Shown: in pieces, positions 1 to 64,000 of the stretch
Numbering within the stretch: position 1 is the stretch's first letter
Layout of the letters: the number at the start of each line of letters is the position of its first letter
Source: Chitinophagaceae bacterium UBA4411
Lineage (GTDB): Bacteria; Bacteroidota; Bacteroidia; Chitinophagales; Chitinophagaceae
Reading direction: 5' to 3'
Length of the DNA: 64,000 nucleotides
Assembly: GCA_002400415.1 (NCBI GenBank)
Contig: DGQP01000007.1
Coordinates: 77,373-141,372 of the forward strand
The notes under the pieces: generated by a model
What the model saw: only the letters and a program-made list of their open reading frames with translations
Databases searched by the model: none
What the model was told of the DNA's origin: nothing
Position numbers and translations under genes: made by a program

Positions 1-155
1 TCATGTTTGATTATCATCTCCCGGATGCTGTTATGAAGCCAGGAAGCATGATCCTTCTGGTCTTTATTCAATGCCAGTGCGATTACGTTTTCGTCAGCTG
101 ATAAACAAACCGATGCTGTTTCAAGTGCAGTGTCAATATGTAAGATCAGTGCCAT
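1..155 (-). CDS. tsaB: tRNA threonylcarbamoyladenosine biosynthesis protein TsaB (N-terminal fragment, continues off window)
   Basis: Reverse-complement of 1-155 starts ATG and reads MALILHIDTALETASVCLSADENVIALALNKDQKDHASW. This is the typical TsaB/YeaZ N-terminus (IDTA...S.AL). It is truncated by the window edge. Confidence 0.5.
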   Translation of the reverse strand, partial: MALILHIDTALETASVCLSADENVIALALNKDQKDHASWLHNSIREMIIKH

Positions 156-788
156 TTAGCAGATTGCTTCTTTTATCAGCCCGGGGGCTGGTTGGTAACG
201 GGTTTGTTCTTTGCTAAGTTCAGTTAAAAGCAACAGAATATTTTCAAGCCCGATCTTCTTACCCCACTCAAAAGGCCCGCAGGGATAATTGGTGCCGGTT
301 TTCATAGCAATGTCAATATCATCCTTGGTGCTTACCTCTTCCTCCAGGGAGAAATATGCTTCATTAATGATCATTGCTACAACCCTGGCAGAAATAAATC
401 CGGCAATATCAGGTACCCAACTGGTTGTTTTACCAAAGGCGGAAAAAATTGAGGCTACTTTATCTTTCATCATCTCATCCTTTCCTGCTGCTTCAACAAC
501 GGATCTTTTTAGAAAAGTTGCCCATGCATTGATACGAACAAACTGTGATGGTAAACCCTGTAACGTACCCGCAACATGATTGACGATGACGGGGGCAGAA
601 GGAATGCAACTCAGCAAGTCAACCCTGGCCGGTTCATTGATGAACAAAAGATCGATAAAAGCATCAGCGGTGGTAAAATCTTTGAAATAAACAGGATTAT
701 TGATCCATTCCACCTGTGCATTGGAAGCGGACCCCTGCGCCAGCAGTTCTTCTTTTAATATATCGTTGGCGAGCACGACCAGCTTCAT
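156..788 (-). CDS. 3-hydroxyacyl-CoA dehydrogenase family protein (divergent, degenerate N-terminal dinucleotide motif)
   Basis: Contains the DIAGFISARVV (PGF..NR-type) motif and DIDIAMKTGTNYPCGPFEW (DID.AMK.G...P.GP) motif of 3-hydroxyacyl-CoA dehydrogenases. The N-terminus lacks a clean GxGxxG motif. Confidence 0.6.
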   Translation of the reverse strand: MKLVVLANDILKEELLAQGSASNAQVEWINNPVYFKDFTTADAFIDLLFINEPARVDLLSCIPSAPVIVNHVAGTLQGLPSQFVRINAWATFLKRSVVEAAGKDEMMKDKVASIFSAFGKTTSWVPDIAGFISARVVAMIINEAYFSLEEEVSTKDDIDIAMKTGTNYPCGPFEWGKKIGLENILLLLTELSKEQTRYQPAPGLIKEAIC

Positions 789-853
789 AGACTATTTTTT
801 GCAAAGAAAGTGTATAAAGCTAAATTCGTTGTTCCGTTTTTTAAAATACTAGT

Positions 854-1234
854 ATGAGCAAAACGATCATTAACACCCCGGATGCCCCTGCGCCTATCGG
901 CCCATATAACCAGGCTGTGCAAACCGGTAACCTGCTCTTTATTTCAGGGCAGATATGTATTCACCCGCCAACAGGAGAAATGAAGAATAAAGACCTGCAG
1001 GAAGAAACTCACCAGGTGATGCACAACCTGAAAGCTATCCTGCAACAGGCCGGGATGACTTTCAGTAATGTTGTAAAAACAACAATCTTTCTTACTGATA
1101 TGAAACGTTTTGCCGAGGTTAACGAGATCTATGGGCAATACTTTGAGGGGGAGTTCCCGGCCCGGGAAACAGTAGAGGTCTCGGCCTTACCCAAATTTGT
1201 GAACGTGGAGATCAGCATGGTAGCCGCAAAATAG
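854..1234 (+). CDS. ridA: RidA family protein (YjgF/TdcF reactive intermediate deaminase)
   Basis: 126 aa protein. Reads PDAPAPIGPYNQAV...LLFISGQI...NVVKTTIFLTDM...EIYGQYF, the canonical RidA/YjgF pattern. Confidence 0.85.
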   Translation: MSKTIINTPDAPAPIGPYNQAVQTGNLLFISGQICIHPPTGEMKNKDLQEETHQVMHNLKAILQQAGMTFSNVVKTTIFLTDMKRFAEVNEIYGQYFEGEFPARETVEVSALPKFVNVEISMVAAK

Positions 1235-1241
1235 GCCTCTT

Positions 1242-2336
1242 ATGCGGCGTTTTCTCCGGTCCATATTACTGAAACCTGTTTTATGGGCTTCAGCCAAATT
1301 CTCTTCCCGGCCGGAAAAGCAAAAAGTATTTGAATCCCTCAGCAAATTAATTGACCGCATTACCGCGAAGGAAGGAGATAAAGGCCCGGTTATTTCTTTT
1401 GATCTTCACGAAGGGCGGTTCATCATTTTTTCCGATCAGCATAAAGGTGCAAGAGACGGTGCAGATGATTTTGCAATGGCAGCGCCCAATTATCTGGCGG
1501 CTCTTGATTATTACTTTACGGAAGGGTATACCCTTATTAATCTTGGAGACAGTGAAGAACTGTGGGAGAATAGTCTTGGTAAAGTGAGAAAATTCAACCA
1601 GAAAAACCTTGAAGCTGAGAAAAGATTCCTGCAACAAAAGCGGTTCATTAAGATCTTTGGCAATCATGACCTGTATTGGGATAATGACCCGCTGGCCTGG
1701 TGGCAGCTGAAAGCGATTTATGGTGAAAAACTGAAAGTATATGAAGCTGTATTGCTCAGTACAATGATTTATAATAGGCGCCTGGACATTTTCTGCACGC
1801 ATGGCCACCAGGGCGATGCACAAAGCGATGGCAACTGGTTCAGTAAATTCTTTGTGGCAAAAATCTGGGCGCCTTTACAGGCTTACCTGCGTATCAATCC
1901 CAATACCCCGGCATACAATGCCGAGAAAAAATCACTGCACAACAGCATCATGTATGAATGGTCCTTATTGCAGGAGAATATGCTACTGGTTACCGGGCAT
2001 ACGCACCAGCCGGTATTTGGTTCTCTCACCCTCCTGGAAAGATTATACAGGCAATTTCAGCAGGCCGGGGCAGCCGGTGATACCGGGCGACAAAATGAAC
2101 TAAAGAACGAAATACGAAAAAGGGAAAAAGAATTTTCTGCTGTTTCTATTGACTATATGACAATGAGGCCTTCCTATTTCAACAGCGGCTGTTGTTGTTA
2201 TAGTGATGGCGATATTACTGGTATCGAAATAGCAGATGGCTGCATCCGGCTTATCAAGTGGACCCTGCCGGGACAGGTTTCACACCGGGAAATCCTGGAA
2301 GAAATGCCTTTAGCGGAATTGGCCGGGCAATTATAA
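1242..2336 (+). CDS. metallophosphoesterase (calcineurin-like phosphoesterase)
   Basis: Has the GNHDLYW and THGHQGD motifs typical of metallophosphoesterases. Confidence 0.7.
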   Translation: MRRFLRSILLKPVLWASAKFSSRPEKQKVFESLSKLIDRITAKEGDKGPVISFDLHEGRFIIFSDQHKGARDGADDFAMAAPNYLAALDYYFTEGYTLINLGDSEELWENSLGKVRKFNQKNLEAEKRFLQQKRFIKIFGNHDLYWDNDPLAWWQLKAIYGEKLKVYEAVLLSTMIYNRRLDIFCTHGHQGDAQSDGNWFSKFFVAKIWAPLQAYLRINPNTPAYNAEKKSLHNSIMYEWSLLQENMLLVTGHTHQPVFGSLTLLERLYRQFQQAGAAGDTGRQNELKNEIRKREKEFSAVSIDYMTMRPSYFNSGCCCYSDGDITGIEIADGCIRLIKWTLPGQVSHREILEEMPLAELAGQL

Positions 2337-2339
2337 AAG

Positions 2340-2813
2340 TTACTTTACTTTTTTATAATAAAAATCTGATTTCCGGTAACTGCCTTTATCCATACCTTCT
2401 ATCCAGGCATGCAGGTTGTCATTTTTGGGTAATTCATAATTGATCTTTTGTGGAAAATCATGTTCAGGGTTGTCAAAAACAAAAACATCCTTTTCCGTGC
2501 TGATCAATTTAAAAGTTACCGGTAACAGGTCGTTTTGCCCCTGTACAACCGGGATATAAAATATGGCATTGCTTTTCCTGACCAATTGAACTTCTTCTAA
2601 TAACAGGGTATCCATTGTATTGATCAGCCTGTAGCTCTTCCCGGCCAGTACACTGTCACTGATCTTTACCCAGCTTTCGTAAGTGATACCCCTTTTCGTT
2701 TGCATAGTCCAGGTGCCTTCAAGACCCTGTAATCTTTTAAAATCAGCTGCTGCATCCTGCGCAGTTGATTTTATGGAAGCGGCTATCAATATGATGAAGA
2801 TCATCTTTTTCAT
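2340..2813 (-). CDS. hypothetical secreted/lipoprotein
   Basis: 157 aa protein with an N-terminal signal peptide (MKKMIFIILIAASIKSTAQ). No recognisable catalytic motif. Confidence 0.5.
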   Translation of the reverse strand: MKKMIFIILIAASIKSTAQDAAADFKRLQGLEGTWTMQTKRGITYESWVKISDSVLAGKSYRLINTMDTLLLEEVQLVRKSNAIFYIPVVQGQNDLLPVTFKLISTEKDVFVFDNPEHDFPQKINYELPKNDNLHAWIEGMDKGSYRKSDFYYKKVK

Positions 2814-2824
2814 ATCTCTAAACT

Positions 2825-2853
2825 AAAATAAAAAACCCTCTTTCGAAAGAGGG
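2825..2853 (-). terminator. rho-independent terminator downstream of the M1 peptidase gene
   Basis: GC-rich palindrome ccctctttcgaaagaggg, followed on the minus strand by a T-run (complement of aaaataaaaaa). Confidence 0.5.
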
Positions 2854-2866
2854 TTTTCACGAAGGA

Positions 2867-4825
2867 TTAAAATGCTTTTTTCCAGCTATTATTTTTCCGG
2901 TCCCAATCAGGCAACTGGTTATCGGGATCAAGTATCACCTCTTTGATCTCGCTGGTAGTGGGAACTGTAAACGTCCATTCTGCTCCCCGCTGCCATATTT
3001 CAACAGGCAGGTTGAGTTTGTATTCTTTCCCGTTAGCTTCTTTAATGAATACCGTAACCGGCATGGGCATTTTTTCTTTATTTTCTATTGTTACCTGTGC
3101 GCCGTTAGCCGGTTTTTCATCAATATAATTGACTGCTTTTACTGACTGATCAATCTTCCAGGTATTCAATACCCAGCCTCTCCAGAACCAGCCAAGATCT
3201 TCACCGCTTACATTTTCGATGCTGTGAAAGAAATCCCATGGGGTGGGATGTTTGAAAGCCCAGCGCCTGATATACTCTGCCAATGCCATATCGAAACGTT
3301 CTGCGCCCAACACGGTATTTCGTAATACCTGCAGCATCAGGGAAGGTTTCATGTAGGCAGCCACGCCAAGATTGCCCTGCTGAATTACTTCAGGTATATT
3401 ATAAAGGCCGTCCATTTCGGGACCGAACACCCATTTTACAGAAAAATCAGAAGTGGGATCATCGAAAAAACTTTGTTGCATGAATTCCCCTTTGTTAAAT
3501 GCGGCAGTTGACAAATCATTGATAAATGTATTGAAGCCCTCATCCATCCAGGCGTATTTTCTTTCATTACTGCCTACAATCATCGGAAACCAGGTATGGC
3601 CCAGCTCATGATCTGTTACAGCCCATAGTCCTGCACCGGCAGCTTCATGACTACAAAATACAATACCGGGGTATTCCATACCACCCGCAATGCCGGCTAC
3701 ATTGGTGGCGGCAGGATAAGGGAATTCATACCATTTGGCAGAATAATGTTCAATGCTTGCTTTGGTAAATTCAGTAGAACGCTGCCAGCCATCTTTGGTA
3801 ATACTTTCAACGGGGTATACACTGGTAGCCCTGCATTTTTTCCCGCTGGGTAAATTGATTCTGGCTGCGTCCTGTACAAATGCCCTTGAAGCAGCCCATG
3901 CCACATCTCTTGTATTTTGAATGGCAAACCGCCAGGTGGTAAATGCTGTTTTGGGTCTTGATTTTTTATCCGTTACTTCTTTGGCGCTGTGGATCATTAT
4001 AGTCTTATCACTGGCGGAGGCCGCCTCCCATCTCTTTAATTGTTCCTCTGTATAACATTCTGACGGGTTTAATAATTCCCCCGAGCCCACCACGATCATA
4101 TCAGACGGGGCAGTAATGCTAAATGTGATATCGCCATATTCAAGATAAAACTCTCCGGCTCCTGCATAAGGCAGGGTATTCCATCCCTGGATATCATCAT
4201 ACACACACATACGGGGAAACCATTGTGCCACTTCATATATCCAGCCATTCTTTGTTTTTAATCTTCCCATACGGTCAGTACCGTATTCAGGTATGGTGAA
4301 TGAATAACTGATCTTTATTTTAATGCTTTCATTAGTTTTCAACTGATCTTTCAGCCAGACCTGCATTCTTGTATCCGTAGTGATCGTTTTGCCGGGTACG
4401 TAAGTTACTCCCGCTGTTTCCAGTTGCACACTGCTGATAACATATCCGTCAGTGAAATTGGAATTGGCCCAGCGTCCCCCGGCTTCGGTGGTAGTTGCAG
4501 AACCACGGGATTCTTTTTTGTAGATGTTCTGGTCTAACTGCAGCCATACGAAACGTATATTATCCGGGCTGTTATTAGTGTAAGTAATAACGACATCACC
4601 AGTGACGGTATGTTTGCCCGTGTCAATTTTACAATCAATGAGATAATCGGCTTTGTTTTGCCAGTACTTCGGGCCGGGTTCGCCACTGGCACTGCGGAAG
4701 TCGTTGCCGGGGTAAGGATAGAACTGCGGGTTAAATGCTTCTTTAGCATCATATACGGATTGAGAAAAGGCTACTAATAGCATGCAAAGACCCGCAATCG
4801 TTAATGCTGATTTTTTCATGTACAA
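2867..4825 (-). CDS. M1 family metallopeptidase (aminopeptidase N-like), secreted
   Basis: HELGHTWF...(18 aa)...WMDEGFNTF matches the HEXXH-X18-E zinc-binding signature of the M1 family. Has a signal peptide. Confidence 0.8.
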   Translation of the reverse strand: MYMKKSALTIAGLCMLLVAFSQSVYDAKEAFNPQFYPYPGNDFRSASGEPGPKYWQNKADYLIDCKIDTGKHTVTGDVVITYTNNSPDNIRFVWLQLDQNIYKKESRGSATTTEAGGRWANSNFTDGYVISSVQLETAGVTYVPGKTITTDTRMQVWLKDQLKTNESIKIKISYSFTIPEYGTDRMGRLKTKNGWIYEVAQWFPRMCVYDDIQGWNTLPYAGAGEFYLEYGDITFSITAPSDMIVVGSGELLNPSECYTEEQLKRWEAASASDKTIMIHSAKEVTDKKSRPKTAFTTWRFAIQNTRDVAWAASRAFVQDAARINLPSGKKCRATSVYPVESITKDGWQRSTEFTKASIEHYSAKWYEFPYPAATNVAGIAGGMEYPGIVFCSHEAAGAGLWAVTDHELGHTWFPMIVGSNERKYAWMDEGFNTFINDLSTAAFNKGEFMQQSFFDDPTSDFSVKWVFGPEMDGLYNIPEVIQQGNLGVAAYMKPSLMLQVLRNTVLGAERFDMALAEYIRRWAFKHPTPWDFFHSIENVSGEDLGWFWRGWVLNTWKIDQSVKAVNYIDEKPANGAQVTIENKEKMPMPVTVFIKEANGKEYKLNLPVEIWQRGAEWTFTVPTTSEIKEVILDPDNQLPDWDRKNNSWKKAF

Positions 4826-4899
4826 AATTTAGATATGGAACTGTAAGTTAACAGAAAAGATTGCAGGCAGGCTGCTGCTGTCCGGGTATTTGGAAATCT

Positions 4900-5616
4900 T
4901 TAGGGAAAAAGTGACTCTGCAACAGCAACGGATTCGGGTTTCCCAACATCCACCCAGCGGTCACCTGTATGATCATAACCAAGGATCACATGTTCTTTTG
5001 CCAATTCAAGGTATACATCGATGAGCGAAAATTTACCAGTGAAAGGCAGCAGGCCCAGCACATCATATTCAAAGACAGCTACACAACTATAAGCTCTTTG
5101 TACAAGCTCGTTTTTGGGCAGGGCGATACGTTGTTCCCCTGTCGTATTATTGATCCAGCCACAGAGGCGGTCATCCGTATCAAAAAGGAGATTGCGGGAA
5201 GTTTTACGTTTGGTTACACCGAAAGAGATCAGGGGTTTGTTCTCTTCATGATAGGTCATCAGTGTATCAATGCTGAATTCAGTGAGAATATCGACGTTGC
5301 AGGTAATAAATCTTTCACCCGGGGTGAAAAGCTCTTTGGCTTTCAGCAGGCCGCCGCCGGTATCCAGCAACGCTTCTCTTTCGTCACTGATCGTTACATT
5401 ACTTCCCCAGCCTTTGTTTTTTTCCAGGGTCTCAATTACCTGCTCTGCAAAATGATGAACATTGACAATGACATCTGTAATGCCATATTGCTGCAGGTAT
5501 TCAATATTACGTTGCAACAGGGTCTTACCATTAATAAGGGCAAGCGCCTTAGGATGTTTATCTGTCCATGGTTTGAACCGGGTGCCGAGCCCGGCGGAAA
5601 ATATCATTGCTTTCAT
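4900..5616 (-). CDS. murU: sugar-1-phosphate nucleotidyltransferase (N-acetylmuramate alpha-1-phosphate uridylyltransferase MurU-like)
   Basis: The N-terminal MIFSAGLGTRFKP motif is the G-x-G-T-R motif of sugar nucleotidyltransferases. The gene sits beside, and overlaps, an AmgK-like kinase gene, as in the AmgK-MurU cell-wall recycling pair. Confidence 0.6.
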   Translation of the reverse strand: MKAMIFSAGLGTRFKPWTDKHPKALALINGKTLLQRNIEYLQQYGITDVIVNVHHFAEQVIETLEKNKGWGSNVTISDEREALLDTGGGLLKAKELFTPGERFITCNVDILTEFSIDTLMTYHEENKPLISFGVTKRKTSRNLLFDTDDRLCGWINNTTGEQRIALPKNELVQRAYSCVAVFEYDVLGLLPFTGKFSLIDVYLELAKEHVILGYDHTGDRWVDVGKPESVAVAESLFP

Positions 5617-7079
5617 TGCTTCTCGGGTAATGGGTTTTGCCAGTTTTTCTCGTCCTGTACCCAGTGATTGAGTTCGATTTTTACTTTGAACTTATTCTTT
5701 AAATGCCGGGCCATTGCATCAGCTGCGTATACGCTGCGGTGCTGGCCACCGGTGCAACCGAAACTGACCATCAGGCTTTCAAAGTCCCGGTTAATATATT
5801 CTTCCACGGTGATATCCACAATATCGAACACACTGTTCAGGAATTCCGGCATCTTTGTCTGCTGTTCTAAAAAATCTTTTACCTGTTTATCACGGCCAGT
5901 TTGTGTTTTCATACTCTCCACCCGGCCAGGGTTTAAAATGCCCCGGCAATCAAATACAAAACCACCGCCATTCTCCGTATCATCTGCCGGTATTAGTTTG
6001 CGGTAAGAGAAACTGCTGATCTTTACCACAAGCGGAGTCTGCTCTGTAGCTTGTGTGGGGGTGAACTGCTGAATGATCTCATCTGCCACACAGATGTCAA
6101 GCACTTTCTTGAATTCAGGAACCGATATTCCCAAACTCTGGTTTCGGAAAAAATCCCGGAGATTCCGTAATGCTAACGGGATGCTCGTCAGGAACTGAGC
6201 TTTTCTTTCAAACAATCCCCTGAAACCGTAGGCCCCCAACACTTGTAATAACCGGATCAGGACATAGCCATTATACTGGCTGCGGAAAATATTCCTGTCA
6301 AGCGGGGCATTGATCAGCTGTTCAAAGGCGTTCATATAATCCCCCAGCAAATTGTCTTTCCATTCATCAGGCAGGTTGGCTCTTGCCTGCCAGAGCATAC
6401 TGGCCACATCATATTGCGGAGCCCCTTTCATTCCTCCCTGGTAGTCGATGAAGTGCACATTATCATCAGGGGTTATCATAATATTCCGGCTTTGAAAATC
6501 CCGGAACATAAAATATTTGTATTCTGTATGAGTCAGGTAATTACTCAATGCTTCAAAATCATCAATTAATTTTTGTTTGTCATAAGGCTTCCGCAGGGCA
6601 TCCAGAAAATAATATTTAAAGTAGAGCAGGTCAGCCATGATGGCCTGTTTGCCAAATTCTTTATTGGTAAGACAGCGGTTATAATCAAGACCCATATCGC
6701 CTTTTACCTGCAAACGGGCCAGTTCCGTAAGGCTTTTCTTAAAAAGGTCGTATACATAAGGAGTAAAACTGCCGGCTTCCAGTTTATTCAGCAGCGAAGT
6801 GTTGCCAAAATCCTCCTGTAAATAAAAAACCCGGTCTTTACTGACCGCCAGTAGTTGAGGTGTCGCCAGTTTTTTTTCACTGAACAGGCTGGAGAAATAA
6901 ATGAAACTTTCATTTTCCTTGATATTTGCTCCATAAGTACCAATCACGGAACCTTCTTTCCCGTGCAAACGGAAATAGCGGCGTTCACTGCCCGATTGGG
7001 GCAATAGGTCAATTGATTGGGGGGGCTGGCCTTTCCATTCAGTATAAAGCTGTTGGATTGCTTCAATAGCATGCTGCAT
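5613..7079 (-). CDS. amgK: anomeric MurNAc/GlcNAc kinase AmgK-like phosphotransferase fused to a RapZ C-terminal-like domain
   Basis: The N-terminal two-thirds has an APH/CotS-type kinase fold (FRDFQSRNIMI catalytic loop; HFIDYQGG...YDVASML DFG-like region). The C-terminal segment (FDCRGILNPGR...FGCTGGQHRSVYAADAMARHL) resembles the RapZ (YhbJ) C-terminal domain (F.LPNP...GCTGG.HRSV). The stop overlaps the murU-like start. Confidence 0.6.
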   Translation of the reverse strand: MQHAIEAIQQLYTEWKGQPPQSIDLLPQSGSERRYFRLHGKEGSVIGTYGANIKENESFIYFSSLFSEKKLATPQLLAVSKDRVFYLQEDFGNTSLLNKLEAGSFTPYVYDLFKKSLTELARLQVKGDMGLDYNRCLTNKEFGKQAIMADLLYFKYYFLDALRKPYDKQKLIDDFEALSNYLTHTEYKYFMFRDFQSRNIMITPDDNVHFIDYQGGMKGAPQYDVASMLWQARANLPDEWKDNLLGDYMNAFEQLINAPLDRNIFRSQYNGYVLIRLLQVLGAYGFRGLFERKAQFLTSIPLALRNLRDFFRNQSLGISVPEFKKVLDICVADEIIQQFTPTQATEQTPLVVKISSFSYRKLIPADDTENGGGFVFDCRGILNPGRVESMKTQTGRDKQVKDFLEQQTKMPEFLNSVFDIVDITVEEYINRDFESLMVSFGCTGGQHRSVYAADAMARHLKNKFKVKIELNHWVQDEKNWQNPLPEKQ

Positions 7080-7171
7080 GCAGCAAATGTAGGGAAATGA
7101 CCACCTGCCAGCAACACTAACAGGTATTAGCTTTTAGGATTAAATTTGCCCGTTACCAAGCCTGGAGATTT

Positions 7172-10100
7172 ATGAGTTATAAACCGGTTAATAAAGTTCG
7201 GATTGTTACAGCAGCTTCTCTTTTTGACGGACACGATGCTGCCATTAATATCATGCGCCGCATTATGCAGAGTAAGGGTGCCGAGATCATCCATTTAGGT
7301 CATAACCGTTCTGTTAAAGAGATTGTGGAAACGGCGATTGAAGAAGATGTGCAGGGGATTGCCATCACATCTTACCAGGGTGGCCACGTGGAGTTTTTTA
7401 AATACATGAAGGACCTGCTGGACGAGAATGGCTGTGGCCATATCAGGATATTTGGTGGCGGTGGCGGCACCATCCTTCCCGGTGAAATCGAAGAATTACA
7501 TCAATATGGTATCAGCAGGATCTATTCCCCTGATGACGGAAGGCAAATGGGGCTGGAAGGAATGATTGAGGATGTGATCAGGCAATGCAGCCTCCCCAAC
7601 TCCTCCGCAGGAGGGGCTTCAGCAGTTCAATGGAATGGAAAGCTTCCATTGGATGAGGTAAAAGATGTAAGAAAAATAGCGAAGGCAATAAGTATTGCAG
7701 AAGAAGGAAGAGATTATTCTGACCAATTGAAGGAAATAAAAAGATTATCGGACTCCAAAGACCCCCTTGCGGGGGGTGGGGGGGCGCCAGTACTCGGTAT
7801 TACCGGTACCGGCGGAGCCGGGAAATCATCGGTAACAGACGAGATCGTGCGCCGTTTTCTTGTGAATTTCACTGATAAAACAATTGCTGTCATCTCTGTC
7901 GATCCTTCAAAGAAAAAAACAGGCGGTGCATTGCTGGGTGACCGGATACGGATGAATGCAATCTCCCACCCGAGGGCTTATATGCGCAGTCTTGCCACAA
8001 GGGATGATAATACCGCATTAAGCAGTGCCGTGCAGGAAGCGATTGATATTTGCAAAGCCGCCGCATTTGATTTTATTATTTTGGAAAGTGCAGGTGTGGG
8101 GCAAAGCGATGCTTCGATACTGGATTATTGTGATATAAGCATGTATGTGATGACACCAGAATACGGAGCAGCTTCGCAACTGGAGAAGATCAATATGCTG
8201 GACTATGCAGACCTGGTTTGTATCAATAAATTTGATAAGGCCGGTGCCCTGGATGCTTTAGCAGATGTACGTAAACAATACAAACGCAATCATAGTTTAT
8301 GGACAGCCAAAGATGAAGAACTGCCCATTATTGGAACGATGGCCAGTAAGTTCAACGATGATGGGGTCAATCATTTATTTGAATTGCTGCTGAAAAAAAT
8401 TGAAACCAAAACAAAAACTGTTTTTGGTGGCTACCAGTTTGCTGAAACAGTGAAGGTTTCACAAGCTATTATTCCTTCCGGTCGCACCCGCTACCTGAGT
8501 GAGATCAGTGAGAATAACCGGAACTATGACCAATTGGTAAAAGACCAGGCAGCCATAGCTTCTAAATTATACCAGCTACAAGGTGCATTAGGAGTTTTGC
8601 AAAATAAAGAGGCTAAAGCCCCTCTTGCGGAGGGGTTTGGGGAGGCCATACAGCAACAGATCAGTTTTTACCAGGACCAGTTGACGCCTGTAAGCCGTAA
8701 GCTGATCAGCAACTGGCCTGAAAAAGTAAAAGAATACCAGAAAGACTATTACGAATATACCGTAAGGGACAAAGTGATCCGTCAGGAGATGTTTACGAAG
8801 AGTTTATCGGGTACAAGAATTCCTAAAGTAGTATTGCCAAAATATAAAGACTGGGGTGACTTGTTGAAATGGCAGGCACAGGAAAACGTGCCGGGTCATT
8901 TCCCTTTTACAGCTGGCGTATTTCCTTTAAAAAGGGAGGGAGAGGATCCGACTAGGATGTTTGCGGGTGAAGGTGGTCCGGAAAGAACCAATAAACGGTT
9001 TCACTATGTATCCACCGATCAGCCTGCCAAAAGATTATCTACGGCTTTTGACAGTGTGACTCTATACGGGGAAGATCCGGGTCATCGTCCCGATATTTAT
9101 GGCAAGATCGGCAACAGCGGGGTTAGTATTGCCACGGTGGATGACGCCAAGAAATTATACAGCGGTTTTGATTTATGTGATCCGAAGACCTCTGTATCCA
9201 TGACTATCAACGGACCGGCTCCGATCATTCTTGCTTTCTTCATGAATGCGGCTATTGATCAGCAATGCGAAAAGAAAATCACCGAGCTGGGTTTGTGGGA
9301 TGAAGTAAAAAAAATCAGTACAGTTAAATACAAACATCTTCCGGCCCCTCAATATCATAACGCCTCTTTTCCCGCCGAACTGCCGGAAGGAAATAATGGA
9401 TTAGGTTTAAAATTATTAGGATTGAGTGGAGAAGAAGTACTACCTAAAGAAATATATGAACAATGCAGGCAAACAGCTTTGCAGCAGGTGAGGGGAACGG
9501 TGCAGGCTGATATTCTGAAAGAAGACCAGGCACAGAATACTTGTATCTTCTCCACCGAGTTTGCGCTGAAACTGATGGGCGATGTGCAGGAATATTTTAT
9601 CCGGCAAAAGGTCAGGAATTTTTACTCGGTTTCCATCAGTGGTTATCACATTGCAGAAGCCGGCGCTAATCCTATTACCCAACTGGCTTTTACACTGGCT
9701 AACGGTTTTACTTATGTTGAATATTATCTCAGCCGGGGGATGAATATTGATGATTTTGCCCCGAACCTTTCTTTCTTCTTTAGTAACGGGATGGATCCTG
9801 AATACAGTGTGATCGGGCGGGTGTCGAGACGTATCTGGGCAAAAGCAATGAAGTATAAATACAAGGCAAATAAACGCAGCCAGATGCTGAAATATCATAT
9901 TCAGACATCGGGCAGAAGTTTGCATGCACAGGAAATTGATTTCAATGATATAAGGACGACATTGCAGGCTTTATATGCGATTTATGATAATTGCAATTCT
10001 TTGCATACGAATGCGTATGATGAAGCCATTACAACTCCGACGGAAGAAAGTGTGCGAAGGGCGATGGCGATACAACTGATCATTAACCGGGAACTGGGTA

Positions 10101-10591
10101 CAGCCAATACCGAAAATTTTAGCCAGGGAAGTTTTGCTGTTGAAGAACTGACGGACCTGGTGGAAGAAGCCGTCCTTGCCGAATTTGACCGCATCACTGA
10201 AAGAGGAGGTGTGCTGGGCGCTATGGAACGAATGTACCAGCGGAATAAAATACAGGAAGAAAGCCTTTATTACGAACACCAGAAGCATACAGGTGAATTG
10301 CCATTGATTGGTGTGAATACATTCCTGAATAAAAAAGGAAGCCCTACTATTATCCCGGGAGAAGTAATCAGGAGTACTACCGAAGAAAAAGAACAGCAGA
10401 TCAGGAACCTGGAAGCATTTTGGAAGAGAAATGAACTAAAGAGTGAAAATGAATTACTGCGATTAAAAGAAGTGGCCGTCAATAATGGAAACCTCTTTGA
10501 GCAGCTGATGGAAACGGTGAAGTATTGCTCGCTGGGCCAGATCACTCATGCTTTATACGAGGTAGGGGGACAATACCGCCGTAATATGTAA
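7172..10591 (+). CDS. icmF: fused isobutyryl-CoA mutase IcmF (B12-binding domain + MeaB-like G-protein + methylmalonyl-CoA mutase-type catalytic domain)
   Basis: 1139 aa protein. N-terminal B12-binding module ([10 protein letters not shown]...IHLG). Central MeaB/ArgK P-loop GTPase ([12 protein letters not shown], ...NKFD). Large C-terminal mutase barrel. Confidence 0.8.
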
Positions 10592-10592
10592 C

Positions 10593-11264
10593 TCAGTAGT
10601 GAAAATCAAGCACTGTATTATGCCGGTAGCTTTTATGGGGTTGAATGGAAACCCCAACCCGTTTGTACGCATAAAGGCATATCTGGCGATGGCCCAGGGA
10701 AGGGACCCCGTCATCTATTAACAATGACATTACAATGTCAAGCGGTTTTTCATTACCGTAATCACAGCATTCACCGTTGAAATACCATTTTTCGCGGCAA
10801 TCATCTGTTTGACGGTTGTGCCCGGTATAAGCAGCAGTGCCGGAACTTACGGCATGACAAAAGGCGCTTACATAACAAAGCGAGTCCGGCAACAGCGATT
10901 TAACCGGTTTCATTTTTCTCATTGTATCCAGCAGGGATTTATAGTAGTTTGAATTGATCAAATAGCCCTTACGGCTTTTTTCCGGGTATTTCTTTATTAC
11001 TGTGCCGGCGAATAGAGAAGGATTCATCCGGGCTAAATTCAGGATGTAGATGATCTCTTTTTCATCAGCACTCATATAGCCGGCTTTTGCCGCGGTATTA
11101 CATTTCAGGTATTTGGGATCATTCCAGACAGAAGAGTATCCGGCCAAAGGTGATTTTACTGCTGATTTCTCCGGCTTTGGTGCAATGAATGAAGCAAAAG
11201 TGATCAGCAGGCTGGCAATAACTAATTTCATATTGTAGCTGGTGGTGGACCTGTTATACGACAA
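10593..11264 (-). CDS. CAP (SCP/PR-1) domain-containing secreted protein (likely start at internal MKLVIASLL signal peptide)
   Basis: Signal peptide. Reads GHNRQ...GHRQICL, a CAP-like HxQ motif set, with several Cys. Low-information call. Confidence 0.4.
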   Translation of the reverse strand: MSYNRSTTSYNMKLVIASLLITFASFIAPKPEKSAVKSPLAGYSSVWNDPKYLKCNTAAKAGYMSADEKEIIYILNLARMNPSLFAGTVIKKYPEKSRKGYLINSNYYKSLLDTMRKMKPVKSLLPDSLCYVSAFCHAVSSGTAAYTGHNRQTDDCREKWYFNGECCDYGNEKPLDIVMSLLIDDGVPSLGHRQICLYAYKRVGVSIQPHKSYRHNTVLDFHY

Positions 11265-11443
11265 AACCGGTCTTTATATTGTAAAAGGAACAAAAGAAAA
11301 CCGGCAATTAAGAACTGATTAACATCTTTGCAGGAATCAATATCGAACTTGTAATGGCAGGTTTAATTCTCTCGGAAGTATGCGGTATTTTGCCGGTGAT
11401 TTGTCTTTGTTTCTTTAGTATTTTGCTTCGTAATTTCTGAAAT

Positions 11444-12268
11444 ATGAAGCAAGGACTAACTGTTTTATTCACGTTGTTTACCATTTCTGCAGCAGTATAC
11501 AGCTGTACAAAAAATACGTACAGCACTACTAATAAGACTTATAAAAAACAGGCAAAGGAGTTCTCCAAATTGCTTCGCAAATATCCCCTGAATGATTCAG
11601 CAGGGCTGTCCTATGCAGACCAGTTTGTCGGAACCACGAACTTGTCTATGCGCCGTCCTAACTACGTTATTATTCACCACACGGCACAAAACAGTTGTGA
11701 GCAAACATTGAGAACGTTTACACTACCCCGCACACAAGTAAGTGCTCATTATGTGATCTGTGAAGACGGAACAGTATACCATATGCTGAATGACCTGCTG
11801 CGGGCACATCATGCCGGGGTTAGTAAGTGGGGCAATGCAACAGATATTAATTCTTCCAGTATCGGGATTGAACTGGATAATAACGGGTATGAATATTTTA
11901 CTGAGCCACAGTTAAAAAGCCTCGCAGAACTATTAGGAAGATTGAAAAGAGCATTTAGTATTCCTGCAGCTAATTTTATAGGACATGGGGATATTGCACC
12001 GACAAGAAAAAACGACCCCAACTGGCGGTTCCCCTGGAAACAACTCGCAGAGCAGGGCTTTGGTATGTGGTGGGGAGATACAACAGGTGTTAGCGTCCCG
12101 GCTAATTTTGATCATTTATCTGCTATCCGGATTGTAGGCTTCGACCTCAAGGATACAACAGCAGCTATCGTTGGCTTTAAAAGACACTGGTTACAGGATA
12201 CCAGCAAAGCCAGCCTGAACGATGCACAAAAAAAAGTGTTGTATATGCTGAGCCGGAAATTTCAATAA
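11444..12268 (+). CDS. N-acetylmuramoyl-L-alanine amidase (Amidase_2/PGRP, AmpD/AmiD-type) with lipoprotein-type signal
   Basis: VIIHHTAQ...SAHYVICEDGTVY...HHAG...IGIELDN...FIGHGDIAP are the zinc-amidase family 2 motifs. Confidence 0.75.
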   Translation: MKQGLTVLFTLFTISAAVYSCTKNTYSTTNKTYKKQAKEFSKLLRKYPLNDSAGLSYADQFVGTTNLSMRRPNYVIIHHTAQNSCEQTLRTFTLPRTQVSAHYVICEDGTVYHMLNDLLRAHHAGVSKWGNATDINSSSIGIELDNNGYEYFTEPQLKSLAELLGRLKRAFSIPAANFIGHGDIAPTRKNDPNWRFPWKQLAEQGFGMWWGDTTGVSVPANFDHLSAIRIVGFDLKDTTAAIVGFKRHWLQDTSKASLNDAQKKVLYMLSRKFQ

Positions 12269-12372
12269 GACCTCTTCAAAAACGATTTGCCGCTAAAATT
12301 CTAACTTCATTGCTTGGTTTGTTATTAAAACTGTTTAATGACAGGCAATTATTGTTGATTTAACTGAATGGA

Positions 12373-15009
12373 ATGACAGCAGAACACCAACGGCTGGCGG
12401 TAAATGCGGCGAAAACCGTTCCTTTGGCTCAATGGGGGCCTTACCTGAGTGAAAGACAATGGGGAACGGTAAGAGAAGATTATTCAGCGCATGGCGATGC
12501 CTGGCATTATTTCCCGTTTGAGCATGCTCATTGCCGTTCCTATTTGTGGGGAGAAGATGGCCTGGCCGGTATTTCTGATTTCTTTGGTAATCTCTGTTTT
12601 TGTGTGGCACTATGGAACGGCAAGGATGAAATACTAAAAGAAAGATTATTTGGCCTGGGTAATCCGCAGGGAAATCACGGGGAAGATGTAAAAGAGTTAT
12701 ACTACTATCTCGATAACCTGCCCACGCATTATTATATGGAGTATTTGTACAAATACCCGCAGCAGGCATTCCCTTATGAACAATTAAGGCAGGAAAACAA
12801 AAAAAGAAGCCGCCTGGAGCCGGAGTATGAGCTACTGGATACGGGAGTATTTGACGGCAACCAGTATTTTGATGTGTTAGTGACTTATGCCAAACAAAGT
12901 GCACAGGATATTTTTATTAAAATTGATATCACGAACCGTTACAGTAAGCCAGCGGAAATAACTGTATTGCCAACGCTCTGGTTTTATAACCGCTGGAACG
13001 ATGGTTCATTAAAAGATAAGCCTTCAATAACCCTGTCAGGTAAAACTTCCGTTAAAGCGACACATGAACGGCTGGGTAATTATAATTTTTACTTCCAGGC
13101 GGCAGATAAGACTTTCTTTACAGAAAATGAAACCAATACAGAGATTGTAACCGGACTTCCGAATAAATCCCTGTTTGTAAAAGATGCTTTTCATAAAGCT
13201 ATTATTAACGGGGAACATATAACTGAGCTTTCAAAAACTAAATCAGGCACCAAGTTTTCCCCCGTTTATAAAATGAAAATTGCCGGGGGAGCTACCAAAT
13301 CTGTTTACTGCCGGCTCACTAACCAGGAAACTGATAACCCTTTTTTTAAAGGGTTCAAAGATATTTTCATATTGCGCAAACAGGAAGCGGATGATTTTTA
13401 TGCAGCCATTCTGCCGAAAGGTATGAATGCGGATATGGCACAGATACAGCGGCAGGCATTGGCCGGAGTGTTGTGGAGCAAACAGTATTATCATTTTGAC
13501 GTGGAGAAATGGTTGTCAACCAGCGATGGGGTGACACCGGTTAGTATTTCCAGGCAAACCGGCCGTAATAATGACTGGACACATTTAAAGAACCAGGATA
13601 TTATCATGATGCCGGATAAATGGGAGTATCCCTGGTATGCGGCATGGGATCTTGCTTTTCAATGTATCTCTATGGCAGTGGTGGATCCCACATTTGCCAA
13701 GCACCAGTTATTACTCGTGATGAGGGAATGGTATATGAAGCCGGATGGCCAGTTACCTTCTTACGAATGGAATTTCAGTGATGTAAATCCTCCCGTCCAG
13801 GCCTGGGCAGCGATGCAGGTATATAATATTGAAAAAAAGCAAACGGGTAAAGGTGATATTGTTTTCCTGAAAAAAGTCTTTCAAAAACTCCTGATCAATT
13901 TTACCTGGTGGATCAACCGGAAAGATGTGAATGGAAATAACATTTTTGAAGGAGGCTTCCTGGGGCTGGACAATATTGGTGTATTTAACCGGAGTTTTCA
14001 TTTCCCCGGTGAAATGCAACTGGAACAGGCAGACGGTACCAGCTGGATGGGAACCTATGCGCTGGATATGATGGATATTGCCCTGGAGATTTCAATCCAG
14101 GATCCTTCTTTTGAAGACACGGCGACAAAATTCTTTGAGCACTTCGTATTGATAGCGGAATCATTGAACCAGCATGGACTATGGAATGAAGAAGACCGGT
14201 TCTTCTATGATGTGCTTTGTGTTGCTGGTGCCGAACCCATTCCGTTGCGTATTCAATCCATTGTCGGGCTCACTCCATTATATGCTGTATCCACGATCAG
14301 CAAACTGGTGATGGATCAGTTGGGCGATTTTAAAAAAAGAACCACCTGGTTTGAAAACTTCCGGAAAAGCAGTGCCAAGTTCTGGCCGAATGAAGAAAGA
14401 AGTAAAGACGGCGAGATCATATTATCGCTGATTCCTAAAGACCGGTTGATCGATTTACTGAAAAGGCTGTTGGACGAGAAGGAGTTTTTATCAGAAGGAG
14501 GTATCAGGGCTTTATCAAAAGTGCATGAAGACAAACCTTACTCGGTGACGGTGGATGGAAATATTTATACGATCCGCTATGATCCGGGTGATTCAACTTC
14601 TGATATGTTTGGTGGCAACTCTAACTGGCGGGGCCCGGTGTGGATGCCAATCAATTTCCTGATCATTCAGTCCATCCGGAAATACGGGGAGTTTTACGGC
14701 GATGAGTTACTGATCGATTACCCAACAGGATCGGGTAATAAGATCAATCTTATACAAGTGGCCAATGAACTGACCAAACGGGTGATCAGTCTATTTGAGA
14801 AAGATACTGATGGTAAGCGCCGTCTCTATGGCGATTACAGCTGGTTCTATCAGCAACCCGGCAATGAGAATCTCGTTTTATTCTATGAATATTTTCATGG
14901 TGATAGCGGCCGGGGCCTGGGTGCAAACCATCAAACAGGATGGACGGCGCTGGTAGCCGAACTGATCAGTGAATACGGGGGCGGAACAAGGCTGGAAGAA
15001 CAGGGTTAA
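12373..15009 (+). CDS. glycoside hydrolase, (alpha/alpha)6-barrel glucosidase (GH63/MGH-like)
   Basis: 878 aa protein. Its length and motifs (DWTHLKNQDIIMMPDKWEYPWYAAWD, EWNFSDVNPPVQAWA) resemble the mannosyl-oligosaccharide glucosidase / YgjK family. Assignment is from memory only. Confidence 0.45.
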   Translation: MTAEHQRLAVNAAKTVPLAQWGPYLSERQWGTVREDYSAHGDAWHYFPFEHAHCRSYLWGEDGLAGISDFFGNLCFCVALWNGKDEILKERLFGLGNPQGNHGEDVKELYYYLDNLPTHYYMEYLYKYPQQAFPYEQLRQENKKRSRLEPEYELLDTGVFDGNQYFDVLVTYAKQSAQDIFIKIDITNRYSKPAEITVLPTLWFYNRWNDGSLKDKPSITLSGKTSVKATHERLGNYNFYFQAADKTFFTENETNTEIVTGLPNKSLFVKDAFHKAIINGEHITELSKTKSGTKFSPVYKMKIAGGATKSVYCRLTNQETDNPFFKGFKDIFILRKQEADDFYAAILPKGMNADMAQIQRQALAGVLWSKQYYHFDVEKWLSTSDGVTPVSISRQTGRNNDWTHLKNQDIIMMPDKWEYPWYAAWDLAFQCISMAVVDPTFAKHQLLLVMREWYMKPDGQLPSYEWNFSDVNPPVQAWAAMQVYNIEKKQTGKGDIVFLKKVFQKLLINFTWWINRKDVNGNNIFEGGFLGLDNIGVFNRSFHFPGEMQLEQADGTSWMGTYALDMMDIALEISIQDPSFEDTATKFFEHFVLIAESLNQHGLWNEEDRFFYDVLCVAGAEPIPLRIQSIVGLTPLYAVSTISKLVMDQLGDFKKRTTWFENFRKSSAKFWPNEERSKDGEIILSLIPKDRLIDLLKRLLDEKEFLSEGGIRALSKVHEDKPYSVTVDGNIYTIRYDPGDSTSDMFGGNSNWRGPVWMPINFLIIQSIRKYGEFYGDELLIDYPTGSGNKINLIQVANELTKRVISLFEKDTDGKRRLYGDYSWFYQQPGNENLVLFYEYFHGDSGRGLGANHQTGWTALVAELISEYGGGTRLEEQG

Positions 15010-15941
15010 TCTCTTTTAATAAAAGTACATTGTCTGTAGGAGCCCGGCGTAATCCCTTCTGTTTTCTTGAACAGGCGTACGAAATAATTTACATCTGTAA
15101 AGCCGCATTGCTGGCTGATTGAAGTAATACTATTCTTATCATCTGCTAATAACTGTTTCGCTAGTTTAATACGTTCCCGTTTAATATACTCCAGCGGTGT
15201 AATGCCAAACTGTTCCCTGAACCATTTAAAAAACTCATTTCGGCTCATATAAGCTTTCCGGCTCAGTGTGTTTACCGAAATTTTATCCGTCAGGTGTTCT
15301 GTGATGTAATGTAATACATAATGCAGGCGGCTGTGGTTTTGCTGGTCTGCCGATTCTATGCTCACCTGCATCAGGTGCTGGCTTTGCAGTAACCGTATCA
15401 GCAGTTCTTTCAGGTTGAGATCGGCATAAATGTCTTTGGCTTTGTCGCTGCTGCTGCATACCCGGATCAGTTTATTGATCAGGTCCGTTACTTCGGTATC
15501 ATTTGCAAAATGATATTGATTGAATTGTAATTTCCAGTTATGTGAAGAATCCGGGTCGCTGTTGTAATAAGTATCCAGGTAGTTCAATGTCTGATTCACA
15601 TACCGCGCATCAACAGCCAGCGCAATACACTGTGTGGGATTATTGGCCTCAGCTTCAGGGAAATCAATCACCATGGTTTCGTTGGCGGGAACAATCACGG
15701 TTTCCCCGGGCAGGTAATCAAAAGCGGGTTTGTCAAATAAGTGCATCACCTTTTTCCCCCTCACCATACTGGTAATCACAAAATCATCAAAAGTCAGGGG
15801 CACACGGTAAGCCTCCGTATAGCTTTCAAATACATTTAATTCGCAATTATTCAGGTTGAATATACGGCGGTTCTCCACCAGTGTCTGAAGGTACCTGGGA
15901 TGGGTCAGGTCGATTGTATTAAGAAGGCTTTTCGCTGGCAA
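15006..15941 (-). CDS. AraC family transcriptional regulator
   Basis: C-terminal dual HTH (YMSRNEFFKWFREQFGITPLEYIKRERIKLAKQLL). Cupin-like N-terminal half. Confidence 0.8.
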   Translation of the reverse strand: MPAKSLLNTIDLTHPRYLQTLVENRRIFNLNNCELNVFESYTEAYRVPLTFDDFVITSMVRGKKVMHLFDKPAFDYLPGETVIVPANETMVIDFPEAEANNPTQCIALAVDARYVNQTLNYLDTYYNSDPDSSHNWKLQFNQYHFANDTEVTDLINKLIRVCSSSDKAKDIYADLNLKELLIRLLQSQHLMQVSIESADQQNHSRLHYVLHYITEHLTDKISVNTLSRKAYMSRNEFFKWFREQFGITPLEYIKRERIKLAKQLLADDKNSITSISQQCGFTDVNYFVRLFKKTEGITPGSYRQCTFIKRD

Positions 15942-16084
15942 GCGCTGAAATTTAGATATTTAAATTAGTCAATCTGCCCCAGCAGGCCAATAGTACAGGT
16001 ACGATTGTGCTATAAAAAAATACAAAAGTACCCTTATGTCTTTTATTTAATCAGGAAGTTAGACCTATTAACTAACGATTAAAA

Positions 16085-17626
16085 TTGCCAGACATGAGTA
16101 CAACTACAGCTAAGGCCCCCAAATCCAATGTGGCGGCAAGGCCTCAATTCAAAGAAAAATATGATCACTATATCGGGGGCCGGTGGGTGGCTCCTGCCAG
16201 CGGTGACTATTTTGAGAATGTTTCTCCCCTGGATGGGAAAGTATTTACCAGGGCTGCCCGCGGGAATGAAAAAGATATTGAGAAAGCAATTGATGCCGCC
16301 ACTGCGGCCTTCAAAACATGGAGTAAGACGGCAGCGGCTTACCGGAGTAACCTGCTTTTAAAAATTGCCCAGGTAATAGAAGATAACCTGGAATACCTGG
16401 CTATTGTTGAAACGATTGATAACGGGAAGGCGCTCCGGGAGACCCGTGCTGCTGACCTGCCGCTGGTGGCGGATCATTTCCGTTATTTCGCCGGGGTATT
16501 GCGCAGCGAAGAAGGTTCAATAAGTGAGCATGATGAAACTACAGTAAGTATTAACCTGCATGAGCCAATCGGCGTGGTCGGACAGATTATCCCTTGGAAT
16601 TTTCCGTTGTTAATGGCTGCCTGGAAAATTGCTCCCGCCTTAGCGGCCGGCTGTACTGTCATTGTGAAACCTGCCGAACAGACGCCTACCAGTATTATGT
16701 GCCTTATGGAACTGGTAGGTGATATTTTACCTGAAGGAGTACTAAATATTGTAACAGGTTTTGGTCCTGAAGCCGGCAAGCCACTGGCAACCTCACCCCG
16801 CATCAATAAAGTGGCTTTTACAGGAGAAACAACAACCGGCCGGCTCATCATGCAATATGCATCCGAGAACCTGATACCGGTAACAATGGAACTGGGTGGC
16901 AAGAGCCCGAATATTTTCTTTGAATCTGTGGGCGATGCAGATGATGAATATTTTGATAAAGCAGTGGAAGGAGCCGTGATGTTTGCATTGAACCAGGGGG
17001 AAGTATGTACCTGTCCTTCCCGGATACTGGTGCATGAAAAGATATATGATAAATTCATGGACAGGGTGGTGCAAAGGACAAAAGCGATCAAACTCGGTAA
17101 CCCGCTGGATGAAACTGTGATGATGGGTGCACAGGCTTCAGAAGATCAGTATAGAAAAATACTCAGCTACCTGGACATTGGTAAGCAGGAAGGAGCGGAT
17201 GTATTATGCGGTGGTGAGGCATTTCACCAGAACAGCGGGCTGGAACATGGTTTTTATATTAAGCCTACTATTTTCAAAGGCAATAATAAGATGCGCATCT
17301 TCCAGGAAGAAATATTCGGTCCGGTTACTTCTGTCACTACTTTCAAGACAACAGATGAAGCCATTGCTATTGCAAATGATACCCTGTATGGGCTGGGAGC
17401 TGGTGTATGGACCCGGGATGCCCATGAAATGTACCAGGTACCAAGAGCCATACAGGCAGGCCGTGTTTGGGTGAACTGCTATCATCATTATCCCGCACAT
17501 GCTCCTTTCGGAGGTTATAAAAAATCAGGATTCGGAAGAGAAACACACAAGATGATGCTGAATCATTACAGGCAAACTAAGAATATGCTCATCTCTTACA
17601 GCAAGGATAAACTTGGATTTTTCTAA
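16085..17626 (+). CDS. NAD(P)-dependent aldehyde dehydrogenase
   Basis: [19 protein letters not shown] and the catalytic Cys region (GEVCTCPSR) are ALDH family signatures. Confidence 0.85.
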
Positions 17627-17715
17627 GGCAGGCATGAAAGACCCGCAGCGGCCTGAAGGCCGCTGCTCTTTTAAAAGCGGTAAACCTGTTTATTTACTAA
17701 GTAATTCTTTTACGA

Positions 17716-18096
17716 ATGCCTGTTGCAAGAGTTATAGCCACGGATGCAGCCAAACAGCTTATTCAGCAGTTGCAGCAAATACATGGGCCTTTAATGTTTC
17801 ATCAAAGCGGGGGTTGTTGTGACGGTAGCCAGCCTATGTGTTTCCCTGATGGTGAATTCCGGGTGGGACGAAGTGATGTTTGCCTTGCAGAAGTAGAAGG
17901 GTGCCGGTTCTATATGAGTGCAGATCAGTTTGAATACTGGAAGCATACCCAGCTGATCTTACATGTTACCGCAGGCCGGGGCAGCAGTTTTTCGCTTGAG
18001 ATCCCGCTGGGGGTACGTTTTTACATTGAATCAAAACTATTCAGCGAAGAAGAAATAAATCACCTTACGCCATTATTGAACTTTGAAACAGATTAA
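17716..18096 (+). CDS. DUF779 family protein (aldehyde-dehydrogenase-associated)
   Basis: Reads HQSGGCCDGS..P.CFP, the DUF779 motif. Lies immediately downstream of ALDH, the usual arrangement. Confidence 0.65.
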   Translation: MPVARVIATDAAKQLIQQLQQIHGPLMFHQSGGCCDGSQPMCFPDGEFRVGRSDVCLAEVEGCRFYMSADQFEYWKHTQLILHVTAGRGSSFSLEIPLGVRFYIESKLFSEEEINHLTPLLNFETD

Positions 18097-19634
18097 TGCA
18101 GTTCTCCGGCCGGTTCATGATCATCGTATTGATCCCGGAGTTTTAGTAATTCTTTTTTTAGCTGTTGAATATGTTTTTGATAAGCTGCCGATCTGACCAG
18201 GTTGGTTTGTTCTGCCGGGTCTTTCTGCAGGTCATAAAATTCCCATTCATTCACGGTGTAGAAATAAATAAGTTTGTATCGTTCACCTCTTACCGCCAGG
18301 TGCGGAATAACGGTGTGATCTTTTACAAATTCATAATAGTGATAGTAAAGATATTTCCGGGAAAGTCCTGTTCGCTTGCTGGTCAGTATGGGTTTAATAC
18401 TTACACCCTGCATCCATCCGGGAATCTTAACACCGGCAATATCAAGCATAGTGGGAGCGAAATCAATATTCTGTACCATCGCATTGCTCACTGTTCCCTT
18501 GTGAATTTTTCCCGGCCACCTGACTAATAATGGAGTTCCCATGGATACGTCATACGCAAAACGTTTATCAAACCAGCCATTTTCTCCTAAATAAAATCCC
18601 TGGTCACTGGTATAGATCACGGCAGTGTTATCCGTTAAATTATTATCATCAAGATATTTTAAAATGACACCCACACTTTCGTCAATGGAAGCAACACAGG
18701 CCATATAGTCCTGCATATACCATTGATATTTGTATTTCATCAGCTCTTTACCGGATAGTTTCTTATCCCGGATCAGCTGCCCTCTTTCGGCATAGATCTC
18801 TTCAAACCTTGCTCTTTCACTTGCCGGCATTCTCCGCATGATCGCATTGTAAGTGGCAATATCGTCTGCATCCGGTTTTAGTTCCGGGATATCCATAAGA
18901 TATTTGGGATCTATTTTCAAATCGCCGCATAAACGCATATCCAGTAAAATACTCATGGTCTGAATGCGCCAGGCACTGCTATGCCCTGCTGTATCATTAT
19001 ATAATGTAGCCGGTTCCGGAAATGTTCTTTCATGAAATTGCTCTAAATATTTCAACGCCGGTACAAAATTCCGGTGCGGGGCTTTGTGATGGAAGAAAAG
19101 AGCAAAAGGTTTGTTCTTATCCCGGCTGTTGAGCCAGTTGATGGCATCATGGGTCAGCACATCAGCAGAGTATCCTTTTTCCGTAATCGTATCACCGTTC
19201 ATCGTGATCATCCGGGTATCAAAATACTGTCCCATCCCTGGTAAAATTCTCCAGTAATCAAACCCGGTGGGGTAGGAGTGCAAATGCCACTTGCCAATCA
19301 ATGCTGTCTGGTAACCAGCCTGCCCTAATAAATGACCGATATTGGTTTTGGAAGAATCAAATCTTGTCCGGTTATCCTTTACCCCGTTTTTATGTGAATG
19401 TTGCCCGGTCAGCATTGTAGCTCTTGCAGGGGCGCAAATGGAATTACCTACAAAAGCTTTGTTGAACTTCATGCCTTCGCGAGCAATCCTGTCGATATTC
19501 GGGGTTTGTATAAATTGTTTATTATAGGCACTGATGGCATCATTATCATGATCATCACTCATGATATAAATAATATTAGGCTGTTGGGCCGCAATGGTGC
19601 AGGAACATAGCAAAAGAAATAACAGGATTCGCAT
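18093..19634 (-). CDS. sulfatase (formylglycine-dependent arylsulfatase family)
   Basis: Signal peptide. SICAPARATMLTGQH contains the C-x-P-x-R formylglycine motif. Confidence 0.85.
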   Translation of the reverse strand: MRILLFLLLCSCTIAAQQPNIIYIMSDDHDNDAISAYNKQFIQTPNIDRIAREGMKFNKAFVGNSICAPARATMLTGQHSHKNGVKDNRTRFDSSKTNIGHLLGQAGYQTALIGKWHLHSYPTGFDYWRILPGMGQYFDTRMITMNGDTITEKGYSADVLTHDAINWLNSRDKNKPFALFFHHKAPHRNFVPALKYLEQFHERTFPEPATLYNDTAGHSSAWRIQTMSILLDMRLCGDLKIDPKYLMDIPELKPDADDIATYNAIMRRMPASERARFEEIYAERGQLIRDKKLSGKELMKYKYQWYMQDYMACVASIDESVGVILKYLDDNNLTDNTAVIYTSDQGFYLGENGWFDKRFAYDVSMGTPLLVRWPGKIHKGTVSNAMVQNIDFAPTMLDIAGVKIPGWMQGVSIKPILTSKRTGLSRKYLYYHYYEFVKDHTVIPHLAVRGERYKLIYFYTVNEWEFYDLQKDPAEQTNLVRSAAYQKHIQQLKKELLKLRDQYDDHEPAGELH

Positions 19635-19687
19635 GAGAGGAAAGTTACAATAATTATATCTATGTAGATTTGGGAAAATAATACTGT

Positions 19688-20632
19688 ATGGAGTTTGGCC
19701 GTGTACCGGAAAACGAGTTGAATGGAATTGACTTTAGCCTGCCGGCAGAGCCGGCATCTAATAAGGCTATATTAAAAGGCAAGCTTGCAAAAAATCCTAA
19801 AGTGTATGTGGGTTGTGCCAAATGGGGCCGGACCGAATGGGTGGGAAAGATATATCCTCCAAAAACCAAAGAGAAAGATTTCCTGCAGCACTATGTGGAG
19901 CATTATAATTGTATTGAACTCAATGCCACGCATTATAAAGTATACGGGGAAGCGGGTACAAGGAAATGGGCAGAAAAAGCAAAGGGGAAGGATTTTTTGT
20001 TTTGTCCCAAGATGTACAAAGGAGTTACTCACTTTGGCAGCCTGAAAGGCAAGGATTTTATCAGTAATGAATTCTTACGGGGTATCATGGGTTTTGAACA
20101 ACATCTCGGACCCGTCTTCGTGCAGGTGAGTGATACGTTCTCTCCTAAGCGAAAAGAAGAGTTGTTCACCTACCTGGGATCATTGCCCACCGACCTTCAA
20201 TTCTTTTTAGAAGTTCGTCACCCTGACTGGTTTGCTAAGGAGAAAGACCGGGAAGATATGTTTGCCTTTCTCCGTGATCATAATATGGGTGCCGTGATAA
20301 CCGATACTGCCGGGAGAAGGGATTGTGCCCATATGCACCTGACCGTTCCCAAAGCCTTTATCCGTTATGTGGGGAATAGTTTACATCCTTCTGATTATAC
20401 CCGGACGGATGTGTGGGTGGAACGAATGAAATACTGGCTGGATAAAGGCATGGAAGAACTGTATTTTTTCATGCATATGCATGATGAAGCCACTTCTCCC
20501 GAGCTGACGGTGTACCTCGTTGATAAAATGAATGCGGCCTGCGGATTGAACCTGATCAAACCGAAATTTGTGGAGGCTGGTTCACAGCCAGCAGCTAAAA
20601 CCAAGTCAAAGCAAAAAGGATTATTTGATTAA
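19688..20632 (+). CDS. DUF72 domain-containing protein
   Basis: Reads VGCAKWGRTEW...FVQVSDTFSP, the DUF72 (UPF0759) pattern. Confidence 0.6.
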   Translation: MEFGRVPENELNGIDFSLPAEPASNKAILKGKLAKNPKVYVGCAKWGRTEWVGKIYPPKTKEKDFLQHYVEHYNCIELNATHYKVYGEAGTRKWAEKAKGKDFLFCPKMYKGVTHFGSLKGKDFISNEFLRGIMGFEQHLGPVFVQVSDTFSPKRKEELFTYLGSLPTDLQFFLEVRHPDWFAKEKDREDMFAFLRDHNMGAVITDTAGRRDCAHMHLTVPKAFIRYVGNSLHPSDYTRTDVWVERMKYWLDKGMEELYFFMHMHDEATSPELTVYLVDKMNAACGLNLIKPKFVEAGSQPAAKTKSKQKGLFD

Positions 20633-21945
20633 TGTATTTCAAACAATTCATCCCATCGGCTGGTGTAGCGGCCGCTGATATGATTTTGCTGCATCTTCCA
20701 GTTGCGGGTGGTGCCGGAAGCAGCGAATTTTAGCACATCATCCCGCTGGCTGAAATTAACATTATCAATCATATCCATCAGTTTCCGTTCACAGTTTTTA
20801 TTTTCAGCCAGGAATAAATTTCCCTGGATGGAACTATCGGGCACAATACCGCTCAGCATCACACCGGCTTTCTTGTACAGCTTTCCTTTTTCAAATAAAG
20901 TGTCCACCAGGGCAACAGCTGGTTTGATAAGTTCATTGGTGAAAGAAGTGGCGGCGGGTAACGTAGTGTGGTTACTGTGTGTGGCACCACGGTTAAATGT
21001 AACATTATGATTCTCTTCTTTGGACACTACAAATACACTGATCACCCTGGCAGCACCATGCTGCCGTCTTAATTTTTCTGCTGCCCTTGAAGTATAAGTA
21101 GCCACCGCTTCTTTGATAGAAGTAATATCAGCAACCGGGCTGCCAAACATGCGGGTGGTGGCAATCATTTTTTTATTGACCAGTTCTTCTTCCATTTCTT
21201 TGGCGGTAATACCTTTTAACTCCCGGATCAGTCTTGCTCCCACCACGCCACCTAAGTGTGTTTTGGCAAACGCCTCGCTTACATTTCTTAACTGCAGTGC
21301 ATCATAAATACACCATTGTTCTTTCAGTTTCTGCGCATACTGGTAACCCACACCCCAGATATCATCCACGGCTGTCTTCCGTAATGCTTCAATGATCTTT
21401 TCTTCCGTATCCAGCACCAGGACACAGCCGGTTTTTTGTTTATCTTTTTTCGACAACCGGTTCGCCAGTTTCGCTAATACTTTTGTCGGGGCCACACCTA
21501 CGGACACGTTGATGCCGGTCCACTTTTCTACAGTTGTCCTGATCTGCATCGCAATGGCCGGTAAATCTTCCGGTGGAAACATAGCCAGGTCCAGGAAGCA
21601 CTCATCCACGGAATATACTTCCACGTTTTTTTCACCGAGCATGATCCGAAGGGTTTCCATCACCCGCCAGCTCAGATCGCCATATAAATTATAATTGGAA
21701 GAAAATACAGCCACCCTGTACTTTTCTATCAGCGGCTTTGCTTTGAAAAAGGGCCCTGCCATTTCCACCCCCAATTTTTTGGCTTCATCACTGCGGGAAA
21801 TGATACAACCATCGTTATTGCTTAATACAACAACAGGCTTTTTGTCCAGGTGCGGTTTGAATAACCGTTCACAGGAACAATAGAAATTGTTGCAATCAAC
21901 AATCGCCTTCATACCGGGTGAATTACATACGTTACCACTCCCCAT
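20629..21945 (-). CDS. umuC: Y-family DNA polymerase (UmuC-like translesion polymerase V subunit)
   Basis: The N-terminus VDCNNFYCSCERLF.P.L..KPVVVLSNNDGC(I/V)I.RS.EAK.LGV is the UmuC/DinB palm signature. Overlaps the upstream S24 peptidase gene. Confidence 0.8.
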   Translation of the reverse strand: MGSGNVCNSPGMKAIVDCNNFYCSCERLFKPHLDKKPVVVLSNNDGCIISRSDEAKKLGVEMAGPFFKAKPLIEKYRVAVFSSNYNLYGDLSWRVMETLRIMLGEKNVEVYSVDECFLDLAMFPPEDLPAIAMQIRTTVEKWTGINVSVGVAPTKVLAKLANRLSKKDKQKTGCVLVLDTEEKIIEALRKTAVDDIWGVGYQYAQKLKEQWCIYDALQLRNVSEAFAKTHLGGVVGARLIRELKGITAKEMEEELVNKKMIATTRMFGSPVADITSIKEAVATYTSRAAEKLRRQHGAARVISVFVVSKEENHNVTFNRGATHSNHTTLPAATSFTNELIKPAVALVDTLFEKGKLYKKAGVMLSGIVPDSSIQGNLFLAENKNCERKLMDMIDNVNFSQRDDVLKFAASGTTRNWKMQQNHISGRYTSRWDELFEIH

Positions 21946-22340
21946 AAAGAAAAATCAGTGAACTCTGCCAGGTTGATATTTTTATACCGGCTGTTTTCCG
22001 GGATCAGGAAAGCAGAAGAGAAATTCTTATGAAATCTCCGTACTAACAATTCCCCGTTCAGTACCGCTACAATGATCTTCCCGTTGGCAAGTTTTAATGA
22101 CCGGTCCACAATCAGTACATCATTATCAAAAATACCGGCGTCCCGCATGGCGTCTCCTTTCATGCGAAAGAAATAAGTGGCCGGTTTGTTTTTGATCAGC
22201 TGTTCATTCAGATCAATACCCCGTTCCATATAATCATCAGCCGCTGCACCAAAACCGGTGGCATTGGCTGTCTTCACCTGTTGTTGCGTAAACTGTTTCG
22301 AGCCTTTATAGGCAGCACCGTAAAATTCTTCCCCTTCCAT
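21909..22340 (-). CDS. umuD: S24 family peptidase, UmuD/LexA-like
   Basis: Reads YFFRMKGDAM...GIFDNDVLIVDRS, giving the S24 Ser-Lys dyad region. A 143 aa protein lying 5' of umuC, as in umuDC operons. Confidence 0.75.
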   Translation of the reverse strand: MEGEEFYGAAYKGSKQFTQQQVKTANATGFGAAADDYMERGIDLNEQLIKNKPATYFFRMKGDAMRDAGIFDNDVLIVDRSLKLANGKIIVAVLNGELLVRRFHKNFSSAFLIPENSRYKNINLAEFTDFSLWGVVTYVIHPV

Positions 22341-22551
22341 AGTGTTTAAATTTTAGTATCCGTTTAAGTTTTATAGCAACGTCCGGACCTGTGCCGGGCA
22401 AAGCCGCAGTATCCTCACTTGTTCGTTCCATTTTCACGGCATCCTCAAAAAGATTCAGTGAAAGGAAAATAATTTTTGTAAAGCTAAATAATTTAGTAAA
22501 TTAGTGCTAAGAAAATGGGGAAGTATTTTTTCAGTATTTAAATAGTGCGTT

Positions 22552-23163
22552 ATGGAAACGATCATCAACACGATTCCCGGTTACCGGGTCTATGAGTATT
22601 TGCTGGTGCTGAGCCCGCATGAAGAATTGTGGAACCGTATCATGAAAGTGAAGGAGGATTTTTCTAACGAGTATAAATCGGATCATGCGAAATGGGGCAA
22701 GCCGCATATCACATTAGTCAATTACCTGCAATATCAAATGATGGAGGAACGGATTGTTAACCGGTTGCATACCGTGGCGATGGGCTTTCCCCCGTTCAAA
22801 GTGGAATTAAAAGACTTTGGCAGTTTTCCTTCGCATACTATTTATATCAATGTAACCAGTAAGCTGCCGGTACAGCAGCTGGTGAAAGAAATCCGCACTG
22901 ATGGCCAGCGGCTCATGAAACTCAATGATGATAATAAACCGCATTTTATCATGGAGCCGCACCTGGCCATTGCAAGAAAACTGAAACCCTGGCAATATGA
23001 AAAAGGATGGCTGGAATACAGTAATAAACATTTCACCGGCCGTTTCATTGCCGGCGCAATGACCTTATTAAAAAGACCGGCGGGTGAAATGAAATATCAT
23101 ATTGCGAAGCGGTTTGAATTTCAAAACCTGCCGGTTGTTACAAGACAAGGGCAATTATTTTAA
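22552..23163 (+). CDS. 2H phosphoesterase superfamily protein (LigT/2'-5' RNA ligase-like)
   Basis: Two H-x-[TSA]-x motifs (PHITLVNY and PHLAIARK) are spaced as in LigT-like cyclic phosphodiesterases. Confidence 0.45.
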   Translation: METIINTIPGYRVYEYLLVLSPHEELWNRIMKVKEDFSNEYKSDHAKWGKPHITLVNYLQYQMMEERIVNRLHTVAMGFPPFKVELKDFGSFPSHTIYINVTSKLPVQQLVKEIRTDGQRLMKLNDDNKPHFIMEPHLAIARKLKPWQYEKGWLEYSNKHFTGRFIAGAMTLLKRPAGEMKYHIAKRFEFQNLPVVTRQGQLF

Positions 23164-23173
23164 AATCAAAAAA

Positions 23174-23563
23174 ATGTATCAGCCTTTAACTGAAAGAGAA
23201 AATTGGCTTGCCGGTCAGATTGTTGATATTGCTGTTTGTATTGATAAGGTAATGGGGCCTGGTTTATTAGAAAGCATTTACGGAAAATGTTTTTGTTATG
23301 AGTTGATGAAAAGAGAAATCTGGTTTGAAAAACAGAAGATTGTCAGGTTGCAGTATGATCAATTAATTATTGATGAAGGCCTCCGTGTTGATATTCTAGT
23401 TGATAACCTGGTAGTAGTTGAGTTAAAGTCACAGGAGTATTATCATCCGGTATGGGAAGCGCAGCTGCTAAGCTATTTGAAGTTGAGTAATAAAAGACTT
23501 GGGTTTATTATCAATTTCAACGTACCGGTGATGAAAGAAGGAATAAAAAGGATGATAATGTAA
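23174..23563 (+). CDS. GxxExxY family protein (PD-(D/E)XK fold)
   Basis: Reads NLVVVELKSQEYYHPVWEAQLLSYLKLSNKRLGFIINF, characteristic of the GxxExxY family. Start placed at MYQPLTE (23174). The longer ORF from 23102 overlaps the upstream gene. Confidence 0.65.
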   Translation: MYQPLTERENWLAGQIVDIAVCIDKVMGPGLLESIYGKCFCYELMKREIWFEKQKIVRLQYDQLIIDEGLRVDILVDNLVVVELKSQEYYHPVWEAQLLSYLKLSNKRLGFIINFNVPVMKEGIKRMIM

Positions 23564-23566
23564 AAC

Positions 23567-23650
23567 ATATGAAACACAAAGACACGGGGACAGGGAGACA
23601 CAGGTAATGCTCTTGGTGTTTTGTGCCTTAGTGCCTTTGTGGCTCAAAAC
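23567..23650. repeat. imperfect inverted-repeat element (copy 1 of a family also at 28766-28890 and 35534-35670)
   Basis: The left arm atatgaaacacaaagacacggggacagggagacacagg is complementary to the right arm ctcttggtgttttgtgccttagtgcctttgtggctcaaaac. The Y-half is near-identical to sequences beside the tRNA array and upstream of rtcB. Confidence 0.5.
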
Positions 23651-23818
23651 AAGCGGATAGTATACAGAAAAGTAATAGTGAGATGGGTGAGTGAGACAGA
23701 AGGAGAATAAAGAGTAAGATTTTGTGCAGTATGATTATGAAGAGATAGCTCTTTGTTCTCCTTTTTTTATTGCCCGTACGGGATCAAGTAATTGAACAAT
23801 CAAAACCAACCATAGTGT

Positions 23819-24928
23819 ATGCCAGGGAAACTGAAGCAGGATCATTTTAAAGTGGAAGCGAAACAACCCGAAGAAGGGGCGCAATATTTAGCAGGCCGGG
23901 GAGCACAATTCAATACCAAAAACCGGTTTCAGAAAAATGAAACCACCCGGGAACATATAGAAGGTATTGATGACTGGGAGGAATCCAATGTGCCCACGAT
24001 TTATATGGAGCAGGAATCAAAAACGATCGTGAATAAAGTAGAGAGCAAGGATGTGGGTATGGGCTACAGCATGAACCCCTATGCCGGATGTGAGCATGGC
24101 TGCATTTATTGCTATGCCAGGAATGTGCATGAATACTGGGGCTACAGTGCCGGGCTTGATTTTGAACGCAAGATCATTGTAAAAAAGAATGCACCACAGT
24201 TGCTGCGTAAATTCCTGATGCATAAAAAATGGGATGCCACTCCCATTATGCTGAGTGGTAATACCGATTGCTACCAGCCAGCCGAACAGAAATACCGGCT
24301 CACAAGAGGATTATTGGAAGTATGCAATGAGTTCAACCAGCCGGTAGGTATCCTCACTAAAAATTCATGGATACTGAAGGACAAGGATGTACTGCAGGAA
24401 ATGGCAAAGAAAAAAATCGTCTCGGCAATGGTATCTATCACTTCATTTAATGAAGACCTGCGTCGGATCATGGAACCAAGAACCACCACGGCCAAACAAA
24501 AGCTGAAAGTGATCAATGAACTCAGCAGTGCCGGAGTCCGTATGGGAATTATGATGGGGCCGATGATACCGGGCCTGAATGAACATGAGATGCAGCGCAT
24601 CATGAAAGAAGCCCGGGATAATGGCGCTACGTTCACTGCTTATACTTTCATCCGGTTGAACGGAGCGATCAAATTCTTATTCCACGACTGGCTGTATAAA
24701 AATTTTCCGGACCGGGCTGATAAGGTCTGGCATTTGATCGAACAAAGCCATGATGGAAAAGTGAATGATACCCGCTGGGGAGTGCGGATGCGTGGCGAAG
24801 GAAATATTGCAGAACTGGTGGCCCAGCAGTATAAAAAATACGGCAAGCTCTATGGCATGAATGCTGAAGAATGGAGCCTGGATACGAGTATCTTCAGAAG
24901 GCCGGGGGAGCAGGGGAGGTTGTTTTGA
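23819..24928 (+). CDS. radical SAM protein, spore-photoproduct-lyase (SplB)-like
   Basis: YAGCEHGCIYCYA gives the CxxxCxxC radical SAM cluster motif. Architecture and length match SplB-like DNA repair radical SAM proteins. Confidence 0.65.
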   Translation: MPGKLKQDHFKVEAKQPEEGAQYLAGRGAQFNTKNRFQKNETTREHIEGIDDWEESNVPTIYMEQESKTIVNKVESKDVGMGYSMNPYAGCEHGCIYCYARNVHEYWGYSAGLDFERKIIVKKNAPQLLRKFLMHKKWDATPIMLSGNTDCYQPAEQKYRLTRGLLEVCNEFNQPVGILTKNSWILKDKDVLQEMAKKKIVSAMVSITSFNEDLRRIMEPRTTTAKQKLKVINELSSAGVRMGIMMGPMIPGLNEHEMQRIMKEARDNGATFTAYTFIRLNGAIKFLFHDWLYKNFPDRADKVWHLIEQSHDGKVNDTRWGVRMRGEGNIAELVAQQYKKYGKLYGMNAEEWSLDTSIFRRPGEQGRLF

Positions 24929-24976
24929 GGGTAAAAATGTTTACATTGTATCTTGTATATTTACAAAAAATAAGAT

Positions 24977-25900
24977 ATGCAAGTTGACCTAGTTAAAGGG
25001 TTAAATCTGAGGGTCGAGGGAGAAATTGGGAAATTTAATACTTTGCCAATAGAGTACCTTGTAAAGCTTGCAGAGAACTTACAAAAGCTATTACAAGATA
25101 TTGCCAAACACCAATTGGAAGTAGATGGTGCTATTGATTTGGACAATTTTAAAGTTGAGCTTGCTGGCTTTAAAATAGGAAGCGCTATTCCTGAATTTGT
25201 TTTTACCCCAAGAATGAAAGCCGTCACTAGTGGTGATGTAATTGAACAACGAAAATTTGTGAATAATAAATTTGACTCTTATTTGAAGGTAGCTAATAAG
25301 GGTGATTATTCAGAGATTAAAAAAATTATTCCTCAACCAACAACTCGCAATATTATTGTTGATGATTTGTATCATTTTGCTACTACGTTTGGTAACTCAC
25401 CTGTCACAGTTGTTGAAATCAAACGGGGTAAAATTGTCCCAATTTATAAAATAAGTAAATTTAAGACTGAAATTAAGGATAAGCTTTTAACTAAGATTAC
25501 TGAAAGTATCGAGACAAAAGAAGAATATGAGGCTGTAGCAAAAATTAAAGTCGTTCGAAAAGGCGGGAAAATTACAAAATCTACGAAAGATGTTTTTGAT
25601 ACCAGGCATGGTGAACCTGGCTACTCTTTTGACACAATTGTATTTGAAAAAAAAGTGTATATCCTTGCATTCCCACTAAGATGTAAGATTGAGAAAGAAG
25701 AGGACTACTATGTAATACAGTCTGAAATGATTGACATAGTAGGTACAGGTAAAACAATTGATGATGCCGAAAAGAGTTTCTCAGAAGAATTCCATTTTGT
25801 GTACAAGCGTTATAACCAGCTAACAGAAAAAAAATTAGGAGATAGGCCTAGAAGAATTAAGACAATATTGAATTCCTTAGTCCTAAAAGTTGAAGAGTAA
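24977..25900 (+). CDS. hypothetical protein with C-terminal HicB-like (UPF0150/RNase H-like) segment
   Basis: AT-rich ORF. The C-terminal YYVIQSEMIDIVGTGKTIDDAEKSFSEEF resembles HicB antitoxin N-domains (G.G.T.eEA). The remainder has no recognisable motif. Confidence 0.4.
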   Translation: MQVDLVKGLNLRVEGEIGKFNTLPIEYLVKLAENLQKLLQDIAKHQLEVDGAIDLDNFKVELAGFKIGSAIPEFVFTPRMKAVTSGDVIEQRKFVNNKFDSYLKVANKGDYSEIKKIIPQPTTRNIIVDDLYHFATTFGNSPVTVVEIKRGKIVPIYKISKFKTEIKDKLLTKITESIETKEEYEAVAKIKVVRKGGKITKSTKDVFDTRHGEPGYSFDTIVFEKKVYILAFPLRCKIEKEEDYYVIQSEMIDIVGTGKTIDDAEKSFSEEFHFVYKRYNQLTEKKLGDRPRRIKTILNSLVLKVEE

Positions 25901-26250
25901 TGCCAGTTTTAGATGCTAAAAAGACATACCAAAACCTTCTAAGTAAAGGCTTCAAAGCAACCAAAGGAGACCATAAATATTTGGAGTATTATTTTAATGG
26001 CAAATTAATTCTTCATACAAAGATTAGTCATGGAGAAAAAGAACTACAAGATTTTCACATTGGTATGATGAAACGGCAATGCAAACTTGAAAAAAAGGAG
26101 TTTCTTGATTTGGCGAATTGCCCATTATCAGCCGAAGACTATTTAAATATTTTAAAAGAAGCAGGAATAATAACTGAAAAAGATTTAGTAACACTACAGC
26201 CCAATCCATCTCAGAATATTCCTAAACAGAAAAAAAAGCAAAAAAAGTAA
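25900..26250 (+). CDS. hypothetical small protein, possible HicA/YcfA-like
   Basis: 116 aa protein whose stop/start overlaps the upstream ORF. LLSKGFKATKGDHKYLEYYFNGKLILHTKISHG weakly resembles the HicA mRNA interferase core (GF...GSH..F....G....P.H). Lys-rich C-terminal tail. Confidence 0.35.
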   Translation: MPVLDAKKTYQNLLSKGFKATKGDHKYLEYYFNGKLILHTKISHGEKELQDFHIGMMKRQCKLEKKEFLDLANCPLSAEDYLNILKEAGIITEKDLVTLQPNPSQNIPKQKKKQKK

Positions 26251-26360
26251 TTTATCTTTTTTCTGCAAAAGACCGTATAAGTACGTTAAATCAGTAGGAA
26301 TCAGAAAGGAAGTTTGAGATTTGAACTTTATTCTTATAGCGTTTATAGCTATCTAAAATT

Positions 26361-26771
26361 ATGCAGCAAACTCGTAAGTCATTCCTTTCCAAGCTTACTT
26401 TATTGAGTTTAACTTTTGTTGGCTTATCTTCATTCAAAAGGCGGCTAATAGTGAACGAAAACAAAACTATGTTTATTCACCATGTTTTTTTCCGGTTAAA
26501 GAACCCGGACAGTAGTGCTGACCGGGATCAATTAGTGCAAGGCTTAACTAAACTATCCAAAGTAAAGACCATCCGCCATTTTCATATCGGCAAACCGGCT
26601 GATACCAACCGTGAGGTGATTGAAAGAAGCTATGCTGTTTCTTGGCTACTGCAGTTTGATAATGATGCCGACCAGGCCAGTTATCAATCCGATCCTGTTC
26701 ACCTGCAATTTATTGAAGAGTGTTCTCACTTGTGGAGTAAAGTGATCGTGTATGATTCAGTCAATGTGTAA
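26361..26771 (+). CDS. Dabb (stress-responsive dimeric alpha/beta-barrel) family protein
   Basis: HHVFFRLKNPDS...VKTIRHFHIGKPADT...QFDNDADQASYQSDPVHLQFIE matches the Dabb domain pattern. Confidence 0.6.
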   Translation: MQQTRKSFLSKLTLLSLTFVGLSSFKRRLIVNENKTMFIHHVFFRLKNPDSSADRDQLVQGLTKLSKVKTIRHFHIGKPADTNREVIERSYAVSWLLQFDNDADQASYQSDPVHLQFIEECSHLWSKVIVYDSVNV

Positions 26772-27007
26772 CTGTTCCTTAGTCCATGCATTTTTAAACG
26801 CCGGAAAAATTAATTTTAAAATTTCTCTTTAAAAATTTGGCAACAACAAAAAATTAATTCAATCTTTGCATCGCAAAACAAAAACATGCAACGCATACAA
26901 CTACATACTGAATCAGCGAATAGCTTTAGTCCCAAGGGCGACTATGCTGTGGCGGGGCAAGTATTGCTGCATGGATAAGTTGAAAAAACGAGTTCGATGA
27001 AATACAG

Positions 27008-27036
27008 GCCCCGCAAGAGATTGCGGGGTTTTTTAT
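27008..27036 (+). terminator. rho-independent terminator
   Basis: ccccgcaa-gaga-ttgcgggg followed by ttttttatt. No ORF lies between the Dabb gene and this site. Confidence 0.6.
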
Positions 27037-27313
27037 TCCCGGGATCACGGGAGCCCGGCACAAAAAATAAAGTGTAGGCAATGTGTGTAATTAGTAATGA
27101 AATGAATCTATTGTAAACGAAAAATAAAAAATGCGCAAGGAATTACGACATAAACGATTTAGTATAACAATGAATGATCAACTATCATCATCCGGCTGCT
27201 ATTGGTATGTACAGGCTGACAGGAGTAGTATGCCCAGGGGTAATGAAAGTGATAATAAACAGGAACGACCGGATAATATCCATACGTAGGTACAGCAGTA
27301 CATTAACGAGAGG

Positions 27314-27347
27314 AGCCCGGTCGCAAACAACGACCGGGCTTTTTTGT
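27314..27347 (+). terminator. rho-independent terminator
   Basis: agcccggtcg-caaacaa-cgaccgggct followed by ttttttgtg. Confidence 0.6.
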
Positions 27348-27601
27348 GTCCCGGAGAAGAAAATAAAAAGGGAAGGTATGTGATGAAATTTTTACTGGTG
27401 GTACTGGCAGTTCATTTTGTGGCTGAGCTGGTTAGTGCAAAACGAAAAGGAAATAAAAGGAACGACACGGAAAGGAAGAACCAAACGGTTTTTCACCCGG
27501 CAGAGTTTCCGCTGCGATAAAAAAATTATGTGCAGAAGGAGGAAATAAGCAATCCCCGTGAGATGCAGCGGGGATGCTTTTCCAAACAGTTCTTTTAACC
27601 T

Positions 27602-27674
27602 ATAGGAGCATTCCGACTGGCAGGATACTTCACCTGGAATGAAGAGGCTGCAGGTTCGAATCCTGTCTCCTATA
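27602..27674 (+). tRNA. tRNA-like gene 1 (anticodon loop cctggaa; TGG = Pro?), degenerate D-arm, no encoded CCA
   Basis: 7-bp acceptor ataggag/ctcctat. Anticodon stem cttca/tgaag. T-arm gcagg-ttcgaat-cctgt. Position 33 is C and the D-arm does not fold canonically. Confidence 0.4.
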
Positions 27675-27683
27675 CAATATGAT

Positions 27684-27757
27684 GGGCTGCCATGTTCCAA
27701 GGCTGGCGAAAGACATTTGCAATGTTGTTGTGCAGGGTTCGATTCCCTGGCGGTCCA
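27684..27757 (+). tRNA. tRNA-Ala(TGC), no encoded CCA
   Basis: Acceptor gggctgc/gcggtcc has the G3:U70 alanine identity pair. Anticodon loop tttgcaa. T-arm caggg-ttcgatt-ccctg. D-arm is atypical. Confidence 0.55.
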
Positions 27758-27765
27758 CGTCAGTT

Positions 27766-27838
27766 GATCTGTTCGTCTAACAGGTGAGGACGCAAGATTT
27801 TCATTCTTGTAATACGGGTTCGACTCCCGTACAGATTA
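27766..27838 (+). tRNA. tRNA-Glu(TTC), no encoded CCA
   Basis: Acceptor gatctgt/acagatt. D-loop contains GG. Anticodon stem caaga/tcttg with loop ttttcat. T-arm acggg-ttcgact-cccgt. Confidence 0.6.
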
Positions 27839-27841
27839 CAT

Positions 27842-27913
27842 GGTTCGTTGGTGTAACGGCTAACATCACAGATTGTCGATCTGTTGCTATGGGTTCGATT
27901 CCCGTACGAACCG
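27842..27913 (+). tRNA. tRNA-Asp(GTC), no encoded CCA
   Basis: Acceptor ggttcgt/acgaacc. D-arm gtgt-aacggcta-acat. Anticodon stem acaga/tctgt with loop ttgtcga. T-arm atggg-ttcgatt-cccgt. Confidence 0.6.
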
Positions 27914-27919
27914 CATAAT

Positions 27920-28013
27920 TGCCAGGTAGTGTAATGGTAAACATATCACACTTTGACTGTGATGTTCTCAGCCTGCCTGCCGGCAAAGGCAGGTTCGAGT
28001 CTGAGCCTGGCGA
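27920..28013 (+). tRNA. tRNA-Gln(TTG) carrying a 22-nt palindromic insertion between T-arm positions 53 and 54
   Basis: Acceptor tgccagg/cctggcg, with U8 and A9. D-arm gtgt-aatggtaa-acat. Anticodon stem tcaca/tgtga with loop ctttgac. T-stem ctcag/ctgag, T-loop ttcgagt. The hairpin cctgcctgccggcaaaggcagg (27972-27993) is inserted between G53 and T54. The gene is 94 nt as a result. Confidence 0.5.
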
Positions 28014-28025
28014 CAACGAAAACAT

Positions 28026-28098
28026 GTTGGCTTTAGCTTAATTGGTAAAGCATCCGTCTGTGCAACGGAAGATCAGGGTTCGAACCCCGGAGTCAACC
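28026..28098 (+). tRNA. tRNA-His(GTG), lacks encoded G-1 and CCA
   Basis: Acceptor gttggct/agtcaac. D-stem gctt/aagc with a GG loop. Anticodon stem tccgt/acgga with loop ctgtgca. T-arm caggg-ttcgaac-cccgg. Confidence 0.5.
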
Positions 28099-28109
28099 AA
28101 CAACGAGAA

Positions 28110-28203
28110 TACGACCGGGTGTAAGGGTAACATATTCGTCTCCTTCTCTTTCTGAGAAGTAAATAGCAGGCGGGTGTATTCAGTTCGAATCTGAAGGTCG
28201 TAC
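28110..28203 (+). tRNA. tRNA-like gene 7 (94 nt, isotype unresolved; candidate loop ctttctg)
   Basis: Perfect 7-bp acceptor tacgacc/ggtcgta and T-arm ttcag-ttcgaat-ctgaa. The middle region folds only into a cttct/agaag hairpin and carries extra nucleotides (agcaggcgggtg) before the T-arm. Confidence 0.35.
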
Positions 28204-28260
28204 GAGAATGATGGCTTAACCTTTTTGCCGGTAGTGTCAAGCCTATCAGTCAATATTAAT

Positions 28261-28352
28261 TGGCTTGTAGCTCAACTGAGGGATCTATCCGGCTTTTAAC
28301 CGGAGGGTTGTGGCCTGCCTCCCGGTAGGCGGTTCGAATCTCGCCGGGCCAG
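28261..28352 (+). tRNA. tRNA-Lys(TTT) with about 18-nt hairpin insertion 5' of the T-loop (imperfect T-stem)
   Basis: Acceptor tggcttg/cgggcca. Anticodon stem tccgg/ccgga with loop cttttaa. The hairpin ctgcctcccggtaggcgg (28315-28332) sits immediately 5' of ttcgaat. T-stem pairing is weak. Confidence 0.4.
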
Positions 28353-28362
28353 CTTTTTGAAT

Positions 28363-28436
28363 GTCCTGCTGGCAGACATGGCTGTATGCGCCCGACTGCA
28401 AGTCGGGAGAAAGAAGTTCGAATCTTCTGCAGGACT
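28363..28436 (+). tRNA. tRNA-Cys(GCA), no encoded CCA
   Basis: Perfect acceptor gtcctgc/gcaggac. D-stem gcag/ctgt. Anticodon stem cccga/tcggg with loop ctgcaag. T-arm agaag-ttcgaat-cttct. Confidence 0.5.
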
Positions 28437-28440
28437 CAAT

Positions 28441-28532
28441 GGATGAAAAGCTCAAAGGCTGAGCAGCGGTTTGTTAAGCCGTTGGTTGAAGGCCTGCCGG
28501 CAGGCAGGCAGGTTCGATTCCTTCTTCATCCG
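28441..28532 (+). tRNA. tRNA-Asn(GTT) carrying a 20-nt palindromic insertion between T-arm positions 53 and 54
   Basis: Perfect acceptor ggatgaa/ttcatcc. D-arm gctc-aaaggct-gagc. Anticodon stem gcggt/gccgt with loop ttgttaa. T-stem gaagg/ccttc, T-loop ttcgatt. The insert cctgccggcaggcaggcagg (28493-28512) lies between G53 and T54. Confidence 0.55.
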
Positions 28533-28536
28533 CAAT

Positions 28537-28621
28537 GTGAGTGCGACGAAGCCGGAGAGTCGTGACGGTCTGTAACACCGTTGCTTTTATAGCTGAGTAA
28601 GTTCGATTCTTACCACTCACA
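28537..28621 (+). tRNA. tRNA-Tyr(GTA), type II with long variable arm, no encoded CCA
   Basis: Perfect acceptor gtgagtg/cactcac. D-stem acga/tcgt. Anticodon stem acggt/accgt with loop ctgtaac. 15-nt variable arm. T-arm gtaag-ttcgatt-cttac. Confidence 0.6.
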
Positions 28622-28626
28622 CTTAC

Positions 28627-28710
28627 GGAGAGAGTCCGGTTGGCCATGGATGCTGTCTTGAAAACAGACTGGGTGTAAAAGCCTCAAGAGTTCGAATCTC
28701 TTTCTCTCCG
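28627..28710 (+). tRNA. tRNA-Ser(TGA), type II with long variable arm, no encoded CCA
   Basis: Perfect acceptor ggagaga/tctctcc. Anticodon loop cttgaaa. 17-nt variable arm. T-arm aagag-ttcgaat-ctctt. Confidence 0.5.
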
Positions 28711-28765
28711 CAGAATGGATTTGAAACATTAAGACTTGGAGATATAAAGGAACAAAGTAGAAAAA

Positions 28766-28890
28766 CTTCGTGTCCCGGTGTCTTAGTGCCTCAGTGGTTC
28801 AAAAAAGCTGAGTAACGAACAGAACGATGAAGGGTGCGACGCAAGGAAGATGACCGGAGTTACCATAGCTGGTAACAAAATAATAATGGA
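28766..28890. repeat. repeat elements Y+X (copy 2) inside the tRNA array
   Basis: The Y-half cttcgtgtcccggtgtcttagtgcctcagtggttcaaaa is followed by the X-half gtgcgacgcaaggaagatgaccggagttaccatagctggtaacaaaata. Both recur at 35534-35670, and the Y-half recurs at 23611-23650. Confidence 0.5.
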
Positions 28891-28940
28891 GAGTCATGGT
28901 CGGGGTAACACCCGGATAAGTTCGATTCTTACACTCTCCG
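28888..28940 (+). tRNA. truncated tRNA-like element (acceptor + T-arm mini-helix, 53 nt)
   Basis: Acceptor ggagagt/actctcc and T-arm taag-ttcgatt-ctta are present. A single internal hairpin is flanked by these, with no room for D and anticodon arms. Confidence 0.3.
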
Positions 28941-29030
28941 CAGCAGGTTTGCAGGTAAGTGAATTCGATAACCTGCCTGCCGGCAGGCAGATGAGGAATA
29001 GCGATCAGTCAATACTTATCGCAAACCAAT

Positions 29031-29106
29031 GGTGCTTTGGCAGAATGGTTATATGCGCCGGAGTGAAATCCCGGAGATCGTGGTTCAATTCCACGGGGCA
29101 CCACCA
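29031..29106 (+). tRNA. tRNA-Phe(GAA), the only array member with encoded CCA
   Basis: Acceptor ggtgctt/gggcacc, then discriminator A, then CCA. Anticodon loop gtgaaat. T-arm cgtgg-ttcaatt-ccacg. Confidence 0.5.
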
Positions 29107-37202: not shown

Positions 37203-38603
37203 CTATAAGTTGATACCAATACCGGCATTTACGAAGAACTGGATATTATCAGGCTGTAATTGTAAGGTTTGATAAGCTGTGTATATATTTTTTCGGTAAG
37301 CAGCACCGATATCAAATGTCAGCCTTGTTCTGTAGCTGATAAAATAATTCAAACTTCCGGCTAAACTGGCTATTCCATAAAACTCATCAGTGTCTCCTGC
37401 ATCCTGGTAACCGCCCTCGGCTTCAAGATTCAGGTTGATATTGGTTCTGGTATTGGGATAAAAAGCATGCTGGTAAAAAAGACTCAACCCGGCTTGCATG
37501 ATATCCTGGTCAAATTTGTTTTCACTGAATAAAACCCCGGAACTAAAATACCGTTCTGTAGAGTTCCAGGAAATATAATTCAGTTTAACAGCAGCACCGT
37601 AGTTATCCTGATGTTTCAGGTTCACCGGTTTGTATTTGTTGACACCAATGGAAACAAGTCCTGATAATATAGAAGGATCCATTTCGTACTTATCAACCAC
37701 AGCACTTTGTGTTCCATTCCTGTTATAACCTGAAACGGAAGGGGTAAAACGGATATACTTTTCGGTACCGGCCAGCCGGTTATTGTTAAAGGCAAAGAAC
37801 AGGATATCATTCAGGTTGGAGAAATAGGTAATGTCATCTTTACTGATCAGTCCTTTTTGTTGCAGGTAACTGTCAACTGTTTCCAAAATGAACTGGGTCC
37901 GCTTCCGGAAATCGAGGATACGTGTATTATTACCTTTGGTGATGCTGCGGCCCAATAGGTTTAACTCTTCAGAGGATAGCACTCCTGATAAACGACCTGC
38001 TTCCTGTAAGGATTGCTGTAACCACAATGCATTCTGCATATCGGTGATATTTTCCAGCCTTCCTTTTCCAAAGCCAAGCGGAAGAGCAACTGCATAACTG
38101 TTTTGTTTGTTCCTGAGGGCAGGCGGGAACTGGGACGAAGTTTGCCTGTCTGAAGTGGTACTTCCTGCTGCATCAATACCGTATTCAAAAAAATGCTGAC
38201 CTGAAAATCGTCTATTTAACAGACTGTATTGTAAGGCAATAAAATATCCCCTGTTCTTATTGGTATTGGTAGAGTTTTCGGATCTGTTGCTGTTGAAAGA
38301 AGATGAAAGATAGCCTGATGTCGTCTTCAGTATATTGTCAGTGCTTTTTATAGTATTCATGCCAACAGAAAAATTACCAGAAGAGGAACTGTTTTTAGTA
38401 TCGCCGGATCCCTGATCTGATTTATTATATGCACTGCCTCCGTTCACATTCAGGCTGATAGCCCTGTAATGATCAATCCTGTATTTAAAATTCTTAAGAA
38501 CGGAATCCTGCTGGCTGTAAAGTGAAACAGAAGAAATGGAAAGAAATACGAAGAGTATAATTTTTCTCATAGCGTTTGGTTTGTTGCCCGAAAGTAAAGC
38601 CAC
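37203..38603 (-). CDS. hypothetical outer-membrane beta-barrel protein
   Basis: Signal peptide. Ser/Asn-rich with alternating amphipathic strands. C-terminal ...FFVNAGIGINL. Confidence 0.45.
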   Translation of the reverse strand: MALLSGNKPNAMRKIILFVFLSISSVSLYSQQDSVLKNFKYRIDHYRAISLNVNGGSAYNKSDQGSGDTKNSSSSGNFSVGMNTIKSTDNILKTTSGYLSSSFNSNRSENSTNTNKNRGYFIALQYSLLNRRFSGQHFFEYGIDAAGSTTSDRQTSSQFPPALRNKQNSYAVALPLGFGKGRLENITDMQNALWLQQSLQEAGRLSGVLSSEELNLLGRSITKGNNTRILDFRKRTQFILETVDSYLQQKGLISKDDITYFSNLNDILFFAFNNNRLAGTEKYIRFTPSVSGYNRNGTQSAVVDKYEMDPSILSGLVSIGVNKYKPVNLKHQDNYGAAVKLNYISWNSTERYFSSGVLFSENKFDQDIMQAGLSLFYQHAFYPNTRTNINLNLEAEGGYQDAGDTDEFYGIASLAGSLNYFISYRTRLTFDIGAAYRKNIYTAYQTLQLQPDNIQFFVNAGIGINL

Positions 38604-38684
38604 GGATTAAAAAGGCATGTTAAATGAAAAGAGATTTGTGTTAATGAAAAACAAATCTCTTTTATCAAATGAAGCAGACGATGA

Positions 38685-39929
38685 TTACACTTTCACATAG
38701 ATCTTTTTCTTATCCATCCAGTAACAGATAGCCCACATAAAAGTGATCACACAAAGTGCATAAAGAAGCGACCCGTTTTCGGGAGCACCGGGAGTGTGGA
38801 TCAATACTTTTTTATACAACCAGTTCCAGGGATTGATATAGGTCATTTCGCCTTTGGCATTCAGGCCATCGGCAATGCGGACCAGGGCCAGCCCTTTTGG
38901 TAAAAAGGCGCTGAGGGCAAAAACGAACAGGGCATTCTTGCCAAACACATCAAAAAAACGTGCCAGCCCGCCTTTTACATTCTTAAACTCGATCAGGTAG
39001 ATCATGGTCGCAATAGTGATAATTGCTAACCCGGTGGTATAAATAGTATAAGAACTCGTCCATATCTTTTTATTGATCGGGAAAACCATATCCCAGCAAA
39101 AACCGGTGACCAGCATCGCAACACCGGCCACAAACAAACCGCTGACCATTTCATGATTCTTGCCTTTCTTCTGGATATAATCACCCACCACATAACCAAA
39201 GATTACCTGTACAATGGCGGAAATCGTACTCGCCAGTCCTTCCGGGTCAAAGGGCATTCCTTCTCCTTTATACATATGTGCCACACCCAGAATGCTTTTA
39301 TCAATGTCTGTTCCAAACCAGTTTTTCAAACTATAAGGATCGGAAGGATTGCCAACATAACAGAGCAGCCAATATAATAACAAAAGAATAAGGCCTGTAT
39401 AAAAGGCTCTTTGTGCTTTAAGGTAATAAGCAATTACGGCAGCAAAGAAGTAGCATACAGCTATTCGTTGCAATACCCCAAAAATGCGGACCCCGCTGGC
39501 TGGATTATTGGGGTCCACCCATTGACGAAAGACTAACGAACCTTCCTGCCATCTTACAAAAGGCCACCAGTTCAGGAAGAGACCGATCAAAAAAATGAGG
39601 GCTGTTCTTTTAAGCACTTTTCTCCAGAAAACCCCGTCACCGGCAGCTTCCAGCCGGGGTAATACAAAAGCCATAGCATTTCCTACCGCAAAAAGAAAAA
39701 AGGGAAATACAAGATCGGTAGGAGTCAGCCCATGCCAGGGAGCATGTTCCAATGGGGCATAAATATGCGACCAACTGCCGGGATTATTCACTAATATCAT
39801 CAGGCAAACGGTGGCGCCGCGAAAGACATCAAGGGAGTAAAAACGTTGGTTCACAAACCGGAGATTTAGTAATTGAAGATAGTAGAATATGTGTAATTGA
39901 ATTACTTGTTTATTGCGCAAGGCTGACAT
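38685..39929 (-). CDS. acyltransferase, HGSNAT-like (DUF1624/DUF5009 heparan-alpha-glucosaminide N-acetyltransferase family)
   Basis: Reads SLDVFRGATVCLMILVNNPG...APLEHAPWHGLTPTDLVFPFFLF, then multiple TM helices. Confidence 0.6.
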   Translation of the reverse strand: MSALRNKQVIQLHIFYYLQLLNLRFVNQRFYSLDVFRGATVCLMILVNNPGSWSHIYAPLEHAPWHGLTPTDLVFPFFLFAVGNAMAFVLPRLEAAGDGVFWRKVLKRTALIFLIGLFLNWWPFVRWQEGSLVFRQWVDPNNPASGVRIFGVLQRIAVCYFFAAVIAYYLKAQRAFYTGLILLLLYWLLCYVGNPSDPYSLKNWFGTDIDKSILGVAHMYKGEGMPFDPEGLASTISAIVQVIFGYVVGDYIQKKGKNHEMVSGLFVAGVAMLVTGFCWDMVFPINKKIWTSSYTIYTTGLAIITIATMIYLIEFKNVKGGLARFFDVFGKNALFVFALSAFLPKGLALVRIADGLNAKGEMTYINPWNWLYKKVLIHTPGAPENGSLLYALCVITFMWAICYWMDKKKIYVKV

Positions 39930-39935
39930 TCATGT

Positions 39936-40778
39936 TTATGGGGTGGGGTAGGCAGCGGAATACCCCGGGGATTTACCGATTTGCTGTAGTTGTTCAACGG
40001 CAGTTACAAGAAGCTCCAGTTTGGAAGACCTGGCAGGGAAAGAATCCGTATAACGGCTCTGGATATATGCCTTTTGGAGGTACTGAAGCAGGGTTTCTTC
40101 ATGGGGAGATGCAGGCGGAAAAACTAATTCTGCCGAAGGCTGAAAGAACAATGTGTAGCGGTGAAGGCGCAGCAGGTTATGGGTGGGTGGCCGGTAACCA
40201 GTACAGGAAAAGATAATACCGGTATAGACCTGTTCAGCAGCCTGGTGGAGCTGGAAAGCAGCCATAGACGGTTGGTTTCTGAGTAAAAGTAGTTTTGCAG
40301 CGGCCAGGAACTGGACTGACCGGTTGAACCAGGGAGCAGGATTAGGTAACGCCGGAACACTAATATGGCTGATTAATTCTTTGGCGGTAGTTGAATGACT
40401 ATAAAGTTGTTCTGCTTTTTCAGCGGTGAGCCAATAAAAATAATGACCCTCTCTTATCCCTTGTAATAGGCTGGTGCTGGCAATGACCCATGCAGTTACT
40501 TTAATAAATGAGGAACAGGATGTTTCAATCCAGTCCTGGATGGTTTCACTGTTCTGATGATTAAATTCATTGATGGTTACAAGTAAATGGTAATGAGTAA
40601 TTGTTTTACCCTTTATTTCAGCGGTAGAAAAAATGGTACGGGTTGTTTGCTGCTCTTTTGTTTCGGATAGCAGGAAAATATAACCGGTTTGCAGTTTGGC
40701 TGTAATAGCTTGTACGATTTGTTTCCGTATCGGGAGAACAGAGTGAAACTCCTCTTGCTGGCAGGCCGGAACTTGCAT
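39936..40778 (-). CDS. HEPN domain-containing protein
   Basis: The C-terminal half reads AAFQLHQAAEQVYTGIIFS..G..PPTHNLLRL...YIQSRYTD, matching the HEPN pattern (fHaqQa.EkalKa......THdL..L ... sRYpd). Confidence 0.5.
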   Translation of the reverse strand: MQVPACQQEEFHSVLPIRKQIVQAITAKLQTGYIFLLSETKEQQTTRTIFSTAEIKGKTITHYHLLVTINEFNHQNSETIQDWIETSCSSFIKVTAWVIASTSLLQGIREGHYFYWLTAEKAEQLYSHSTTAKELISHISVPALPNPAPWFNRSVQFLAAAKLLLLRNQPSMAAFQLHQAAEQVYTGIIFSCTGYRPPTHNLLRLHRYTLFFQPSAELVFPPASPHEETLLQYLQKAYIQSRYTDSFPARSSKLELLVTAVEQLQQIGKSPGYSAAYPTP

Positions 40779-40999
40779 GAAACTGTATTGAAAATTAACG
40801 GGACTTCTTTACGAAAAAAGATGCTGACAAGGATTACTGCATTTTATGTAAAAGATCCCAAAGAGTACCAGGCAGTAATATCGGGGAGCTGAAAACTCCG
40901 CTTTTTGTAACTTTCGTAAAGCAATTTGTGTACCCAAGGTACTATTTTTGTCTAATAAAAAGATCATCTAATAGATTATTTTCTATTAATTTTTTACAC

Positions 41000-41371
41000 A
41001 TGCGATTAACAGACCGGTTATCAGTTTACCTGGCTTATAAGAGTGTTTCTGTTTATTTGTTTGAAAAAACCTGCGGGATAGGTAATGGGTATATTGGTAA
41101 GCAAATGAAAGCTAAAGGGGCTATTGGCTCTGATATCCTGGAAAGGATCGCCGCCCGGTATCCTGACCTGAATATGAACTGGTTGATTACAGGAAAGGGA
41201 AAGATGCTGCAACGACCGGCGGCTGCAGCTAAAAATGACGGGGAACTTTACCTTATGGAGGAAGCGCCGGCCTATAAAATCAAAAATAAGCTGGTTGGAA
41301 TTTTACAAGAGCAGATCAGGATACTGGAGACTTCTTTGCCGGGTGGTAAGAGGAAAAGGACCGGGAAATAA
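41000..41371 (+). CDS. helix-turn-helix domain protein (Bacteroidetes mobile-element-type HTH)
   Basis: DLNMNWLITGKGKM is the characteristic Bacteroidetes HTH protein motif (NWLLTG.G.M). Start placed at MRLTDRL. Confidence 0.5.
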   Translation: MRLTDRLSVYLAYKSVSVYLFEKTCGIGNGYIGKQMKAKGAIGSDILERIAARYPDLNMNWLITGKGKMLQRPAAAAKNDGELYLMEEAPAYKIKNKLVGILQEQIRILETSLPGGKRKRTGK

Positions 41372-41480
41372 CTCAATACAATGATCCGGTATTTTCAGTT
41401 ATTTTAAAATACCAGTTCTGCCGCTGATCTTTCTGTTAAAGTTATCAACCCATGGGAATAAATCCTTCAAAATCTGCGTA

Positions 41481-41510
41481 TTTTATTCTCTTGCCACTCC
41501 CATTCTTCCC
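41481..41510 (+). promoter_or_regulatory. putative Bacteroidetes sigma-A promoter (-33 TTG / -7 TAnnTTTG) for the UpxY-led polysaccharide operon
   Basis: ttgccactcccattcttcccccTATATTTG has TTG, then 19 nt, then TAtaTTTG. A 5' UTR of about 115 nt precedes upxY, as is typical. Confidence 0.4.
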
Positions 41511-41626
41511 CCTATATTTGCAGGCAAATGCGGGATAGCAGCAGCTTTTCCGTAGGTTCATATTCAATGAAAACCGGTCATATACGAAAATTCAAATGTG
41601 ACTGAGGTGGCGAAGCCGTCTAAAAA

Positions 41627-42133
41627 ATGAGTTCCTTGTCAAAGAAATGGTTAGCGGTCTATACAAGGCCGAGGTGGGAAAAAAAAGTAAATCAGCTTTT
41701 GCAAGAAAAGGGAACAGAAAGTTATTGCCCGTTAAATAAGATCAGGCGCAAATGGAGTGACCGGGTAAAAGTGATTGAAGAACCCTTATTCAAATCTTAC
41801 GTTTTTGTGAAGATCAGCGATGAAGAAAGAACGCAGGTAAGAATGACACCAGGGATTGTCAATTTTGTATATTGGAATGGGAAACCTGCGGTAATAAAAG
41901 AAAAGGAGATTGCTACAATCCGCCGCTTCCTGGATGATTATGAGCATGTGGAAGCCGAACCCATGAATATCAAAATCAATGAAAGGGTCAAAATCACTAC
42001 CGGCCCGTTAATGGACCAGGAAGGAAAAGTGTTGTCGGTACGCCATAAAACTGCACAGGTGGCTATTGACAGTCTCGGTTATATGCTGGTCGCTTATATT
42101 GACAGAAGTAAATTAACTTCGGCCCGTACCTGA
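41627..42133 (+). CDS. upxY: UpxY family transcription antiterminator (NusG/KOW-like)
   Basis: WLAVYTRPRWEKKV...PLFKSYVFV...KVKITTGPLMDQEGKV matches the NGN and KOW motifs of UpxY proteins that lead Bacteroidetes capsule loci. Confidence 0.75.
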   Translation: MSSLSKKWLAVYTRPRWEKKVNQLLQEKGTESYCPLNKIRRKWSDRVKVIEEPLFKSYVFVKISDEERTQVRMTPGIVNFVYWNGKPAVIKEKEIATIRRFLDDYEHVEAEPMNIKINERVKITTGPLMDQEGKVLSVRHKTAQVAIDSLGYMLVAYIDRSKLTSART

Positions 42134-42186
42134 ACCAATTAAACCATTTTGCAGTCAGTACTGCAGTTTATTTTAAAGAAGCCTTC

Positions 42187-42951
42187 ATGAAAATCTTTCG
42201 CCTCTTTTCTCTGATTGCCCTGCCATTTTATCTTATCTCCTGCGCAACACAGAAAAAACTGCCTGCCTACTACCTCGATAAAGTGATCAACGATACAACA
42301 ATCAATAGTAACCTGAAATTTCCCGAATTAAATATCCAGAAAAACGATTTGCTCTCTATCAGTGTTTATAGTGCCAGTACTAACTTAACAGCGGATATTC
42401 CTTATAATCTTCCTGAAGCAGCAGCCGGCACCGGTTTTTTGGTGGATGCCAATGGTAATATCGAATACCCGCGATTGGGCACCATTCATGCTGAGGGTTT
42501 GACAAAACTGCAGCTGGCGGAAGAAATAAAAAAGAAACTCACACAGCCGGTGGAATTGTTAAGGAACCCATCTGTCATTATACGATTCCTCAATTATAAA
42601 ATAACCGTACTGGGCCAGGTCGGCCGGGAAGGTCTGGTGACATTGCCAGGCGAAAGGCTTACCATACTGGAAGCTATTGGCCTCGCTGGTGGAATCACCG
42701 ATTATGGGAAAAAAGATGAAGTAAAGATCAGGAGAGAAAGGGATGGCAAGATTGAGATTGGTACTGTTGATCTTTCATCCGACAGTTTATTCTATTCCCC
42801 TTATTATAACCTGGTGCAGAATGATGTGGTGATCGTGCAGCCTACTAAACAGAAAACGAAAATGATGGACCAGGGACTGACTCAGCAACGAATAAGTATT
42901 GCATTGAGCATCATTACCGCAGCAGCTATTATTTACAATATCTTCAAATAA
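42187..42951 (+). CDS. wza: polysaccharide export outer-membrane protein (Wza/BexD-like)
   Basis: Lipoprotein signal (LISCATQ). PES/SLBB-type export domain pattern. Sits at the capsule-locus position. Confidence 0.7.
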   Translation: MKIFRLFSLIALPFYLISCATQKKLPAYYLDKVINDTTINSNLKFPELNIQKNDLLSISVYSASTNLTADIPYNLPEAAAGTGFLVDANGNIEYPRLGTIHAEGLTKLQLAEEIKKKLTQPVELLRNPSVIIRFLNYKITVLGQVGREGLVTLPGERLTILEAIGLAGGITDYGKKDEVKIRRERDGKIEIGTVDLSSDSLFYSPYYNLVQNDVVIVQPTKQKTKMMDQGLTQQRISIALSIITAAAIIYNIFK

Positions 42952-42975
42952 GGGGTTCAATTTTATTTATCAGTA

Positions 42976-45372
42976 ATGCAAGATCCGAACACGAACATGA
43001 ATGCCAATAGTGAATTATGGAACCTGAGTGTAAGAGACCTGTTTTATAAATACGTCAGGTTTCTTCCTTGGATTATCATTTCAGTTGCCTTTGCTTTACT
43101 TGTTGCATATGTGTATCTGCGCTATGCCACCCCGATCTATAGTGTCGGCGGGACCCTGCTTATAAAGAATGAAGGACAAAATACAAAAGGGGACAAATTT
43201 GAGGACCTGTTCATTAATTCAAAATCGCAAGATATAGCAAGTGAAGTTGAAATACTGAAATCAAAGCCTTTAATGGCAAGAGTGGTTAAAAAACTCGGGC
43301 TGCAATACAGTTATTTTGCCAAAGGGAAGATCAAGGACCAGAATATTTACAAATCTACTCCTTTTATAATTGAGGCTTTACAGTTGGCCGATTCAGGCCA
43401 TTCTTTTACACTGATGATCAAATTTGCAAATGGCAGTTTTCGCATTAATGATGACCCTCTGGTTTTGAAGCCGGGTCAGTATTTCCGAAACAAGTACGGC
43501 CTGTTCAGATTAACAATGAAACCGAATATGCAATACGGGAAAGAATATTATATAACATATCAGTCATTGATCGCAGCAGCTGCAGGTTTAGCAGGACCTA
43601 TAAAGGTAGTCCCCAAATCACAAGGATCCGTTATTCTTAATATCAGCCTGCAAACTACTAACTCGCAGATGGGTGCTGATGTAATTAATACCCTGATGGA
43701 TGAATACAGTGAGTTTACCAAGGAAAGTAAGAACAAGATATCTGACCAAACTATTGAATTCATTGATGGTCGTATTGCTATTTTATCTGGCCAGTTGGAT
43801 ACGGTGCAGGAGCAACTGCTGAACTATATGGAGAAGAACAATATAGTGGATGTAGAGAGCCAGTCATCTGTATATTTTGATAAGATCAAAGAATCTGATA
43901 AACTGGTCGGGGAGCAGGAGTTGCAATTAATGGCAGTGGATGGAATAGCTTCTTATTTAAACCAGAAGCAGCATGAGTTTACAAAAGTGCCTTCCACACT
44001 TACGCTGACTGATGCTACGCTGGGAGAACTGATCACAGGGTATAATAAACTGCAGATTGATAGGGAGGCTATATTGGAAGCACAAGTGCCGGCAGCTAAC
44101 CCCGCTGTTATTGAAATAGAAAGCCAGATCAAACTACTCCGTGAAAAACTGATTGAGAATCTTGGTAATATCAGGAATTCTTATAGCAGGACGATCAATG
44201 AAATTAAAAGGAGCAGTGCTATGGCAGAAAGCCAGTTGAAAATGCTGCCGGTTAAGTCAAGAGGATTTTATGAAATAAAAAGACAGGTAGATGGTAAGCA
44301 GAGCCTTTATAATATATTATTGGAGAAAAGGGAACAAACGGCGATTTCAAGGGCTTCAACTATTTCCAACTCCCAGGTAGTTGAAAGTGCAATGCCGACA
44401 TCTAACCCGGTAAAACCAAGCAAAAGGGCTGTACAAATGCTTGCTATACTGATTGGCCTGGCGATTCCTTCCCTGATCATCTTTATGAAGGAAGTGCTGA
44501 ATGATAAAGTAACAACGAGGTTTGATATTGAGAAAATCACGGCTGCGCCGATACTGGGAGAGCTGGGTCATTCATATTCGGATAACACCCTGATCGTAAA
44601 TAAGACCACCCGCAGTATGGTAGCTGAGCAATTCAGGATTATTCGCTCTAACCTACAGTATATACTCAATAAAAATGAAAAACCTGTAATTCTGGTTACC
44701 TCTTCTTTCAGTGGAGAGGGTAAATCATTTGCAAGTACAAATATGGGAGCGGTGATGGCGTTAACTGGTAAGAAAACAGTCATACTTGAGTTTGATATCC
44801 GTAAACCTAAAGTTTTATCAGGATTGGGTATGCCGAAACGGGCTGGTATCACCAATTATCTTGTCGGTAAAACAGATAACCTGGAAGAACTGATTGCTCC
44901 GGTTCTGGAACATGATAATCTTTTTGTACTTGCCTGCGGACCTATCCCTCCTAACCCTTCAGAGCTATTGCTTGGAGAAAAACTGAAACGGATGTTCGAT
45001 ATCCTGAGAGAAAAATTTGATGTAATTATTGTAGACACTGCACCGGTGGGGATGGTGAGTGATGCGATGACGCTGGGTAAACAGGCAGATTGTACATTGT
45101 ATATCGTAAGGCAGGGTCACACATTCAAGAAGCAGGTAACAATGATCGATGAATTCTACCGGGAAAATAAATTACCTAAAGTCTCAATCATTATTAACGA
45201 TATTAAGATAAAGCCAGGGTATGGCTATTATGGCTATGGCCGTTATGGCTATGGCTATGGCTATGGCTATGGTGGCTATTATGAAGAAGAACACCCGCCA
45301 CAAACTTTCTTTGAACGCTTTTTAGAAAAACTTGATGTCAGGAAATGGTTTAAAAAGAAAAGGAAGAAATAA
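42976..45372 (+). CDS. wzc: polysaccharide co-polymerase / BY-kinase (Wzc-like) with Tyr-rich tail
   Basis: Two TM segments flank a periplasmic coiled-coil. Cytoplasmic Walker A SSFSGEGKSFASTNMG. C-terminal GYGYYGYGRYGYGYGYGYGGYY cluster. Confidence 0.8.
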   Translation: MQDPNTNMNANSELWNLSVRDLFYKYVRFLPWIIISVAFALLVAYVYLRYATPIYSVGGTLLIKNEGQNTKGDKFEDLFINSKSQDIASEVEILKSKPLMARVVKKLGLQYSYFAKGKIKDQNIYKSTPFIIEALQLADSGHSFTLMIKFANGSFRINDDPLVLKPGQYFRNKYGLFRLTMKPNMQYGKEYYITYQSLIAAAAGLAGPIKVVPKSQGSVILNISLQTTNSQMGADVINTLMDEYSEFTKESKNKISDQTIEFIDGRIAILSGQLDTVQEQLLNYMEKNNIVDVESQSSVYFDKIKESDKLVGEQELQLMAVDGIASYLNQKQHEFTKVPSTLTLTDATLGELITGYNKLQIDREAILEAQVPAANPAVIEIESQIKLLREKLIENLGNIRNSYSRTINEIKRSSAMAESQLKMLPVKSRGFYEIKRQVDGKQSLYNILLEKREQTAISRASTISNSQVVESAMPTSNPVKPSKRAVQMLAILIGLAIPSLIIFMKEVLNDKVTTRFDIEKITAAPILGELGHSYSDNTLIVNKTTRSMVAEQFRIIRSNLQYILNKNEKPVILVTSSFSGEGKSFASTNMGAVMALTGKKTVILEFDIRKPKVLSGLGMPKRAGITNYLVGKTDNLEELIAPVLEHDNLFVLACGPIPPNPSELLLGEKLKRMFDILREKFDVIIVDTAPVGMVSDAMTLGKQADCTLYIVRQGHTFKKQVTMIDEFYRENKLPKVSIIINDIKIKPGYGYYGYGRYGYGYGYGYGGYYEEEHPPQTFFERFLEKLDVRKWFKKKRKK
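45216..45275 (+). repeat. GGCTAT hexamer tandem repeat encoding the Wzc Gly/Tyr cluster
   Basis: Reads ggctattatggctatggccgttatggctatggctatggctatggctatggtggctattatg. Confidence 0.7.
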
Positions 45373-45374
45373 GT

Positions 45375-46328
45375 ATGCGTATTTTGGTTACAGGAGGAGC
45401 AGGATTCATCGGTTCTAACCTGGTGGAAGCCCTGCTTAAGGATAAGCGGGTAAGTTTGGTTCGTGTATTGGATAACCTGGTCACAGGTTCTTTGCAGAAT
45501 ATTGAAGAATTTGCCGGGCATCCGCGGTTTCAATTGGTGGAAGGCGATATCAGAGATTATCAAACCTGCTTGGATGCTTGTGAAGGTATTGACCGCATTT
45601 CTCACCAGGCAGCTTTAGGTTCGGTGCCCCGTTCGATCAATGATCCGCTGACGACTAACAATGTTAACATTACCGGTACCCTCAATATTTTCACTGCAGC
45701 GAAAGACAATGGAATTAAAAGAGTGGTATATGCTGCCAGTTCATCCACTTATGGTGATCATCCCGGTTTGCCTAAAGTGGAGGATATTATTGGTAAGCCA
45801 CTTTCTCCTTATGCAGTTACCAAATATGTGAATGAATTGTATGCGCAGGTATATGCCAATTTGTATGGGGTTGAATTTATTGGGTTACGGTATTTCAATA
45901 TCTTTGGACCTAAACAAAATACAAACGGGCCTTATGCAGCAGTCATACCCCTTTTTGCAGAAGCCATACTGAACAATGTGTCTCCTGTAATAAATGGTGA
46001 TGGCAGTCATAGCCGGGATTTTACTTATGTTGATAATGCAGTGCAAGCGAATATTCTCTCTTTGTTCACTGACAATCCTGAAGCTGTAAACCAGGTGTAT
46101 AATATTGCCTGTAGTCAGCAAACATCTCTGTTGCAACTTTTTAACAGCCTGAAAGAAAGTGCAGGCAGTGACCTGGTGCCGGTTCATGGTCCGGACAGGA
46201 AGGGAGATGTGAAACATAGCCTCGCAGATATTTCAAAGGCCAAAAGATTATTAAGTTATAACCCGGTTGTATCTGTGGAAGAAGGATTAGCTGCTGCATT
46301 CAATTGGTACAAAAACGTCAAAAAATAA
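45375..46328 (+). CDS. NAD-dependent epimerase/dehydratase (UDP-HexNAc(A) 4-epimerase WbpP/TviC-like)
   Basis: Reads GGAGFIGSNLVE...YAASSSTYG...SPYAVTK(Y)...GLRYFNIFGP. This is an extended SDR epimerase. Confidence 0.65.
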   Translation: MRILVTGGAGFIGSNLVEALLKDKRVSLVRVLDNLVTGSLQNIEEFAGHPRFQLVEGDIRDYQTCLDACEGIDRISHQAALGSVPRSINDPLTTNNVNITGTLNIFTAAKDNGIKRVVYAASSSTYGDHPGLPKVEDIIGKPLSPYAVTKYVNELYAQVYANLYGVEFIGLRYFNIFGPKQNTNGPYAAVIPLFAEAILNNVSPVINGDGSHSRDFTYVDNAVQANILSLFTDNPEAVNQVYNIACSQQTSLLQLFNSLKESAGSDLVPVHGPDRKGDVKHSLADISKAKRLLSYNPVVSVEEGLAAAFNWYKNVKK

Positions 46329-46331
46329 ATC

Positions 46332-47390
46332 ATGTCCAGAACAATTATTATAACAGGAGGAGCCGGGTTTATTGGTTCGCATGTAGTAAGACTTTTTGTA
46401 AATAAATACCCGGACTACAAGATCATCAACCTGGATGCATTAACCTATGCAGGCAACCTAGAAAACCTGCGGGATATTGAAAATGCACTGAATTACTATT
46501 TTGAAAAAACGAATATCCTGGATGCAGACCAACTGGAAAGGATTTTTGTACTGCATCAGCCGGACGGCGTCATTCACCTGGCAGCCGAAAGCCATGTGGA
46601 CAGGTCTATTCATTCCCCGCTTGATTTTGTATACACGAATGTTATTGGTACGGTGAATCTGCTCAACACCGCCAAACATTTCTGGAAAGACAAGATGGAA
46701 GGAAAACGTTTCTATCATGTATCTACGGATGAAGTATATGGGGCACTTGGTGATACCGGGTTCTTTACCGAAGAAACAAAGTACGATCCGCATTCGCCTT
46801 ATAGTGCCTCCAAAGCTTCCAGCGACCATTTTGTAAGGGCCTATCATGATACGTACGGTTTACCGGCCGTGGTATCTAATTGTTCCAATAACTATGGACC
46901 CAATCATTTTCCGGAAAAACTCATTCCTTTATTCATCAACAATGTGATCCATAAAGAACCTTTGCCGGTATACGGAGATGGTTTATATACCCGCGACTGG
47001 CTCTATGTAAAAGACCACGCCAGGGCTATTGATCTTATTTTTCACAAAGGCAAAACAGGGGATACTTATAATATCGGCGGTTTTAACGAATGGAAGAATA
47101 TTGACCTCGTCAGGTTATTGTGCAAACTGATGGATGAACGGCTGGGCAATCCCGCCGGTACCAGCGAACAACTCATTACCTATATTAAAGACAGACCAGG
47201 TCATGATCGTCGTTATGCTATCGATGCCGGTAAGATCAATAAAGAGCTGGGTTGGGAACCATCTGTTACGTTTGAAGAAGGGCTGGCCCAGACCATCGAC
47301 TGGTATTTTGAAAATACAGAATGGCTGCACAATGTGACCAGTGGAGAATACCAGCAGTATTATCAAAAGCAGTACGATAAATCCAGTTGA
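46332..47390 (+). CDS. rfbB: dTDP-glucose 4,6-dehydratase
   Basis: Reads GGAGFIGSHVV...NLDALTYAGN...YHVSTDEVYG...SPYSASKA, the canonical RfbB sequence. Confidence 0.85.
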   Translation: MSRTIIITGGAGFIGSHVVRLFVNKYPDYKIINLDALTYAGNLENLRDIENALNYYFEKTNILDADQLERIFVLHQPDGVIHLAAESHVDRSIHSPLDFVYTNVIGTVNLLNTAKHFWKDKMEGKRFYHVSTDEVYGALGDTGFFTEETKYDPHSPYSASKASSDHFVRAYHDTYGLPAVVSNCSNNYGPNHFPEKLIPLFINNVIHKEPLPVYGDGLYTRDWLYVKDHARAIDLIFHKGKTGDTYNIGGFNEWKNIDLVRLLCKLMDERLGNPAGTSEQLITYIKDRPGHDRRYAIDAGKINKELGWEPSVTFEEGLAQTIDWYFENTEWLHNVTSGEYQQYYQKQYDKSS

Positions 47391-47406
47391 AAAGCATTAA
47401 CTGTTT

Positions 47407-48558
47407 TTGATGAGCCAACCACCAGCTGTTCCTGTAGAAAAGGAGAAACTTTTTTTCCGTAACCTTGACGGGTTACGGTTTTTCTCATTTCTTATCGTTT
47501 TCTTTGCACATATATTCGCCACCAACTCTGATTCGATCCGTAGCGAAGGCTGGTACCGGCTTTTTAAAGGAAGGTTGTTCAATGACGGTGATATGGGTGT
47601 TAGCTTTTTCTTTGTACTAAGCGGTTTCCTGATCACCTACCTGCTGATCAAAGAAAAGCAATTGACGGGAATCGTACACATTTCTTCTTTTTATATCAGG
47701 AGAGCATTAAGGATATGGCCGCTGTATTATTTTTGTGTACTGTTTGGTTTCCTGGCTTTCCCGGCTATCAAGACAGCACTCGGGCAATCGCCAGATGAAA
47801 CGGCGGACCCATTTCTGTGCTCTTTGTTCCTGAATAATTTTAATACCGTTTTTAATGGCCCCCCTGATTCCTCTATTTTATCGGTATTGTGGAGTGTGGC
47901 GATTGAAGAACAGTTTTACTTGTTATGGCCCATCCTGTTTTACCTGGTGCCGGCCAAGCGTTATCAATATATCTTTGTCGCTGTTATCAGCATTTCTTTA
48001 CTATACCGCTTTGTTTATCGCGACAAGCAAATAGACCTGCTGACCCTGGGGGTAATTTCGGATATGGCCATCGGGGGCTTGGGCGCTTACTTCTCTATTG
48101 CCAATAAAAAATTTTTGAAGATGATAGCGGAGATGAGCCGATGGATTCACGTGATTCCTTATACCGTGGTTGTGTTCCTGCTATTTTTCAGGCACGATAT
48201 ATTTGGAATACATAACCTGATCATTTTTAAAAGGCTGTTTAGTTCTTTTTTCTTTTGCTGGATCATACTGGAACAGAATTTTGGTAAGAATTCATTCTTT
48301 AAAATATCAAACCTTAAAATCATCAGCAGGCTTGGAAAGTACACCTACGGACTTTACTGCCTGCATACAATTGCCTTACTGGTCGTGGTTGTTGGTCTTG
48401 ACAAACTCGGATGGAACCATTATTCCTGGCAACTCTGGCTGTTTGAACTGCCCCTTGCTATGGGACTGAGTATTTTGTTCAGTTATATCAGTTACCATTA
48501 TTTTGAAAAAAATTTTTTAAAGCTGAAAGACCGGTTTGCGTATATTGTTAGATCCTGA
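47407..48558 (+). CDS. acyltransferase family 3 membrane O-acyltransferase
   Basis: Reads NLDGLRFFSFLIVFFAH...GVSFFFVLSGFLITY...SVAIEEQFYLLWP, with multiple TM helices. Confidence 0.8.
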   Translation: MMSQPPAVPVEKEKLFFRNLDGLRFFSFLIVFFAHIFATNSDSIRSEGWYRLFKGRLFNDGDMGVSFFFVLSGFLITYLLIKEKQLTGIVHISSFYIRRALRIWPLYYFCVLFGFLAFPAIKTALGQSPDETADPFLCSLFLNNFNTVFNGPPDSSILSVLWSVAIEEQFYLLWPILFYLVPAKRYQYIFVAVISISLLYRFVYRDKQIDLLTLGVISDMAIGGLGAYFSIANKKFLKMIAEMSRWIHVIPYTVVVFLLFFRHDIFGIHNLIIFKRLFSSFFFCWIILEQNFGKNSFFKISNLKIISRLGKYTYGLYCLHTIALLVVVVGLDKLGWNHYSWQLWLFELPLAMGLSILFSYISYHYFEKNFLKLKDRFAYIVRS

Positions 48559-48782
48559 TAAATCGTAATTCCTGTTATGGAAAATTTATAATTACTAAGT
48601 GGGAAATGAACAACTTTGTATTGTGCGGGAGAAGGGTAAAGTATAAACTGGATGTCAGCATGAGCGATGGATTGTATAAAGAAGCTGTTTGATAGCGGGT
48701 AAAAATTCCGACAGTAATTTCTTTTACATCAGAATGGACAGCTATAATAGTAAAGTAATATCATTTTTAATAAATAAACAGT

Positions 48783-49793
48783 ATGCCTAAATCATTAATA
48801 ACTGGCGGGGCCGGGTTTATCGGTTCTCATGTGGTAAAACACTGCCTGCAACTGGGACATGAAGTAATAGTAGTAGATGATCTCAGCGGTGGATTTGAAG
48901 ATCATATACCAGGTGATGCCCGTTTCATAAAGGGAAGTGTAGTAGATGAAAAATTTGTCAGCAGACTATTTGCCGAGCACCAGTTTGATTATGTTTATCA
49001 CCTGGCCGCCTATGCAGCTGAGGGACTGTCGCATTTCATACGTCGTTATAACTACAATACTAACCTTATTGGAAGTATCAACCTTATCAATGAGTCAGTA
49101 AAGCAAAAAGTAAAATGTTTTGTTTTTACTTCTTCCATTGCTGTTTATGGCAAGGGGCAATTGCCTATGACGGAAGAAATGACACCTGTTCCGGAGGACC
49201 CTTATGGTGTTTCAAAATATGCTGTAGAGCTGGATTTGAAAGCGGCTCATGAAATGTTTGGATTGAACTATGTTGTTTTTCGCCCGCATAACGTATATGG
49301 GGAGAGCCAGAATATTGGCGATAAATACCGAAACGTGATTGGCATTTTTATGAACCAGATCATGCAAGGAAAAAAACTGACTATTTTTGGCGATGGCTCT
49401 CAGACCCGGGCCTTTAGTTATATCGATGACGTGGCAATCCCGATTGCAAAATCTGTCAACATCCCGGAAGCTCAAAACCAGATCTTCAATATTGGAGCGG
49501 ACAAGCCCTACACCGTAAATGATCTGGCAAAAGTGGTATGTAAAGAGTTTGCTGCGACACCCGACATAAATTACCTGAAAGCACGAAATGAGGTACTACA
49601 TGCTTATTCTGACCATGCAAAAGCTCATCGTGTTTTTGGAAACACTACCGGGATTGGACTGGAAGAAGGAATTGGCCGTATGGCTGCCTGGGCCAAAAAG
49701 GTGGGCGCCAGGCAGGGGCAGGAATTTGAGAATATCGAGATTGCTGAAAAATTACCCGAAGGTTGGAATGTTGTAAGGAAAGACCCTGTTTAG
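48783..49793 (+). CDS. NAD-dependent epimerase/dehydratase family protein
   Basis: Reads GGAGFIGSHVV...YHLAAYAAEG...PYGVSKYAVE, an extended SDR sugar-nucleotide epimerase. Confidence 0.65.
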   Translation: MPKSLITGGAGFIGSHVVKHCLQLGHEVIVVDDLSGGFEDHIPGDARFIKGSVVDEKFVSRLFAEHQFDYVYHLAAYAAEGLSHFIRRYNYNTNLIGSINLINESVKQKVKCFVFTSSIAVYGKGQLPMTEEMTPVPEDPYGVSKYAVELDLKAAHEMFGLNYVVFRPHNVYGESQNIGDKYRNVIGIFMNQIMQGKKLTIFGDGSQTRAFSYIDDVAIPIAKSVNIPEAQNQIFNIGADKPYTVNDLAKVVCKEFAATPDINYLKARNEVLHAYSDHAKAHRVFGNTTGIGLEEGIGRMAAWAKKVGARQGQEFENIEIAEKLPEGWNVVRKDPV

Positions 49794-49844
49794 CCTTTAA
49801 TACCCAAATTAATACCGGCCATTATTGCGCCCCCTATCTGGATT

Positions 49845-50927
49845 ATGAAAAAAGTACTTGTCCTTTGTTTACACCGTCCTAACCGTTCCCCTTCACAACG
49901 ATTCAGGTTTGAAGAGTTTATTCCCTATTTGGAAAAAAACGGGTATTCTTTTGATTTCTCCTATTTACTTAATGAAAAGGATGATAAAGCTTTTTACCGC
50001 CCGGGTCACATCTGGCAAAAAGTGGGTATTGTTATAAAAAGTACATGGAAGAGATGGAATGAAGTAATAAGGGCAAAACAATATGACCTTGTTTTTGTGC
50101 AACGTGAGGCGTTTATGCTTGGCACCGCTTATTTTGAAAAAGCTATTGCAAAAAAAACAGCTCTTGTTTTTGACTTTGATGATTCAATCTGGATGCAGAA
50201 TGTATCAGAAGCCAATAAAAGGCTGAGCTTCCTGAAAAATGCTTCCAAAACATCCGGAATCATCCAATGCGCCAGGAAAGTCTTTGCCGGTAATGAATAC
50301 CTGGCAGATTATGCCCGCCGGTATAATAAAGCTGTTGTCGTAGTGCCTACTACAATAGATATGGAACAGTATAAAAAAACGACAACTTCCAGTTCAGAAA
50401 AAGTATGCATTGGGTGGAGCGGAAGTTTTTCTACAATACAGCATTTTTCCCTGGCTATTCCGGCATTAAAAAGAATAAAAGATAAATACGGGGATAAAGT
50501 GTGGTTTAAAATTATCGGGGACGGTAATTATTATTGTAAAGAACTCGAAACTGCCGGACTTCCCTGGGTCGCGGCTACAGAAGTACAGGATCTTTCGCAA
50601 ATTGATATCGGCATTATGCCCCTTCCGGATGATGAATGGGCCAAAGGGAAATGCGGATTGAAAGGATTACAATACATGGCGTTGGGGATACCCACTTTGA
50701 TGTCGCCGGTAGGAGTAAATAAAGACATCATACAACAAGGAAAAAACGGGTACTTGCCGGCAACAGAGAATGAATGGATTGATATATTGTCAATGCTCAT
50801 AGAAGGTAAAGAGCTACGTTTTCGTATCGGGGATGCAGGAAAGCAAACCGTTCATGATCACTATTCCGTAACAGCCTGGAAAGAAAAATACCTGGAATAT
50901 TTTAACCAACTTACCCAGGCACAATAA
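49845..50927 (+). CDS. glycosyltransferase (GT-B fold)
   Basis: 360 aa protein. C-terminal half shows GT-B features. Sits within the polysaccharide locus. Confidence 0.45.
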   Translation: MKKVLVLCLHRPNRSPSQRFRFEEFIPYLEKNGYSFDFSYLLNEKDDKAFYRPGHIWQKVGIVIKSTWKRWNEVIRAKQYDLVFVQREAFMLGTAYFEKAIAKKTALVFDFDDSIWMQNVSEANKRLSFLKNASKTSGIIQCARKVFAGNEYLADYARRYNKAVVVVPTTIDMEQYKKTTTSSSEKVCIGWSGSFSTIQHFSLAIPALKRIKDKYGDKVWFKIIGDGNYYCKELETAGLPWVAATEVQDLSQIDIGIMPLPDDEWAKGKCGLKGLQYMALGIPTLMSPVGVNKDIIQQGKNGYLPATENEWIDILSMLIEGKELRFRIGDAGKQTVHDHYSVTAWKEKYLEYFNQLTQAQ

Positions 50928-51035
50928 GATTGCTCTGCAGCAGGATAAGTTTCATGTTCCGCAGCGGACAGTCGACCAATAAGAAGGAGTACCTTTATCA
51001 ATTATTCACCATTAACACCCCTTAAGGAAAGAGCT

Positions 51036-51899
51036 ATGAAAGGAATTATTCTCGCTGGTGGCAGTGGTACAAGATTATACCCGATCACCAAAGCTATCTC
51101 CAAGCAGTTAATGCCGATCTATGATAAGCCCATGATCTATTACCCCTTGTCCATCCTGATGATGGCGGGTATCAAAGATGTGCTGATCATCACCACACCG
51201 GAGGATAACCCGCAATTCAAAAGATTGCTGGGTGATGGCAGCCAGGTAGGTTGCCGGTTTGAATATGCGATACAGGAAATACCCAATGGGCTGGCACAGG
51301 CTTTTGTCATAGGTGAAAAATTTATCGGTGCCGATAAAGTGGCGCTGATACTGGGTGATAATATATTTTATGGAACAGGGTTGGAACAACAACTAATCAC
51401 ACTCACCGATGTGGTAGGTGGTTATGTTTTTGCCTACCAGGTAAGTGACCCTGAGCGTTACGGCGTGGTGGAATTTGACAGGAACAATAAGGCTATTTCT
51501 ATTGAGGAAAAGCCTGCGGCTCCCAAATCAAACTATGCAGTGCCTGGTTTGTATTTTTATGACAATGAAGTAGTGTCAATTGCCAAAGACCTGGAACCCT
51601 CTCCAAGAGGTGAATACGAAATCACTGACATAAACAAAGAATACCTGAAAAGGGGGACATTGAAAGTCGCCATTCTTGACCAGGGGACTGCCTGGTTAGA
51701 TACTGGTACTTTTGACTCACTTAGTGATGCTAGTGAATTTGTGAGGGTGATTGAGAAAAGGCAGGGAACTAATATCGGCTGTGTAGAAGAGATTGCTTAC
51801 CGAAAAAATTTTATCAGCAAAGAACAATTACTGGTACTAGCTGATGCTCTTGTCAAAAGCGGGTATGGCAGTTATCTTAAAAACGTTGCGGGTCGCTGA
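51036..51899 (+). CDS. rfbA: glucose-1-phosphate thymidylyltransferase
   Basis: [18 protein letters not shown]...[17 protein letters not shown] is the canonical RfbA/RmlA N-terminus. Confidence 0.9.
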
Positions 51900-51900
51900 T

Positions 51901-52476
51901 ATGAGCTGGTTAGCACATCCTACTGCCGTGATCGATGAAGGTTGCCGTATCGGTGAAAAGACGAGGATCTGGCACTTTAGCCATGTCATGTCCGGCAGCG
52001 AGATTGGTCATCATTGTAATATCGGTCAGAATGTTTTTATAGCAGCCGGTGTGAAAATCGGCAATAATGTGAAAGTGCAGAATAATGTTTCAGTGTATGA
52101 AGGAGTGATATGCGAAGATGATGTTTTTATCGGGCCATCTGTCGTATTCACCAATGTATTAAACCCGCGGAGCGCCATCAGCCGTAAACATGAGTATAAA
52201 AAGACAATGATCCGAAAAGGCGCCTCCATTGGAGCCAATGCAACAATAGTGTGTGGAGTTGAAATTGGGACATATGCATTTATTGGCGCCGGCACTGTGG
52301 TCATAAAAAGTATCTCCGGCTATGCATTGGTAGTGGGTAACCCTGCTTTACAAAAAGGATGGGTGAGCGAATACGGTCGGCGGCTGCAATTTGATGTGCA
52401 GGGGAAAGCGGTGTGCAGTGAGAGTGGCCAGCAATACCAATTACTAAACGGGCAGGTCTCAAAAATAAGCGATTGA
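51901..52476 (+). CDS. hexapeptide-repeat N-acetyltransferase (WbpD/WlbB-like)
   Basis: Left-handed beta-helix repeats ([31 protein letters not shown]). The start immediately follows the rfbA stop. Confidence 0.7.
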
Positions 52477-53378
52477 AAAATTTTGCATTAATCGGTGCCG
52501 GTGGATATATTGCCCCCCGCCACCTGAAAGCCATAAAGGAAACAGGAAACAGGCTGCTGGCAGCGCTGGATGTGCATGATTCTGTAGGTGTGCTGGATAA
52601 TTATTTCCCTGATGCTGCTTTCTTTACCTCCGTTTCTGAGTTTGAAAAACACCTACAGCAACTAAAAGCGGGAGGATCAGCGATAGATTATATAACGGTT
52701 TGTTCTCCCAATTACCGTCATGAAGAGCATATTTTGCTGGGATTTCGTGCAGGGGCGGATGTGATTTGCGAAAAGCCGGTTGTGCTTTACCCCGAAAGTC
52801 TAGCTGCGCTGACAGGGGCGGAAATGGAAACCGGCAGAAAGGTTTATACAATCATGCAGCTACGGCTGCACCCTGCTATCATTGCATTAAAGGAAAGAAT
52901 AAATACTGCAGCCGGTTCGCAGCGGTATGCAGTGGAGGTAAAATATGTTACGGCTAGGGGAAGATGGTATCATAGCAGTTGGAAAGGAGATACCCGTAAA
53001 AGCGGGGGCATAGCCACCAATATCGGGATCCATTTATTTGATATACTGTTGTGGTTATTTGGCGATGTAAAGGAAAACAAAGTTTTTCTTCGCCATCCGG
53101 AAAAAGCTACAGGCAAACTGGTTTTGGAAAATGCAGAAGTGAGTTGGCAGCTAAGTATTGATCAAAATGACCTGCCGCAGTCGGTCATGAACGAACAGAG
53201 AAGGATTTTCCGTTCATTGCTGATAAATGAAGAAGAAATTGATTTTTCTGAAGGGCTGATGTCCCTTCATACCGCCAGTTACCAAGCCATACTTGCGGGT
53301 AAAGGCTTTTGTCTTGAAACCACCGGCCCCTCTGTGCGGTTGGTCACTGAAATTAGGAATGCATTAATCAATAACTGA
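52473..53378 (+). CDS. Gfo/Idh/MocA family oxidoreductase (WbpB/WlbA-like sugar-nucleotide 3-dehydrogenase)
   Basis: [17 protein letters not shown]...ICEKP matches the NAD-binding Rossmann motif and EKP motif. Confidence 0.7.
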
Positions 53379-53383
53379 TCGAC

Positions 53384-54022
53384 ATGATTAAAAAAGCGGC
53401 AAAAACAATACTTGTTCTTTCCCCGCATACTGATGACGGTGAACTGGGCTGCGGCGCATGTATAGCACGTTTTATAAATGAAGGGAGCAGGGTTATTTAT
53501 GCAGCTTTCTCTTTATGCAGAGATTCATTACCCGCCGGTTATGCTGCGGACACATTGGAAAAGGAAGTTAAAAGGGCAACAGCAAAACTGGGTATTGATC
53601 AAAAGGATCTTATATTATTTGATTACCCGGTACGCCGTTTTAGTGAATACCGACAAGCTATTTTAAATGAATTGCTGGGCCTGCAAAGGAAATATAAACC
53701 TGGGATACTGTTTGTGCCATCTTCTACTGATATCCATCAGGATCATGCTGTTATTTACGCAGAATCGCTGCGGGTATTTAAGTACAGCAGTATTTATGGG
53801 TATGAAATGCCATGGAATAATTTTTCATTTACAGGCAGCAGTTTTATTAAAATAAATCGCAGGCAGTTAGATAAAAAGATACAGGCTCTGTTACAATATG
53901 GGTCTCAGCAGCACCGGTCTTATATGCAGCCCTCATTTATTGAATCGCTGGCAATAGTTCGGGGGGTGCAGGCTGGTTGTGAATTTGCAGAATGTTTTGA
54001 AACGGCTCGAACCATTGTTTAA
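53384..54022 (+). CDS. PIG-L (LmbE-like) family deacetylase
   Basis: Reads ILVLSPHTDDGELGCG...HQDH, the PIG-L zinc-binding motifs. Confidence 0.75.
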   Translation: MIKKAAKTILVLSPHTDDGELGCGACIARFINEGSRVIYAAFSLCRDSLPAGYAADTLEKEVKRATAKLGIDQKDLILFDYPVRRFSEYRQAILNELLGLQRKYKPGILFVPSSTDIHQDHAVIYAESLRVFKYSSIYGYEMPWNNFSFTGSSFIKINRRQLDKKIQALLQYGSQQHRSYMQPSFIESLAIVRGVQAGCEFAECFETARTIV

Positions 54023-54153
54023 TTTTCTATTGCCTTCTGAAATGATCTGTTCATTTATTCCTGAAGTTTGTTTGCCAAAAGAAATTATCCTGAGCTGATA
54101 AGATTAAATTGCCACTACACCATTCTTCTTTTTTGAAATAAATACAAATCACC

Positions 54154-54828
54154 ATGTTTAGTAGAGTCAGAAACCAGTTTAAACATTATGTAAACCGAGT
54201 AGATAAAGGCTACAAAAGACTATTTATTAAAGGGCAGCACCAGTTAACGGCCACAACATCCTATAACCGATACCCGGGCATATTTGGGCTGGTCAAATAT
54301 TTTTTTGATGAGGGCAGAGCGCCTGTCAAAATATTATCCTATGGATGTTCAACCGGTGAAGAATGTTTTACTCTTAAAGAGTATTTCCCTTTTTCAACAA
54401 TTATTGGGGTAGATATATATAAACCCAATCTTGAAAAGGCGATAAAGAGAAACTATTCTAAGGATATTTCTTTTTTGCTTTCAACGACAGGCAATATTGA
54501 AAAAAACGGCCCCTATGATATCATTTTTGTCATGTCTGTTTTATGCCGATGGGAGGATACCAAAGACAAGGAAAATTGCTCATCGGAATATCCTTTTCAT
54601 CAATATGAAAATGGGATTTATCAATTTGATAATGTTCTAAAAAGGGGGGGGGTATTGGTTATTTATAATAGCAATTATTGTTTTTGTGATTCATCGTTTT
54701 ATCATAAATATAAACCGCTGTTTGTTGCCGAAACAGTTGAAAGCGGGTTTGTGCATAAATTTCATAAATCGGGTCTGAGGAGAAAAGAAAATTATCCGGA
54801 AGTTATCTTTCAAAAAATTGAAGGCTGA
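54154..54828 (+). CDS. hypothetical protein, possible SAM-dependent methyltransferase; contains G9 homopolymer
   Basis: ILSYGCSTGEE is a weak motif-I-like sequence. A 9-G tract at 54654-54662 encodes RGG. Confidence 0.4.
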   Translation: MFSRVRNQFKHYVNRVDKGYKRLFIKGQHQLTATTSYNRYPGIFGLVKYFFDEGRAPVKILSYGCSTGEECFTLKEYFPFSTIIGVDIYKPNLEKAIKRNYSKDISFLLSTTGNIEKNGPYDIIFVMSVLCRWEDTKDKENCSSEYPFHQYENGIYQFDNVLKRGGVLVIYNSNYCFCDSSFYHKYKPLFVAETVESGFVHKFHKSGLRRKENYPEVIFQKIEG

Positions 54829-54839
54829 ATAGCGAACCT

Positions 54840-56129
54840 ATGAAACTGGACAAGTACAAAAAATTTTTCAAGAGGGACTTTGTCAGCGATGTTGCCGTAA
54901 CCTTATTTGGAAACGGGCTTGCTTTTGTCATCTCGTTTGTGCTTACTCCTTTTATCACAAGGGCCTATTCCCCGGAAGCTTATGGAACTTTTTCCATGGT
55001 CTATTCTATCGTGATGGTAATGTCGGTGTTTTCCACCCTTTCTTTTACCAATGCCTTGGTGCTTGCCAAAGAAAAGGAGACTTTCTATTATCTCGTAAGA
55101 ATCTCAGTTATTTCAACGATCACTTTTTGTTTGCTTATACTGGGCGTCATTTTCATGTTTAGAGGCGAGATCATAACCCGGTTTGAACTGCAACTACTGG
55201 GAAACTGGATTTTTCTTATACCATTTTTACTATTCTTTATTTCCATTTACCAGATCATCTTTAACTGGAACCTCCGGCTGAAAGAATTTAAGCGGGCCAG
55301 TAAAATAAAAATAGCCTATACACTCACTGCAAAAGGTGTTGCTATTCTGGGCAGCCGGATAGCCGGCTCTCATCCGGCCCTGATGGTCTTGGGTGAATTA
55401 CTCGGGTACATGTTGCAGGATGTGTACCTGGCGAGCAAGCTGGTGATCGGGGAAATAAAGGAATCTTTTTCTTTTAAGAGTATTAAAAGAATGAGAGAGG
55501 TTTTTTATGAATACCGGGAATATCCCAGTTTTTTTATGTTTTCTAACCTGCTGATTGTTTTGTACACATCCACCCAAAATCTGGTTATTGCAAAACAGTT
55601 CGGAATTGATAATACAGGATATTTTTCACTGGCTTCTTCCGTTACGAATATCCCCACTCAATTGATTTCCCTTGCCCTTGCCCCTATTTTTTACCAGAAA
55701 CTGACAGAGCTTTTTTATAATACTCCGGAAAGATTATACTCTTTTGCAAGGAAGGCCTGTTTGTACCTTGCAGTAGCAGCCATTGTACCTTATGGAGTCA
55801 TTATCCTGTTTGGGGAGCCACTGTTTTCATTTTTTTTCGGGACCAAATGGGGTTTCTCCGGTAATATTGCATCCCTGCTTTCCATCTATTTTTATTTTTA
55901 TTTTATCAGTTTTCCTTTCTCTTCCCTGTTCAGGGTATTGGGAAAAATTAAATTATTTTTTTACTTAAACCTTTTATCAGTTGCTGGCGGCACCCTGCTG
56001 CTTTACTTTCTCTCATTATCATTTAGTTTTTATGATACACTACTGTATATCACCCTGTTCAATTCGGGAGCGCAGGCTATTATTTTGATGACTGCATTAT
56101 ATCTGTCTTACAGGAAGCAGAAACACTAA
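54840..56129 (+). CDS. wzx: oligosaccharide flippase (Wzx, MOP superfamily)
   Basis: 429 aa protein with about 12 predicted TM helices, at the locus position of a Wzx flippase. Confidence 0.65.
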   Translation: MKLDKYKKFFKRDFVSDVAVTLFGNGLAFVISFVLTPFITRAYSPEAYGTFSMVYSIVMVMSVFSTLSFTNALVLAKEKETFYYLVRISVISTITFCLLILGVIFMFRGEIITRFELQLLGNWIFLIPFLLFFISIYQIIFNWNLRLKEFKRASKIKIAYTLTAKGVAILGSRIAGSHPALMVLGELLGYMLQDVYLASKLVIGEIKESFSFKSIKRMREVFYEYREYPSFFMFSNLLIVLYTSTQNLVIAKQFGIDNTGYFSLASSVTNIPTQLISLALAPIFYQKLTELFYNTPERLYSFARKACLYLAVAAIVPYGVIILFGEPLFSFFFGTKWGFSGNIASLLSIYFYFYFISFPFSSLFRVLGKIKLFFYLNLLSVAGGTLLLYFLSLSFSFYDTLLYITLFNSGAQAIILMTALYLSYRKQKH

Positions 56130-56164
56130 CCCAAACCGGAATCAATAAGGAGGTATTAAAGAAT

Positions 56165-57286
56165 ATGAAATTGTTATTTGTTTTTGGAACAAGGCCGGAA
56201 GCCATAAAAATGGCCCCCCTGATTATTAAATGCAAATCGAAGCCAGAGCTGTTTGACGTAAAAGTATGTGTAACGGGCCAGCACCGTGAAATGCTTGACC
56301 AGGTATTGGCTTTTTTTAATATTGCCCCTGACGTGAATTTTGGCGGAATGAAAACCAATCAAACCCTGTTTGATGTCACAATAAACGTAATTTCGGGGTT
56401 GGAAAAAGTTTTGGCAGATTATACACCTGATTATCTTATCGTACAGGGAGATACAAGTTCGGCTTTTGCAGGAGCACTGGCTGCCTATTATAAAAAAATA
56501 AAGGTTATTCACCTGGAGGCAGGCCTCCGTAGCGATGATTTATATTCTCCCTGGCCGGAAGAAGGAAACAGGCAGCTGATCGGCCGTATTGCCAATTTTC
56601 ATTTTACACCCACTGCTAAAGCTACCGAAGCGCTCAAAAAGGAAAATATTGTGAACAACGTGTACCAGGTTGGCAATACGGTAATTGATGCCCTGCTGAT
56701 GGTTCATGAAAAAGTAAAGCATGATAACAGTATCAGCGTACAGTTTGAGAAAATTGATTTTTCCAAACGACTTATCCTGATAACAGGCCACCGGCGGGAA
56801 AGTTTTGGTGATCCTTTCCTCCAGATCTGTGAAGCCATCAGGGAATTGTCCCGGCAATATCCCGGCTGTAATTTCTTATACCCGGTACACCTGAACCCGA
56901 ATGTTCAAAACCAGGTGTATAAAATACTGGATGGCATCGGGAATATATTTCTTTTTCCCCCGGTTGATTATCCTGCCATGGTCTGGCTGCTGAATAAGTC
57001 ACACCTTGTAATTACTGATTCAGGGGGTATCCAGGAAGAAGCGCCTACTTTCGGAAAGCCTGTTCTGGTTATGCGAAATGTAACAGAAAGGACCGAAGGT
57101 ATTGAAGCAGGCACAGCCCGCCTCGTAGGCACCAGTAAGGAAAACATTATTGCTTCCGTTACAGAACTACTGGATAATGAAACGGCTTATTATAAAATGG
57201 CCAAAGCGGTAAACCCCTATGGTGATGGAACAGCTTCAGAACAAATAATAAAAATCCTTTGTAAGAATACAAATCCGTCATTATGA
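56165..57286 (+). CDS. wecB: UDP-N-acetylglucosamine 2-epimerase (non-hydrolysing)
   Basis: Reads KLLFVFGTRPEAIKMAPLI...HLEAGLRS...VQGDT, the canonical WecB sequence. Confidence 0.85.
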   Translation: MKLLFVFGTRPEAIKMAPLIIKCKSKPELFDVKVCVTGQHREMLDQVLAFFNIAPDVNFGGMKTNQTLFDVTINVISGLEKVLADYTPDYLIVQGDTSSAFAGALAAYYKKIKVIHLEAGLRSDDLYSPWPEEGNRQLIGRIANFHFTPTAKATEALKKENIVNNVYQVGNTVIDALLMVHEKVKHDNSISVQFEKIDFSKRLILITGHRRESFGDPFLQICEAIRELSRQYPGCNFLYPVHLNPNVQNQVYKILDGIGNIFLFPPVDYPAMVWLLNKSHLVITDSGGIQEEAPTFGKPVLVMRNVTERTEGIEAGTARLVGTSKENIIASVTELLDNETAYYKMAKAVNPYGDGTASEQIIKILCKNTNPSL

Positions 57287-58449
57287 ATTTGAATGAAAAG
57301 CCGATCTATTTTCCCGGACTGAACGGGTTAAGGTTTATAGCCGCCTTCATTGTTGTTATTTGCCATGTAGAACAAAGAAAAATGGACCTTGGGTTTGCCA
57401 ATTTTTTTGATCAGTATTTTTTTCAAAATGCTGCTGGCCTGGGTGTAACCCTGTTTTTTGTACTCAGCGGGTTCCTCATCACCTACCTGCTTTTAGTTGA
57501 AAAAAAAACTTATGGAAAGATCGGGCTAAAAAATTTTTATATCCGCCGTATTCTCCGTATATGGCCTTTGTATTACCTAATAGTAATCTTGGCTTGTTTT
57601 GTTTTCCCGCATATTTCCTGGTTTGATTTGCCAGAAATGGAAAATTACAGGGATAATTTTGATTTTAAATTATTAATGCTCATCCTGATACTGCCCAACG
57701 TACTGCACATTTTACATGCAGATGTACCTTATTCCGGTCAGACATGGAGCATTGGCGTTGAAGAACAGTTTTATTTATTGTGGCCTTTCTTGTTTCAATG
57801 GATAAAAAAATATATTTTGGTTTTATTATTTATTATAGCAATAGTCGTTATCCTGGGTAACGGGTTCTTATATGTTGCCAATAATTTTTTCGAAGAACAG
57901 GATCGACCGTCTTCCGGGGCGTATAAAACACTTCATTTTATTGGGACGTATTTTACTTTTTTCCGTATCGGGTCAATGGCAATGGGTGGAATTGGAGCTT
58001 GCCTGCTTTTTTTTGATCATAGGTGGAAAAAAATTTTTGTGAATTCTTTTGCTGAAGCTGCAGCCTGGATATTGCTTTTAATTCTCCTGGTGATGAAAGT
58101 AAGAATCCCCTATGTCTATAATGAAGTGTTTTCCGTTATTTTCTTTGTAATTATTCTTAATGCAGGGTCAGGAAAAAGTATTTTTCATTTTTTACTGGAA
58201 AACCGACCCATGCATTATTTGGGAAAAATATCCTATGGCATTTACATGTATCATGCTATAGCCATAGTTTTAGTAATTAAACTATTTAATAAGCTGGGTT
58301 TCTCTTTTAGTGTAACAGTAACAATATTGCTCGACCTTTTTGTACTGGTTGCTACAATTTTACTGGCAAGCCTTTCTTACCAATATTTTGAAAAACCATT
58401 TATCCATAAGAAAATAAAATTTCAACGGGTAAGAAGCGGGGATGAATGA
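57283..58449 (+). CDS. acyltransferase family 3 membrane O-acyltransferase (second copy)
   Basis: Reads GLNGLRFIAAFIVVICH...LFFVLSGFLITY...SIGVEEQFYLLWP. Confidence 0.8.
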   Translation: MNLNEKPIYFPGLNGLRFIAAFIVVICHVEQRKMDLGFANFFDQYFFQNAAGLGVTLFFVLSGFLITYLLLVEKKTYGKIGLKNFYIRRILRIWPLYYLIVILACFVFPHISWFDLPEMENYRDNFDFKLLMLILILPNVLHILHADVPYSGQTWSIGVEEQFYLLWPFLFQWIKKYILVLLFIIAIVVILGNGFLYVANNFFEEQDRPSSGAYKTLHFIGTYFTFFRIGSMAMGGIGACLLFFDHRWKKIFVNSFAEAAAWILLLILLVMKVRIPYVYNEVFSVIFFVIILNAGSGKSIFHFLLENRPMHYLGKISYGIYMYHAIAIVLVIKLFNKLGFSFSVTVTILLDLFVLVATILLASLSYQYFEKPFIHKKIKFQRVRSGDE

Positions 58450-58467
58450 ACTGCAATAAACTATAAC

Positions 58468-59682
58468 ATGAACATTCTTTTTGTCAGCGCTTCTGCGCCG
58501 CCCAAATCAGGACCGGAAAGCCTGCAGGTGGCTAAATACATGAAATACCTGTCTCGGAAAGCCCGTATTGAACTCGTAACAACAATAGCCCCTGCCAGAG
58601 GTTGGGAAAAAACAGATGATTCCCAGCTTCCATTTTTGAAATATATTGACAACCGGGTTGAGCTAATATCTATACAATCATGGACAGGCTGGAAAGGGTT
58701 TTCGGGCAGGAAGATTTTTCAGCACTGGATGAATAAGCCGGACCCTGATTTCCTGTTTCACTGGCAGGTAGCCAGGGTAATAGCCAAACTAAAGGCACCG
58801 CCTGATGTAATTTATTCCCGTTCCATGCCATTCAGTTCAGCAGTCCTTGGCTTAAAATTAAAAGCAAGGTTGAAAAAGCCCTGGTTGATGCATATCAGCG
58901 ACCCTTGGTCTGATACAACCTTCCTAGATAACCGGAATACGTATAACCTAGAGGCGGAGAAAGAATGTTTTTTGCGGGCTGATATGGTTTCTTTTACCAC
59001 ACCGGAAACACTGGAATTTTATAAGCGAAAATATACCGGGCTGGCTGGAAAATTTATTGTTTGCCCCAATGTATTTGATGAAAGCGATTTGGTTCAACGC
59101 TCTGTTTTTTTTGAAAATAAAAAATTAACCTGTCTTTATTCTGGCAACCTGTATGGCAAAAGGACGCTTCGCCCGCTTGTGGAAGCAGTAAAATTGCTGG
59201 ATCAGCCGGTAAAAGAAAACCTTGAAATATTAATTGCAGGGTTCCTTAGCAGGGAAAATGAAGAAATGCTGAAAGAACCCGGACTTTTCTGTATTAAATA
59301 CATGGGCCCCCTACCTGCAGCGAAAAGCTACCAATTGCAGCAAAAAGTTGATATCCTGGTATCGGTTGATAAGCCGCCGGAGCAGGAAACGGATATAATC
59401 GTTCTCCCTTCCAAAATCCAGGATTATATAGCTGCAAGAAAACTGATACTGGGAATTACAGGAAAGGGTTCGGCAACTTATCGTGCAGTGCATTCCCGTT
59501 ATGGTTTTTGTTTTGAACATGGGGAAATAGTATCTATTGCCGTGTTTTTGGCAAATGCGGTCCAGGCATTCCAGGCAAAGAATCAAAGTTTTTTTTCATT
59601 TGCATCCCCCGATGAAAAATATGAAGCGGGGTACAATGCATCCCTCTTATTAAAATACTTACAAGGCTTAATACATGAGTAA
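58468..59682 (+). CDS. hypothetical glycosyltransferase-like protein
   Basis: 404 aa protein with a GT-B-like C-terminal half. Weak call. Confidence 0.35.
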   Translation: MNILFVSASAPPKSGPESLQVAKYMKYLSRKARIELVTTIAPARGWEKTDDSQLPFLKYIDNRVELISIQSWTGWKGFSGRKIFQHWMNKPDPDFLFHWQVARVIAKLKAPPDVIYSRSMPFSSAVLGLKLKARLKKPWLMHISDPWSDTTFLDNRNTYNLEAEKECFLRADMVSFTTPETLEFYKRKYTGLAGKFIVCPNVFDESDLVQRSVFFENKKLTCLYSGNLYGKRTLRPLVEAVKLLDQPVKENLEILIAGFLSRENEEMLKEPGLFCIKYMGPLPAAKSYQLQQKVDILVSVDKPPEQETDIIVLPSKIQDYIAARKLILGITGKGSATYRAVHSRYGFCFEHGEIVSIAVFLANAVQAFQAKNQSFFSFASPDEKYEAGYNASLLLKYLQGLIHE

Positions 59683-60850
59683 ACCACAGGTACGAATGAC
59701 GAAAGTCTTGTTAACAGGGTATTATGGTTTTGGTAACCTGGGTGATGACCTTCTTTTTTTATGTAATTACAGGCTCATAAGGAAATTGATACCTCATTCG
59801 GAAATAGATGTGCTCACAGAAGCCAGCCGGCCGCAATATCTTTCAAAACTTGCAGGAAAGGAGCTGAAATTTTTAAACTGGTCAGCAAAGGGGAGTTATG
59901 ATATCGTCTGGCATGGTGGCGGTGGGGTTTTTTTTGATTTTAAAAAGGGGGGGACGGCGTCATTAATATTAAATAAGTTCATCAAACTGCTAGGCCCGCA
60001 CCTGTTTACTAAAATATATAAATGGGCAAGAAAAAATCTTGGAAAACCGGCAATCGATTTTGGATACAGGGTTGGAGTTGGTATTGGAGTGGGAACCTTC
60101 ACTTCTTCTTCGTATGTGTATAAATATAAAATTCCTACCCTGTCCTCTTTTAATTACCTGGTGGTCCGGGATGAACAAAGCAGGAAAAATGTTTTTAAGT
60201 TAATAAAGGGAATTGATGTGGCCGTTTCAACTGATATAGTATTTGATACCGGGTTGTGGCTGGAGGATGCCGCAAGACAGCCGAAAAAGAATGAGAGTGG
60301 TAAAAAAATCGGTATCATCCTGAGAGACTGGTCGCTGGGTAGAGGGTATAATTATTTTGATGATATCTATTCCCTGACAGAGGATTTACAAAAGCAGGGT
60401 TATCATATTACGTTTTTTTCTTTTGATGCAGAAACAGACAGGAAGTACATGACGTGTTTTTCAAAAAAAGAAATTCCTGTACTTACATGGAGCCCAGAAA
60501 CAATGGAGGTGACCTATTTTGTTTCATTATTGGCGCAGCAGAATTATCTTATCACCAGCCGTTTTCATGCCGCAATAATCGGTTCCTGTCTCGGCATACC
60601 AGGCATAGTTGTAAATATTGAGCCCAAATTGAAAACAGCTTCTGAAATGCTTAAGGGCTGTTATTTCCTGCTGGACCTGCCACTAAAAGAAGAGGAAGTA
60701 ACAAAAGCGAAAGAATTTTTGATAAACAACGGTGATAAGAGCGTATTATGTGCAGAAAGGGTAAGTAATAATAAAAAGATGCTGTTGCAATCGGAAAAAC
60801 AACTGGACTCAAAAATAAATTTGTTTTTGAGTAGAGAGGCGAAAAATTAA
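59675..60850 (+). CDS. polysaccharide pyruvyl transferase family protein
   Basis: LTGYYGFGNLGDDLL is the N-terminal motif of CsaB/WcaK-type pyruvyl transferases. Contains T8 and G7 tracts. Confidence 0.6.
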   Translation: MSKPQVRMTKVLLTGYYGFGNLGDDLLFLCNYRLIRKLIPHSEIDVLTEASRPQYLSKLAGKELKFLNWSAKGSYDIVWHGGGGVFFDFKKGGTASLILNKFIKLLGPHLFTKIYKWARKNLGKPAIDFGYRVGVGIGVGTFTSSSYVYKYKIPTLSSFNYLVVRDEQSRKNVFKLIKGIDVAVSTDIVFDTGLWLEDAARQPKKNESGKKIGIILRDWSLGRGYNYFDDIYSLTEDLQKQGYHITFFSFDAETDRKYMTCFSKKEIPVLTWSPETMEVTYFVSLLAQQNYLITSRFHAAIIGSCLGIPGIVVNIEPKLKTASEMLKGCYFLLDLPLKEEEVTKAKEFLINNGDKSVLCAERVSNNKKMLLQSEKQLDSKINLFLSREAKN

Positions 60851-60970
60851 TAATATACTGCTAAGCGTGAATACCATTGTTTCGAAAAGCAAATTCATGA
60901 AAGATAAAGACAATAGCAGATGCCAAAGACTTAACCCGGGTTATAAAACCATTAATAGAAAGGATATTTT

Positions 60971-62191
60971 TTGATGACAATGAGTAACAAAAAAAAAATA
61001 TTACTGATTATCCCAAACCTAGGAATGGGAGGGGCTCAACGTTCTTTTGCTAAACTGGCTATTTGGTTGAGGATGGAATTCGAAGTGATTGTTGTAGTGT
61101 TTGATGATTCTTTTAAATCCGTTTACGATCCCGGAGGGGAAATTTATTATCTGGGGGGGAGATCAAATTCTCATCTTTTTTCAAAAGCATCAAATTTTTT
61201 TAAACGGATCAGTAATTTTAAGCGAATAAAAAAAAATACAGGTATTGATGTTTCCATCAGCTTTCTTGAAGGAGCTGATTATATAAACTTAGTAAGTGGT
61301 GGGAAGGATAAAAAGGTTATCAGTATCCTTGGATCAAAAAAATACGATCCCCATATTAAAGGTATTTCAGGATGGGTAAGACTGAAAATTCTCATTCCGC
61401 TACTCTATAAAAGGGCTGACAAAATTGTCGCCATATCGAAGGGCTTAGAAAAGGAGATGGGGGAAAACTATCCTGAACAGGCAAAAAAAATTGTTACGAT
61501 CACCAATGGGTATTCAATTACTCCTTATCAACAACCTGTCAACCCCACTGAGTATTTTATACTTGTATGGGCGGGAAGAATGGGTGACGAAAAAGGGTTG
61601 TTGGAATTAGTTGAGGTTTTCAGCTATGCCCGGAAACTGAAAAATTTTATCAGGCTGGTCTTAGTCGGAGAAGGGCCTATGCAATCCTTAGTACATTATA
61701 CGGCAAAAAAAATGGATATGAATATTCGATTGATGGAGCAACTAGATACAAAGGAACTGGAACAGTATGACATTATCCATCTTACATCCCGGTCTGAACT
61801 ACAGCCTGTCTTTTCACAGTGCGATTTCTTTGTACTTACCTCCCCTTCTGAAGGATTTCCAAATGTAGTACTTGAATCTATGCTTTCCGGTCTTCCCGTG
61901 ATCAGCTCAGATTGCTACTGGGGACCCCGAGAAATTCTGGCTCCTTCAATAGATTATGGTAGTATTACCAGTGAACCTCTTTGGGCTGAATACGGAATAT
62001 TAATGCCTTTGGTTACCGGTGCTTCTCCGGAAATAAAAAAAGCCTGGGCAGAAACGCTTCTCTCACTTAAGAAGGAGAATGCAAAGCAGAAATATAGTTA
62101 TAAATCCTGGCAGCGGGCATGCGATTTTGAAGAGTCAATAATACAGAAACAATGGATAAGTCTCATCAATGACATTTCTGGAAAGAAATAA
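60971..62191 (+). CDS. glycosyltransferase family 4
   Basis: Reads EGFPNVVLESMLSGLPVISSD, the GT4 E-x7-E region. Contains a G7 tract. Confidence 0.7.
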   Translation: MMTMSNKKKILLIIPNLGMGGAQRSFAKLAIWLRMEFEVIVVVFDDSFKSVYDPGGEIYYLGGRSNSHLFSKASNFFKRISNFKRIKKNTGIDVSISFLEGADYINLVSGGKDKKVISILGSKKYDPHIKGISGWVRLKILIPLLYKRADKIVAISKGLEKEMGENYPEQAKKIVTITNGYSITPYQQPVNPTEYFILVWAGRMGDEKGLLELVEVFSYARKLKNFIRLVLVGEGPMQSLVHYTAKKMDMNIRLMEQLDTKELEQYDIIHLTSRSELQPVFSQCDFFVLTSPSEGFPNVVLESMLSGLPVISSDCYWGPREILAPSIDYGSITSEPLWAEYGILMPLVTGASPEIKKAWAETLLSLKKENAKQKYSYKSWQRACDFEESIIQKQWISLINDISGKK

Positions 62192-62296
62192 TAAATCATT
62201 CTTTATTATTAAGGAGCAGATTGAAAGTTGCCATGATCTTACTCATTACCGGGTTTGTGGAAAACCCACCCAACTCTTTTCCAGATTTAAACAACA

Positions 62297-63406
62297 ATGA
62301 AAAAAATAATAATTGTTGATAATTCTCCTTCTTTTACGGGGGCATTTAAATGCGCCCTTCAGGAGGCGGAATTGCTTAAACATGAGTATGATTTTTGTTT
62401 CGTGTTGCCAAGATTTTCTGAAGTTAAAAAAAAAGTAGAAGAAAGGGGCTTTCGCTGTTATTCTCTTCCATTTCGTGAAATCAGGCGATCATTGCTAAAT
62501 AACCTTTTTTATATTCCTTCTCTCCTGAATAACGGGCTAGCTTTGAAAAGAATTCTTAAGAAAGAAAAAGCAGCTTGTCTACAGCTCAATGATTTTTATA
62601 ATCTGACGGGATATGTGGCAAAATGGATGGGATTCCAGGGGCTTCTTATTACTTATGTGCGCCTTCTTCCTTCCTCACGTATTTCACTGCTAAGCCGACT
62701 CTGGAGTTATCTTGCGGCACGATTTTCGGATAAGGTTGTATGTGTTTCCGATGCAGTGTTAAAGCAAATGCCGGGCAAAAAAAATATTTCCCGCCTTTAC
62801 GACCCTATCAATTTTGAAGAAAAATATTTTCCGCCGCCGGAACGCAAAGCAGAAGTAAGTTTACTGTTTCTGGCTAATTATATCAGAGGTAAGGGGCAAG
62901 AGCAGGCCGTTATGGCTTTTGCAGAAGCGTATAAAAAAAATCCAAAACTCAGACTCCGCTTTGCCGGGGGAATTATGAACCTTAAAAAGAATAATGATTT
63001 CAAACAGTCATTGATAGTTGCCATCAATCGAATGGGAATGGAAGATGTGGTGAGATTTGAGGATTTTGCTGATGACACAGAACGTATAATTAAAGAGTCG
63101 GATATAGTCCTGAATTTTTCTGAAGCTGAATCATTTTCCATGACCTGTGCTGAAGCCGGTTTTTATGGCAAGCCGGTGATATCTACCCGTTGCGGAGGTC
63201 CGGAAGAAATAATAGCCGACCAGTTTTCAGGTTTGCTGGTTGATAAAGGAAATATTGCTCAAATGACAAATGCCATCCTGGAATTGGCGGGGAATGAGGA
63301 AAAAAGGAATAGATATGGCGAATATGCCAGAGATTATATTCGTCAAAAATTCAGCACTCGAGACTTTGTGACCGGATTTAAAGCAATAATAGAAGGCGCA
63401 GAATAA
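62297..63406 (+). CDS. glycosyltransferase family 4
   Basis: Reads EAESFSMTCAEAGFYGKPVISTRCGGPEEII, the GT4 E-x7-E motif. Confidence 0.7.
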   Translation: MKKIIIVDNSPSFTGAFKCALQEAELLKHEYDFCFVLPRFSEVKKKVEERGFRCYSLPFREIRRSLLNNLFYIPSLLNNGLALKRILKKEKAACLQLNDFYNLTGYVAKWMGFQGLLITYVRLLPSSRISLLSRLWSYLAARFSDKVVCVSDAVLKQMPGKKNISRLYDPINFEEKYFPPPERKAEVSLLFLANYIRGKGQEQAVMAFAEAYKKNPKLRLRFAGGIMNLKKNNDFKQSLIVAINRMGMEDVVRFEDFADDTERIIKESDIVLNFSEAESFSMTCAEAGFYGKPVISTRCGGPEEIIADQFSGLLVDKGNIAQMTNAILELAGNEEKRNRYGEYARDYIRQKFSTRDFVTGFKAIIEGAE

Positions 63407-63440
63407 TGAGAGACGATTGTGCTACCGAATCAGAAATAAT

Positions 63441-64000
63441 ATGATGCAAAACCCGACTCGCTTACGGATGATTAGATTTTTTCTTTGCTTAGTTTTTTCC
63501 TGCTTTTTCTGTAGCCTGAGATCGCAAAAAAATATTTCTATTCATATCCCGGAAAACCGGAAAGAAATAAAGGAACTGGGTGTTGAATTACAGGATTATC
63601 TTTCAAGGGCTGCCAGAGACAAGTTCCTGCTGGAAGAAACTAAGGCCGGTACAGGTGGAGGTATTTTTTTGAGTATAGAAACTTTAAACCCACAGTATTT
63701 AAAAAAGGAGGGATATGAAATAACCGGTACCGGTAATTCAGTTACTATCCGAGCTAATCATATAAGCGGGCTGCGAAACGGGGTGTATAATTACTTATAC
63801 CGGCTGGGCTTCAGATTTTACCTGCCTGGTGATATATGGACCCATATTCCCAGGTTGTCTTCTGTTTTTTATTTAGTAAAGCAACAGCAATACCCCCTTT
63901 TTCAAAACCGCTCCATGTTTGGTACAGGAGGTTTTCCTTATCATCCTGTCCTTGATCGTGGATATGAAGTGCAAAAAAGCTGGGAGAAATGGCTAAAAAG
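63441..64000 (+). CDS. hypothetical secreted protein (5' partial, runs off window)
   Basis: Open frame from ATG at 63441 with a signal-peptide-like start (MMQNPTRLRMIRFFLCLVFSCFFCS). No stop before the window end. Confidence 0.4.
   Translation, partial: MMQNPTRLRMIRFFLCLVFSCFFCSLRSQKNISIHIPENRKEIKELGVELQDYLSRAARDKFLLEETKAGTGGGIFLSIETLNPQYLKKEGYEITGTGNSVTIRANHISGLRNGVYNYLYRLGFRFYLPGDIWTHIPRLSSVFYLVKQQQYPLFQNRSMFGTGGFPYHPVLDRGYEVQKSWEKWLK

Follow-up and report, generated by a model that had tools for sequence, protein, structure and literature searches.

The locus raises the question of why a bacterial chromosome should carry a dense block of tRNA genes, each isotype present once and several members visibly damaged, and what such a block might do. 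The stretch analysed here (the window) comprises 64,000 nt of Chitinophagaceae DNA, and a sequence-only reading of it had described 14 tRNA or tRNA-like genes at positions 27602-29106 and taken them as a hallmark of phages and mobile islands. Our analysis makes it rather probable that an L-array-type operon of accessory, supernumerary tRNAs is present here, which heads an RNA-repair module.

With default settings, ARAGORN returned 10 tRNAs on the + strand of 27602-29106, and the relaxed threshold (-ps80) gave exactly 14 genes, the number first counted, by adding X at 28111-28203, tRNA-Tyr(GTA) at 28535-28622, tRNA-Ser(TGA) at 28627-28711 and a fragment at 28854-28941. The 14 + strand genes occupy 1.5 kb with no isotype twice in the ARAGORN calls, in agreement with the non-redundancy that had been claimed, and have the orientation, spacing and non-periodicity of L-arrays. 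Spacers, put at 3-12 nt in the earlier reading, are 1-12 nt long in 10 of 13 cases, and the other three measure 57, 175 and 89 nt. CCA is encoded by tRNA-Phe only, as had been read from the sequence. The gathering score of the Rfam tRNA model was passed by seven members (Glu, Asp, Phe, His, Pro, Asn and Gln), Ala found no match even at E≤10, and Lys, Tyr and Ser scored low.

All genes of the array and its leader lie on the + strand. The leader (27383-27584) combines a small hydrophobic ORF of 45 codons (27383-27520) with the hairpin CCCCGTGAGATGCAGCGGGG next to it on the 3′ side, and was found by nhmmer in 30 related loci, the small gene being called there in L001, L006 and L008. Near the array, a sigma-70 promoter scan and a search with the Bacteroidetes pattern TTTG-N17-23-TAnnTTTG gave nothing usable. 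The first array gene called by ARAGORN is tRNA-Pro(TGG) (27602-27675; Rfam tRNA 46.7 bits), which was missing from the earlier list of named tRNAs and in the Rfam alignment has C33 in place of the usual U33. It is followed by tRNA-Ala(TGC) (27684-27758), with a weak D-arm and the G3:U70 identity pair that had been claimed and is read directly from the sequence, tRNA-Glu(TTC) (27766-27839; 61.2 bits), tRNA-Asp(GTC) (27842-27914; 56.1 bits), the palindrome-interrupted tRNA-Gln(TTG) (27920-28014), tRNA-His(GTG) (28026-28098; 47.3 bits), in which the identity element G-1:C73 is encoded, again by reading, and the tRNA-like RNA X (28109-28205). The spacer at 28206-28260 holds, on the basis of alignment, the first ~10 nt of a deleted tRNA-Arg. 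ARAGORN then places a degenerate tRNA-Lys(TTT) (28261-28353; just 16.6 bits), tRNA-Cys(GCA) (28363-28437; 47.2 bits in a local scan), missing from the closest sister arrays in the alignment, and the palindrome-interrupted tRNA-Asn(GTT) (28441-28533). Two class-II genes, Tyr(GTA)-like (28535-28622) and Ser(TGA)-like (28627-28711), have homologues in 13 and 11 loci, respectively, and as sole Rfam match the tRNA-Sec model, below threshold at 32.7 and 37.6 bits. A remnant of tRNA-Ser(GCT) (28887-28941) and the CCA-encoding tRNA-Phe(GAA) (29031-29106; ARAGORN, Rfam 48 bits) complete the array. Among the non-standard features initially listed, C33 in Pro and the weak D-arm of Ala are real oddities, and the others belong to a conserved tRNA-like RNA or are plain damage (insertions and a deletion).

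Four members, Gln, Asn, Lys and Ser(GCT), are disrupted in this strain. What had been described as a mini-helix is tRNA-Ser(GCT) minus 32 internal nt, with the D-arm and the anticodon stem gone when aligned with the intact gene of L008 and L010. According to the alignments, sister strains have Arg and Met/Leu/Ile genes at the 28206-28260 site, Arg/Met were lost here, the Lys(TTT) gene of this strain is not orthologous to the sister-strain Lys gene, and Glu is without a T-arm in L001, L010 and L011. Even close relatives, whose YkuK proteins are 96-99% identical, vary in tRNA content. As far as can be judged from sequence, the array is partly disabled in this strain and its content turns over fast between strains. 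At least four members show visible damage and so cannot be essential to the cell, which suggests redundancy with the housekeeping tRNAs, and the earlier description of an accessory, non-core, one-per-isotype set is supported.

Within the array tRNA families the median identity is 66-89%, with the lowest values inside a single family at 34-60%, and at least 97.6% of the pairs are kept with 5-18 compensatory pairs per family, figures that are biased toward paired columns by the structure-based detector that picked the sequences. The tRNA folds thus appear to be upheld by compensatory change despite fast sequence divergence. An ordinary housekeeping operon would be in line with the commonness of bacterial tRNA operons and with the intact identity elements, but this explanation is extremely unlikely in view of the varying content among strains with near-identical YkuK, the several broken members, the scores that are low for bacterial tRNAs, and the identities that fall to the range given above. 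A decaying relic, whose non-functional pseudogenes drift after an old acquisition, would explain the four disrupted genes, the deleted Arg/Met, the loss of the Glu T-arm in three loci and the poor or missing Rfam scores of Lys and Ala. We nevertheless regard it as unlikely, as intact cloverleaves are kept in dozens of lineages via compensatory changes, G3:U70 and G-1:C73 are retained, X is nearly invariant among close loci and covaries among distant ones, and the linkage to repair genes is tight.

The disruption of Gln and Asn is due to palindromic inserts of 20-22 nt (CCTGCCTGCCGGCAGGCAGG) at the T-loop, which sister strains do not have. The Gln insert (22 nt, 27972-27993) separates the T-loop from the 5′ strand of the T-stem and is absent in six sister loci; its removal leaves a 73-nt tRNA, and with the insert in place the T-arm drops out of the minimum-energy fold. 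The Asn insert (20 nt, 28493-28512), also missing from sister loci, is located directly 5′ of the T-loop, and Asn without it is likewise a 73-nt tRNA. Lys carries a diverged copy (28313-28331) at the same position in its T-arm (repeat families D3 and D7). The lengths of Gln (95 nt), Lys (93 nt) and Asn (93 nt) result from the palindromic hairpin and not from a variable arm: a long variable arm was rejected for Gln and Asn because the extra 20-22 nt are inserts at the T-stem/T-loop junction that sisters lack, and for Lys on account of the degenerate palindrome at the same position, the sister arrays having no Lys orthologue. A 20-nt copy at 28972-28991 stands beside a decayed T-loop (GAATTCGATAA^) and is absent in L008 and L010; this site is also filled in L134, L146 and L150, and L146 still has GGTTCGATCA there. 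The fifth copy, at 30866-30885, has the variant sequence CCTGCCTACCGGCAGGCAGG and occupies a small hairpin's loop; in comparison with six relatives it is an insertion.

The palindrome, CCTGCCTGCCGG(C/T)AGGCAGG, is perfect over 20 nt, and its five sites fall within 3.3 kb of RNA genes, the remaining 60 kb of the window being free of it. The matches listed come from many phyla, and hairpin loops and tRNA genes or their vicinity are frequent locations among them; outside tRNAs the palindrome lies in intergenic DNA, in terminator loops and nested in its own copies, in unrelated phyla, and it is present in isolate genomes as well. Next to the palindrome, A is depleted at +1 and T at -1, and G stands on both sides of the G..T variant, with no further signal of a flanking target motif. 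No target duplication was seen at the four sites with an empty-site comparison, the 4 kb around each of 120 copies yielded no transposase, and all-against-all blastp of the ORFs within 4 kb in 120 loci revealed no gene travelling with the palindrome, the top family being present in 8 loci. The literature search returned no report of it by exact string and nothing relevant by keyword. A sequencing or assembly artefact was judged an unlikely source, because the window's copies are not identical (+AA, shifted, A variant), independent assemblies (L134, L146 and L150) have one and the same site filled, and isolates carry the palindrome.

The palindromes could also be intron-like inserts that are cut from the pre-tRNA, with the exons rejoined by RtcB, which would leave the hairpin-bearing tRNAs functional. 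In archaea and animals, RtcB serves as the ligase of tRNA splicing; its gene lies 7 kb downstream here, the nuclease-like YkuK and LigT are nearby, and the same T-stem/T-loop junction is occupied in Gln, Asn and, in L134, inside X. This is nonetheless very unlikely, as the same 20-mer is intergenic, in terminator loops, self-nested and in unrelated phyla among the matches listed, sister strains are without it, the inserts do not all enter at one point (53/54; mid-loop in L139; on the 3′ side of the loop at 28972), and neither a splicing endonuclease nor a bulge-helix-bulge motif was identified. Our own reading, offered tentatively and as somewhat short of probable, is that the palindrome represents an undescribed mobile mini-insertion distributed across phyla, with a preference for hairpin loops, including tRNA T- and D-loops, and without target duplication. 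It may disable at least two of the accessory tRNAs here. Should it prove mobile, it would rank with the smallest known insertion elements and would in practice be a cause of mis-annotated tRNA genes.

One of the members that had been called degenerate, X, turned out to be a conserved tRNA-like RNA with covariation. It folds into a 7-bp acceptor stem, a D-arm, a T-arm and a long interrupted “anticodon” arm tipped by an invariant 5-nt loop (CUC-UUUCU-GAG). Present in 28 loci (nhmmer), X is nearly invariant in close loci and covaries in distant ones; RNAalifold of 18 sequences supported 27 pairs, 14 with compensatory changes. No Rfam family matches X, and ARAGORN calls it, as “Arg-TCT”, only at -ps80. 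We interpret it as a conserved, presumably non-decoding tRNA-like RNA. A second structured RNA, circularly permuted and YrlA-like, was located on the + strand at 30940-31075 (Rfam YrlA, 36.9 bits, E=2.4e-6, under the gathering score of 69). In order, it comprises a T-arm, a closed acceptor stem, a D-arm, an anticodon-like hairpin carrying a hypervariable triplet, and a conserved 3′ hairpin. It was found in 35 loci, with 24 pairs of which 16 show compensatory changes, and adjoins the Band-7 gene.

The protein-coding genes that follow the array are on the same strand. YkuK/DUF458, an RNase H-like protein (29132-29617; Pfam PF04308, E=1.6e-36) with homologues 84-99% identical in Chitinophagaceae, begins 25 nt past tRNA-Phe, and is succeeded by an AAA ATPase (29721-30791; PF00004), a conserved partner in related loci, an SPFH/Band-7 protein (31428-32573; PF01145, E=2.1e-29), two RlaP-family nucleotidyltransferases (33699-34445 and 34438-35508, spanning 33699-35508; PF10127, E=3e-69 and 5.1e-25) and the RNA ligase RtcB (35681-37144; PF01139, E=2.5e-79). 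LigT was also identified nearby with Pfam. RtcB, both RlaP genes, YkuK and LigT make up an RNA-processing neighbourhood as in L-arrays, and RtcB and Band-7/SPFH share one cluster with two PF10127 genes as RlaP accessory nucleotidyltransferases, as in Band-7/RtcB systems. No TROVE (Ro60) domain was found among the ORFs scanned at 29132-37144; TROVE is present in the relatives L004, L139, L177, L181 and L183.

The order leader, tRNA array including X, YkuK, AAA, YrlA-like RNA, SPFH/Band-7, two RlaP and RtcB is that of a module also seen in L001-L011, and the module recurs with 4-15 tRNAs in dozens of related genomes and metagenome contigs. In the metagenome loci that extend far enough upstream, YkuK homologues at 75% identity or more are mostly preceded by 4-15 tRNAs on the same strand and followed by AAA/SPFH/RlaP/TROVE/RtcB, and a second YkuK paralogue is accompanied by neither arrays nor RtcB. 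By its recurrent linkage, the array forms the 5′ part of a conserved RtcB/Band-7/RlaP RNA-repair module.

The flanks of the module are chromosomal, with an MCM-MeaB fusion, GH63, a sulfatase, UmuDC and a capsule locus, i.e. metabolic, SOS and capsule genes instead of phage structural, replication or lysis genes. A tRNA-Gly(ACC) called by ARAGORN at 7769-7864 is a false positive inside the MCM-MeaB ORF. An HEPN protein is encoded at 39936-40778. The array is widespread within Chitinophagaceae rather than sporadic, and no integrase or transposase was seen at the module. A phage- or ICE-borne tRNA island, cargo that offsets codon usage or host defences, would fit the dense, non-redundant, CCA-less arrays typical of large phages, the single tRNAs that are 76-83% identical to phage tRNAs, and the different module neighbourhoods of the more distant relatives L002 and L004. 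Such an island is quite unlikely: phage, integrase and conjugation genes are missing from the flanks, the locus is syntenic among close strains, no phage record matched by blastn with 26000-31000 spans more than one tRNA, and the viral scan with the adjacent YkuK gave one 42% match without an array. The phage origin first proposed was rejected on these last two results. The differing surroundings of the module in L002 and L004 make it plausible that it is a transferable unit of the cassette type.

Returning to the accessory operon, its tRNAs would be transcribed together with the repair genes, given the 25-nt gap between array and YkuK and the lack of a convincing + strand terminator up to RtcB. 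Maturation would proceed by RNase P/Z and a CCA-adding enzyme, and wherever tRNA-cleaving toxins or translational stress cause damage, the products would refill or protect the tRNA pool. The resealing of broken tRNAs would fall to RtcB and RlaP, RlaP being known to add 1-2 nt to damaged RNA ends and to restore tRNA function (PMC12776372), and X and the YrlA-like RNA would serve as cofactors or decoys. We infer that the array provides reserve or decoy tRNAs in conjunction with the mending of tRNA damaged by nucleases; possibly the array, X and the permuted RNA with its hypervariable “anticodon” act jointly, as decoys and spare parts, to counter toxins that cleave tRNA. In the locus itself, no toxin directed at tRNA was identified.

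Arrays of accessory tRNAs occur widely, and to our knowledge their function has been tested in one cyanobacterium only. In the present case, a family abundant in soil and freshwater has an array hard-wired to a complete RtcB/RlaP/Band-7 repair cassette, which offers a natural system to test whether bacteria keep spare or decoy tRNAs beside the enzymes that repair tRNAs after cleavage. The analysis also brings out two structured RNAs that are conserved, X without an Rfam family and the permuted RNA weakly covered by the YrlA model, together with a palindrome that, among the matches listed, lands repeatedly in tRNA T-loops of unrelated bacteria.

REP/RAYT repeats, Rickettsia palindromic elements and yeast mitochondrial GC clusters are short GC-rich dispersed palindromes that can enter structural-RNA genes. 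The present palindrome resembles them in being short, GC-rich, dispersed and without target duplication, but is just 20 nt long and, among the matches listed, identical across very distant phyla with a marked preference for hairpin loops and tRNA T-/D-loops; no associated transposase was found within 4 kb. The tRNA clusters of phages T4 and T5 act against anticodon nucleases, and the most frequent array members (Lys-UUU, Asn/His/Asp-GUN, Gln, Glu and Arg-ACG) are what we take to be classic targets of such nucleases. One gene per isotype and anticodon-loop oddities such as C33 are shared with these clusters, whereas the present array is chromosomal and tied to RtcB-type repair enzymes.

L-arrays, described in 2021, are horizontally acquired; RNA-processing genes, rtcB among them, are enriched around them, and in Anabaena translational stress induces the array together with rtcB (PMC8421152). 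Their many co-oriented, tightly spaced, non-periodic tRNAs, mostly without CCA, their pseudogenes and odd members, their frequent insertions, deletions and duplications and their rtcB-type neighbourhoods are all found here. The present arrays are, however, shorter (9-15 genes vs up to 43), physically fused to one repair operon (YkuK-AAA-SPFH-RlaP-RtcB) and common across the family, L-arrays being typically sporadic; they contain the conserved, non-decoding X and no adjacent HNH homing endonuclease. A Band-7 gene with a tRNA-like RNA beside RtcB is described, in summary, in 10.1101/312249, citing Burroughs & Aravind 2016, and this system with its “b7a-tRNA” shares with ours RtcB, Band-7, RlaP and a tRNA-like ncRNA by the Band-7 gene. 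The Ro60-YrlA-RtcB operon is approached by the relatives L004, L139 and L183, which have Ro60/TROVE and WYL instead, and differs in that the present YrlA-like RNA scores below the Rfam threshold and bears a hypervariable triplet in its anticodon-like hairpin. Compared with both operons as summarised in 10.1101/312249, the present one is preceded by a whole array of real tRNAs.

ARAGORN at default settings called ten tRNA genes on the forward strand within 27602-29106, namely Pro-TGG, Ala-TGC, Glu-TTC, Asp-GTC, Gln-TTG, His-GTG, Lys-TTT, Cys-GCA, Asn-GTT and Phe-GAA. At a relaxed threshold the total came to exactly fourteen with four further members on the same strand, i.e. the tRNA-like gene X (28111-28203 by ARAGORN, 28109-28205 as delimited here), Tyr-GTA (28535-28622), Ser-TGA (28627-28711) and a fragment (28854-28941). 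Inspection of the sequence identified G3:U70 in Ala, an encoded G-1:C73 in His, C33 in Pro, and CCA after Phe but after none of the other members. The gene count, the anticodons and the statement on CCA made in the sequence-only reading were therefore correct. Seven members (Glu, Asp, Phe, His, Pro, Asn and Gln) passed the gathering score of the Rfam tRNA model, and Cys reached 47.2 bits in a local scan, but Lys obtained just 16.6 bits, Ala had no match to the model, and the sole match of Tyr and Ser was the Rfam tRNA-Sec model, below its threshold. Of the 13 spacers, ten measure 1-12 nt and the remaining three 57, 175 and 89 nt. Elsewhere in the window, a 96-nt tRNA-Gly(ACC) called by ARAGORN at 7769-7864 (+) was rejected as a false positive, as it sits within the ORF (7172-10591) of a 1139-aa B12-binding/MeaB/mutase fusion protein with IcmF-like architecture.

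The window derives from a bacterial chromosome rather than a phage and carries genes for a MeaB-methylmalonyl-CoA-mutase fusion, GH63, M1 peptidase, sulfatase, aldehyde dehydrogenase, UmuDC and a Wzz/polysaccharide-export locus. The array had been taken as a hallmark of phages or mobile islands, and could accordingly be cargo of a phage or an ICE; among these chromosomal genes no supporting phage or ICE genes were found in the window, and this reading is not supported. Upstream of the array are LigT (22552-23163), a PA0069-family radical SAM protein, and Dabb between the radical SAM gene and the array. YkuK/DUF458 (29132-29617) begins 25 nt after the array and is followed by an AAA ATPase, 640 nt of non-coding DNA, SPFH/Band-7, an unknown ORF, two genes for RlaP nucleotidyltransferases, and RtcB.

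Several neighbouring features were recorded in addition. A variable slot (24977-26250 (+)) separates the radical SAM gene from Dabb, carrying here two ORFs (307 and 116 aa) without family match, and in the equivalent slot of a related locus (L001, 3223-4301) a DUF433 and PIN-like pair that resembles a toxin-antitoxin. Two small ORFs precede the array at 27133-27291 and 27383-27520 (+), of 52 and 45 codons and each followed by a hairpin, the latter being hydrophobic and then basic; several sister loci have gene calls for both, conservation of the leader extends to 30 loci, and they could encode a leader peptide or else a small peptide resembling a toxin. About 2.8 kb past RtcB, on the opposite strand (39936-40778 (-)), is a 280-aa protein with a C-terminal HEPN domain, which might be relevant to a pairing of RNA damage and repair because HEPN domains are often RNases.

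The module was recovered in relatives through homologues of YkuK, of which those with 84-99% identity are labelled Chitinophagaceae. In all eleven loci fetched in this way a tRNA array of 1.1-1.5 kb lay directly upstream, and AAA, SPFH and RtcB downstream; WYL, Ro60/TROVE and RlaP were additionally present in two of the eleven. A metagenome scan added 80 further loci, and most of those with YkuK at ≥75% identity and enough upstream sequence carry repair genes downstream of YkuK and, ahead of it, 4-15 tRNAs on its strand. A second YkuK paralogue of Chitinophagaceae (about 72% identity) has neither tRNA array nor RtcB/repair neighbourhood (L196-L204), and the two paralogues occur on the same 1.06-Mb contig (L136 and L198); the link to the array is therefore confined to one YkuK paralogue.

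The arrays follow a recognisable order, Pro Ala Glu Asp Gln His X Arg (Leu/Met/Ile) Lys Asn (Tyr Ser Ser) Phe/Trp, with Lys-TTT, Phe-GAA, Asn-GTT, His-GTG, Gln-TTG and Arg-ACG as the commonest members overall. Membership varies even among strains with YkuK 96-99% identical, and anticodons have switched in otherwise near-identical tRNAs, from Arg-ACG to 'His'-ATG (L010, 3074-3147) and from Gln-TTG to CTG (L007, 3246-3318). CCA was lacking in about 90% of array tRNAs by a simple check that miscounted His, so that the true share is higher. Across arrays the median identity within tRNA families is only 66-89%, yet at least 97.6% of base pairs are kept, in sequences that were chosen by a structure-based detector, and compensatory changes are many, a pattern that fits fast-evolving but functional tRNAs.

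Two members had been described as degenerate and one as a mini-helix. The first description does not hold for X, which is nearly identical in alignment across the seven closest loci and present in 28 loci. RNAalifold on 18 sequences gave a fold with acceptor stem, D-arm, T-arm and a long interrupted arm with an invariant 5-nt loop, and compensatory changes in 14 of its 27 pairs. X matches no Rfam family and is a conserved tRNA-like RNA of the non-decoding kind rather than a pseudogene. The mini-helix (28887-28941) is indeed damaged, being a tRNA-Ser(GCT) short of 32 nt when aligned to loci L008 and L010, and the 57-nt spacer 3′ of X starts with the first bases of a tRNA-Arg still kept in sister strains. 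The array is partly disabled in UBA4411, and therefore dispensable. An ordinary housekeeping operon is contradicted both by this damage and by the variability among strains, which bear out the accessory, non-core character proposed earlier, and a functionless relic is contradicted by the conservation and covariation in relatives. The 175-nt spacer (28712-28886 (+)) holds a hairpin, GTTACCATAGCTGGTAAC, which has no Rfam match and is conserved in L010, with partial conservation in L006, L008 and L144.

Gln, Asn and Lys are overlong (95, 93 and 93 nt) because each contains a copy of a palindrome, (CCTG)2-CCGG-(CAGG)2 or a close variant, directly 5′ of the T-loop TTCGA. The 20-nt palindrome reads CCTGCCTGCCGG(C/T)AGGCAGG, and copies are at 27972-93 (Gln), 28313-31 (Lys), 28493-512 (Asn), 28972-91 and 30866-85, with none in the other 60 kb of the window. 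In alignment with sister strains, the Gln and Asn copies as well as both free ones proved to be clean insertions of 20-22 nt without target duplication; Lys has a degenerate copy at the same position, in a gene too divergent from the Lys of sister strains for an empty-site comparison. Removal in silico returned Gln and Asn to 73 nt, and with the palindrome kept, the T-arm was lost in minimum-energy folds of both.

In related metagenome loci, five of six copies were within arrays, which make up 5.8% of the bases (p = 4e-6). A copy occupies the same 53/54 junction in X of L134 and the middle of the T-loop of Ile in L139, and L134, L146 and L150 have one at the decayed T-loop site that corresponds to 28972 in the window. 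A scan of one genome per species returned at least 120 stretches with the palindrome, against about 9 expected by chance at equal base frequencies, and viral contigs gave 48. Among the matches listed, the perfect 20-mer occurs in Patescibacteria, Omnitrophota, Planctomycetota, Bacteroidota (isolates included), Proteobacteria, Nitrospirota and Chloroflexota; flanks form a stem of at least 6 bp around 12.5% of copies versus 2.5% of control positions, some copies are in terminator loops or in the exact centre of another copy, an intact tRNA gene is within 150 nt of 7/123, and no recurrent gene family was found nearby. Deletion of the palindrome in L057 uncovers an extra tRNA-Val across the insertion site. 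The flanks in L034 and L067 look like an interrupted tRNA D-arm, although ARAGORN calls no tRNA at either place even with the palindrome removed. The copies in tRNAs might be introns spliced by RtcB, which is unlikely because the identical sequence occupies non-RNA contexts in unrelated phyla. The sequence behaves like a very small mobile palindrome favouring hairpin loops, and no description of it was found in the literature. Other short palindromic motifs recur in the flanks of L102, L029, L092, L115 and L239, from unrelated phyla, e.g. GTCATCCTGAGC...GAAGGATCTC and CCCTCTCC...GGAGAGGG beside the 20-mer, which hints at a wider class of palindromes common to several phyla.

Between the AAA and SPFH genes, a circularly permuted, YrlA-like tRNA-like RNA was identified (30940-31075 (+)), in the order T-arm, loop-closed acceptor stem, D-arm, anticodon-like hairpin and conserved 3′ hairpin. 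It matches Rfam YrlA with 36.9 bits (E = 2.4e-6), under the gathering score, and was found in 35 related loci with compensatory changes in 16 of 24 pairs. The triplet in its 7-nt anticodon-like loop varies by locus (GAU, UAU, CUG, CAA, GUU, UCA, GAG and others). Together with the conserved X and the T-loop-seeking palindrome, this permuted RNA is worth follow-up.

Functionally, the array would supply spare or decoy tRNAs, RtcB and RlaP would mend cleaved tRNAs, and X and the YrlA-like RNA may act as cofactors or decoys. The model agrees with the prevalent array members, since Lys-UUU, GUN-anticodon tRNAs, Gln, Glu and Arg-ACG are classic anticodon-nuclease targets; fast evolution and anticodon-loop oddities are likewise consistent with it, though no proof. 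RlaP extends damaged RNA 3′ ends by one or two nucleotides and is required for repaired tRNA to regain function (PMC12776372).

Structurally, the array is most likely an accessory tRNA operon of the L-array (long tRNA gene array) type, fused to a Band-7/RlaP/RtcB RNA-repair cassette. L-arrays are horizontally acquired, with neighbourhoods enriched in RNA-processing genes including rtcB, and the Anabaena array is silent until translation is impaired, then being induced together with rtcB (PMC8421152). RtcB beside a Band-7 protein and a tRNA-like RNA ('b7a-tRNA'), or YrlA beside Band-7, has been described according to a further source (10.1101/312249, citing Burroughs & Aravind 2016). The array of UBA4411 joins these two known kinds, L-array and Band-7/RtcB repair system, as a new variant.

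What the first reader, a model, noticed from the sequence alone, without database searches (positions are those of the whole stretch)
27972..28512. Palindromic CCTGCC...GGCAGG hairpins inserted precisely between T-arm nucleotides 53 and 54 of tRNA-Gln, tRNA-Asn and probably tRNA-Lys
In tRNA-Gln (27972-27993, cctgcctgccggcaaaggcagg) and tRNA-Asn (28493-28512, cctgccggcaggcaggcagg) the T-stem 5' strand and the TTCGAnT loop are separated by a 20-22 nt perfect hairpin. Removing it restores a textbook 72-nt tRNA, with G53 followed by T54-T55-C56. tRNA-Lys has a related insert (28315-28332). Free-standing copies of the same palindrome occur at 28972-28990, 30866-30885 and 31391-31399, but nowhere else in the 64 kb. 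Interrupted T-loops are not a known feature of bacterial tRNAs. This could be a tiny site-specific mobile insertion, a target for an unknown endonuclease or splicing activity, or a regulatory gate. One possibility is that the insert must be excised and the tRNA re-ligated, perhaps by the nearby RtcB.
Basis: seen in the sequence. Interest (0 to 1): 0.8.

Follow-up and report, generated by a model that had tools for sequence, protein, structure and literature searches.

The report
Selfish hairpin scars in tRNA genes
The hairpins interrupting three tRNA genes here are recent, strain-specific copies of a 20-base palindrome found in many bacterial phyla, often next to a tiny nuclease gene that invades tRNA genes, so they look like scars of selfish DNA rather than a new kind of tRNA intron.

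Summary
tRNA-Gln, tRNA-Asn and tRNA-Lys each carry an 18-22 nt GC-rich palindrome at the junction of the T-stem 5' strand and the T-loop. Two more copies lie in neighbouring non-coding RNA genes.

These are not a conserved tRNA feature. More than 20 related loci have uninterrupted genes, and each window copy is a clean insertion with no target duplication. One other strain carries the identical 22-mer at the same junction of a different tRNA-like gene.

The palindrome CCTGCCTGCCGGCAGGCAGG ("P") is widespread. Both the genome scan (Bacteroidota, Patescibacteria, Omnitrophota, Planctomycetota and others) and the metagenome scan hit their 120-stretch limit, and 35 viral stretches matched. It is mostly intergenic. 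Within real genes it is read in frame as LPAGRQ, so there it stays in the RNA.

P is significantly linked to ~80-aa single-domain GIY-YIG nuclease genes. These sit in tRNA genes at stem/loop junctions, next to a partial tRNA duplicate and an intact copy. The closest known system is the Ssn nuclease/hairpin-repeat pairing described in 2025, but P does not match its repeat pattern.

The window copies are solo scars in an accessory tRNA array beside an RtcB repair cassette. Nothing supports RtcB-dependent splicing.

The parts
27602..29106 (+). Accessory tRNA array. ARAGORN finds 10 tRNAs. In addition there are unrecognised Tyr and Ser genes, a 97-nt tRNA-like gene, truncated Arg and Ser genes, and an 85-nt hairpin RNA.
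   Evidence: Array content varies between strains.
27972..27993 (+). P variant v1 (CCTGCCTGCCGGCAAAGGCAGG, 22 nt), inserted between G53 and T54 of tRNA-Gln(TTG), which spans 27920-28014.
   Evidence: It is a clean 22-nt insertion relative to L002-L005. The identical 22-mer occurs in L013 at the same junction of another tRNA-like gene. The fold sequesters the T loop.
28315..28332 (+). Degenerate P copy (CCTGCCTCCCGGTAGGCG, 18 nt) at the T-stem/T-loop junction of tRNA-Lys(TTT), which spans 28261-28353.
   Evidence: Alignment A3 shows an 18-nt insertion. It also shows two T-stem pairs weakened to G.U and a D-loop deletion relative to four relatives, consistent with an older copy in a decaying gene.
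28493..28512 (+). P variant v2 (CCTGCCGGCAGGCAGGCAGG, 20 nt, with an unequal number of CCTG/CAGG units) at the T-stem/T-loop junction of tRNA-Asn(GTT), which spans 28441-28533.
   Evidence: It is a clean 20-nt insertion relative to four relatives, with AGG ambiguity.
28972..28991 (+). P variant v3 (CCTGCCTGCCGGCAGGCAGA), inserted in the apical region of a conserved ~85-nt hairpin RNA (28947-29030) that lies between tRNA-Ser and tRNA-Phe.
   Evidence: It is a clean 20-nt insertion relative to L003.
30866..30885 (+). P variant v4 (CCTGCCTACCGGCAGGCAGG), inserted about 60 nt upstream of the YrlA-like Y RNA.
   Evidence: It is a clean 20-nt insertion relative to five relatives. The same variant recurs in unrelated metagenome contigs.
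31392..31402 (+). Half-site look-alike (CCGGCAGGCAG). It is native sequence, not an insertion.
   Evidence: The sequence is conserved in relatives, apart from one extra base here.
28220..28234 (+). Possible decayed P remnant (CCTTTTTGCCGGTAG) at the breakpoint where tRNA-Arg is truncated.
   Evidence: Seen by eye against L003 and the reverse complement of v1. This is weak and not tested.

Best explanation
The inserts are solo copies of a ~20-nt GC-rich palindrome, here called P. Its consensus is CCTGCCTGCCGGCAGGCAGG: a conserved 7-bp stem CCTGCCT/AGGCAGG with a variable apex. P is a DNA-level selfish repeat.

In many bacteria P is the hairpin partner of a very small mobile cassette of about 340 bp. 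The cassette encodes a single-domain GIY-YIG nuclease of 77-95 aa and sits in tRNA genes at stem/loop junctions: T stem|T loop (53|54), anticodon stem|loop (31|32), or the D loop/D stem. A duplicate of the displaced part of the tRNA lies alongside it. One intact tRNA therefore survives, and a partial copy is left with P exactly at the junction.

Inferred steps:
- A tRNA carrying only P arises when repair or recombination uses the repeat next to P. This could be short-tract homing, or deletion between the duplicated tRNA segments.
- In this strain that happened several times in an accessory tRNA array, and in two neighbouring structured RNA genes, beside an RtcB repair cassette.
- The hairpin buries the T loop, so the interrupted tRNAs are most likely inactive. 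tRNA-Lys is already decaying.
- RtcB is a neighbour of the array, not a partner of the hairpin.
For: - **Polymorphism.** Relatives whose adjacent DUF458 protein is 88-99% identical have 72-76-nt Gln, Lys and Asn genes and no P.
- **Clean insertions without target duplication**.
- **Independent occurrence.** The identical 22-mer sits at ttcag^ttcgaat of another tRNA-like gene in an independent 2.1-Mb contig.
- **Wide spread.** Nine hits are in cultured Bacteroidota isolates. There are 35 viral stretches.
- **T-arm context.** In the metagenome scan, 19 of 120 P+TTCGA sites have a perfect T-arm context, against 2.6% expected. Only 2 of the 19 are complete tRNAs after excision.
- **Retention in mRNA.** P is read in frame inside FtsK and an RmlB-like gene, with one Pfam domain spanning it, and removing it breaks the ORFs.
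- **Link to GIY-YIG.** 12 of 17 small GIY-YIG ORFs in P-bearing loci lie within 160 nt of P, against 2.3 expected and 0 of 20,000 permutations.
- **Reverse test.** Three GIY-YIG clusters were chosen without regard to P. Every locus long enough to show the flanks had the ORF next to a tRNA-Leu gene, with a P-like hairpin at 53|54 or 31|32 of a partial tRNA copy. The D-arm type is shown.
- **Precedent.** Ssn family GIY-YIG ssDNA nucleases are flanked by their own hairpin repeats (PMC11893778).
- **Predicted fold.** The P hairpin is -11 to -14 kcal/mol and the T loop is sequestered.
Against: - No GIY-YIG ORF is present in the 64-kb window or in the fetched loci of close relatives. The link to the cassette therefore rests on sequence identity of P and on the identical junction, not on a local cassette.
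- Most P copies are solo and lie in varied non-tRNA contexts with no common target motif. P may therefore also move on its own by an unknown route.
- The five window copies are five different variants, which is not what simple recent copying from one master would give.
- Why a 20-mer stays identical across phyla is not explained.
- No RNA data exist, so processing of the interrupted tRNAs cannot be excluded.
Confidence: 0.7

Rival explanations
1. The hairpins are true intervening sequences. An endonuclease cuts at both feet of the hairpin in the pre-tRNA and RtcB rejoins the halves, so the array tRNAs are activated only when the repair system is on.
For: RtcB, LigT, two RlaP genes and a DUF458 RNase H-like gene flank the array. 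After the insert is removed, the T stem and acceptor stem would hold the two halves together. The inserts are precise.
Against: - The inserts are absent from more than 20 orthologous arrays.
- There is no BHB motif.
- The Lys copy and its host gene are decaying.
- P is retained in frame in mRNAs elsewhere.
- 17 of 19 T-loop copies elsewhere lie in tRNA fragments.
- No gene family, RtcB included, recurs in more than 5 of the 120 genome-scan P loci.
Confidence: 0.05
2. P is a minimal REP/PATE-type hairpin element. It is moved as single-stranded DNA by a Y1 (HUH) transposase of the RAYT or IS200/IS605 TnpA type, and its association with GIY-YIG genes is secondary.
For: - There is no target duplication.
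- The stem is conserved and the loop varies.
- Insertions fall at the edge of hairpin loops, where DNA stays single-stranded.
- Four of six local events follow TCGAA on the minus strand.
Against: - No transposase was found among the 35 window ORFs scanned.
- No gene family other than GIY-YIG recurs next to P.
- P lacks the conserved 5' GTAG of REPs.
- There is no common target word across sites.
Confidence: 0.12
3. The palindromes are sequencing or assembly artefacts.
For: The window comes from a short-read metagenome assembly. The same 20-mer appearing in very distant taxa looks suspicious.
Against: - P occurs in nine isolate genomes, in long-read and curated complete genomes, and in independent assemblers and samples.
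- Degenerate copies, nested copies and lineage-specific variants exist.
- In-frame copies occur in conserved genes.
- P has a consistent position relative to GIY-YIG genes.
Confidence: 0.01
4. The hairpins were selected in this strain for a host function. Examples would be stabilising or terminating transcripts of the array, or turning array tRNAs into decoys for tRNA-cleaving toxins.
For: Five copies lie within 3 kb and none elsewhere in the 64 kb. All are on the transcribed strand of RNA genes. Long tRNA arrays have been proposed to act as decoys or spare tRNAs (PMC8421152).
Against: Only 2 of about 25 related loci carry any copy, and at different sites. The copies are different variants. 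tRNA-Lys shows decay rather than conservation.
Confidence: 0.07

Closest known systems
Ssn nucleases and their NTS/SRM hairpin repeats (Chenal et al. 2025, Nat Commun 16:2388; PMC11893778)
   Same: - The nuclease is a single-domain GIY-YIG protein of under 100 aa.
- Its gene is flanked on one or both sides by a 20-50-nt hairpin-forming repeat.
- Many solo copies of the repeat are scattered in the genome.
- The repeat-gene-repeat layout resembles an insertion sequence.
- The loop of the hairpin is free to vary.
   Different: - P does not fit the published SRM pattern (HGTCWY...).
- The cassettes found here sit inside tRNA genes next to a partial tRNA duplicate, and that paper's main text does not mention tRNA.
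- The hosts are mainly Bacteroidota and Patescibacteria.
- Membership of the cd10448 clade and ssDNA cleavage could not be tested.
Free-standing GIY-YIG homing endonucleases in phage tRNA clusters (T4 SegB; PMC2330249)
   Same: A GIY-YIG nuclease gene lies among tRNA genes and cuts tRNA-gene DNA, which drives its own inheritance by repair.
   Different: Seg proteins are more than 200 aa and have a DNA-binding domain. They have no terminal palindrome and no partial duplication of the target tRNA. Homing has not been shown for the cassettes described here.
REP/RAYT and IS200/IS605-derived palindromic elements (PMC8266576)
   Same: These are short palindromic repeats that insert without target duplication and are recognised as hairpins on single-stranded DNA.
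   Different: They have different sequence hallmarks (a 5' GTAG), are species-specific, and are present in high copy number. They are associated with a Y1 transposase, which was not seen here.
Rickettsia palindromic elements and mitochondrial GC clusters / hairpin elements (PMC4478555, PMC2800124)
   Same: These are selfish palindromes that land in RNA genes and, in frame, in protein genes, and that survive where tolerated.
   Different: They are larger (30-150 bp), restricted to one lineage or organelle, and have no linked nuclease gene.
Archaeal non-canonical tRNA introns (BHB, including T-loop positions)
   Same: A short insert interrupts the T arm of a tRNA gene, and RtcB is the ligase in that pathway.
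   Different: Those introns are conserved and carry a bulge-helix-bulge motif cut by EndA. Here there is no BHB motif, no conservation, and no evidence of splicing.

Membership tests
Protein-spliced (BHB) tRNA intron | Bulge-helix-bulge motif at both exon-intron junctions | tested here: not met
   The folds give a continuous hairpin that also pairs with T-loop bases. There are no 3-nt bulges separated by 4 bp.
Protein-spliced (BHB) tRNA intron | The intron is a stable feature of the gene across related genomes | tested here: not met
   Orthologous Gln, Asn and Lys genes are uninterrupted in more than 20 related loci.
Protein-spliced (BHB) tRNA intron | A splicing endonuclease is encoded by the genome | tested here: inconclusive
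   None was found among the 35 window ORFs scanned against Pfam. The rest of the genome was not available.
Self-splicing group I/II intron | A ribozyme core of hundreds of nucleotides | tested here: not met
   The inserts are 18-22 nt. Rfam gives no intron match.
Ssn nuclease / hairpin-repeat system | A single-domain GIY-YIG protein of about 80-100 aa | tested here: met
   In related P-bearing loci the ORFs are 77-99 aa and carry only PF01541. None is present in the window itself.
Ssn nuclease / hairpin-repeat system | The gene is flanked by a 20-50-nt hairpin-forming repeat on one or both sides | tested here: met
   12 of 17 ORFs lie within 160 nt of P, with 0 of 20,000 permutations reaching that count. 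P lies on both sides in L220 and L300. All loci of the three independently chosen clusters that were long enough to show the flanks have a P-like hairpin.
Ssn nuclease / hairpin-repeat system | The repeat matches the SRM pattern HGTCWYN(0-2)YYVSBRHN(0-5)WNVSBRGN(0-2)RNCYNB | tested here: not met
   P has no GTCWY head. Only 1 of 268 P sites lies inside a hairpin that fits the pattern.
Ssn nuclease / hairpin-repeat system | The protein belongs to the cd10448 clade and cuts only ssDNA next to its hairpin | not testable with these tools
   No CDD library and no SsnA sequence were available. The nearest solved structures are UPF0213 proteins, SLX1 and the I-TevI catalytic domain.
REP / RAYT | A conserved 5' GTAG tetranucleotide and a linked Y1 transposase gene | tested here: not met
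   There is no GTAG next to P. No transposase was found in the window ORFs scanned. No shared neighbouring gene family other than GIY-YIG was found.
DDE-type MITE | Terminal inverted repeats plus a fixed-length target-site duplication | tested here: not met
   Comparison of empty and filled sites shows 0-3 nt of ambiguity only. Of the genome-scan sites, 92 of 96 have direct repeats of 2 nt or less at the flanks.
Seg-type free-standing homing endonuclease | A GIY-YIG catalytic domain plus a separate DNA-binding domain (about 200+ aa) | tested here: not met
   The proteins are 77-99 aa and contain the catalytic domain only.
Long accessory tRNA array (L-array) linked to RNA repair genes | A dense array of 10 or more tRNA genes, variable between strains, next to rtcB | tested here: met
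   At least 12 tRNA genes lie within 1.5 kb. Array content differs between strains. RtcB lies 6.6 kb downstream in a conserved cassette. The concept comes from PMC8421152.

The most novel reading that the evidence does not exclude
P together with its ~80-aa GIY-YIG nuclease could be an undescribed class of minimal mobile element of about 340 bp. It would home into stem/loop junctions of tRNA genes, rebuild an intact tRNA from a carried tRNA segment, and shed 20-nt palindromic scars into tRNAs, other structured RNA genes, intergenic hairpins and, in frame, proteins across many bacterial phyla and phages. Such an element could be a source of tRNA pseudogenes and of tRNA-array turnover.
Probability: 0.45. 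Interest if true: 0.8.

Novelty: new variant of a known kind. Interest (0 to 1): 0.6.

Why it matters
Three practical consequences follow if this holds.

1. Short palindromic interruptions that make tRNA finders report over-long or missing tRNAs in Bacteroidota and candidate-phyla genomes would have a simple explanation and should be annotated as scars, not introns.
2. The newly described small GIY-YIG (Ssn-like) nucleases would gain a concrete, testable life-style: invasion of tRNA genes at hairpin junctions.
3. A single 20-mer could serve as a marker to trace this element through metagenomes.

It also removes an attractive but unsupported case for RtcB-dependent tRNA splicing in bacteria.

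Tried and rejected
- **Hairpin targeting in general.** A crude test for complementary flanks was not significant: 28% of sites against 24% of controls had stems of at least 6 bp. I claim stem/loop junctions only for the tRNA and cassette cases.
- **Common target word.** None was found. TTCG is not enriched in the unbiased set.
- **Target duplication.** It is absent in most sites. A minority have 7-bp direct repeats, mostly inside heptamer tandem arrays. This is unexplained.
- **Shared neighbouring gene, by all-against-all clustering.** The largest cluster covered 5 loci. The GIY-YIG link appeared only later, after a chance observation in an hsdS gene.
- **PDDEXK_3 nuclease gene.** It is present only in the two P-bearing strains but is not enriched near P elsewhere: 1 hit in 1.85 Mb.
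- **BLAST of P against cultured phages and plasmids.** There was no perfect copy. The low-complexity filter may hide some.
- **Rfam on recurrent P contexts.** Only ordinary tRNAs were found.
- **Published SRM pattern around P.** 1 of 268 sites matched.
- **Literature search for the 20-mer string.** Nothing relevant was found.
- **tRNA-Gly(acc) at 7769-7864.** It lies in a GC-rich stretch inside a long ORF and is probably a false positive.
- **T-loop pattern scan of viral contigs.** Only 2 hits were found.
Full report
**1. What is in the window**

The region 27602-29106 is a dense tRNA array on the + strand. Rfam confirms eight of the tRNAs. It also gives weak class-II hits for an unrecognised tRNA-Tyr (28537-28620) and tRNA-Ser (28626-28710).

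The array sits in a conserved RNA-repair neighbourhood, in this order:
- LigT
- a PD-(D/E)XK nuclease
- a radical SAM protein
- the array
- a DUF458/YkuK RNase H-like protein
- an AAA ATPase
- about 600 nt of non-coding DNA with a sub-threshold YrlA (Y RNA-like) match
- an SPFH protein
- two RlaP nucleotidyltransferases
- RtcB

The surrounding genes (sulfatase, glycoside hydrolase, polysaccharide export) are chromosomal and look like Bacteroidota. The window is part of a 167-kb wastewater metagenome contig, and the nearest named relatives are Chitinophagaceae.

**2.

CCTGCC-N(0-12)-GGCAGG occurs at four places, against 0.04 matches expected. All lie between 27972 and 30885, and a 3-mismatch search finds nothing else in 64 kb.

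tRNA-Gln, tRNA-Lys and tRNA-Asn are 95, 93 and 93 nt long. The extra 22, 18 and 20 nt sit between the 5' strand of the T stem and the TTCGA of the T loop.

Infernal puts the Gln insert in the T loop. It can shift the Asn insert into the variable region by using a mismatched alternative T stem.

**3. The inserts are recent and strain-specific**

I fetched about 30 contigs that encode the neighbouring DUF458 protein at 88-99% identity. The same cassette is present, but tRNA-Gln, tRNA-Lys and tRNA-Asn are 72-76 nt long and the palindrome is absent.

Alignments show clean insertions with otherwise unchanged flanks:

| Site | Filled-site sequence |
|---|---|
| Gln | ctcag[CCTGCCTGCCGGCAAAGGCAGG]ttcgag |
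| Asn | gaagg[CCTGCCGGCAGGCAGGCAGG]ttcgat |
| 28972 | cgata[ACCTGCCTGCCGGCAGGCAG]atgagg, inside a conserved hairpin RNA |
| 30866 | aagaa[GCCTGCCTACCGGCAGGCAG]gcatag, upstream of the Y RNA-like gene |

There is no target duplication beyond 1-3 ambiguous bases.

The supposed copy at 31392 is native sequence.

tRNA-Lys carries an 18-nt degenerate copy. Its T stem has two pairs weakened to G.U, and its D loop has a deletion relative to four relatives. This looks like an older insertion in a decaying gene.

One independent assembly, a 2.1-Mb JGI contig (L013), has intact Gln, Lys and Asn genes. It carries the identical 22-mer at ttcag^ttcgaat of a different tRNA-like gene, the homologue of window 28104-28200. 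The element is therefore real, mobile within this population, and drawn to the same junction.

**4. The palindrome is a widespread family**

Scan results:
My estimate of the chance expectation is about 13.
- 94 of the hits with full 40-nt flanks are the perfect 20-mer CCTGCCTGCCGGCAGGCAGG ("P"), for which about 0.5 would be expected.
- IMG/VR holds 35 stretches with the perfect 20-mer, and some contigs carry several copies.

Hosts include Bacteroidota (among them nine cultured isolates), many Patescibacteria, Omnitrophota, Planctomycetota, uncultured Gammaproteobacteria, Thermodesulfovibrionales, Ignavibacteria and Chloroflexi.

Variants recur in unrelated contigs. Their differences are concentrated at the apex, while the stem CCTGCCT/AGGCAGG is kept. 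The window's own AA and TACC variants are among them. Nested copies exist, with one P inside the apex of another.

Cultured-phage and plasmid collections gave no perfect copy. The 20-mer string was not found in the paper library.

**5. Where P sits**

About nine in ten genome copies lie outside long ORFs. There is no common target word and no general target duplication.

Several copies lie inside real genes and are translated in frame as LPAGRQ:
- One lies in an FtsK gene, where the FtsK_SpoIIIE domain spans it.
- A nested 42-nt copy lies in an RmlB-like dehydratase.
- Two lie in membrane glycosyltransferase-like genes.

Deleting the 20 nt breaks these reading frames. In those hosts P is therefore retained in the mRNA, which argues against a general RNA-level excision mechanism.

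Of 120 such sites, 19 have a perfect 5-bp T stem around a 7-nt loop, against 2.6% expected by permutation. Only 2 of the 19 are complete tRNAs once P is removed. The rest are 3' tRNA fragments lying beside an intact copy.

Other copies interrupt the D arm or the variable loop. The 53/54 junction is therefore recurrent but not the only site.

**6. The partner gene**

While checking an in-frame case, I noticed a GIY-YIG domain 35 nt from P. A profile search of all 277 P-bearing loci found 17 small GIY-YIG ORFs. Twelve lie within 160 nt of P, against 2.3 expected, and none of 20,000 permutations reached that count.

In a curated complete WWE3 genome and in a viral contig the layout is: tRNA(1-21 or 1-23)-P-tRNA(next ~10 nt)-[GIY-YIG ORF]-complete tRNA.

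As a reverse test I took three clusters of this protein family without regard to P. The family has at least 7,568 clusters of 77-90-aa proteins, named mainly from Bacteroidota and Patescibacteria. Every locus long enough to show the flanks had the ORF abutting a tRNA-Leu gene, in one of two arrangements:
- intact tRNA, 14 nt, ORF, spacer, variable arm plus T-stem 5' strand, P-like hairpin, then TTCGAATC through to the 3' end
- 5' tRNA fragment ending in the anticodon-stem 5' strand, nested P, CTCAAAA..., ORF, then intact tRNA-Leu(CAA)

Units of about 340 nt can be repeated in tandem (L300, L317, L320, L324). No such ORF is present in the window or in the loci of its close relatives.

**7. How it probably works**

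Shown:
- P marks the junction of a GIY-YIG cassette inserted at stem/loop junctions of tRNA genes.
- The cassette is accompanied by a duplicate of part of the tRNA, so that one intact gene remains.

Inferred:
- The nuclease nicks or cuts DNA at hairpin junctions. Its nearest solved relatives include the structure-specific nuclease SLX1.
- The Ssn family of single-domain GIY-YIG enzymes binds its own hairpin repeat as ssDNA and cuts a few bases upstream (PMC11893778).
- Because the donor carries two copies of the tRNA segment, repair or later recombination can use the copy next to P. This gives tRNA-P-tRNA, a solo scar exactly like those in the window. Using the other pair of repeats restores the gene.
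- A tRNA array offers many near-identical T arms. This would explain five events in 3 kb and none in the other 60 kb.

The RNA folds show a -11 to -14 kcal/mol hairpin that also pairs with T-loop bases. The interrupted tRNAs are therefore probably dead unless processed. Array tRNAs are dispensable, since their content varies between strains.

**8. Comparison with known systems**

The closest known system is the Ssn nuclease/NTS-SRM repeat pairing (2025). The two share a tiny GIY-YIG protein, flanking hairpin repeats, many solo repeats and an IS-like layout.

Three things differ:
- P does not fit the published SRM pattern.
- The cassettes lie in tRNA genes next to a partial duplicate of the target.
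- The main hosts are different.

T4 SegB is a functional precedent for a GIY-YIG nuclease acting on tRNA genes, but it is a larger, two-domain protein. REP/RAYT elements, IS200/IS605-derived elements, Rickettsia palindromic elements and mitochondrial GC clusters are analogues, not relatives. Archaeal BHB introns share only the position.

**9. Verdict**

The 'mobile insertion' reading is supported, and the 'RtcB-spliced intron' reading is not. The thing itself is a new variant of a recently recognised kind.

Open points:
- whether P can move without the cassette
- why the 20-mer is so uniform across phyla
- whether any interrupted tRNA is rescued at the RNA level

Noticed in passing
window 30792-31427 (YrlA-like match at 30945-31056): The ~600-nt non-coding stretch between the AAA and SPFH genes is conserved in all relatives. 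It contains a sub-threshold YrlA (Y RNA-like) match of 36.9 bits against a gathering score of 69, with T-arm and D-arm mimicry. No Ro/Rsr gene was seen in the window.
   Followed up: partly
window 22552-37144, and L001-L014: A conserved cassette runs: tRNA array - DUF458/YkuK - AAA - ncRNA - SPFH - (RlaP x2, DinB or DUF5677, variable) - RtcB. LigT and a radical SAM gene often lie upstream. This is an RNA-repair island with variable inserts.
   Followed up: partly
window 28104-28200: This is a 97-nt tRNA-like gene with acceptor and T arms intact and a long extra segment in place of a normal anticodon arm. It is nearly identical in all relatives and is missed by ARAGORN and Rfam. In L013 it is the gene that carries the 22-mer.
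   Followed up: no
window 28947-29030: A conserved ~85-nt hairpin RNA lies between tRNA-Ser and tRNA-Phe (z-score -4.2). It belongs to no known family.
   Followed up: no
window 28204-28260 and 28887-28940: The array is eroding. Relative to L003, tRNA-Arg(ACG) is truncated and tRNA-Met is lost. tRNA-Ser(GCT) has a 32-nt internal deletion. A tRNA-Cys not seen in relatives is present.
   Followed up: partly
window 23102-23563: A PDDEXK_3 (GxxExxY-type) nuclease gene lies between LigT and the radical SAM gene only in the two P-bearing strains (the window and L013). It is not enriched near P elsewhere.
   Followed up: yes
L026, L033, L193, L155, L250, L122: Other short GC-rich palindromes recur near P or in the same hairpin loops: CCGCCAGCTGGCGG, TCCGCCGCGGCGGA and GTCCGCCTGAGGCGGAC. 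One tRNA T loop (L193) carries both P and CCGCCAGCTGGCGG. These may be hairpin partners of other small nucleases.
   Followed up: no
L087 3780-4330: A type I restriction specificity (HsdS) gene has a GIY-YIG domain inserted in frame between its two target-recognition halves, with P 35 nt upstream of the domain.
   Followed up: partly
L135, L143, L156, L158, L118, L115 and others: Many P copies sit inside arrays of 7-nt tandem repeats. A minority are flanked by exact 7-bp direct repeats: 3% of genome sites and 7% of viral sites, against about 0.2% of controls. This is unexplained.
   Followed up: partly
L293 (reverse strand, 7338 in reverse-complement coordinates): A tRNA remnant has its D loop joined directly to its T loop through a single P. 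This is what recombination between a D-loop copy and a T-loop copy would produce, deleting the anticodon arm.
   Followed up: no
window 7769-7864: ARAGORN's 96-nt tRNA-Gly(ACC) lies in a GC-rich stretch inside the long ORF 7172-10591 and is not supported by Rfam. It is probably a false positive.
   Followed up: partly
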